Positions 1-64,000 of a stretch of DNA of 64,000 nucleotides are shown in pieces (within the stretch, counting starts at the first letter, position 1; the number at the start of each line of letters is the position of its first letter). The stretch is from Dimorphilus gyrociliatus (Eukaryota; Animalia; Annelida). The DNA lies in the NCBI GenBank assembly GCA_904063045.1, contig CAJFCJ010000015.1:682001-746000 (forward strand), given 5' to 3'. The position numbers and the translations under genes are program-made. The notes under the pieces are model-generated. The model ran no database searches. It was given only the letters and a program-made list of their open reading frames with translations, and was not told the origin of the DNA.

Positions 1-2
1 AC

Positions 3-425
3 GATGACCTTTGGAGTTGGTTATACGTAACAATCGAAATGATAACCGGTCTATTACCATGGAAACAGGAAAGAGATTTCGTGCGTATAAGAAGAATAAA
101 AATACAAGAGCTGGAATATCCAACCGTATTAGATGATATCCTTTTTGAGTTCTCGACTATAAAAGGTCACTTAAGAGAGTTGTCTTACGGCGATATACCA
201 GATTATGGACATCTTCGAGCAAGTATACAAAGTATTATCAAAGCAAAATTAATAGATTATCTGGATAACTTTGATTGGGAACTAACCGAAGATAATAATC
301 TAAATAGATGTCAAACATTAAATCAACGTGAATCAACATACGCTGAAAAGCAAATAAGTCAAGAAAATAATGTTCCTATTTTCTATATTTTACCAGCTCG
401 AAAAAGAATAGAGTTTGTGCAATAA
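3..425 (+). CDS. C-terminal part of a tau-tubulin kinase / casein kinase 1-like Ser/Thr kinase (5' end outside the window)
   Basis: The frame starting at nt 3 reads DDLWSWLYVTIEMITGLLPWKQ...P.Y..LR. This matches the TTBK/CK1 subdomain IX-XI pattern DDLWS.FY...E...G.LPW. Stop at 423-425. Confidence 0.7.
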   Translation, partial: DDLWSWLYVTIEMITGLLPWKQERDFVRIRRIKIQELEYPTVLDDILFEFSTIKGHLRELSYGDIPDYGHLRASIQSIIKAKLIDYLDNFDWELTEDNNLNRCQTLNQRESTYAEKQISQENNVPIFYILPARKRIEFVQ

Positions 426-499
426 TCAATCGTGAATAAATCGTGAATAACCTTCAAAGGTGATATGTAAACTTCTTTCCTTTTTTACTCTTCTAATGC

Positions 500-532
500 T
501 ATATATATATATATATAAATGCGTGTATATGT

Positions 533-575
<43 letters not shown>
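500..575. repeat. (AT)n microsatellite, interrupted
   Basis: Direct reading of TA runs in the 3' UTR/intergenic region. Confidence 0.95.
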
Positions 576-578
<3 letters not shown>

Positions 579-1062
579 TGTTTTATCTCTTTCAATCTTT
601 CGCTTCTTTCTCACCTTCATATTTTCATTTCCGTAAGTTTTAAGTCAATTTAACTCGACCATCTTATATTTGTATTTGTTGTTTTTTTTGTGTTTGTTTA
701 ATTCACAAGGAGAAGATCAGAGGGAAAAAAAAAGAAAATATATATATTAAAGTTATAAAGTGAAGTATAACATTCATATTTTGAGTATTTAACACTTTTT
801 TTATTGTATAAATATGTTGATTGTACCACGAAAAAACTAGTAGACTGGTTTTGATTTTGCTAATATTAGTATATGTACTTTATCATAAAATTTATGAATG
901 GTCCAATAATATTCGTACTATTTTAATATAATCAGAATATTTCGTTCATTTTTTTTATTTCATTTATATTTAGATTTTAGATTTTGATTTGTTTTTTTTT
1001 GGTTGATTTCTCTTCTTCGTATCTTTGATTCACTTTTTTTTATATCGTTACTTCATAGTTAC

Positions 1063-3277
1063 TTAGGAATGCTTACCGATAACTTCTTGTTTCAATTTAT
1101 TCGCTATTGCTCGTCTCATTGCCATTTTCTTTTCGTCTTCTGGATCTGCTGCTAGGGTAGGATTTGCTGCATTTCTCGCAACTCTCGCTGATGTTGGCCT
1201 AGCTCTGGCAGTACTTTCATCTGCCAGCTTCTCTTCACGTTTAGCTTTCTTCATAGCCAATAATTTGTCTCTTTGACTATTTAAGAAAGCTTGACGTTTC
1301 GCTAACTCGTCTGGGGACATTTTCTTCATTTGTTGCTATTTTTAACAAAATGAAAAAGGTTAAAAGGGCAAACTTTAAGAGTAAAAGAATCTAGATTGTG
1401 GTAATTACCAGAAGAGCCATCGTATTACTGGGTCCCGTGTTCTCTGATTTAGCAGCTGCTAGCCAGGAACTTGCTGCCTGTGCGCCAGTTATTGGAGTAA
1501 TGCCGCTTCCTACTTTTGGAAGATTTTTTGCATTTCCACTCTCTGGTTGACCTTGTGGTCGTCCTTTGGATGACGAGCCCCTAGCTTTAGCAGGTTCGGG
1601 AGCTTTCGATGATGGTTTTGAAGGCATCGCGCTTCCTTTATCTTCAAGTCCCATTTTAATAAAATCCTGCTCTAGTTCGGCCTTTCTATTTTCTAGTACA
1701 GCTGCTTCTTCCTTAGCAAAAGTTGCGTGTTGAACACTCTCTTTGGCCTCTTCTTTCTTAATTTCTTCTTCTAAGGATTTCCTAAAGAAAATTAAGTAGA
1801 AATTAAATAATCCAAAAAATCCTAACGTCCTTCTCCCTTACTTGACAATTTCTTTAAGTAATTTTTCATCTTCCGGATCCAAACTGGGCGCAGCTTCAGC
1901 AACAGCCGCGACATCTTGAGGTGTCATAGAATCAGGTAAACGTCCAAGTTTTTTAATAAGTAAAAATAGGACCTAAAAACCAATAAATAGTATTAAGATT
2001 TTGTAAGATTCTGAGGTAATTAGAATGATTAATAAGATAATTAAATTGTCAATAATATGATAAAATTACCTGCTGTTGAGCAACAATATTATGTCTCGTG
2101 ATGACATTTGCGAAAACTCTAAAATCATTGGCTGCCATAATTTGTTCAAAATAAAGCTATATAAAAGGAAGAAAAAAAATCCTTTCAGATTATCAGTTAA
2201 CATTGTATAAAAGACAATTTTTAGACATCCGTCAATAACGTCAATTGTCTTTGTGACGTCACTGAGCCAATAATCAATACGTATGAAAATAGGCCCCCGC
2301 AAAAAATAATTTTACTATTACTTTTCTTTTTAGTCTAGCATTTAGTAATGATAAAAAAAGGTAGCGATAATATTTGATTAAACTACATTATTAAACCGTG
2401 ATTGAAAAAGTTGAAGCAATCAAAAAGAAATAATAGAAATGTCTGTCTAATACCTTTATGGTTTTATTTTCTATAATAGAAAGCTCAAACGATGAATTAT
2501 CTATCAGAAATTACTGTTTATATATATCATATATAAATATATATATATATACTTTATATACTTTTAAAGAACGAATTACCCAAGTACAATTATTCATTAA
2601 TACATGCTACTAATAATTTTTCCAATATATTGTTAATTATATTACAAGAGAAACTTACGCTAAAAACTTCTTTAATATCGGGATTAGAAGAAAGTTGATC
2701 TAAACCTTTAATAACGTCTTGTTTGCTAACTTTTGCATCTTTGCAAAAAGCGTCTAATAAATCGTCAATCTGAAAAAAGTATTGATAAAATTCTCATTAA
2801 TTATTCAATGATTACTAATTTATTTTTGCTTATGTTTTACTTAAGGCATCGTATTTTATATTAAATTGTATTAATTTATGAGTATATTATGCATAAATAC
2901 ATATTCATATATTTATGAGGTATATCATTATTATTTCTTCTTTTTCTTCTTCATAAATGTATTTAAACAGCTTATATTTTTTTTATAAATTGATATATAG
3001 ACATCTACTGTATAACAGAGATATATTTACCAATTTTTGATATTTTTTATGGACATCGTAATGCTCTTGAAAATACTGATCTTCCGATAGATTTGGATCG
3101 AAGACTGTCGTCATAAAATAATATATAATTCAAATAGGCCTATCTAAAATGTTATAAAACCATTATTGTATACATACTTGCCAGATTATACTCCATAAAT
3201 AATTTGACAGCATCTTGGAATACTGACTCTCCAAGAAAGTTCAGTAATTCGTCTAATACATATTCTGACTTGGACAT
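1063..3277 (-). CDS. CFAP36: Cilia- and flagella-associated protein 36 (CCDC104), BART-domain protein, multi-exon
   Basis: ATG at 3277 (MSKSEYVLDELLNFLGESVFQDAVKLF). Later exons read VFDP...EHYDVHKKYQKL, IDDLLDAFCKD and FEQIMAANDFRVF (BART domain). The C-terminus KRQAFLNSQRDKLLAMKKAKRE...RRAIANKLKQEVI resembles the vertebrate CFAP36 end. GT-AG introns. Confidence 0.85.
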
Positions 3278-3759
3278 AGTTGATTAGCGCACCTTTGTCG
3301 CACGGTGTATCGATGTATACAACATCCGGGACTGTAAGTCCTATCGACAGCAGCGACTGCATTGAGGAATTTAATATTATGGCGGTAAATTCGAGATCAT
3401 TTTATGTATATTTTATTCTAAAAAAGGTATTTAGTCGATTTTTCAACTTAAAATACTTGTAAATATTATATCTATATATATTCTAATAAAGAAATGTTCT
3501 CAAATCATTCATCCGTTTTATTAAAATCTGAATTTAAAATATCTTCCAATTCTAGGCAGAATGTTATAAATAGTTATATAGTCACCAACGCCATCTGTCT
3601 TTCAGAAAAAATACTAAAAACGAAAACAAAATTTTATTTCCGCTTCCGACCCAGAGGCCGTCTCTGGACTGGTGATCATTTCGAAGATTGAACATGCATA
3701 ACATATGACTTTAGCATAGCCATTTAAAATTTCATCAGCTGTAAATTCTATTCATTTCG

Positions 3760-6700
3760 ATGGCTTCAGAAAACGATAATGGGACAAATTTCTTACAAAG
3801 ATTCAACCAGAAGATCGAAGATGAGCTTCCTGGTGATCGGCAGAGAGCTCTATTTTTTAGTTCTTTAATAGTTTTAATGTTCTGGTCGATCTATCTTGCT
3901 CACTATAATTCTAGGGTACTCGGATTATTATTCACAGCCATACTAAACAGAGTGATTAAGAAATATGGCCATATCAAATTTGGTTCGTTTAGTCTATCCA
4001 TCATCTCAGGCAAACTCATGTTTCGAGATGTTCATTTTGCTAATGAGGATTATTCAATTAGAATTCAATATGGATATGCTATCTTCCGATACTGGAGATT
4101 ATTTAAAGAGAATGTTGAAGACATGTCAAATAATGAGACAAGATTGTCAATTTTTATTGAAAGTGTTGAATATCATGTATATAATAGAACACAGACATAT
4201 GAAAGACTTCAAAAATTATTTGGATTTGAAGATGATGATCCAGTTGCGACAACAGATGAACGCAGGTCTGATCAAGGTCTAATGGCTGATAAAAACAGCT
4301 CTAACAGAACCCAGTGGCAATGGAGAGATCTCATTCCATTGATTAAAGTTGACATGGCGTCTGTAAAAGTGATTTTTGGTAATTATCTAGTCCCATACTC
4401 TTTAACGATTAATGCTGGCGAAGGACAGCTATCGTACTGGTCTCGAATAGATAACGCTCGATTTAATCATAGAACACACTATGCCGAAACAAAATTAACA
4501 AATTTTAAAGTACAATTAATACCTTCTCCCGGATTCGGTAAAAAGGATCTCAAAGGCCTTTCGGAGCGTATCAGTAAAGAATTTAAAGAAACACCTCCTA
4601 GATTAATGGAGGAAGGCTATGTATTTTTAAAAACAAATTCAATTAGCATACGCTATACAATGGATGAACCAGGTACAGTCTCTCACCAACCTGAAAAGAT
4701 TCGATTGGTTAATGGCGAGTGGATGTCTGAAAGAATGTATCCAAATTGGAGTATGGAAGTTAAGTGCAAAAAGGGTAAAGGAACAGAAATAAATTATAGC
4801 CCATGGGCTGATCGGCAAAGGGATTTGCTATGGAAGCTGTTTTTCCCTTCGGATTACCAACCTCTGGTACCAACTGTTGAGCCTGAGCCTAATCAACCGA
4901 GAATTTATAAGGAATTTGAATTTAAATTAAGTTTCGAAGAGGAACTAAACTCTGATATTCTTTTTAACAATGACGAAGGTGTAACTCAAGCGCTCCATCT
5001 CACAGCTCAAAAAGGCAGCTATTTAGAATTTACTATACCTTGGATAGTAGGAGAGGAGGGTTATATTACAAAAGTTAACGGCCAATTAATGATGTTAGAA
5101 GCGACAACAGGACTTGATTTTAGACAATTATTAGATTGCGAAACATTTCAATTTGATTCCGAGATTCATTATCCTTTAGAGTGGAATGACCATCAACTAT
5201 GGAAGTTTGATATTACAGCCTGCAAAGCTAATACTTATTTAATTTTTGATCACAAACATTTTGTTACGAATTTAGTAAGTGATTGGTCCTCGAAATCTAG
5301 GCTTGACCTGTATCATTTCATTCCCTACACCTGGCAATGCAATGTGAGAATAAAAGAATTCTGTATCGTTACACTCTGTAATGAATGGAACTGGATAGAT
5401 TGTACAACAACTGTAAGCTCGGTTACTTTATATTTTTTTAATTCGTTTCAATTTATTATTGATTTAGTCAATTAATTTTATATCCATAGAAACCGTCCGG
5501 AAACTGTCATTTAGCGTTGAATGGAGATTCCTTTTTTTTAAGTTTCAACCTACCCTTTACAGAGTTTTTACCGTCAACCGTAGATGTTGGAGTTGAAATT
5601 GAAGTAAGTTATAGCATATTTACTTCTTTTTTATGTAAATTTTCATCAATACATTTTCTTTTTATAGGCTAGAGATGCTAATCTTCGATTATATTTGCCT
5701 GAAACTCACACCACTAGATATTCGGTTACTGCTTTATCAAAAAATTTAAGAGTGATTAATAGGTAATAAATAGATTTTAAGGCAATTTATAAAGTGATTT
5801 TAAAACAAATCCTATTAAAAGATCAAACGAAGAAGTAAATAATCCATTTGGAATAGCTTCAGAAGAAACAGGTAAACCTGAAACAACAAACACCTTTTCC
5901 ACTCATAAACAGGGTTGGTCTGGAATTTGTTACACTGATAATGGATGGGTTGAATGTTGGAAATCGCCTTGCGTTAATATTTCTCTGGTTTATACCTATC
6001 ATCCCATTCCTCCGACAATTAAAAATGACGATATTAGTGGAAATTCAGCTAAGAGAGAAAACTTTGACCCTGAAAGCTTAGAACCGGATTTAATAAATGT
6101 TAAAGTCGACTTGGCTCCAAGTGAAGTTGTTGCTTATGGAAGTTTACTTAAGTGTTTTCTGGCAGTCAAGGTGTGTAATTATTTCTTTCTTAGTTAGAAT
6201 GTTATTTCTATTAAGCAAATGAAATTCCTAAGAAATGGATTATAATCTTGCTGTAATCTTGTTCTATTTTTTAAATATTCTTTACTTATCTGCCAGGAAA
6301 ACTACCTTGGGGGAGATCAACTATACTTCAGCTTAGATAAAACCATTGACAAACCTCCTCCAATTTATAAAACAAGAGATAATGAACCATTTGATCCAAG
6401 ATATTATAGATCATTTTCTGTTATAGCTAAAGTTAACGTTCGTAAAATTAGAGCTCATTTACCTAAAAATTGTACTCCTAAAGACGCTCCATGTGCCTTT
6501 TTGTATATAGAACATGTTGGGGTTGAGATTGATAAATGTTTCCGTGAAACTAAAATTCAGGTCTTAACTACTCCATGTGCTATTTCTGTAACTGATAAAA
6601 TACTTCGGCGGGATGGTTCTAAGCATCTGGAGAAAGGACATTTAATGTTAAGTGCCCTACAGATAAGAGGACATGCTATGTTTAGTCAGTGCGGGCTGCC

Positions 6701-9700
6701 ATTGGAAAGCGAGACATTAGAGTATGGTTGGCTAGTCGAAATTATGGTTGGAGAACTAACGGGACGTTTGACCGTTCCTCAATTGCAAACTATCGTCGAA
6801 GCCCTACAAACTTTTGTCATGCTAGTAGATGATTCTGAGAATGAATTAACTTGCCCCTTACCGTATCATTGCCAGCACATGAAATATTATAAAGATTGTA
6901 CAGAGCAACGGCGAAGTTTACCTAGCTGCCCATCGTCAGAGAACTTAAAGTATAGAATGACAAGAGCTTCTATTGACTGCATAGATTTTTATCTTGTTGA
7001 ATCTGATACAGCTCTAAATCTATTAGTAAAACCTATTAGAGCAGCGAATTGCAATTTGCATTCTAATCATCATAGTGAAGGCTTAACTGTAACTGTCGAT
7101 CGATGTCACCTAAAGCAATACTTATCATATGGCAACACATGGGTTGAATGTGGTAGCCTTCAATTAGGAAGAGTGGCTTTTGATGCCGGAATGGCTTTAC
7201 CTCATCCAGACTTATTAACTGCTCAAAAAGAATTCTTGAATAAGCATGATGCTAAGACAAAACGTTTATACTTTTTGTGGAGAGAAATGTCGAAATCATC
7301 AAGAAAATGTGGTTGTGTTGGTAACTGTTTATTTTTTGGAGAAAACCGTTTGGGAAGAAGATTCTTTGGAAATGATAAATCATCGCTATCCTCTTTAACT
7401 ATCCCTCACATATCTCCTGTGCCATTTTTTGGCTTTGGCCAATCAATCTTATCCCCTAATCGCTTTTTACTAGATAAAGACATTCAAACTTTTAAATATG
7501 ATAAATTCTCCTCACCTCCCACATCAACAACTGTTATTGACGGCACTGAATCCAGGCGAACTGATACTTTTAGCGATACATCCTCCGCTAAGGGTCAGAA
7601 TTTATTCCCGGTTACGGAACAAACGTCTTCCGGTTCAAGCAAACAGTCACTAATATCCAAGGAAACAGGACACGATATATCGGATCCTTTTACTAGTATG
7701 TCTTCCGATACCCTAATAGAGAAACGTTGTGATAGTGAATATAGCTTTCAAGACGAAGATTTTATCAGTCGAACAGTGTCAGTTGCTAGTAGCGATAGGT
7801 AAGTTTTGATTTTCATATTCAAAATTTCTCTATTCAAAATTTCACGTTGCAAAATAAATCAGACATTTAAATTATGAGCATCCATTTAAGGAGCTCTGTA
7901 AAAGGTTGGTTTTATGGTGAAAGCGGATTTTATTTGGTTTACATTCGAAACTTTTTATAAAAGAAATCTATTTAAATTATTCATATACTTAGTTCCATAT
8001 CATATTTATCTACTCTTTCTAGATTTTGGTCTGCTAACGAAGACGAAACAAGCTCTGCTTCATCATTCGTATCAGCTGCTTCAGATCTGGATGAATTAAA
8101 TGATACAATCGACGAAAATGAAGTTCAAGAAAGTAACGATGATGACGAGGATGATACTATTTTACAATCGTCTACAACATCTTCATCATCAAATAATTTA
8201 GAGGAAAATCCTTACAATGCACTACCTCAACCGCCATCTCAAGAATTTCCATATCTCGGTCATATGACTCAGTTAGCATGTGAAGGCTGGAGACCAGATA
8301 GAACTGTTGAAGATGTTTTTACTGCGGGTTGTGCGTTTGAATCCATACAACAAAGTTATCGCCAACTTAAATGCCTTCAAAGATCACTTGTGCCAAAATT
8401 TCAAGTTGAAAAACAAGGCATAGGACCACAGCTTATGATAAATGAAGATGACAAAGATGACAGTAAGAGTGAAAATGATTCGGGATCCAAAGTCAAGAAA
8501 ACTCCAACAATTATAGAATCTTCTAAGAGAGGTCCTAATGAAGAAAACGGAAAAAATCACGTGTCGAAAACAATGGCAGTTATTAAATTAACTGGTTCAA
8601 TTGATGTTTTTATATCACCCCTGCTACTTGATGGCATAAAACAATATATTGAATCAATAACACCAGTTTTAGAACAATTGCACGCATGTGGAATATTGGA
8701 TACAATGCACGTCAAGTCAAGCAAAGATGTTAGAGCCCAAAATAAGATTCTGGGCTTAAATTCAACTTTTAATGATGGAGTATTAGAAGTAACAAGAAGA
8801 ATCCAATTTCAAACTCACCTTAGTCGAATAAAAGTAGTTGTTGTTCAAGCTTCAGACTCTGGTGTTCAAAAAGATTGCGTGTCATTATTAGCAGTGCAAA
8901 TAGACTCAGTTAATTCTACCGTTATGTTTAATACTCAAACACACAAGTCTGACTCGAATTCTAACAGTCCTGAAAAGAATAGAAATGGACAAGATGCTGA
9001 ACTTGTTCAAGATATGTCTGATAATATCCTAAAGGAAGATCAAGTAGCAACTTTATCTGTTAATACAATCCATGCCCAAGTTAGACGTCTAAGGCCTTCT
9101 TACGATTCATCCGTCAATGAACTTAAAATCACAGCCCTACCTGATCATAGATCCTGTAGTCGTTTTAGATTTTTAAAAAAAGAAGCCGGGTATAATATGG
9201 TTGAAGCAGGTGTCGGAAATATACGATTAAAAATGGCCAGAAGACTTGGTTACGGTCCATCTGATGATTCTGCTGAAAAGCCGAAAAGTGGAAGACCCGT
9301 TGCCCTTCAAGTTGAAAATTCAATATCAGAAACGGAAGAATCAATTACAAAATTAAAGAAAGTTATCCCCTCCAATTCTGAAGACTATCTTAGAAGAAAA
9401 TTGCGAAAGAACTCTCCCTCGGATGAAAGTGAAAGTACGCCGTGTAAAAGGTAAATAAATAAATTTTTATATATTATTATTTAGAAATAATTAACAATTT
9501 TTTTTATTAATCTAAAGTGACGCTTCAACGTGTATTTTGGACGTCGAAAAAATGTGGTTTAATTGCGCTGCCCCATCAGGAGGAAAGAAAATTCTACCAT
9601 TGCCTTCAGCAAATGATTGGAACTTTTTAAGTACTCTAACACCTGCCATAGAAGCTTGGATGAATAGCGGCCATAAATTACATTATGCTGTTTCACACAT

Positions 9701-12700
9701 GATGATTGCTATGCAAAATCGAATTACGGGTGTTATGGCGTGCATAATGACTCAAGCGTCAAGTAATCAGGACGTAAGATAAATTTAGATTTTCTTTCTA
9801 ATTTACCTAATTATTAATCATTGAAAAATATTTCCAACTTTAGAAAATTCTACAATTGCCATCACAAAAGTACAACAAGTACTCTCAAGTTGCAAAGCAA
9901 TTGAGGGAAGATCCATCGTGCATCCTAGTTTGTATCCTCAGAAGATTTGTTGCAGAGAACGGTGCTGCCTCTATAGAAAGAGCTATGCCTCATAGGCAAT
10001 TAATTGTTGAACCGAGCATTTCTGAGCTTGTAACACTACAAAAAGGCGTGTTAGCGTTAACAAGGCATTGGAAGACTTTATTGTTCTTTAATCCTAAAAC
10101 AGAAATGTCTAAGAAGAAGCATCAACAATTCAATGTTAAATTTGATTTATCGGGGGGGAAACACGATTCATTAGAGTCTAGAGGTACAGATAATGCTAAT
10201 GTAGAGCTCGGGGAAACAGGTGGTGATAATGAAGAGAAAATCTCTTTATTAAGAACTGATGAATGCGATATAGATGATGAATTGTCTATTGAGAATGATT
10301 TATTTAGAGCTGAGAGTAGGGAAGGTAGCCCAACAAAAACTTTAGGAATGAGATCCTATTCCTTACCGGGACCGAATTCTATTCCAGCCCTCAACTTTTC
10401 TACCCTTTTCACCAAAAACGAATCAATGCAATTAAAAAATAGTACTGGGACTATATTTCAAACTGGTAGCAATGTGGACATAGGCGATGTACCTACAGGG
10501 GGAAGCACCACACCTAATAAAAGCAATATTCTTCGATTGCGCCTAAACGAACTCGACTCAAAAGAGAAACACGAAAGTGATATTAATAGGTGGGTTGCGG
10601 AACAAGGAAATTTAAATGGGAACTCCGACGACTTAGTATATCAACAACGCCTTCCAAGAACTGCTTCAAATGCTGGTCAGGATTCAGTATACGCCTACAG
10701 CATTGATGGAAATGCTCCTTCGGTTTGCACGAATACTTTATTGTCTCGACATACGAACCAATGGCGCTTAGTTGACGCACAGATTCTATTCAAGCCATTA
10801 TTACGTGCTATAGGTTTACATTTGGAAGCTGTTAAATCGTCAGCTATGATGAGAAAATTCGGTGGGAATTGTTCTATAATGGCTGTTTTACATACACTTG
10901 TAGTAGATATCATAGATTCAGACTTACCTCGAAATTCAGGAGTATCTCCAGCTACATTTACCTGTAATAATTTCTCGGTTGACATAAATGCTAAAGACGT
11001 CGCCGAAATTGATAAGAAAAGAGATGATTGTAACCTTACCAATAAGCGTCAATCAATAGGAAGACTTCAAGATGCGTTGGATAATGTACAATTAGCTCGA
11101 CCAATGACAACCAAAATGTACTTTACTATTAAGTGTGAAACTATTGAACAATACGTTAACTTGAGCTTATTAAGACTTGTTCATCAGCTTGTCACTATGA
11201 TACAGAGAGTTAACGCTACCCAAGCTGCTTTGAAAATGAAAAAAACGCACAGAAAACAAGATTCTAAATCAAGCACTGATACGACTCATTCTGTTCAAGA
11301 CGAAAAAGACCAGCAGCCATCTTCATCAACTATGAGAGATAAAGCAGAATCAAATAGAACAAGTGAAAAATTGAGCAGTGTATTTTTGCTTATGCCTGTT
11401 GAAACACCTAAAATGACTGTGGATCAACTGGAGCCGCTTCCAGATGATAAATGTTGGAAAACGCTAAAGAATATCTTAGACCTTTATTCATCTGTTTCCG
11501 ATTCTCAAATGAGAACAATAACAAGGTCTAAAATGCAACCTTCAGAATTAGATGTTATAGATGAAGAACCCGGCGGAACAAATACTAAGAGCAAAGCAGC
11601 TCGTTATTCTAATGAAATAGTACATATACCGATATTAGCTTTTGGAACAATGCGAATTGGAACAATAAAATTAAAAGCAAATGTATCAGGCTTGCAATTA
11701 GCTTCCGAAGTAAGAACAGTAGACTTGTCATTAACTCATAGAATTAACGTAAGATCAGAATCAAGAAAAAAATTTGAAGAAACATCATTTTCAGTTTATA
11801 TAGATTATACATATGTATGGTTGCTCGTTGCTGAAACCACAAAGGCTATTCTGACTATCAAATGTCAAAAATCAAATGCCTTCTACTCAAATTTTGGTGC
11901 TATTAGATCACGCAATTCATCTAGAGGCAAAGTTGCAACAATCAAAGTTGGTAATGTTTACGTTGATATTCCGCAACATCTTGCAAGCACTCATGATATG
12001 ATGTACAAAACTACGGAAATTGTCTCTCACACACTTAAAGAATTCATACCTGATAATCTTCATAGGGAAAGCTCACCCCCTGTTGACGTTTGTGACGCCG
12101 CTGTTGAAAATGCTTTAGACGATGATAAAAAGCAAGTTCAAAACGATATTGTTCAAATTAGAGCAATTCTTGATGGTTTGGTAATTGGAGCCTCTCTACT
12201 TCCGTCATTAAGATCTGAGTACGAAATTGGTAAAGTTACAGGATTCGGTTGGACGGGATCAAAAGCAAAAGCAAGCGTTTCTATTCCTCATCATAAACTT
12301 AGCTTCAAAGCAGCTAGATCAAATTTATTTCCGGGTAATATCCCACAAGAAGCATCTGTTGATCTTCCCCTTATGAGTCTCGAAGCTGAATATAAAGAGA
12401 GTAAGATAAGTAAGAGAGGCGAAGAGATTGCTGAAGAATCTGCTTTAAACGAGGGTCTGGACACTAGAACAGGAAAATACATAAAAATGCTGGCAGTTAT
12501 ACAAAAGTTCAAGCATTCCTTAAGTAGCGATCTATTAAATCATTTGGTCTTCATGCAAAAGACATTTCGAAACGAAATAAATGAAGTTTTAAATAAAATA
12601 TCAGGTACTGATAAACCGGTTCCTCTTTTTCAAAGCCGTCAAAAGGCACAAATGCTTTTCTTCATTCATCTTAAACAAGGAGGTATAGAACTATTGGCTA

Positions 12701-15700
12701 CAACCACAAAACCAGCTAAAAATGCATTAAGATTAGAAACCAAAGCCATAGAAATTCGTCTATCTAATCGAGTAAAGAAGGAAAATCAATTGTCAAATTC
12801 CCCCGGCAAAGTGTTTCTAACAGCTGATGTTAAAAAATTGACATTAGAAATCATTCACATTCACAAGAATTACGTATTCCAAGAAGCTGAACCAGATTTT
12901 GAGTCACTAGCCAGCTTCAGCACAACAATAAGAGTTCGAAATGCGCTTGAACACGAAATGGTTACTGGACCAGATATCGGTAAAGATACCGAAGCCCTCC
13001 TTCTGTCCGTTAATAGACCAGTTATTGAGGTTCAGCCACCCGCCTTTGACGCCGCGTTTTGGATTTGGATCGACTATAAAAATGCATTTGAATATTGGAG
13101 TGAGCAGCGTTTAGCCCTTGTTAAAAATGCTTCAACTTCATTACAGCATAAACCTCCTACATTAGCAACCAAGTTATATCAACAAACCAGCTCAACTAGC
13201 TCAGATACTACCCGAGTACCTTCAGCATTGTTTCTTCAATTAACTGTTGATGAATTATGCATCTGTTTACCGCTAACAATACCAAATAAGCGAACAGTAA
13301 GCTTCGATTCCAAAAATCTATTAATATTAACTTTAGATTCTACGCAAATATCGGCTTGCTCAAGGGGTTCACTGGTATCGAAGGGTAAATTTAAAAACTT
13401 TTGTTTGAGATTCGACGAGGATGTTTGTTTCCCAGATGATTGGAAACCAAGAGAGTATCCAGTTATGAACGCTATGTGCGTTCCAAACGGCACATATGAA
13501 GTTTGTTCGCAAACTCACGGGCCAGTTATGGCACCACAGAGACAGAACGCCAAGTGGGTTTTAAATGTAACGTGGCAAATGAAAGGCTTAGATATTCATC
13601 TTAACACAAGAATTGGTGAAAAGTTAGCTGCTTTGGGAAAAACCTTGACTTCATTGGCTGACAATGGAGCTGTCTACTCGAATGTAGATAATGCTGTTTT
13701 AATTGAGCTTGAAAAACGAAAGAAAAAGCAGGAATTGCTAGTGGATGATTTAAAAGCTACGAATTGGCCTCCAGAAACTATAGCAAAAGAAGAAAGGAAA
13801 TTAGAAAGAATCAAGGAACGTCTCAGGCATTCCTTCTTCAACAGTAAATTGACTAAGGATCGTAGGGCCTTAAAAAAGCAATTAGGTATATCAGAAAAAC
13901 AAATTCACTGCAGGTCTAAGTCAGTAGGTGGACCTGAATTACGACGGCAGAGAGCTATCGAAACCTCCCCTGATATTTCTCCAGTGTCAAGTTCGTCTCA
14001 TAGTAGCGTTTCGAAATTGAATACCCACAATCGTACACGCAGCGTTGATGCAGCCTCATCATTTTATTTAAAGGAACTAAAATCTGTTCATGTTGAAGAT
14101 CGTCTCGAAATTATTCCCGATGACCCATCTAAATTTCTAACTGATTCTTACTCTTCATCATCTAGTTCGGATTTGTCTCTCTCAGATACAGAAAGTGAAA
14201 TATCAATATCAACTATGGATGTTGAAGTTGACCAATTAAAGCGTGTTCTCCACGATCCAAATCTAAACGATATGAGAAATGGTACTAATAGATCAAGCGT
14301 ACCTATTGAAGCAATAGATTTTGACTTGGACGTTAAAGTTAGAGTTGAATCTGGTCAGTGTGTATTACATCCTAAGGAGGAAGATTTAAAAGCGGCGGAA
14401 GTTGACGACACAGTTCCAAGTAAACTAGGGAGACCTAGAACAACTAGTAGAGCTTCGAATACACGCTTAAAAATTGGTCCAACAGAAACTGACTGTAGAA
14501 CTGTATTCCTTCTTCCAGGCGTTGATATTAAAGTCCGCTATGATTCGAAAACTGACCCAGAAAAAGAATCAAACAAAAAATCAGGTAATTTATATTGTTG
14601 GTTTACGCTAGAGCGCCTCTCAGAAGAGATGGTTATTAAGACATTCCTGTTAGACTTTCTCCATCAAGCTTTAGAAAATGTGCCAATAGTCAGTAACACA
14701 ACATCAGAAAGTCCCAGCACTGATGGGTCAGCAGTTGATATTGGGGAAACAACTCTAAACGCAGCCGAATCTTTTCCGGTTGATGTTGTTGTCTATGTTA
14801 GAGTTGACCCATCAACAATACGATTTAGTTGTTTACCAGCCGAAAGGATTGAATGTAAACTTGGTATGCCGTCCTTGGACATTGTTTTCTCCACTAGAAA
14901 AGATTATAACGCTGATAAATCTGGCGGATTAAGCGTTACTGCTAGCTTTGCTGATTTCTCTTTAAAAATCTATCATCTTTTTAATATGCATAAAAAGAAT
15001 GCTGACGAGTCTTCGGATACAACAATATATTCACTAGTAGTTAATGTTAAGTTCGTTCGACTTAGTCTATCAAGAACAAGACGACCCGACGAAGGTTTAC
15101 AACCGATATCAAGCATTGTTCGCTTTTCAGCCTCATGCGATATTGGAGATTCAAAATTTGAATTCGATATGAAACGCTTACAGGATATTCTTAATTTCCC
15201 AAAACACTGGTACAGATCAAGTTTGGCTAGACGTTTGTTTCTGGGAGAGGAGAAGAAAGAAAATTTAGACGTTGAAGTACCTAGGCCTACTTTAACTAAA
15301 TCAAAAAGCTTAAATCCTACGAAAAAATGGGAAACGCGAGTATTATTCACAGCTAGATTCTCTAAATTGGATGTAGACGTAAAAATCATGTTGGGGAAAT
15401 TACACTGGAGCACTGTTGGCCCTAATTGTCAAGGTCGTTTAAATGTTGATTCAACTGGATTTAAAGACATGCAAATAAAAGCTGGTTTAAAGGGATCAAA
15501 AATTCAATGTTCTACCGTAGTTATTTCCGGTTCCCTTCAAGTTCGAAATGTTTATGGAGATGTAAGAATAGTCGAAGGTGGAAGAGGAATGAAACTAACA
15601 CCAACGCACTCGGCTGAATTTAACTTAGAAACCTTGGAAACGAGAATAGAGTATATGAGCACTAATATTCTTCTAGGTCGTCTGAATGACTTTTGCCTGT

Positions 15701-17007
15701 TATTGAAGGATGAATGGGTTATATTGAAAAGCGATGATACAACACCAACTTCTTGTGATTCTACTAGGGAACGAAAGGGATTGGTGAATGTTACAGTATT
15801 AGGAAAACTTCTCTGGGATAAATTACACCTTATGTTGACAAAAAGAACAACGCCAGATCTCATTGCGGCGGTTAATCAGATTACTCAAAGAATTATTTCA
15901 GAATACGTAAATTCAATGAAGATATTTGGTATTAGAGAATCAAAGAATATCGACAAATCCGCTGATCATGGAGATACAGATTCGTTAACAAAGGAAATAC
16001 GATACCATAGGCACTGGCAAACTGTATTGGAAATGATTCGCTCTTTTCGTTACGATGTTAATGGAACTTTGACATTGCAGGGAAATAATTTGTCCTTGGC
16101 CTGTTTTGATGGCAGTTCTTTTCAGGCCAAAAACTGGGTTATATTTACCCTCGATGAACCGACGATATCGTTTGACACAAACCCTAGAGATAATGTAACC
16201 TGTTTAGAAGACCTTGATGGACCGAATGCTATAGTTTGTCAATCATTAAATTTTCAACTTGGTCACAGTATGATGAAAGAAAATGTAAGTCGTATTATGG
16301 CGACCATCTGTCGTGTGACAAGAAGTGGAGAAGGTATTAAAAATATGGCCTCATCGGTTAGAATATGGTTTGATTATGCATTCGGTTGCAAGGATCTTCC
16401 CGGTTTGACCGACTTTCCATTATATGACGACGAAACCGAAACGGAAGTTTCTCGCGATAAAAAACGTAAGCCCTATCAGCATGACACAGAAATTATTTTC
16501 TTAATGCCTGCTTTAATGATGTATCTACTAACTGAACACCATCAAGAGCATAAGGAACCAACCTTAGAAGACCCTAAGGCAGATGTCGATTGTAAATTTG
16601 TTACAGATTTTTACGACGATATAAGTGTAACTATCAATGCTGGTGCACTCATGTTTCTTGGTGAACTTATCATAAAGTATATCGATACTGTTGAGCAAAG
16701 TGACCTACGACAGCGCAAATCCGATATTAAAAGTCCAACAAGCGTTCTAAAGGAGGATCAAAGAAATTTCCGTTGTATTAGCTGGCGTCTTGAACCAACT
16801 ATTAAAATGTTGGTCGGAAAACAATCATGTGAACCTTTTGGAATAGACAGAATCCTCAAGTATTTGGGCGTAAAGCATGCGAGTAAAACTATTCCAACCT
16901 GGATGCAGCGTGGAGTTTTGGATCCACTTGATAAATTTGTTAGCGTACTTATGCATAGACTACTCAGTTCTCTAAAAACGCATATTCGTGACAAACAATG
17001 GTCTTGA
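3760..17007 (+). CDS. BLTP1: Bridge-like lipid transfer protein family member 1 (KIAA1109/Tweek/Csf1 family), over 4000 aa
   Basis: An N-terminal TM segment is followed by YYNSR.LG-type and FS.SI.SGK.MFRDV-type motifs. The C-terminus has FRC..WRLEPT.K.L and IPTWMQRGVLDPLDK. Approximate exons: 3760-5412, 5490-5603, 5667-5762, 5822-6170, 6297-7798, 8023-9450, 9518-9773, 9844-17007. Confidence 0.9.
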
Positions 17008-17389
17008 ATTTATATTAAATTGTTAAATGTTTCTAGTCAATCTATAGTTGCCGTAGATATACAGAAACTCTGTTTACATACACGTATGTATTCTTTTCGA
17101 GAATCGAAAAATACGCCATGTTTGAAATACTTAATTAAATATTTCATTTTATTATTATAATAGAGTGCAGAGAAGGATATATGATAATAAAGCCATCATT
17201 CAATAGCAACATTCATTATATATCTTTAGCAATCAACGCTGGAAGCGGAACAATTTCCACAAATCGGCAAACGCGTGAAACATTTTCCGTTCAGCAAAAT
17301 TCCGCTCCAACGTTGCTCCAACTTTTTAACATGCAATGCATTCAGACCAACACTAATGAATAGAGAACGCTGCTGAATAATTCTACATT

Positions 17390-17470
17390 TCACATGTTTG
17401 CCGAAACCCTGTTTGATGAATAAAGTGTTAAATTGTAATAATTATAATCGTTAACAAATTTCCCTTACCG
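17390..17470 (-). other. MDH1 post-stop intron (17409-17468, 60 nt) and candidate readthrough extension ending A-N-M
   Basis: The minus strand reads TGA CG|gtaaggga...ttcatcaaacag|G GTT TCG GCA AAC ATG TGA. Donor, acceptor and length match other introns in this window. Confidence 0.65.
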
Positions 17471-18684
17471 TCAATATCCACAAAATTCTTCGGCAGAACA
17501 CTTTTCCTCTTGCAGCTCAGTCAAAGTAGTCGTCATTTTCTCCTTGCTAAATTCATCAATTTGGAGACCTTGTACGATTGAATACGTATGATCTGGTTTC
17601 GCTTGTACAGGGAAACTGTAAATAATTCCCTTCTCAATACCATATGAACCATCGGATGGAACAGCCATGGAAACATATTCATCTCCCTTTGTTCCGAACC
17701 ACCAGTCTCTCATATGGTCACCGATCGCCTTGGCTGCGCTCATTGCCGACGATAGTTTTCTGGCCTTGATAACAGCCGCACCTCGCGTTTGTACCGTCTT
17801 GATGAAGTCTCCCTTCAGCCAAGCATCGTCCTGGACAGCTTCGTAAACTCCTTTTCCAGCAACTTTAGCATGCCTAACATCAGGGAATTGAGTGTTAGAA
17901 TGGTTTCCCCAAATGATTACGTTCTTGACATCTTGAGGAACTAGGCCCATTCTAGTGGCAATTTGGGCTTGAGCTCTATTCTGATCCAATCTGGTAAGAG
18001 CGGTAAAGTTTTCAGGAGGAATAGAGGGCGCATATTTCTTGCAAATGAAGGCATTAGTGTTAGCGGGATTGCCAACAACTACAACCTTAACACTCTTTTT
18101 GGCGTGTTTATCTAATGATTCACCCTGGGCTTTGAAGATCTTGACATTTGCTCTCAAAAGATCTTTACGTTCCATTCCTTCTCTTCGAGGCATGGCACCA
18201 ACAAGGATGGCAACATCAATATCTTTGCATGCTACGTCAGTATCGGCGGTTGGAATAATGCTCTTCAACAAAGGCAAGGCGCAGTCTTGCATTTCCATTA
18301 CAACACCGTCCAAGACAGTAAGCATAGCCTCAATATCAAGTAGGACGAGTTCAATAGGTTGGTCATGTCCAAAGACATCACCCTTAGACAAAGGATACAG
18401 CAAGGAGTAAGCTATTTGCCCAGCAGCTCCAGTAACTAATACTCTGATTGGGGACTTTTCCTATAATAAATAATAAACAACATAACTGATAATGTGCATT
18501 TGATCGAAATGAAAAGAAATATGGCAGCAAATGTTACAATATCGGCTATTAGATAAAAATCTGAGTATGTTCAAGGTAATATTGTCCAAAAACAATGTTA
18601 CGGTATCAAAGTATATATTTTTATAAAAATGGTATAAATACGTGCAAAATATGTTTAATTGCAAACACAATAAGAACTTACCAT
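17471..18684 (-). CDS. MDH1: Cytosolic malate dehydrogenase
   Basis: Exon 1 ends in ATG|gtaagt (18682-18684). Exon 2 spans 18460-17471 and reads [21 protein letters not shown]...[15 protein letters not shown]...VGNPANTN...TRLDQNRA...[12 protein letters not shown]...[10 protein letters not shown]. Stop TGA at 17471-17473. Confidence 0.97.
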
Positions 18685-19040
18685 TTCTAAAACAGGAGGT
18701 TTTCAACTTTTTCGCTTTGCACAACAAACGTCCGAAGCCGAAAGAAGGAGAGATCGGAATGCCCTTGACCGTAGAAGGACGTTGTGACTTTTGTATTCAT
18801 ACGCGCGTACGTGTCGAATTAATTATTCGAAATTCTTCAATCTTATTAAGTCATTATCAAGCTAACTTTAATTTTTTTCTCAAGCTTTGTATTGCAGAAA
18901 AATCTCCAATAACGGTCTTATATGAAACTTTTCGCGAACTATTTTTATTAAAAACAAGACATCAACGACATCTATCAGATCCATGTAACACTCATATTAT
19001 CGCTCCCTAGTATTTAATTTTCGTTTGTAACTAATAAAAC

Positions 19041-21201
19041 ATGAGCTGTGCAGTTTGTGGTGCGACGTCCAAGACTAAGAAACAAACTGATGGTGTAAAA
19101 ATTCGATTTTTCCGTTTTCCTCGGGAGTTTACAAGGTAATAATAAAAAATTGTGAATTTCACTCATTTTTCTAATATTACTATTACAAACAGATGCAAAG
19201 CGTGGGCAGATGAAATAAAACAAGACCGCATTACTAAGTTATTAAACGAAGACGGTGTGATGAAAGTGTATAATTCCAATTACCGAGTATGTTCAAAACA
19301 TTTCTCTAAGACTGCCTTCATGGATGTAAGTTTACATACCAAAAAAATAATATCTCAATTCCAGGAAATTTCACTAGATACTTATATGATCTTTTGTAAT
19401 TGATACTTTATATAGATTTTTACATAGAAATGAAAGTCTTTAATTTACAAAAGTATCAGTTATATCTTCTAAGTGATTTGTCTATTTTTATATGTAAGCC
19501 TTCGCAGTCCATGTTAAGACGAGATGCTATTCCAACTATATCTGCTGTAGGATCATGTAATCCGAGGAAATCTTCAAAGGAAAAAATCTCAAAAATAAGA
19601 GAGAATACAACAAATATTGCTATGGATGTTGAAGAATTACCAGCTGTTAATAGTGAGCTAACACATTTTTTATTATAATATTTACGAATAATATCTAATA
19701 TACTTATTTTATGTTTTTAATTGTTTATTGTTTAGTGTTCTTAATTTATAATAACTTTTTTTTTTTTAAATGATACAAACTTCTTATGAATTCTTTTCTA
19801 CCTATCCGTCAAGGTGAAAACGTCACTTCTACGGACGTCTATTCAAGTCATAAAAGATATAATGACCTAGAAATTGTTAATATTGGTAAACAATATTTTC
19901 GATGGTGTAATATGAAATCTTTAAAAACTGATGAACAATTTGCGGAAGTTCTATTAGACATGTAAATTAATACTTTAGATATACTTTATAGTTTTATTAA
20001 ACTTTTGTATTTCCTGAATTAAAGGTATGAAAAATTTATAAAAACTGAAAATCAGCTTGAAGTTCCGACCATTTCTATCATGACTAGTGCAACTAAATCT
20101 ACGCAAGTGCAAATGGACGGTTTAACTACTGCGGAAGCGGAAAAGAAAGATTATTTAGAGAAACTTGAAAGATTAGAACCATCGAAACGACAATATGTGA
20201 ATGTTTTAAGATGCGATTTCTGCTCTTATGCGACAACTGATTCCGAAAAATTTCAAGAACACGAAAAGTGTCATGAAAACGATGAAAAAGACGAATCACC
20301 GAAAGATCAAAAATTGTGTAAATTATGTGGAATGACTTGCATGAATTCCAGAACCTTACATGCTCATATGTATAGAAGACATCAATTCCTAGAACATCAT
20401 TGCCCCATAGACGATTGCGGATTTTTTAGCAAATATGACACCGCCTTACAAAATCATATGGATGCTGCACATTCAAACGAGAGAAATCATATGTGCTCAT
20501 ATTGCGGTATGAAATTTAAGAGGCCAGACCATTTAAGGCGTCACGAAACAACGCACACTCGAACCGATAGAAAAAGACCAAGACCCCATCGACCGACATG
20601 TGAGATTTGTCAAGAGTCCTTTCATAGCGAAGCCAGATTTAGAATACACACCGCTTCTCATCATTCAATCGATGGTGATTTCGACGGTCAGTTTAGATGT
20701 CCGATAGAAACGTGTCACTTTCGTAATTCAAGTGAATTGAATGTTCTAAAGCATTTCAACTCTCATCATTCTCACATCTCAATGGGAGATGGACAAGGAA
20801 GAATGCTATTAAAGAAAATGTTTCGTTGTACATACTGTAGTAAAGTGCTAACCTCTTATGCAGGTCGATTAAATCATGAATTACGTCATAGAGGACAACG
20901 AAATTTTGCGTGTGACATGTGTGATAGGAAATTTTATGGCAAGGCTGAACTGAACACGCATAAACGAATGCGTCACAGCGATTTCAGGCCATTTAAGTGC
21001 GGTTCATGTAGTCTATCTTTCAAAAGATTATATACAAAGCAAAGACACGAACTTACTCATACTGGAGAAAAACCATTTGGCTGTCGACATTGCGATGCAG
21101 CTTACGCCGATTACCATACAAGAAAATTACATGAAAATAAAGTACACGGTATTAAACTAGTTAATACTAAAAAAGTGTGTTTAGACAATGAGCAGCAATA
21201 G
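19041..21201 (+). CDS. THAP-domain + C2H2 zinc-finger array transcription factor (5 exons)
   Basis: The THAP signature (MSCAVCG...FFRFP...W...VCSKHF...DAIPTI) spans exons at about 19041-19135, 19193-19325 and 19501-19652. An exon at 19814-19961 reads IG.QYFRW..MK.LKTDEQFAEVLLD. The last exon (20025-21201) carries roughly nine C2H2 fingers, including a TGEKPF linker. Confidence 0.85.
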
Positions 21202-21460
21202 AAGTGATGAAGTCTTTGTTTTATAAGTACTTGTTTTTTCTTTTTCTACTAAAAACTTTATATGGACGTTTACAATAATTAAGTGTTGTCTCCTCTCTAC
21301 TACTGGTCGACTTTGAGAACAAAACATGGTAGCCATAAAATATATATGGAAGTATTTTTTTTTGCAAGGGCTGCTGTAATAAAATTTACCCACAAAAAAA
21401 AACTATTGGAATGAAGTGGTCATTGTTTGTCTCATCTTTTTTTTTCTTTTCTTACCATTC

Positions 21461-22831
21461 TTAGAAAGAACCAGGCAACTTCATATACTCATTAGTAAGT
21501 CTAGTACAAGCTAACCACTCTTCAAGTGTAATCTCTTTGTTGTTGTCGTCGTCGCAGAATATTAGAAAGTTACGTCGGCAATCTCTAAGACGTTTCTTAC
21601 CAATTTTGATAAGTTTCCTTAGCACTCTCCATTCTCTTTTATCGATTTTGTTATTGTTGTTTAAATCGGCTTGTTTATGTAGTTGGAGAAAGGTGGACGT
21701 GTTTTTAACGTCTGACACAGTTCGATTGGCTTTAGTTATAATTTTACTGAGATACTCGTTTAAGTCGGCGCTTGTACAATTCTCTAGCGCCATTTTTATT
21801 TTACAATTTTCCGGTCTACCCTTTCTTACCGTTCTTGGCACAGCTAACCCGGTTGTTCTATACGCGCACCAGCAATAGCCTGTTGAGTTGTGACATTGAA
21901 TGGTTGAAAACATATCGCCTTCGCAATCGGGTATAAAAACGTTAGCCGGCGGGTATAAATTATGCTCCTTTATTGCATTAGTCCTATCCTTGCTACAGTT
22001 TGTTGTCTTCTTCGAAGAGAGATCTTTAGAATTTTTGGTTGTCAACAATATTGCGAAACTATGTTTCTTCTTCTTATTAAGAAGGAATAAAGAACGTGCT
22101 CGGGAGGGGTCCAGACAATTTCGCCATTCCGACTTGACGACACGGCGGTCCGCATTAGCATCACAGTAGGCGAACATTGTTCGAGAACAAATTCGAGGTC
22201 GGACAAGTTTTCTAATGGACGAAACAAATCGTCGGAATTCCTTTTTCATTAATTTGTTATCCCTATTCAAGTCGAGCCTTTTAAATTTAAGGTCAAAGGC
22301 CAGGCTTTTACTTTGAACGCCTTCTTGCAATTTTAGACGACGCATGAGCTGCTTGTTAAATCGAATCCTTTTTTTAACAGGACATTCGCTTCGTTTCCTC
22401 TTATTCTCATTCTTATTACAACTGGATCTCCTTTTACTACTAGTCTTTGGAATTATTTCACCTTTAGGCGTTACACACCAACAATAGCTCATAAAGCACT
22501 GCTTGGGAGCATATCTACCGTTCTCAACACATTCGGGAACGTGAACTTTTTGATTTCGTTTTCTTTTGTCCTGCGCTGATTTCCTAGCCTGAACGCATTT
22601 CGAATTGACCGACATATCTGTGCAATTACCTTTATGAATCATTTCCAATTTTATTTGACCGGAACAATTCCTTTCCTTTAACAGATTACAAAGACTATCG
22701 TAGGTACGATTAATATTCGAACACACTGTTCCGCTCTCCAAACTCGCCTTATTACATACGAAATTACGACAATTATCGGCAGAAAAAGCCGATTTCAACG
22801 AAAAGATTAACAGCAGAAAGCCGAACAACAT
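21461..22831 (-). CDS. SMOC: SPARC-related modular calcium-binding protein (SMOC/pentagone-like), single coding exon
   Basis: Signal peptide, then a Kazal-like segment (VCSNINRTYDSLCNL), two thyroglobulin type-1 repeats (QC...YCWCV/CA) and two EF-hand (EC) modules (LDLNRDNKL...EF; CDDDNNKEITLEEW). Confidence 0.88.
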   Translation of the reverse strand: MLFGFLLLIFSLKSAFSADNCRNFVCNKASLESGTVCSNINRTYDSLCNLLKERNCSGQIKLEMIHKGNCTDMSVNSKCVQARKSAQDKRKRNQKVHVPECVENGRYAPKQCFMSYCWCVTPKGEIIPKTSSKRRSSCNKNENKRKRSECPVKKRIRFNKQLMRRLKLQEGVQSKSLAFDLKFKRLDLNRDNKLMKKEFRRFVSSIRKLVRPRICSRTMFAYCDANADRRVVKSEWRNCLDPSRARSLFLLNKKKKHSFAILLTTKNSKDLSSKKTTNCSKDRTNAIKEHNLYPPANVFIPDCEGDMFSTIQCHNSTGYCWCAYRTTGLAVPRTVRKGRPENCKIKMALENCTSADLNEYLSKIITKANRTVSDVKNTSTFLQLHKQADLNNNNKIDKREWRVLRKLIKIGKKRLRDCRRNFLIFCDDDNNKEITLEEWLACTRLTNEYMKLPGSF

Positions 22832-23096
22832 TGTTCTCGCATCTGGTGCTAATCAAAGCTTGCCTTTTCTCCGTTTGTTTGTTTAGCACTTTAACTTTTT
22901 TATTACGCCGTAGATGGCGCTTTCGCGATAAAATGTTTTTTTTTCAAACACCGTTATTTTAGCACAAAATATTCATAGACAAGCAAATAACAACGAGTTA
23001 GTTATTTAAAAGAGACTCAATACATTGAATTAGAATCAATAATAATATAGTCATTTTCGTAGTAATAATAAATTTTACTGTATAATAATAAGTATA

Positions 23097-24637
23097 TCAA
23101 TCCAACGAATAAATGCTGTAGACTTTATCAAGGGGAGTTTCTTTTAAATTCTCTTTCATTACTATTTCTAAACGAATAATCGTCTTCAACGTGTCTGTTT
23201 CACACATGCTTGTGATACCAAATGCCGGTATAAGGAAAGCGTCATTTACCAATTTCAACGTTGCTAATGCTAAATGAGACGCTCGTAATTGCGATAAGTC
23301 GTAGTCGGCTATAGCTTTCTCCAGAATGAATCTTGCTAGGGCTCTGGATTTTGCAATTTTTTCGTTTGATACGCTTACCGTCCTCATTTTTGCTGAATAC
23401 CAATCGAAAAAGAATAATGGTGTTGAAGTAGCTATATCGAATCTAAGACGGCTTAACATGTACCGTTCCATCATAATCACATGGACTCGCGTATAGGCAT
23501 TGGCTGAGAGACGAATAAGATCGGCTATGAGAGGTGGATAGATATCTTCCATTTTGGAAGAGACTAGTAGTGCTGTAATACCGGTTAATTGTAAACAATC
23601 GCTTGAAATTGGCGTCGTCTTCAAAAATCTATCTACTAAGGCGACGGCCAAGAAAAACGATTCGAACGATAAATTCAAGTGACGCTGAACTTTGGCCAAC
23701 CATTCGACGAGGACTTTCCTACCATCCGCACTAACCATTGTCTGACCTTTGAGGCAATTTTCTATTTTAGCTGTTTGTCTGTCTTCGATACCTTTCCTAT
23801 GTGTAAATGTTTCCTCCATATATTCAGAAAAGCTCGAATCTTCTTCCTCGCATATCATATCTTCGGTTAAAATACTCGTCTTCGATTCCGGAGATGAATT
23901 AATCGAATTTGGCGAAAATGAAATTAAAGGTGACGTTGAGTTACCCCTAAAACGTTTCGTCATAAAGAATTCTTCATCATCCTAAATGGGTAAACACTTT
24001 TATGAATATTGAATCATTTAAAAGGTTCTACTATCTCCAGTGTAATTAATCCTATGCAATAAATCTAGTCAATTATCTATGCAAAGAGCAAATGAAGAGG
24101 AATATGAAGAAAACATTAAAAACGAGCAAAGAACTAATCAACCCGAATAAGAAAAAAAGCCAATAATTTTTGCACGTGTATCTAGATTTGTTATATTACA
24201 ATTACACAACTATATGGACGAATACATATTTAAATTCAAGCGCACACTATATATATCTATATTAACATGTATATATACTCTGTAAAATGGACAACATATA
24301 TACATTTAACCATATAAGATTCTATGTATATATACATATATATACATATATTTATCGAGCTATATATATGTATAAACTAATATATATATATATTACCTAC
24401 AACATTCGATATATTGGCATATAGAAATATTTATAACTAAGAAATTGTACATATATTTATATAAGCAATTGCGTGCAACATTCTAATAGAATAATAATCC
24501 TTTTTGTAATCCATTTTTAAATAGTACAGTTCTACAAGTATTGAGAGATAGATGATATTACTCACATGTAGAGGCCTTTTTGTACCTTTGCTCCTCTCCT
24601 CGAACATCTCTACGTCGATTCCGGAATCCACTTCCAT
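23097..24637 (-). CDS. Cyclin, most similar to cyclin O; exons 24637-24566 and 23981-23097
   Basis: The cyclin box reads RKVLVEWL.KVQRHLNLSFESFFLAVALVDRFLKTTPISSDCLQL.GIT.LL. The LSFES and DRFL.TTP...DC.QL features resemble vertebrate CCNO as I recall it. The two exons join in phase 0. Confidence 0.75.
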
Positions 24638-24989
24638 GCTTAACGGTTGGCGTATTCTGAAAGAATGGCGCTTAAAAGTTAAGTCAGTTGCTTTTTATAC
24701 GCTTTTTAATAGTGCTCCCCGCAAAACCGCCTCTATATAAATTGCCAAACTCTAAATAACTTCACTTGACACTTGAGTACAAGGGGTTGTCAAACGTTTT
24801 CTTGACGAAAAAACACATGTTTATAAAGACTTAATAGATAAGAGTGAAACGTTAAAAGGTTAATAAACTGTTTGTCGAGACTTAATAGTCCAAATAACAT
24901 AAAAATCGAAAATCATTAACAAAAGGATAAATAAAAACAATTATATTCAATTAAACTATATTACATATAAAGAATAGAGGAAGACTATG

Positions 24990-25675
24990 AAAAAAGAGTT
25001 AGAGACAGAGAGAAAAGAAGGCTAGCTAAGAAGATTGTAAAAATAGCGAGAAAGATAGAAATATGTATAGAGACACACAAAGAGTGCAAAGACAAGAGGG
25101 AACAGAGAAAAGAAATTTGGAAAGCATAGAAAGCGGAAAGAGAGAAAGAGAGATAGATAGATAGATAGATAGGAAAATAGAGAGATATATCGATAGAAAG
25201 AAAGAAGAGAGACTAATATAGATACATGAACAGTTTATTAGCGTATGTTTACTGGGTGATGTCAAAAATTTGATAACATATATTAGGCCTAAGGAGAAAC
25301 GTATCATAAACTTTATATATTTTCATATTAGTTACGTTTTTTCCTTCTTAATAAATAAGCGTAAAGATTAAGAAAATCAATTCAAATAATTTAAAAAAAA
25401 CCAAAATTATATAAATAATTGCATATATATATATATATATATATATCTCACTCTCTATCAATCTCACTCCCTCTGTCTCTCTGTCTATCAATCTTTCTTT
25501 CTCTCTCATTCTCTTTCTCACCTTCTCTCTCTTTCTCTTTCTCTGTCTCTCTCTCTCTTTCTCTCTCTCTTACTTTCTCTCTGTCTCTGTCTCTCTCTCT
25601 GTCTCCCTCTGTCTCTCTGTCTCTCTCTCTCTCTCTATATCTCTCTTTATATATATATATATATAATATATTTTA
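24990..25675. repeat. GA-rich tract (about 24990-25215) and CT/AT microsatellite tract (about 25420-25675)
   Basis: Direct reading; lies between divergent genes. Confidence 0.85.
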
Positions 25676-25797
25676 GTTTATTTATACCTACTTGAATCGC
25701 AAAAATCTTTGTGGATATTTTATATTTTAACGAGGTCAAAAGAAAAAAAAAGGTGAATAAAAAAAATATAAAAGTAAATATAAAAAAGAGAAATCTA

Positions 25798-27314
25798 ATG
25801 GTCATTGTTGATTACCTTTTAATGTTTTTAATGTTCATTATTTACATGTTTTTCTTAAATTGTCATCAATCCTTAGCAGTGTTAAAAGTACCAGACTCAA
25901 TTTGCAATCTTTCATTAAGTAGTACAGATAGACTTGATTTTATTAAAAAAATTGGAGTTTGTTTGCTTAAATCTCCAAATCGTTTAAATTTTAGGAAATC
26001 TCAACAATATTGTAGAATGAAGAAAATGATTCTAATGTTACCCATTCACCCTATGATTTATAATCATAAATTCATAAAAGAAGAGAAGAAACAATGGATT
26101 TCCCTATTGCCTATTGATATTCAAAATCTAACGCTTGGTTGGAAATTAAACTCTCTTTATAATGATATTATCGTTAAAGGTGTCAATAGGTCATCAAACT
26201 CAGATCGTGTTGTTTTATATGATCCAAATAAGAGTCAATTAGAGGAGGAAAATATTTATAGGAATCTACCATTCACTTGTATAAAAACTGTATTCGGTTG
26301 GTGGACTGCTTGGTCGCATTGGAGTTCTTGTACTCATACTTGCAATGGTGGATTGCAAACGCGGAGGAGGTCGTGTAAGAACTTTGAAACTGGATACTAC
26401 TGTGTTGGGTGGCCTATAGATCTCCAAGGTTGTATGACCGTTCGTTGCCCTGAAACTCTGAACGACTTTCATTCTGTTGGTGTTTGGAGCAATTGGCAAA
26501 ATTGGTTGTCATGTTCTAAAGTTTGTGGTTTTGGTAGTAAGCAGCGGAAAAGGGTTTGCTCTAGCCTCGTACCCTGTCTAGGGTCAGATAGCGAATGGGA
26601 ACCGTGCCATTTGAAAACATGTCCAATTCACGGCCAATGGGTCAGATGGGAAGATTGGACAAAATGCGGATTGTTTCAATGTAGCATTTCATCTAATCTG
26701 GGGAGAAAGTGGCGGTCGCGAAAGTGCACTTCCCCCAGACCTCGCTATGGGGGTTTGACCTGTTCGGGTGAGGCAGTTGAAACAGCCGAATGTGGCGAAT
26801 GGGAATGCCAGAAGTATTTAGTAACTGCCAGTGGTGGGTGCGAAATATCATGTCGTTTATGACCAGATAATGGTTAAATTTACTATATACAGCGCCACCC
26901 TTGGGACAAACGGCAGAACCAGGTAGAGAAGTAATTCCATCAGGATTTATAAACAAATATCTTGGTGAAATTCTTATCGGAATCTTATCAAGTCTAATCC
27001 TTTTATTTACTCTAATTGACGTCTATTTATGGGTATATTGGCGTCGTACTAAGGAACCTTGGCAGGTATTTTTTTTTACATATAATCTAACAAATATCAA
27101 ATGTACAAACGGGATGATAAATAAGATTTATACAAATAACATTTCTTTTTCTTAAAGTATACTCAGCTAAATATATATTTGTATATATGTTATTTATTAA
27201 GTTATATATATATATATATATATATTAAACCGTCGATTCACGACTCAGGTCGGTCTGGTAGAGAGCATGCTTACGAAGAAAAGGCGAGCCTATCAGACGG
27301 TCAATCAAAGGTGA
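25798..27314 (+). CDS. Type I membrane protein with a degenerate C-type-lectin-like domain and three thrombospondin type-1 repeats
   Basis: Signal peptide from ATG 25798, then C...YC...W...LPFTC. Three TSP1 motifs follow (WTAWSHWSSCTHTCNGGLQTRRRSC; WSNWQNWLSCSKVCG; WVRWEDWTKC...RSRKCTSPRPRYGGLTC). TM exon at about 26889-27065. The last exon (27249-27314) reads VGLVESMLTKKRRAYQTVNQR*. The first donor site is uncertain. Confidence 0.75.
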
Positions 27315-28206
27315 CGAAAAGAGGCCTATATGATACGAGATGATAGAGAAAATCTTATTTTTCTAATTTATGTTTAAACGGGTGAAGAATATAAAGAATT
27401 ATTGGTTTTTAAACAGTCTTTTTTGTGTTTTTGTCCTCTTTTGACATATTGATATGGAAGAGAAACTGAAGTAATATAAGAATAGATATATAGATAAATA
27501 GATGGAGAGATTGAAAGAATTTTATTAAATAATAACATATATTAAAAGGAGAAGTTTAAAAAAGAAAAAATAAACAACTTCTTTTTTTCCTTCAATCGTT
27601 AATAAGAGGCATTGACTGAAAAAAATCGTTAACGGTCAGTGCAAACACTTTATTGCGTCCGTCGTATTTCACAGTTCATTTAATTCGAATGGACGGAATT
27701 CGCGAGCACGTTTATATATTCATTTTTTTCTGCCTCTCCACCGCACCTTTTCTATATTATATATATATATATATATATAGTGTTTTTTTTCGTTTTTCTT
27801 TATTGAAGACCTTCCGTTAAACGTTTTAAAACTTTAGCATACGCCTCGTCGAAAGTCTGTTATTCATAACCAGATCGGAAGGGGAGAAAAAAAAGTATAA
27901 TAAGTAAATAAATAGACAAGCAATATTAAATTTATATAAAAACTATTATAAATAGCAAATATTTCTACAAACTGTTATAAAAAAAGCGATTAAGGCTATC
28001 GAAAATATGCAAGATAAAAGATTATGGAAACAAAGCAATGTTAAAAAATATGAGCATGTACACACATAATATATATATATATCTTTAGACTCGATTGCAA
28101 TAATCCAAGCACCCGCCGCTAAAACAGCTCGTAAAAGTAAATTTACATACGCGCGCCGAGTAGAAAGGAAAGTATATGAAAAGAATGAGAAAAAAATAAA
28201 AAGCAC

Positions 28207-38197
<9,991 letters not shown>

Positions 38198-38592
38198 TAT
38201 TGCTGTCCGTTTCAACAATCTTTCATCTTATTCATCAAAAACAATCATAAATATTCAGAATCAATGTCATTAAACTTCAACAAATGCTCGATAATACATT
38301 GATTAACGAAAATACGTCATTAAAGTGTTGAAACCCTTATCGGTTAAAAAAACTAAGTACTCCAAAATATAAAAATTAACACAAATTATAGGTTCATTGC
38401 ATAAAATAAAGTTGGAATTTATTCTGAAAGACGTTAAACAAAAGTTTTTTCCGATTTGTTTTGATGAAACCACGCACGGTTGGTCACGTGATAACGTACG
38501 GTATTTTAGAGTTCTCTCTGCAACTATGTTTTCAGTCTAGAATTTGCTTTCTGTAGCAGCGAATCATTTTTGCATTCAATCACTTTTCTAAA

Positions 38593-40074
38593 ATGGCTGA
38601 GGCGGCATTGGTGAGTATTTTGTTTAGTTTAATATCTAGTATTTACTGAATGTATAAAAATGTGACTGTGCTAGTAAAGTTTTTAGTAATTATATACTTT
38701 AAATGAAGAGAAAACGAATATTGTTAGTCATTTTTTCTAGCAGTTAACATCTTACTTCGAATGTTCCAGAACCTTCCTGTATATTCTTATATTTTCAGGC
38801 AGAGAAAGAAAAAGGAAACGCAGCCTACAAAAGGCGAGAATTTGCAACAGCTATTGAACACTATGATAAAGCTATAGAACTAGACCAAACAAATATAACG
38901 TTTCGCACAAACAAAGCAGGTTGTTTATTTCATTTTTTTTGTCATTTTTTGAAATGAATAATCCCTTAAATTTTTCATTACAGCGGTTTACTTCGAACAA
39001 GAAAACTACGATGCTTGTATCCAAGAATGTAACAAAGCTGTAGAAATAGGAAGAGAAAACAGGGTAGACTATAAACTCATTGCGAAGTAAGTTTCAATAT
39101 TGTAATAGAATTTAATTAAGTACCGAAAATTTAGATTTTTTTTTTTAATCTTCTTAATTTGTTAATAGGGCATTAGCTCGTATTGGAAATGCTAATCAAA
39201 AACTTGGAAAACTTGATGAGGCTTTGCACTTCTTTAATAAATCAGTATCGGAACATAGATCATCTGATATAGTAAAGAAAATAAACGAAATACAGAAACT
39301 TTTGAAAGAAAAAGAAAGACTTGCTTATATCAATCCAGAAAAGAGTTTGGAGGCCAAGCAAAAAGGAAATGAATTTTTTACTCAAGGTAAGACCAATATA
39401 ATTTTTAATTATATATTCAAAATACTCTTTTTTTTGTAATATAGGAAAATTCCCGGAAGCTATTTCCTTCTATACCGAGGCTATTAAGAGAAATCCAGAA
39501 GATCCGAAATTATTCAGTAACAGAGCAGCTTGTTACACAAAATTAGCCGAGTTTAACTTGGCATTACAGGATTGCGAGGAATGTATTCGTTTGGACCCAA
39601 AGTTTATTAAAGGATATTTAAGAAAAGGTGCAAACCTGTTGGCTATGAAAGAAATGTCGAAAGCAAGCGATGCTTATCAAAAGGTATCGAAGCATAAATT
39701 TATAATATTAACTTCAAAAATTAATGCAAATTATTTTTTTTAGGCAATGGAAATAGATCCAAACTGCTCGGAAGCTGTTGAAGGCTATAGGAAGTGTGCA
39801 GTGAATCAAGGAAATCCAGAAGAAATTAGAAAGAGAGCCATGCAGGATCCCGAAGTTCAAGCCATTTTGCAAGATCCAGCCATGCAATTGATACTTTCCC
39901 AAATGCAAAAAGATCCTAAAGCTTTTAACGAGTAAGTGAAATAAAAACAAAAATTGTCATGTGTTATATTAAGTGTTACAACATGTCTATTTTTATTACA
40001 GACATTTGAAAAATCCTGAGATCGCAAGTAAACTTCAGAAGTTACTAGAAAGTGGATTAATTGCTATTCGTTAA
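38593..40074 (+). CDS. STIP1: Stress-induced phosphoprotein 1 / Hsp70-Hsp90 organising protein, short form (TPR2A-TPR2B-DP2, about 320 aa)
   Basis: Spliced reading: MAEAAL|[27 protein letters not shown] (TPR2A); [37 protein letters not shown] (TPR2B); [27 protein letters not shown]...[14 protein letters not shown] (DP2). Confidence 0.92.
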
Positions 40075-41779
40075 AAACTAATACTAACACTTCAGTTTAT
40101 CATACCCAACCGAAAAACATTGCTTCATTTAATCTTTGTCTATTATACCATTGTCCTTATCAAATCAGTTAAAATTTTTATAAGTAAAATAAACATTTGA
40201 GGCAAGAAGAAATCAGTTTGACCATAGATGTCGCTTTAACCTTACGGCGTCGCTCTTGCATTACTATAGTAACATACGGAATCATTATCCGCCGTTCCCT
40301 TGATATACCCGGCAAAGGGAATGGAAAACGGTACCCGGCTGTTGCGTTTTTTGTGTGCGCGCGTGTGAGTCAGTCGCTAGTCAGAGAGACGTCTCATCGA
40401 TTTGCGGACCGCCGACGCCCGTGCGTTCTCGTACAACGGTGCTGCTGGAATTGTTTTTATTGTGTGTGTGTGTCCTTTAACGACGATCGTCGAAATCCAT
40501 TTAAAAGGATTGACGCTGACCAAGGACCAATTTGGATTTTTTGGAGGCGATTGAGTTGGTAAAACTAATTTAGGTAAGCTTTTATAATTAGAAAGAATTC
40601 TCTCCTCATGTCGAAATGCATTAAATAATTCATTCACATTTTCTGAGTATATTACGAAGCTAATTGCATAGTAAGAATGTTTCTGTCGCGTCTTTCTTTC
40701 CTTTTGTATATTCTTTCCTCGTTAATTTTCTCAGTGTAACTGCCATGCACTTTTTTCTATTTCATCAAGCGCGTACGTGTTCTCCGTTTGTACAGAAGAA
40801 TTTTTTTAAGGGCAAGAAAAAAAAAAGAGAGTGAGAAAGAAAAGGTAGACAGTAAAAAGGATAGTTGATTCGATAAAAAAAAACTCCACTATCTACACAA
40901 ATCTTTCTTTTTCCCATATTAACTTTTTTTCCCTCTTAAATAGCTATGTTTTTCCTTTGAATATCCCACTTGAAAAATTACACTTTAGGATTATTAAAAA
41001 AAAAAAGAGAGAAATATTTACATGATGTTTACAAATTTGAATAGTTTTTATTCATAAAAGAGCGACAGATGTACTTATTCGTTTACATACTCGGGTAAGT
41101 TAGTATAACAGCTTATGAACAGGCATATATTTTTATACGAGCGTGTACAATATATACATAGATTATATATTTTATTCATATAAACGTTTTTTTTTCGGAC
41201 GTGAGAGAGTTTGAGGCTATAATCGATAATAAACGGCAAGTTCTCGTGTTAGTGAGATGACAACAATGCACACCTTGTAGAATCGCGTGCAAAGACTTTA
41301 ATTACGTTTTCTTATCTTCAGCGTCTCCTAGTCCGACGTCCATTACGACGTTTTTAAGCGATAATAGAATGAGTTTAACAAAGACATTTATAAACAGAGA
41401 AAGAGAGAAAAGAATGTATGCATAATGGCCGTAAATATGACAATATATAGGATAATATAAGAAGTTACATACTATAAATATATAAAAGTAAATATATACA
41501 ATATATAGTATATTTAGTAAGATAAAAGGGAAAAGGGCTGATGATATTTGCGTTTCTGGATGGCCTATCCCGAATTGACATTTACATCCAGTATAAAGTT
41601 ATATCATTCGCTTTCAAAACATCAAATCTGTTTCGCTTCGAGAATTTTTACACGTGTTCGCCTACGCTCCGAAGGTCGGCAACGTTGGGCAGGTGAAAAG
41701 GGGTAACTCTTTGTAATCAATCTCTCAATTTACGGTTTTTCTAAACTCGCCTACCGGATTCGGGAAATCGACGAAGCAC

Positions 41780-43290
41780 TCACGCAGATCCTTCGCCCAT
41801 CCTGAGACGTATAGAAGGTGAATACCGTAGAGGTTCCTCTTCCGGTTCTTTCCATTCAAAGAGATTTCTTTTAATAAAACTGTCAATTGATGGGTTTTGT
41901 TGTTCGGGTATTAGAGATTGTAAGGGCAATGATTGAGTGTCAAGTCATTCTTTAGTTCTCTTCCACCAATGGAAGAAGCCGAAAATAAAATCTAATAGGG
42001 TTAGGAAGCCAATGACAGCTATTGCCAATATCGACCAGTGGATGTAGCCGTTAATTCTGGCCGAACGGCAAGTTCCGCCGCATGGTTTAGCTTCCGTTTC
42101 GTTTCCGGGACAATCGGATTGGACGCCTGTACAACGTCGGGTTCGATGAGTCGTTCCGCAGCACGATTTTTTGAAATCCGCCCAAAGCGTCCACTTAGTC
42201 GAACCTGGTATGTCACAGTTGACTGCCTCCAGCGTACAACTGAGACAAACGAACGATGTTGATGAACAATATCTTAATCGGATGTTTTCCCCCCGAATAC
42301 AAACTGACCAGGGTGTCCAATTGCCTAAGGAACCCACGCAGGCATTTAACCAACTGCATTTCCTTAATCGACGTCTGTCACCAGTGAAGGTGAATTGTAG
42401 TTATATCTTTATGCTTCTTGATGACCGTATTCACTACAAGTAACGCTACATTTCGACCATTACCATTCGCTCCAGTCCCCTTTGCAATTTTTCGCTAGAC
42501 ATGATTCGTATACATAGACGAAATCTTGGCAAGCGTTACCCAAACATTGACGCCAACGCGTTCGAAATCCTATTTACCGGTATATTTGTCACATTTTGTA
42601 AGGTTGCATTACTAGGTTTTTTTAATACCCATATATACATAAGCAACGTCTTCCTTCAATTAACGTTTGATGGAAGACGCCTATTCGCCTCTCATAAAAT
42701 GGACGTCGACCTATCTGACCGCACGAAGCTCCCCCGTAATTCTCTCGTAAACATTCGGTCCATTCGGTTCTCATCAAGACTAGATATTATACATTTTTAA
42801 ATACCCCTCTTTCCCTCACGTCTTTCCTTTAGACGCCTCTATACTTCTCTCTACTTGTGGATATAGATGGTGGCAATTAGTCCTATAGCCAGTTTTTATG
42901 AGTCACCAAAGCCTCCCTATAGCATTTCGCTGAACAAGCTGACCATACTGTCTGTCGCTTACGACCTCCAACATCGACAGTCAGTTGATAAATAATTTGC
43001 TTAGTTTTCATATAAGGGAATACGAATTTTGTTATATTTAATATTAACGATTTTCGACCCAAGAGATAAGCTTTAAAAATCCTGATTATTTGTTTTGAAA
43101 ATAGAACTACAAACAAATTAGCTCGTATTCCTCTATACGCGTATTGCATGCCCTTACCAACAGAGACGCCTACAGCTATACCCTTTACATCGACACACTT
43201 ACTCGAATAGCACGTCCGAAATTCGATTCGACGCCGGGAGTGACCAAAACGCATGCGCACAACAGTACCGCACAAGTACAGCGTCTATTC
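41780..43290 (-). pseudogene. Decayed TSP1-repeat membrane protein gene, paralog of the gene at 25798-27314
   Basis: The TSP1 motif is interrupted by a stop (GDWSEW*WSKCSVTC, TAA 42460-42462). There is another TAA at 42409-42411 and frameshifts between TSP1-like segments. The TM end FLTLLDF...WWKRTKE resembles LFTLIDV...YWRRTKE of the intact gene. After TGA 41945-41947 the frame stays open for 54 more codons. The 5' boundary is approximate. Confidence 0.65.
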
Positions 43291-44633
43291 AAACTATTTC
43301 ATATTTGTTATTCTAAAGGAAAGAGAAAAGAACTATTTCAAGTAGACAAGATAAAAGAAATGATTGAAAACTAGCTCGTGGTCAGAAAAAAATATTATTA
43401 ACTAGGCGTCAAAGCGTCGGTTTCGTGTTGAAAGCGCTTTAATAACTGAGTAATAAAGAGACCGGTTAATCGAATGCGGTCGCGTTCGATTCGCCCCAGT
43501 AGTCTTTGTAAAGCCGAATAGTTATTAGAAGGTTGATTGTATAATAAGACGACGTCCGTAGCATTAATATCTGTATAAAAGCATCTAATTTCATTCTTCT
43601 TTCTGCTATTTATTTATGTATATATATACAGTATACCATTGACTAAATAGCGAATAGCATCGATCAAATCGGTCGATGATTGACGAGTTTGTCCCTCGTC
43701 GTGTCGTAAGGCCGAATACAAAAGCGATTCGTAAGCGTCTAATACGTTCTCGAACGCTTCCGACTTGTTATCGATAATGACGTAATATAACATTTAATAT
43801 AAAACGAAAAAATTCGAATTTATTTCCTCTATTCATATCAAAGTAAGCGTCATCAATTGTGAATTAATCCTTTTTATTACATTTTATTATTATTAGTAAT
43901 AATAATAGTATTATGACTTATGGGACGTCTCTGTGTTTTCTTTATTTTCTTTTCATTTACATCAATAAACAAGGCGTTACAAAACGTTAAAGTGGATCTC
44001 TTGGACTTTTTACGTAACTCGTAAAAGCCAGACAAAATTGCCAATCCGTCCGTTTGATTGAAGATTGCAGATAGACAGCTAACGTAGTACGATATCGTAA
44101 CAGTGTAGCCGTCGGGCGAATAATTAATAGAATGATAGGAGCAATAAAATATTCAAGGACAACCATTGTTTATTGTTTACGAACGACGTTACGCTCTAGC
44201 CTTCGGTTTTTTTCTATCATTATTATTCACCTTTCTTGTCTAGACCTATATTTTATTAGTTTCTTACTCCCATACAATCACTATCCACTTAATATAGTAT
44301 ATAGATACAGCTGAGAAGGAAGATAGAGATATATTGCTCATATATGCTTATACAATATGATATACATATGTAAATAAATATATATATATATATATATATT
44401 AAGTTAAATGCATAAGTAATACACACGTTGCACGTGTGTGATAGATTGTGTGAATAATATCAAGTTAACATACAGATATAAACACAATATGATTAATTGG
44501 TCTTAATCATTTTTCAAGTTCTCTTTTTCACAAATTAATTACAAAAATCATAAGAATTAATTTAATCTATTATCGCGTGATCAATACATTGATAAATTAT
44601 TAGATCTTCTTCTAAAAGCCCTTGTTTATATCT

Positions 44634-44640
<7 letters not shown>

Positions 44641-44670
<30 letters not shown>
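44641..44670. repeat. (TC)15 microsatellite
   Basis: Direct reading. Confidence 0.95.
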
Positions 44671-44674
<4 letters not shown>

Positions 44675-44783
44675 TGCCTATCCCTACTCACTTTCTACTT
44701 ACTAGTCATCCATTTTTTTAAGACCTTAAAATATATCCCTCTGTAATGTGTATATATAGACGACAGGCAGACGGATAATAAGC

Positions 44784-44797
44784 GTTACCATGCCAAC
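44784..44797. promoter_or_regulatory. Near-consensus RFX X-box (GTTACC-AT-GCCAAC)
   Basis: One mismatch to GTNRCC-AT-RGYAAC; about 330 bp upstream of the Ig-CAM ATG. Confidence 0.4.
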
Positions 44798-45127
44798 GAG
44801 CGTTTACTGGTACTCTTGACGCTCGACGGTGAACTCTTCCGAGAACGTTTGCCCGTTGTTGATAATATGTAGTTTTTTTTTTTTAGTCACCTTATATTGT
44901 GATAAATCAGTGCAGATTTACGGTTATTAGGAAAATATAAAGACAAACTACGATACAATAATGCATATAGTACGTTTATTTATAGTTTGCATGGTATATA
45001 TCTATATATAAATCCAATTGTTTACAAAAAGAATATAAAAAATAAAATCGCTGCCTCCCTTAATCATAGACAATCGTATTGATTATTGACCAACGTCGTT
45101 CGCTAATTACAGATCAGAAGGAGAAAT

Positions 45128-48100
45128 ATGTTCTTCAGCGCCCGTTCATTGGTCGTATTCTACTACTGCTGCTCCACTCTACCGCAATACGGTAAGTTTC
45201 CGAAGCGATAAAGTAAATTTGGCGTTTATATTTAGACGGCTTTTTTTTTCTTGACGTCTTTTTTTATATTCCCCCACTTCCATTATACTGTATATAGCAG
45301 TTGAAACATTGTATAAAAAGGTAAAAAGAATATGAAGCTTTGGAAAAATATAGTAAATTAATATATATACTAGAGAACAATAATGAACAGCCGGTTAGAA
45401 CAAGACACGACGGCGCCATGTATAGAAGTTATCGGGTAAAGAGTTTTTTTTCAAAAATTTATATACGGCGTCTAAAAAATCAATAAGCAATTATTCTACG
45501 TCCCCTATTCCGCCGCCCATCACCTCCGCACCATCTTCCTCTCTTCGCCGGCGGACGACGACAAACGAGAGGGGGGAAATGATGCGTAAAGTGACAAGAA
45601 GTTGTAAGGAAAGAGGAGAAGGGTAAGAAAGGCGAAGTGGGGAGGAGTTGAAAGATTGAGATTGGGATGAAAGGGCGGGTAGGTGGTGATGGTGGCTGGG
45701 GTAGGCGGACGAATGTTCTTGTTGATTTAACCGATTGATATATGAAGAGGAGGGATGGTGACTATTTGACGCTTCTCTGACGGCGGTTGTCACGGTAACG
45801 TCGCGACGCCAATTAAACGAATCGTGTTCTTTCGAAAAAAGAACCATGAAAAGGTCGAAAGAAAAATGCTGTTAATCGGCCAGCAGAATGCATCTGCAGA
45901 TGTCAGGAGTGTTTAATGTTTCCCCTCGAGCTCTTCCACTCGAAAAGAGTGACAAGTACACCTCAGATGGTCTCCTGGGATTCCTATTATTCTTTCTTTC
46001 TCACCTCAATCTCTCCCCCAAAAAAGCGAGGGAAATAAATGTATAAATATTAGCAGATAATAATTGAGAAAGAGAGAAATCATGCCAGCGTGAGAAAGCG
46101 AAATATCTCTCTCTTCTTTTGACCCGTCGCTTTCGAAATTGGAGAAGTACCCTATCGAGAACACACTCGAAGTTGTCGCGCATTCTGACGATCAGTAATC
46201 GTTCTTTTGCATTTGTATCCTCCTATCTTTCTTCCCATCTGAAAATACATTGGGAAATAGAGAAAAGTTCTGATTAATAACTATTAATGTTTACCTCAAC
46301 TGACCAGGGGCAGTTTGAGACAAACACGTAAGAGATCGCGTAAAGAAACGCAAACCTCTTGAGTAAACACCGTGTCAAGACGGTTTTAGCGCCTGTCAAT
46401 ATTTTAAGTCATTGAATTCTTATCGAAGTAATAATTTACATATCATTATCTTCCTTAACTAGGCCTATTATACCAACTTTTTATCCGTTATCTTTATTTA
46501 TTCCTGTTTTTATCATTATATATTATATACTGTATGTACTTACTTATTTTTTGATGCTTGCTTTTTGCAGTCTTTTCCAAAGGGTTATTACTGGAGCTTC
46601 ACCCTAAAAATTATCTTACGGTCAGAGAATGGGACAAGATGTCATTAAAGTGTACCATCATTAATTGGTCCCTTAACGAGCCAGCTCCACTTTTCTTTAC
46701 CAGAGGCAACATCAGAAATCTGGAAGAAGCCGAGAGGCATGAGGAGGAGTTTAATCGGAAGAGTCGGTTAGTTTATTGTTCCAGTTGTATAAAAAATACC
46801 CCTACTCATCCTTATCGCCGGTTGTCATCTTATTTATTCAGACGGCGGACGGCTAAATATGTTTGGCCCTAATCCTCCGATAATCCGCATCCATTATGGT
46901 TAATGCTTGGCTACGTATATACTATGAATAATATTTTCCTATATATCCGACTTTATGCAGATGTATATAATTGAATTTTCATTTTTACAATCGACCTCCC
47001 GTGACTTTTTTACGAAATCTACTAGCCCAATAACGTTTGCCCCCGGTTTATAACAAGTCTAAATTTGCCCTATACTAGACTCGGTCAATGCAGCTAGTTT
47101 GGGTATCGTTGATTAGCAGGCTCCTGTTTCCATTTACATCTCCCTCATTCATTTTTCCATCACCCTTATTTTCTTTTATCTCGTCTACATGACTATGTAC
47201 ATATTACAAATTTGCTAATCGGATAAGGAAAATGACGAGAAAGCGGTGGTAGAGAAAGAGAGAGAAAGAGAATAGAGGGGGGGAATGGGCAATGAGAAGC
47301 TTAAGTCTCTGTATGTGTCTTGCTCTCTCTCTCTCTCTCCTTCCCTCTCTATACGCATGTGTATATGAGTAGGGAATTGATCAATCCTTCTCCGCTCTTA
47401 ATCCTATAGTATGAATTATATACGTAGTATACAATTTGTAAGATACGAGCGCAGTCTAGTCTTCTTAAGCTTAAGCAGACCTAAGCTAAGGTTTTTATTA
47501 ATCAAATTTTTCTACTACAATTTAAAACGTGCCCGGAAAGTATATAACCAGCATAGAGCGCACCCTAAAATTGGCCTTTCTCCTTGCGTCTAAAGGAAAG
47601 GGTCGACTCCTTTCCCACTTCTTTTCTTTTGATTATTTTTTATATTCCCCTCGAGCCATATTTTCCTCTTTTACCATTGCAAGAAACCGTCCCGCAGATG
47701 AAAAATTGCACGCACTATTCTCCTCCCGCATTCTTGACGAATTAAACGCCGGGCTTAGAAACGCTCGTTTAGTCCAGATGCGACTCATTCCCACTCCTCA
47801 TTGAAAAACTAAAGAAAAATTTTTTTATTATAAGTTCTTTCTTTTTTTCTTTTTCCTATTCATCAATCTATCTTTTTTTTCTCTTTCTCTCTCGTTCTCC
47901 CATTCCCCTTCTCTTTTTCTCTTTTTCTTTCTTTCATTCCCTATCCTTCTATCCTTATTTTTCTTCTTGTCTTCTTTGGCCTTGTCCTCCCAGTAATACT
48001 TTTATCTTATTTTTATATACATTTTAAATAATTCAGTATTAGGTAAAAGATAATTAAATTAACAGCGAGGGTAAAAAAAATTACCTTGCTATATTTGACG

Positions 48101-48819
48101 AGAGCCTTAGGCCTAGGAGAGCGAAGATAAATATAAATATAAAAGGTAATATATATTTATATAGTTGAATAATGATATTTCGTGCTCTTACGCCTGCTAA
48201 CATTATTTAGAAGGATAAAAAATTTATTCATTACTCCAGTTCCTTTCTTTCTATGTCTTGTACAAATGTTCCTTGTATTTAAAAAAAATGAAGACGGATA
48301 TGTCTTTCTCACCCCCTACCGCCCCCACCCCAAATTTGCCTCTTTTAACATCTTTTGTCCTTTCCGTCCCCCCTCTGCTCCCATTTTCGATCGCCCCTCT
48401 CTTTACTGTATATAGGACAACGGAAAGAGAGATATGGCGTCGAGGGCGTTTCTGCATCTGTAAAGCAAACACTAGGTTACTCGTTAATTCATGGTTTAGT
48501 TGCGCTAAAAAAGTAAAAGTACTAATAATGATAACAGTAATACAAAACTAGTAGAGAAATAAGGCGTCACCGAAAAAATAAGGTTTCGTTAATTCATTAA
48601 AGTTCCAGCTCTAGAAAGAAGCTCGAGGGAACTGATTTATTTTATCAAGCAGTTTTTGTCTGCACTATGATTGTAAAAGAGCAAAAAAGCCTAGAACTAT
48701 TCTCTTTTACCCTATTAATATTCATTTATTGCACTCTTCAGTCTGTGTCGCTGTCTCTATTTTTGCCACCCTTCTTCTCTCTATCACCCACCGCCCCCCT
48801 TTGAGTTCTCTCCTCCTCC

Positions 48820-48861
<42 letters not shown>

Positions 48862-51800
48862 TTCATTCTTCTCTCTTTCCACTAATACTCGCTTGGTTAC
48901 TATACCATACTATCTTTCTATTTTATTTTCTTCCTCTCGCTTTATACGTTAAGGCGGCAAACTGGGGGAAGCTTAACGATTAATTGATTTCAGACGTAAT
49001 ATCTCGCTATATCGATTTACAGTTTTGAGCTAAAGGCAGATGAATCTCTTCTTCTTTTGTTATTAATATTAATATTATTTTTGTTACTTTATAATTCGTT
49101 CAAAGTGTAAGAAGAAACGGAAAAAGTACTCAGTAAAACGTATATCATCGTATTTCGGTAGCTCATCCATCATTCGCCTCTTAACGCAACCTTTTCATGT
49201 TCCTTTACTAAATATTCGGTCTATTCGCTACTTTTTAAATAATGTATACATATATAATATACAGTAATATTAATATACAGCAAAATGCAGTATAAATATA
49301 TATGCAATTAATATTATAGTTATGGTGGTAACTAATGGATTGTCCATTTTAAGAGGATATATTATTATTAGAAGACATCTGTCGTTCTTTGTTTCGTTTC
49401 TTTCTGCATCTTCGTTTCATTCAAGAAAAAAACCTCCTACAAACATTCTTTTCCATATTTTTTTCAGAGCAAAGATAATCCAAATAAACTCGTCAACAGT
49501 CGAACTAAAAATCGACAGCTTCGAACGTGCCGATCATGGAACTTACGGTTGCTGGCTTCGATCGTCTCCCTCAGTAAAAGGCGTCCAAATTGCGGTTGTA
49601 TTTAAAGGTAAGAATACTGCTTACTTTTATGACAGACGTTTCCGTTGACGTCTCACTAATTATAGTGTAAACTATTAGGAAGCGTTATTAATTGTATGTA
49701 TAAATACAGGCGTTACATGTTTACAGTTTATATATACGTATTAGGATTCCTTACACACTCTATAATTTTTTGTTGACTTTGATCTATATAGTCTTCATTA
49801 TCTTTAACGTTATCTGTTTATAAATAATCTAGGAAAGGTAATAAGTAAAGTTCTCATTTATTCATTACAGAAATAACCCGAGTTTGGGAGGAGACAGAGC
49901 GCATCACAGTAAAAGAGAAAGATCTTGTTTCTTTACTATGTAGAGTTGCTCCCCGTTCCGCTACCGACGACATCTTGTGGACATTTAACAATAAAACTAT
50001 TGGTAAGAATAAAAGATTGTTGCGTTCAATATATTGTATATTTACACAGTTGTAATAATAGCTAATTAAATATTCATTTCTCTTCCCGTACACTCTCATT
50101 TTCTTCTCTCCTCCTTCAAATAGATTCAAAGAGGATGGTGTTTCGGAAAATGAACAACAGCCTAACAATATTTAAAATATCAGCTGATTATCATGGTATA
50201 TTCACTTGTCGCTACAAGTCTCGTTTGCATAAAGCTATGAGGATTTCGGAGTTTGACGTTAGAGTTTTCAGTAAGGACAATGTCTATACTATAAAAAAGT
50301 ATAACTAATTAACATTTCATTCTAATAGGTCCGGCTAGAATAGATTATATAACACCTCATATGATTATTATAGAAAATGAGCCAGTGGAGATATTTTGCA
50401 ATGTTACTGGTTATCCAAAACCAACAATTATATGGAGAAGAGTGAGTATTGTTTATTTAAGCATAGACAAACTGTATTTAAGCATTATAATTTAGTGGGT
50501 TTAGTATAATTTGATTTGGAACGATTTATGGACGGCATACTTCCTCTTTTGTTCATTTCGCAACTCTTATAAACAACATTATACCATCCTGGATAATGAT
50601 AGCCCAATCTTCTTGTCTTCTCTAGTTGCTCGCACTTTGCTTTCCACTTGTTCACATCCTCCTCTAATTCCTTTATACGATGACGTTCACTTAACAGCAA
50701 CTTTTGTAGTCCTTCAGCATTTCGACGCCTCTGTTCATTTAGTGTTTTTAAATATTTTTCATTCCTTAATTTCTCCTCTAATTGCCTGTTTAAATAGGTT
50801 AACCTTGTTTAAAATAGATTCATTAAACTCTATTATCGGTATTATGTTAGAATTGTATCTCTCTCCAGAGGTGTAATTTAATATAATTTACCTGTCAGCA
50901 TCTATTTTAAACGATTTCAATTGAGATTGAAAAGAAAGAGCAGCCTCATTGGAAACTCTAGCCTGACTGTCTTTCTTATCTGCAGCTGTCTTTGCTCTTT
51001 CGAGAGCCTCGGCAACGTACATATCAAGTTTAGTGACACCTTTGTTTAAGTCCAGTAATTCAATTATACGTTTTCTTTCGTCCAAATAGTTTTCATTATC
51101 GAATAAGATCCTAGAAATAGATTTCAGGAGGATATCAACCTGACATTCTAGCTTGTCAAGATTGTTGTCGGTAGTTGATGAATCAGGATTAAGGGGACGT
51201 TGCGTGTCATGCGCCTCGTTATTTATCCTATTCTTTTGTATCTGCGTGTTATTTTTTAATACTTTGATGAATTAGTCATTCATTAGAGACAGAGTGAAAA
51301 AGGTTTAGATGGAATGTATATCTTTTTTTACCCTTAAATATATATCGATTTTTTCCGTTAATTCATTTATTTTTGTTGAATCTTTCCATCTTTCATTCCT
51401 TAAATCGTCCAATTGTTGTCGTAGAGACCTTATCGATATTGACCAAGCCTCTTTCGTCGATTGATGACGTTCAGCAATGATCGCTTCGATTCCCTTTTTA
51501 TCTCTCTCCGATACTCTTCTACTACTGCCAAACTCTTTGTGAACATCCGACGCAGCTTCCCGCATAACGTAGTCTTCAACTAATATTTCGCCTTTTTGTG
51601 ATAGAACATAGGCTTTTATTTCATCGGCAAGCCAATCTTGCTTCTCATCGATTAATAATTGACATATTTTGTCAAAAACATTCGTTTCTTCCAAAGTCGT
51701 CAGATACTCGAACCATTTTGACAGCCTACCCCTTTCCGTTTTGTTATGTTGCTATAGATCGCGTGGGGGATAGCGCAAGTTATCAAACGATTAAATCATT

Positions 51801-54800
51801 TAACCTATTCACCTACCGAAATATGATAGTCAATATCCTTAGTTAGTAAGCCCTTAGCAATGTAGATTTTTCGTTTTTCTTCCGTAAAAGAGAGGACATT
51901 CATCAATAACGGACGTTTCTTTCTCAAAGCGGATTTTTCGTGCTTATCCATGACGTGACGCCTTTTAAATAATAATCCGCTTAAACAACTTAGTTATACA
52001 TATGTGGGCAAATAAAAAAATAATCAGACCATAAAGTTTGATGACTTATGAAATTTTTAATAAATCGTCATGCTTATAGGCAGTTAGTCGATGACTTCGT
52101 TATTAAGATTTAACGAGCGAATCGACGCATTTACATTATCTATTTCCTTTTGCAAAGAATAAAAAACATTTCAATCTCTATCTCAATATTTTTTCCACGG
52201 TTTCTAATTAATATCAGTGCAACGAGGTCGACGTTGCATGACTAAACTGCAAACCGCTCTAATCGATTAGAACATTCTTTCTCCTATTTTAAAACGATCC
52301 TATCGTTCTACTCTATTCCTTCCTTTTTAACGCTGTTTTTTTGTTTCCTTTGTATATATTTATTTATTTATCATCTCTCCTAATCCACCTGTATTTGGAC
52401 AGTGAACGATCTATATAAAAAGAGTCGAGTAGTCTCTTCCGTAGCAGTTCAATGAGCTCTTAGAGACGATCAACATCTGTTTAATCCTCCTATATCTCTC
52501 ATACTTACTTATTAAAATTAAATGTTCTAAGCATCAATTTCATAAAGAATAGATTGAAGATTTTATCTCATTCCGTTCGCAGTTTCTAGCTAATTCTTGC
52601 ATAATTTAATATATTTTATTACATCAGTTCATTAGTTATAATATCATGTTCCAGCGTTTCTCTTAATAGCATAGGTTATTCAGGTACACGAAGACTATTA
52701 CTTAGGGTTAAATAGGCGTAAAAATTGTTAAATAGTTTAAAAATTGAATATTTATAGATTATTTCTCTATCAAACTGTAAAAAAAAAACAGGTTACTAAG
52801 GTGGATCATGCTACATATGATATGGAAGTTCGGTCTGATAAAGGACTGATACGTATTGAAGCTATAAGTCGCAACGATGCAGGACTTTATATCTGCAATG
52901 CAAAGAATGAATATAATACAAGGAGGGAGGAGAGAAAAGTTAACGTTACAGTATTAAGTTCGTACTAGGTTGCAATATACGAATTGCCACTTTTAATATC
53001 CGGTTTGATTTTCTTTTACTAGTTCCACCAATGGTAAACATGAAAAAAAGCATTGTTACAATTGAAAAAAAATCCTTTGATATTTCCTGCGACGCCAGCG
53101 GGGATCCTGATCCCCATGTAGTATGGGAGATGCCAGATGGACGAAAATTACCAGTTAAATCTCCTGGGGAAAAGACAACGGTATTTAATAATAACGATAA
53201 TTATTTAATAACAATTTAAAACCATTAATTATTATAGAGCGGTCGCTTTGCTGTTCAATCTAATCGCTTCAGCATATCGCAATTACATATAGAGGATGTT
53301 AGAAAGGAAGATGCCGGAAATTACTCATGCACTGCCACCAATTCGGGAGGATCGAAGAAAAATTACACCACAGTTATTGTAGAATGTAAGTTAAAAAAAA
53401 AAGAAAGATAAGGCAAAAAAAGGCAAAAGAAAAGCCTTTAAGGGGGAAAAAATGTAATAAAATAAATTTCTTTCCTAAAATAGATGAACCGAAAATCCTT
53501 GGGGGATTCCCTGAATCTCAAATAGCCTGGCCTAAGACAAGAAAAAATTTTACATGCTTAGCTAGGGGTAAACCATCTCCAAAGATTTTCTGGCAGAAAA
53601 ATGGTTTTGATATAATAGATAATAGTACATTTACTATGGTTAAAAAGTTAGAGAAGAATGACGTTGTTAAAAGTACTTTATTTGTAAGCGTTAAAGACCA
53701 AGCTCGTTGGTATTATGGAAGTTTTACGTGTTTTGCCAAAAATACTCATAATAAGGTTAAAAAGACATTTGTACTTACTGGAGCTGATTTTCCACCCAAG
53801 CCCAAAAGGGTTTTGGTTCAAAGATCACGAAAAAGTGGATGTATTAAATTTATTGTCGAAGTTGCATACGAGAGCATAGAAGATTTAAGGATTTTCGCTA
53901 TCCAAGTAGAGTATAAAGATTCAAGTAAATATGGAAAAAGACAAACAAAGACTTACCAAGTTAATAAGAAAGAAAATAGTGAGTTTCCTTCCTTTCGACT
54001 TCCCCTCTTGTCCAATTTATTTCATTTAAAACTCAAAATATACCTTCTTTCCTAATAGAACATGAAATCAGAGTCTGCGGACTAAAGTCAATAATAGCAG
54101 CTGGAACACGACACAATTTCTACTTACTTACTGAAAATGTAGTTGGTGTTAGTAAACCTAAGAAAGTCAAATTTTCACCAACCAACAACATTCCGGGAGA
54201 TTCACCGGAAACAGGCTTAAGAAATGACGAAGTTCCTGAAGGTAATGACGATAATGCAGGTTACAAAGCAAAGTATCCACGTGGAGGAGCTAGCTCTGAA
54301 GATGACAACTCTAGTAATTCTAGAGATAATAGTGGCCTTATTAGGTTAGAAATCGTTGAAATTAGTATCATATTATTCTATAATTTTTTGTTTGTTTGCA
54401 GTTATGTTGCAGGAGCTTGTGTCTCATTTTTCCTGGTTGCTGTCACCCTCATCGCCGTAATAGTCTACCGTCGTAAATCAAAAAGCAGGTCAACTTACGT
54501 AAGTGATGTGACATTCTATCTGACTTTTGTGATTCGAAACTTATCTTTTCACCTATTTGTAACAGAATCGAAGAAGACAGGATGAAAAAGGATCTGAAGA
54601 ACTCATGTTAACCGTCCGTCGAAAGGATAGTCCATTGCCCGACGTTGTGAGAGCGAAAGAGTCAGCCGCTAATTCACCGGTTCCTAAAAGGGAGCCTGAA
54701 ACTCCGGTTCCGTCTAGAGCCGAGAGAGCCTGGCAAGCTATGCTTATGTCCCGCCAACAAAGAGATTCAGCAATCTCAAAAGAGCTCGGATCACCATCTG

Positions 54801-54985
54801 TTGGAGCGGAATTTCCACCGCCACCCGACTATGTTCTGGTAGAAAATCCTTATGGGACAGCATCCAGAAGGCAACCAATAAATCGCATAGATCCAGTCGA
54901 TATAAGTTACAATGCAGTTCTCGAAGGGTATTTATCAGATGACACGCTCAGCGAAGATCCTTATTCGATTAAACGACGCGTTTAA
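45128..54985 (+). CDS. Ig-superfamily cell adhesion molecule (5 Ig + FN3-like + TM), NCAM/fasciclin II-like architecture
   Basis: A signal-peptide exon (45128-45191, phase 1) joins the exon at 46570 (LKCTII). Ig motifs include DHGTYGC, LLCRV...ILW, IFCNVTGYPKPTIIW, DAGLYIC.AKN, ISCDASGDPDP.VVW, EDAGNYSCTATN and YEPKI...FTCLARGKPSPKIFW. The TM reads VAGACVSFFLVAVTLIAVIVY, followed by a tyrosine-containing tail. Stop at 54985. Confidence 0.85.
48824..48855. repeat. (CT)n microsatellite in an Ig-CAM intron
   Basis: Direct reading. Confidence 0.95.
50485..51951 (-). CDS. CARD-like domain + coiled-coil protein, nested antisense in an Ig-CAM intron
   Basis: Spliced N-terminus: MDKHEKSALRKKRPLLMNVL...IAKGLLTKD...|QHNKTERGRLSKWFEYLTTL...FDKICQLLIDEKQDWLADEIK. 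This follows the CARD helix pattern (LRK.R..L; GLLT; T...R...L; F...L....WLA..I). Heptad-rich exons follow, to TAA at 50485-50487. Confidence 0.7.
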
Positions 54986-55774
54986 AAGACAAACAAATCT
55001 GACAAGGCTAAATGAAGACTGCCATATATATCACTATCGCTAAGCCTTTTTAACTGACAATCTAGGTGTACGTATTTATTCAATCTAACTCATAAAACTT
55101 TATTCTTTCGTCCTTTTACCGCTTTTTAATAGCCCTTTTTTGCTGACATATGATACTCAACGTATTATTTTTGACAAACAAAAAAAAACTATTTTTGTTT
55201 GCATCATATCATCAATATATGCATTTTATCTAATCGTTTTATTTTGTCAAAATATAGACGTGTATCTCTATTCAAAATGCATGAACAGAAATTTTTACTA
55301 ATGTCTATAAACAGAAAAAGTGCTAATTTTATCAATGAAACTTTTAAAGATTCTTACTTCTTTTTTTCTTTTTTTACAAAGAAACAAACAACCTTTTACT
55401 GTTTTATGATTAAGAAACTATCTATGTAAAATAAGGAAAAAAATGACAAGAAGAGAAGGAAAATACAACTTTCTTTTCTCTCTTTTTTTCTCTTTTTAGT
55501 GTTTAGCGTAAAGTAAAAAAATTAAAAAGATAAAAAAAAAAAGAAACTTGCTCCAAATCAAAAAAAGAAAAACTAAAAGTTTCGGACTTTAGCAAAAATT
55601 GGAAAGAATTGTATAAATGTCAATAAAAATACAAGATTTGTACGTTTGTTAATGAATTATATTTGTCTTTTCTATTTTTTTTTTAATGAATCATATTCAA
55701 ACGAAGATTTCTTTTTTTCAACTTCTGATTAATGTATATAATTAATATTAAAGTAAGTTTCTTCAAGAAAAAAT

Positions 55775-57193
55775 TTAGAGTTTTTCAATAACTATGGCTG
55801 AGGCACCACCACCTCCGTTACAAATTCCAGCGACACCCTTCTGACCAGGTGATAATTGTTGAGCAAGAGATGCTGTAATTCTAGCTCCTGACATTCCAAT
55901 TGGGTGTCCAATACTAACGGCTCCGCCGTGGATATTAACCTTGGACATATCCAAATTCATCATTTTTGCATTCGCTATGACAACTGCGGCGAAAGCTTCA
56001 TTCACTTCGAATGAGGCAATATCTTCAACTTTAAGGTTGGCCATTTCGAGTGCTGGAGGAACTGCAAAAGCCGGAGCTATTGGGAAGTCAATAGGTTTCG
56101 TTGCGGCGTCGGTAAATGATAAGATTTTAGCTATAGGTTTCAAATTTCTTTTAGCCGCTTCTTCGGCTGTCATTAACACTAAAGCACACGCTCCATCATT
56201 AAGAGTACTGGCATTTCCAGCTGTTACAGTTCCGTTTTCCCTTTTGAAAACTGCTTTGAGTTGGGATATTTTATCAAAGTTTACTCTTAAAGGTTCTTCA
56301 TCTTTTTCAACAATAGTTTCTCCCTTTCTCGTTTTGATAGTCACCGGTACAATCTCTTTAGCAAAGATTCCATTCTCCATACTTGCTTGGCTTTTTTTAT
56401 AACTTCTAATTGCATATTCATCTTGTTCTTCTCGGGTAATGCCCATTTGTGTAACTGTATTCTCGGCGCAAACGCCCATATGACAGTTGTCGTAGGCGTC
56501 AGTCAGACCGTCGAATACAATTCCGTCATTGACCGTTATACCACCATAGGGTGTTGCTCCACGTGCCATATAATAAGGTACATTAGACATACTCTCCATA
56601 CCACCAGCTATCATTACTTTTCTATGTCCTAACATTAGGGATTGAGCTGCCATCATTATCGCTTTCATACCAGAAGCACATACTTTGTTAATTGTTGTGC
56701 AAGGAGTTGTGTCCGAACATTTGGCTCCCAATGCAGCTTGTCTCGTAGGGGCTTGTTTAGCACGAGCTTGAATCACTTGGCCCATGTAAACTTCTTCAAT
56801 ATCTGTTGCTTGTATTCCGGCGCGATCAATTGCTCCTTTTATGGCGACGGTCCCAAGTTCAGGGGCGGTCATGGACGAGAGGGAACTTTGGAAACATCCA
56901 ATTGGTGTTCTTGCCGCACTGACAATAACCACTTCCTTTGGCACATTTGTAGAAGCATATCGCTTTAAAATATTGAGAAGTCCCTGAAATTTGGAAACGT
57001 GTTACGTAAGCAGCAAATCACCCCAGTAATTGACCGGAAAAATATTTTCTTCTTCAGAAAATACGGTAGAAAATTTTAATTTATATTAAAAAGTACTATC
57101 CGAAATGCATAATAAGACTGAGTCACTCATGCAGTAGTTACGAGTCAATCTTACCTTGTTCTTCAAAAAGATTTGGCTTTTAATTCCAGCCAT
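55775..57193 (-). CDS. ACAT1: Mitochondrial acetyl-CoA acetyltransferase (thiolase); exons 57193-57155 and 56983-55775
   Basis: Presequence [13 protein letters not shown]|[11 protein letters not shown]. Thiolase motifs: [47 protein letters not shown] and [11 protein letters not shown]. Confidence 0.95.
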
Positions 57194-57636
57194 ATTAATC
57201 GCCCTTAACCTTTCTTCAAAGTGAACGTAACAACTGGTAATAAATTTTCTGCTGGTATTACTAAATACTGGATTTCATAAAAATTATCAAAAACACATCA
57301 TACAACTTATTAAGCATAATCACTTTTATCAAATTGAATAGAAACTTGGTATTAACACGAACGATATATAAAAAATTCAATAATTTCTCAAATCGTACAA
57401 AAGTATATTGTAATTCGTTTTTTCGAATTTAGAAAATATTTATAATAGAAACTTAAAGAAAGAGTGAGTGTTTGTTATTTTTCAAATATACATAAGTTCA
57501 TATAAACATCTTAACATGTTAGGTTACTTATTCATATATAGTTTAACTTAACGAAAAACTATAAATCTATCACCTTTTACTTTTATTTACAAATATAAAT
57601 AGGACCAGTTGATTATATTTTTTATTTTACAGTTTT

Positions 57637-59884
57637 CTACTTTCTCCGCTTTTTATTTGAACTGGAACTCTGCAAAGTATCGGTGGAAAGAGTCTCAGAT
57701 CGTCGTTTTCTACTGGTAGATGGTGTTGATGTAGTTACACCGGAGGAATGTTTTTCGAAATTGTTCAATATCTAAATTTAGTTGAAAAGTTACATTCTGA
57801 CAAAAGAAACTTTTAAAAAATATTTAATAACTTACTTCAATGACATCAGTCATCATTGATCCGGCCATATCAAAGACTTGTTCGTCTTCTGTATTGAACA
57901 TTCTTGCATTGGCTAGCATTAAGAGAACGTCTCTTCGAAGTTCATTGTGATTTTTTATTAGTCCATTTTCAATGTTCTTGCGAATGGTACTTAGGTCCAT
58001 AGGTTTGAAGATTAATTTTGAATAACCGGGTACTTGCGTGTCAGTCACGGGTTTCATGAACGGATTGGCATATTTATGTTGAGAAATCTCCCTGTACATT
58101 AGCATAGCTGTCTTCCTCCAAACTCTTTGCTCTCTCTCAGCTTCGGTGTCTGAATCGGCTGTTACAGGACTAGGCGGTATTGACTCTTGTGAATCAGATG
58201 CAGTGGAGTCCTTTCGAAAATCTCGTATTCGAGAACTTCTTCTCTTTGTTTTTTTATTATTGACTGACTTGGCGGGTTGAGGTGTAGTGGGTGTTTTTGG
58301 ACTGACAACTTCGATGATCTTATCCTCTCCTTCTTTAACTTCTTCTTTAATCTCTTTTGGTGGTTCGATAACGTCAACACTTTCTTCTGGTTGCTGTTCG
58401 TTACTTTTAACTGATTGAGGCTTGGTGAAAATTTCATCGTCCTCTAGTGACTTTTCTTCTTTTTCGTTGATAATATTTTTAATAATTCTACGGGAAGCTT
58501 CGCCAGTGGATGATTCTGTAGCATTTTCGAGGACATCAGGCTCCTTTTCCGTTTCTTCTTCCTGCTTTATCGTATTATTTGTTGGCGCTTCTGTAACCTC
58601 AATATCACTAGTTGGGGATTCAATCTTTTCGTTTGAAACTGTAGGAGTATCCTGTTTTGTTTCATTATTCAATTCAGACTCTACAGTGCTAACATCAACA
58701 ATTGTCATTTCATTGTCAACAGCTTCTTCAATTGTTTCTTCTGTGCAGATAATCTTTTTCTCCTCAAGCGTTCCTATTATGCTTGGTTCGATCTTTATAT
58801 CAGCGACATCTTTCTCTTCGGTAGCAGGAAGTGAGACAGAAGCTTTTCTCTTATCTTCCTCCTCTTGTTGCTTAATAACAGCAAGAGCATCTTCAAGATC
58901 TAAGTTTGGTGAATCAGTCTCATCTGCATCAGTAGCTTTCTTCCAAATAAGTTTGAAGGAGTTCTTTACGTATATTAATTCATCATCTCCCTTCGGCGTA
59001 ATACTTACCCTATTAATTTCTTTTAGCGGAAGCCATGGTGTTTTTGTTGAATCAACAACATTGCTCTCCATAACTTTTAACAAATCCCACATATCAACGG
59101 CAACAGGCGGTCGAGAACATGATTTAAAGTCAACTTCCCTACCTAATGTGACAAACTTATTTCCATCAACGAGCTGGCACCAAATGTTTCCGGGTGGACA
59201 AACATTTTTATCCAAGGCTAATTGAGTTTCTTCCTTTGTCGCTTTAGGTAGGACAAACGTGCATCCTTGATCATCAAAATTCCAAATAACTTTACATCTC
59301 TCGTCGTCTAATTTATAGCCAAGTTCTTGTAGAATTTCCACTTGGCAAAGAAAATCAGTTTCAGGATTCCTTTCAAAGTCATCCCTATCACAGGCTTCTA
59401 AGTCTGCTTCAATTTGATCATAAACTTCGTGATACTTGGGAATCAATCCCTTTAATTGTTCAATTCTATCAATAGTTAATTTTTGTACAATTTGGTCCAC
59501 AATACTTTTATCTTGACCGTTACTAGCGGTTAAAGCATTTGAACTGGCAGGAGCTTCAAAGTTTTTTTCTATCCTCTTCCTCTTTGTATCGAATTGTTCC
59601 AAAAGTCGATTATACATAGCAGCACAAGTTTTTGTATTAAAGAAATCATCTTTCCGATACTTTTCAGCTAAAGGTTTACATATTCGAACTACCGCCGGCC
59701 AATTTTGGTCTCCGTGTTTTTGAACAGCAGAGGCTACAGCTAGCTTCTCTTTTATTGTCCACTGATCCAGGGGATCATTAGATTCAGGCGTGAACTTTCC
59801 AGCAATAAGATCGAGAAAATATTTCCTTAGTTGACAACCGCTTTTTCGGCGTTTTGATGCATCAGGCGCTGCGGGTTCCGCCAT
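57637..59884 (-). CDS. BRD8: Bromodomain-containing protein 8 (NuA4/TIP60 subunit)
   Basis: N-terminal W...EKL.VASAV..HGDQNW..V.R.CKP. C-terminal bromodomain WRKTAMLMYREISQHKYANPFMKPVTD..VPGY...I.KPMDLSTI.KNIENG...NARMFN. A short last exon at about 57637-57771 ends KKRRK*. Confidence 0.9.
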
Positions 59885-60485
59885 TTTTTATTTTAGCTAG
59901 CGGGTTAACTAAATCATGGAAGTGGATGGTTATAAAGTTGTTTATATCGAATTGAGAGTAACTTTATTTACCTTTGCCAAATTAATTTTCGTGTAAAGCC
60001 CTTGAAAATAGTATTAACACAGTTCTTAAAATTTATTACAACTTTTGAACAGTTTATATTATATTATTCATGAAGAGTCATATGCTTATTCCTCTGAAAT
60101 ATAACCCTAAATGGTTTTAAAAAAAAATCAGATATAACTTGATTAAAATACAAAATCAAGTATGTTTAATTTTTTACCCTTTATAACATTTATATTAACT
60201 TCAAAAACAAAGTTTATTTTTCTAAAACTCAACTTTGAATATCAAAATTTTAAATTATATGTTTAAGTCACTTTGATTACTTAACTATAAATGTTTAAAA
60301 TGAACTTCTTATAGTACTAATAAATCCTTAAGAATAAAAAATTTATACCTAGCCATTACAGTACTTTCAGTTGAATAAATTCCAACTGAATTTAAACACA
60401 CCCAACTTTTGGCGAAATATTCCGTACAAATAAAAGCACATGTACTTTTTGGACTAAATATTCATTTTTATTTAAATAATTAAAA

Positions 60486-63400
60486 ATGAGTATAAAAGAC
60501 CCATCACTTAGGAATTTAACTTCCTCTAAATTTGCCAGTCTTGGCAAACATCAAAACAAAGTATGTCTAGTCTAACATACTCTATTCATTTATTTAATAA
60601 ACTTACAAGCGATAATATGGTATTTTCAGCGAATACAAGATCTTATAAAGCCTCATTTAGAATCTTTCAATTTTATGTACGAATATGGATTAAATGAAGC
60701 TGTACAAGTAAGAACTCTAATTTTTACAAAATAAAAAATTTTGATAAATTTTACCATGTTTCAGGCTATACCCCCTGTACAATGGACGTTACCAAATAAT
60801 AAAAGGATTTCTCTTTATGCCACTGTAGGCTTTATACAAAACTGTCATGAAATTTTAATGTTAATGTGTACATATATATTCAATTATACAGGCAGCTTCT
60901 TTATCTAAACCAATAAATCCCACTAGCAATGTAAAAGATCGTAGAGTGTATCCATCCCACTGTAGAATGGCAGGGAAAACCTACAAAGGAAAGTTGTCTA
61001 TTCACATAGCATGGGAAGTTGATGGCGAGAAATTTGGTCCGGAAGAAAAAATTATAGGTGAAATTCCTCTAATGGTCAAGGTATATTTACTCTCTACTTA
61101 TATATTGGCCGGAATATTTTACAATTATGTTTTAATTCCAGTCGAAAGCTTGTCACTTGTATGGACTCTCTCCAAAAGAGCTTGTTGAGAGAGGTGAAGA
61201 AGCAGAGGTAAATAATAATTAGTTTACTTAATATTTAACATAAGCAAAGTGCTTAATATAAATGTATTATATTTTATTACATCTATTACATTTCTATTTT
61301 AGGAATTGGGTGGATATTTTATATCATCGGGAAATGAAAAGTTTATGCGTATGTTAATTATGCCTAGAAGAAATTACGTAAGTTATTTAACGAGTTTTTT
61401 GTTAATAATAAGTAAGAGGGAAACAATATATATAATTTCTTTAGCCAATGGCCATATCTAGACCCAGTTATAAGAAAAGAGGAGCATTTTATAGTCAATA
61501 TGGTATACACGTTAGGAGCACTAGACAAAATGAAAATGTCTCTGTAAGTGAAATATTGCCTTTATTTATGTTTCAATTGAAAGAAAAAACAGCTAATTTT
61601 CGTAATTAAATAGGACTTAACACTACATTATTTAACGAACGGAACTGTTGTTTGCTGTTTAATATTCAGTAAAGAACAGTTCTTTATTCCAGTGATGTAT
61701 ATATTAAAAGTAAGTAAAAATTTAATTGTTTAATAGTATATAAATTCAGTAAATTCTTAATAATCTTTTAATTTCTTTAGGCATTAATTGATCGTCCGGA
61801 TCAATGGATTTATAAACAATTAACTAAAGATATGGAAAACAATGATTACTACAAAGGGTTAATTGAAAAAATTTACTGAAAATAGCTTACATATTTAATA
61901 AGTTTTATCTCATTATTTCCAAATGATAGGAGTATTGCCAACATGATGAGATTACTTCTTCCGGAAAAATTGTTCAGTCAGAAAGATTTTCTAACATATC
62001 TCGGCGAAAAGTTCAGAGTAAAATTCAATCGTTTGCCTGATTGGAAGACTGATTACGAAATTGGAAAATATTTAATAGAGTAAATATAAATAAATAATAC
62101 AAACTGTATTTGATATATTTAATTGTATTATTTTTGTTTATTTAAGCAACGGAGTTCTAGTTCATCTTGATGATTATATGGAAAAATTTAACTTACTTGC
62201 GTTAGTATTATAATCAATTGCTTTATTAAGATTTATACTTCTCCAATTATTATTATTATTAATATTATCGTTTAGGTATATGACGCAAAAACTGTTTCGT
62301 TTCTCAAAGAAAGAATGTACGGAAGAAAGTCCTGATAATCCAATGTTTCAGGAAGTACTATTAGCTGGACAATTATATCAGCGTTTTTTGCAAGAGAAGG
62401 TTGAAAATTGGTTACATACTTTTAAGACGTTTTCTTTGAAGGTAATGAAAAATGCAGAAGAAAATGATACTATGGATTTAAGTAAGATAAATAATTAAAA
62501 GAGAAAACATAATTATACAACATACTGTATATATTTATTTATTTTTCACGTTTTAGATTTCTTTTCTAAAGTGATAAAGATGACGCAACAAATTACAGCA
62601 GCAGCGGAATACCTTATAGCTACGGGTAACCTTAGGTCATTGACTAATATTGGTTTACTTCAGGTTATAAGATTATTATATATTTTATAAATTTTTGGGG
62701 TTAAAAATCTATAAATTATCAAATTTATCTCATATATTATTATATATTCCTTACAGACAACTGGTCTTGTTTTGGTTGCAGATAGATTAAATTTTCAAAG
62801 ATTTTTATCACATTTCCAATCGATACACAGAGGAGCATTTTTTACTGAAATGAGAACCACCGGAGTTAGAAAACTGCTTCCCGAAGCTTGGGGATTTATA
62901 TGCCCTGTTCACACGCCTGACGGCTCTCCTTGCGGTTTACTAAATCATTTAACAGCAAATTGCCAAGTTCTAACGCAAGCTGAAGACGAAGAAGGAATCC
63001 ATTCGGTTTTGTCCTCTTTTGGTATGAGAGATATTGGAGATATCCTACAATTTACCAATCAGAGTTATACTGTTCTATTAAACGGTAAGGTTCTAGGATG
63101 TTTGAAAGATGAAAATGCTGGGGAAGCTGTTACTGCTCTTAGGCGTTTTAAGGTTTTAGGCGAGGAGAATATCCCGTCGTCTTTGGAAATTTGCTTTGTG
63201 AAGAGAACTAATGTGGCCAGCCAATATCCTGGAATATACTTATTTACAACCTCTGCTAGAATGCTTAGACCCGTTAAGAATCTAATAGAAGATGAAATTG
63301 AGCTTATTGGCACTTTCGAACAGGCTTACTTGGATATTTGTATAACTGCTGATGAATTTCACAAAGGTCTAACAACTCATATGGAATTAAGTGAAACGGC

Positions 63401-64000
63401 TATGTTATCCACTCTAGCTAGCTTGACGCCCTTCTCTGACAATAATCAATCTCCAAGGAACATGTATCAGTGTCAGATGGCTAAGCAAACCTTAGCAACA
63501 CCGGTTCACGCTTATCAATTTCGTTCGGATAATAAATTGTATAAATTGGAGACGGGACAAAGCCCACTTGTTAGACCTTATGCTCATGACCATTATAAAA
63601 TGGATGAATATCCCATGGGAACAAATGCAATTGTTGCTGTTATTTCTTATACAGGCTATGATATGGAGGATGCTATGATCATTAGTAAAAGTGCTGAAGA
63701 GAGAGGCTTCTGTCATGGTACAGTTTATAAGACGGATGTAAGATTTTGTTATACAATGCATGTATATAAATTTATTTTATAGCTATATATCTTTTTTGAT
63801 TTGTCGTCACAGTTTGTCAGCTGTTCTGAAAAATCTGGCAGAGGAAATAGACTAAAGAGTACTGATTTTGTCTTTGGTATTTGTTAAATATTTTTGTTTC
63901 ATTAACGTTAAAGGTTAAATTATTTCCTCTTTTATAACAGGAATTAAACCCAACGATCCGAGAATTGTCGGTAGTAGTTATATGTTGGAAGCAGATGGTT
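60486..64000 (+). CDS. POLR1B: RNA polymerase I second-largest subunit RPA2 (runs off the window end)
   Basis: ATG at 60486 (MSIKDPSLRNL), then IKPHLESFN, VYPSHCRMAGKTYKGKL and IGEIPLMVK. Later motifs: [73 protein letters not shown] and YTGYDMEDAMI. Confidence 0.97.

Follow-up and report, generated by a model that had tools for sequence, protein, structure and literature searches.

The window, a 64,000-nucleotide stretch of a Dimorphilus gyrociliatus contig, encodes MDH1 on its minus strand. A translation check gives a 330-residue cytosolic-type malate dehydrogenase with Pfam domains PF00056 and PF02866 and 70–75% identity to named animal cytoplasmic MDH. The protein nests among annelid and mollusc MDH1 in a protein tree and is hence an MDH1 orthologue. 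The gene carries two introns, one directly behind the ATG and another that begins 2 nt past the stop (Table 1). The first of these is missing from two mRNA contigs, belonging to a 99% strain (L004) and to a relative with 89% protein identity (L001), which encode MEKSP/MEKAP. The N-termini of the proteins P0001, P0002, and P0003 all read MEK..., which fits an ATG joined to GAA AAG at 18460. Exon 2 spans 18460-17469 and the MDH1 frame ends in ...GAA TTT TGT GGA TAT TGA. The mRNA contigs of the gene terminate near 17120-17130.

Table 1. Features of the MDH1 gene, with positions in the window.
Feature	Position	Strand	Detail or basis
MDH1 start codon	18682..18684	-	last three bases of exon 1, ATG/GTAAGT
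Intron 1, 221 nt, immediately 3' of the start codon	18461..18681	-	GTAAGT...TTATAG
Exon 2 coding part, 329 codons of MDH1, uninterrupted	17474..18460	-	translation
First stop codon UGA	17471..17473	-	with CG (17470-17469) and G (17408) gives UGA-CGG
Intron 2, 60 nt, GT-AG, phase 2 inside the CGG codon of the extension	17409..17468	-	RNA junction
Exon 3 part of the extension, (CG)G GTT TCG GCA AAC ATG = R-V-S-A-N-M, PTS1-like -ANM end	17393..17408	-	
Second in-frame stop codon (UGA A)	17390..17392	-	sequence
Nearly invariant beginning of exon 3	17328..17408	-	alignment with the 89% relative
5' arm of the predicted 19-bp long-range stem	17385..17404	-	folding
3' arm of the predicted long-range stem	17264..17283	-	15-nt island identical in the relative, with indels/mismatches either side
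Remaining 3' UTR	17130..17389	-	AATAAA at 17153-17148

An intron inside a short second frame behind the stop codon

Downstream of the first UGA, the bases CG are followed by GTAAGG, the donor of intron 2. The intron has 23% GC and its acceptor is AAACAG/G, with the acceptor end reading ...TCATCAAACAG up to the splice site and GGTTTCGG beyond it, sixty bases past the donor. The spliced mRNA reads UGA CGG GUU UCG GCA AAC AUG UGA, corresponding to X-RVSANM. Unspliced, the gene reads TGA CGG TAA and the frame closes at once. The initial annotation had described this arrangement from the sequence (the TGA, a 60-nt GT-AG intron at 17468-17409, and the product X-R-V-S-A-N-M), and its coordinates and codons are exact.

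RNA contigs from four runs were placed on positions 16600-17700 (1,101 letters). A joint from 17407 to 17468, skipping 60 bases with CT..AC on the plus strand (GT..AG on the gene strand), occurs in contigs of three runs, each from a different study: X1, a coral metatranscriptome; X2, a marine metatranscriptome with a strain that is slightly diverged; and X10, a single-organism run of very great depth. X10 reaches a depth of ~14,000 on MDH1 vs. 158 on the adjoining gene, a contrast which indicates that this run is RNA. The contigs of the 99% strain (L004) and of the 89% relative (L001/L002) also read TGACGG/GTTTCGG without a break. None of the four runs has any depth at 17414-17450, inside the intron, nor was a contig found that retains it. 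The proposed splicing across 17409-17468 is thus confirmed, both by the junction in three runs and by an intron interior without depth.

Removal of intron 2 looks constitutive, as no run contained a retained-intron contig. X10 kept variant contigs of depth 3–13 beside contigs of depth 9,000–18,000, indicating that retention in this run is at most a trace, given that contigs can drop rare forms. A single X3 contig (depth 4) stops precisely at the exon edge 17469. This is compatible with an assembly-graph branch and is no evidence for one.

Only the spliced mRNA gives access to the PTS1 codons, a dependence that is structural and is not evidence of a switch. It had been proposed that splicing and retention of the 60-nt intron form a second switch, deciding between X-RVSANM and X-R-stop. 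Such a scheme would draw on the inaccessibility of the PTS1 codons until the intron is removed, and the X3 contig might mark a fork in the assembly graph. Fungi, in the work cited in PMC4207609, expose a cryptic PTS1 via alternative splicing. However, the absence of retained-intron contigs leaves the switch unsupported: the intron interior is uncovered in 4/4 runs, X10 included. Two forms with differing C-terminal coding, as in fungal-type alternative splicing, were not seen, as the three runs gave one and the same junction, from contigs that can miss rare forms. Retention would in any case affect nothing beyond a product that is minor to begin with. The size of the intron is also ordinary for D. 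gyrociliatus, in which the median intron is 66 bp and short introns are reportedly spliced efficiently (PMC7854359). A regulated switch is therefore very improbable.

Two further explanations for the intron and its junction were rejected. The sequence of intron 2 has no second copy in the window, where only chance 9–16-mers were found, and an introner or repeat origin was discarded on this basis. An alternative donor upstream of the stop was also considered, but the sole nearby GT (TTTT/GTGGAT) is a poor donor, its product ...WFRQTCEM lacks a PTS1, and its junction was never seen.

The position of an exon junction relative to the stop generally determines nonsense-mediated decay according to a 50–55 nt rule. 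As the junction is 2 nt past the stop, its exon-junction complex would lie within the CDS, to be stripped off by each ribosome, so no nonsense-mediated decay would be expected for the spliced MDH1 mRNA.

Stop context and inheritance of the extension

The first stop codon is a UGA with C at +4, and the next bases are GG rather than the UA of published MDH1 cases. UGA-CGG is one of the two type II readthrough contexts of Beier and Grimm, the other being UGA-CUA, and its description as a classic leaky context is in line with this literature (PMC3159437). The initial annotation also took this context to be a peculiarity of the lineage, which is contradicted by the annelid Owenia, whose MDH1 shares UGA-CGG and has the identical TGA CGG GTT.

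The extension stays open for six codons in the spliced mRNA. Its -ANM end fits only the relaxed pattern [SAC][KRHN][LM], as it has two non-canonical positions (N at -2 and M at -1) and is without the basic residue that precedes the -ANL of catalase. Methionine is accepted as the last residue of a PTS1. Bioinformatic inventories list ANM and SNM ends as possible PTS1, and -ANM is known from them solely as a predicted 'weak PTS1' (PMC8919083; PMC2414269). It is predicted as such in zebrafish Acsl5 (PMC8919083) and in Leishmania UAP, while a glycosomal T. brucei enzyme ends in SNM (PMC2414269).

MDH1 3' ends were compared across 16 lineages using transcript contigs and three further genomes (Owenia, Liolophura, and Saccostrea), with [SAC][KRHN][LM] taken as the PTS1-like pattern. 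A metagenome scan for eukaryotic MDH1 3' ends returned mostly bacterial MDH, the useful sequences being L005-L008 and L017. All lineages with TGA-C, the window lineage included, have a short in-frame extension with a PTS1-like end (10/10; Table 2). Among those ending in TAA, TAG, or TGA-G (Helobdella, L087, L092, L095, L007, and L017), a PTS1-like tail was found in 0/6. Control frames, i.e. the two other frames in the same 16 lineages, gave PTS1-like ends in 0/32, and random sequence of the same composition produces one in 0.3% per sequence. The conserved post-stop frame sought in relatives was thereby found, and it is protein-like in character.

Table 2. Tails following the MDH1 stop codon in other TGA-C lineages.
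Lineage	Source	Tail
Owenia fusiformis (L086)	genome	TGA CGG GTT ACA TCC AAC CTA TAA = RVTSNL
L093	transcript contig	TGA CAG TTT TCG GCA AAT TTG TAG = QFSANL
L088	transcript contig	LPPANL
L094	transcript contig	LVAANL
Liolophura sinensis (L090)	genome	LTPPANL
Saccostrea cucullata (L091)	genome	LPARL
L006		LSNL
L008		LEESKL
L005		19 residues, ending SHL

The RVSANM of the window differs from the RVTSNL of Owenia and from QFSANL by conservative replacements, with frame and length retained, a pattern of protein-type conservation. Extensions of 4–7 residues ending in [SA]-[NRK]-L are the rule in invertebrate MDH1 with TGA-C. The claim that a much shorter extension sets this lineage apart consequently does not hold, with that of Owenia being of the same length. 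The final residue is M in the window lineage vs. L in every other lineage. PTS1-like ends also occur in the main ORF, as in the hemichordate proteins P0107 and P0112, which end in -ANL, and in P0038 and P0062, which end in -SNL.

In the protein tree the window MDH1 lies among probable annelids beside L088 and L093, with molluscs as the neighbouring group and Owenia unplaced. The same region of the tree contains losses of the tail in Helobdella, L087, L092, and L095. Judging from the compared 3' ends, the MDH1 tail is an inherited feature that was lost several times, and loss of the device appears to be common in the window's part of the tree. The phylogenetic conservation of stop context and extension that is a criterion for MDH1x was found here. 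The intron within the extension is absent from the Owenia, Liolophura, and Saccostrea genomes, in which the stop runs straight into the tail, and it is thus particular to the window lineage among those sampled.

A different fate for the UGA was also considered. Both the window and its relative have a Cys three residues ahead of the UGA, so that the codon could be read as selenocysteine in a C-x-x-U motif (CGY-U in the window, CSN-U in the relative) followed by RVSANM, and strong conservation of the 3' UTR would suit this reading. However, no SECIS family match was found in the spliced mRNA of the relative or in the window region at E <= 10 with permissive filters. Cys at -3 is general in invertebrate MDH1 C-termini (...ACQE, ...VCSD), also where the stop is TAA, and in other lineages the device ends in a canonical PTS1 (SKL, ARL), which indicates targeting. 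With no SECIS found and the Cys being a general feature of MDH1 tails, selenocysteine was rejected and its probability is close to nil.

The near-invariant 3' UTR and a predicted long-range stem

The databases contain a single close relative, represented by P0003, which has 89% protein identity and derives from three JGI metatranscriptome contigs. Its CDS (L001/L002) has 82% nucleotide identity to that of the window, and 61% at third codon positions. The strain contig L004 and L001/L002 match the window exactly in stop context and extension, such that the UGA, the CGG, the six codons, and the second UGA show zero substitutions between window and relative. This near-invariance extends 62 nt beyond the second stop: 82/83 spliced post-stop bases are identical to those of the relative, and the remaining 3' UTR is 82% identical. 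As the invariance continues past the second stop, the close-relative comparison does not separate coding constraint from constraint at the RNA level. A chimeric assembly behind the invariant block is unlikely, given that the relative's contig is back to ~82% identity on both sides and that L002, from a second sample, has the same junction.

The spliced 3' UTR of both the window and the relative is predicted to fold into a rod, the outer stem of which has 19 bp with one mismatch and pair probabilities of 0.84–1.0. Pairing starts 6 nt past the UGA and becomes strong at 7 nt, and the stem closes at +150, with the 5' arm overlapping extension codons 3–6 and the second stop. The fold is more stable than expected in the window (z = -3.6, with 1/500 shuffles as stable) and in the relative (z = -2.7, 4/200). 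Comparison of the window with the relative, the only two diverged sequences for this stem, showed no compensatory change; four changes affect one side only and five pairs are broken, mostly at the edges. All differences between the two sequences are in the 3' half, hence structure alone does not account for the invariant 5' half. No equivalent stem near the stop was found in ten other lineages (z-scores of -2.2 to +2.6) and, as far as these folds go, the long-range stem is specific to the window lineage. Rfam matches in the MDH1 3' region were at chance level. One of these chance-level matches pointed to a GCCGAA/TTCGGC hairpin around the stop.

Viral type II contexts are often followed by a spacer of 7–12 nt and a stem of at least 10 bp, with arms 100–150 nt apart (Firth et al. 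2011; PMC3159437). In the MDH1 mRNA, UGA-CGG and a predicted stem of at least ~10 bp with a long loop are both present, and no compensatory substitution was seen. The likeness to these viral signals is real in geometry and a proposal as far as function is concerned. One such proposal is that the recoding signal is assembled by splicing, with removal of the intron bringing the stem to 6–7 nt from UGA-CGG and raising MDH1 readthrough well above that of the bare context. If true, it would be a cellular counterpart of the alphavirus and tobravirus type II readthrough signal and would also explain the near-invariance of the first 83 nt of the spliced 3' UTR. We consider a splice-assembled signal of this strength rather unlikely.

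The same invariance may be read without any working extension. It may be that intron 2 is an ordinary constitutive 3' UTR intron and that the ancestral MDH1x codons no longer work, with -ANM being too weak or readthrough negligible, and are kept as part of a conserved 3' UTR RNA element, such as a structure or protein-binding site. Consistent with this, the near-invariant block (82/83 identical) reaches well past the second stop, a predicted stable stem holds the extension in its 5' arm, M has taken the place of the final L of all other lineages, and related lineages have lost the device. Conversely, the UGA, C at +4, frame, length, and [SA]-N-[LM] end are kept in both dinophilid-like species and in the diverged strain. 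The change to M is itself tolerable at a PTS1 end, ANM and SNM being among the possible signals listed in the inventories above, and a stem 6–7 nt after UGA-CGG would suit a readthrough stimulator equally well. We consider a relic of this kind unlikely.

A candidate MDH1x and its known counterparts

The locus is best explained as a local version of MDH1x, in which programmed low-level UGA readthrough would add a putative peroxisomal signal to cytosolic MDH1. We place the probability of this reading at roughly two in three. Most ribosomes would terminate at the first UGA, producing cytosolic MDH1. As UGA-C(GG) is likely to terminate poorly, a few ribosomes would read the UGA with a near-cognate tRNA, which in human MDH1x carries Trp or Arg, and add X-R-V-S-A-N-M. 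The -ANM end, a weak PTS1-like signal akin to the -ANL/-SNL found elsewhere, may allow PEX5 to import some of the enzyme into peroxisomes, where it would regenerate NAD+. The extension is ancestral, with its frame, length, and [SA]-N-[LM] end as in other annelid-like and mollusc MDH1, and the intron is a lineage-specific addition within this tiny second reading frame. The 19-bp stem 6–7 nt past the UGA may stimulate readthrough in the manner of the extended 3' stems of viral UGA-CGG sites.

The mechanism of a readthrough PTS1 in MDH1 is not new, as earlier work demonstrated it in human cells and described it as conserved among animals (PMC4207609; PMC5133446). In Stiebler et al. 2014, human MDH1 and LDHB were shown to gain a PTS1 through readthrough at UGA-CU, and the authors state that the cryptic PTS1 of MDH1 is conserved across animals down to Hydra and lies in the normal ORF in some species (PMC4207609). 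The initial annotation's statement that no description of this arrangement was known is therefore incorrect for the MDH1 readthrough PTS1, but stands for the intron inside the extension. In a limited literature search, no account came up of an intron interrupting a readthrough extension so near the stop. What is probably new is this intron and the lineage-specific 19-bp long-range stem predicted next to UGA-CGG.

Beyond this single locus, the comparison indicates that the device is regular outside vertebrates, having a 4–7 residue tail that is typically ...A-N-L and always comes with TGA-C, and that it has been lost repeatedly and sometimes replaced by a main-ORF PTS1. The -ANL, -SNL, and -ANM ends make good test cases for dual targeting by weak PTS1. 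An intron 2 nt past the stop conceals the extension from genome-only screens, which would see TGA CGG TAA. [quoted passage not shown] 2016 classes it as a splice variant and not as readthrough (PMC5100048). As second ORFs of this type tend to be discarded by pipelines, such extensions are probably under-counted. The stem beside UGA-CGG is, in turn, a simple and testable cellular candidate for a readthrough stimulator of the extended 3' type used by viruses.

Vertebrate MDH1x is among the closest known systems, being the orthologous enzyme with UGA followed by C, a PTS1-like last three residues, and a context and extension conserved across species. Hofhuis et al. 2016 put MDH1 readthrough at ~4%, identified Trp and Arg as the residues placed at the UGA, and found that vertebrate extensions end in SRL or CRL (PMC5133446). 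The window differs in having UGA-CGG instead of UGA-CUA(G), an extension of 7 residues including the recoded stop instead of 19, and -ANM instead of -CRL or -SRL. Its extension is also broken by an intron 2 nt past the stop. Furthermore, a long-range 3' stem is predicted here, whereas a 7-nt context is sufficient for readthrough of human MDH1 (PMC5133446).

The lophotrochozoan MDH1 extensions (Owenia, Liolophura, Saccostrea, L088, L093, and L094) share the frame, UGA-C, a [SA]-[NR]-L type end, and a length equal to that in the window or within one to two codons of it. Owenia is especially similar: the six bases behind its stop are CGG GTT, as here, and its tail also starts with R-V. In contrast to the window, these extensions have no intron (in the three genomes) and no long-range stem, and their last residue is L rather than M.

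The type II signals of alphaviruses, tobraviruses, furoviruses, and coltiviruses (PMC3159437) resemble the window in their UGA-CGG and in a predicted stem of >11 bp. The spacer is 6–7 nt here vs. 7–12 nt in viruses and the arms are ~100 nt apart, compared to 101–154 nt in alphaviruses, with both arms being islands of conservation. The window differs from these signals in that it is a cellular mRNA, that the 5' arm contains the second stop, just 21 nt further on, and that there is no compensatory substitution.

Fungal cryptic PTS1, as described by Freitag et al. 2012 in the form cited in PMC4207609 and PMC5100048, likewise concern a dehydrogenase or glycolytic enzyme with a PTS1 hidden beyond the stop and involve an intron and a leaky UGA-C at the 3' end. 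In those fungal cases, as these citing papers present them, alternative splicing and readthrough are separate routes used in different genes or species. In the MDH1 of the window, by contrast, splicing and readthrough would act in series on one mRNA, of which one splice form was seen.

Conservation and folding after the MDH1 stop

In spliced MDH1 mRNA, 82 of the first 83 bases of the 3' UTR are identical to those of a relative known from metatranscriptome contigs (89% protein identity), and this invariance extends well beyond the second stop. Identity to the same relative at third codon positions is just 61%. Every difference between the two species within the predicted rod, the long-range fold of the spliced 3' UTR, falls in its 3' half, so the rod structure alone does not explain the invariant block. 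An Rbfox-type UGCAUG motif also lies inside this block.

A chance-level Rfam match drew attention to a further hairpin of 7-8 bp, (U)GCCGAA(A)...(U)UUCGGC(A), found also at 1031-1085 of the relative's contig L001. The first stop codon sits in its 21-23 nt loop, and the hairpin can form only in spliced mRNA, where it and the long-range stem compete for one and the same 3' arm.

Coordinates of features in and around MDH1 (positions in the window)
Feature	Position	Strand	Detail
Giant gene, single ORF	9856-17007	plus	2,383 codons
3' UTR overlap of MDH1 and giant gene	17130-17228		convergent genes
Invariant block	17328-17408	minus	first 83 bases of spliced 3' UTR
UGCAUG motif	near 17335
Bases at second stop	17393-17381	minus	AAC ATG TGA AAT GTA G
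Hairpin arms	17401-17408 with 17485-17492	minus	GCCGAA/UUCGGC
MDH1, with two introns	17409-18684	minus

Introns and the convergent neighbour

MDH1 has only two introns, both just outside the bulk of the coding sequence, with one immediately 3' of the ATG and the other 2 nt past the stop. The remaining 329 codons form a single exon. Orthologues span 12 kb in Owenia, 7 kb in Liolophura, and 10 kb in Saccostrea. This arrangement suggests that all internal introns were lost, for example via a processed copy, and that those at the two ends were either spared or gained.

Downstream, MDH1 converges with a giant gene, and the 3' UTRs of the two overlap: one RNA contig of the giant gene, 12.9 kb long, reaches 17228, and MDH1 mRNA contigs on the opposite strand extend down to ~17120-17130.

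Tail loss and PTS1-like ends in other lineages

Across the 16 lineages sampled, stop-codon identity and presence of the readthrough tail are perfectly coupled. Within a probable annelid clade, the tail is present in transcript contigs L088 (LPPANL) and L093 (QFSANL) and has been lost in L085, L087, L092, and L095, where loss accompanies a change from TGA-C to TAA, TAG, or TGA-G. The bases at the second stop in D. gyrociliatus resemble a short tandem duplication of AAT TTG TAG, which follows the first stop in L093. Speculatively, such a duplication could have turned the terminal L into M and shifted the stop.

Similar ends also occur in ordinary ORFs, with -ANL terminating hemichordate MDH1 of Ptychodera and Glandiceps (P0107 and P0112) and -SNL terminating two further invertebrate MDH1 proteins (P0038 and P0062). 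These proteins carry the same weak type of PTS1 as the putative readthrough tail of D. gyrociliatus MDH1, but in the main ORF, where no readthrough is needed.
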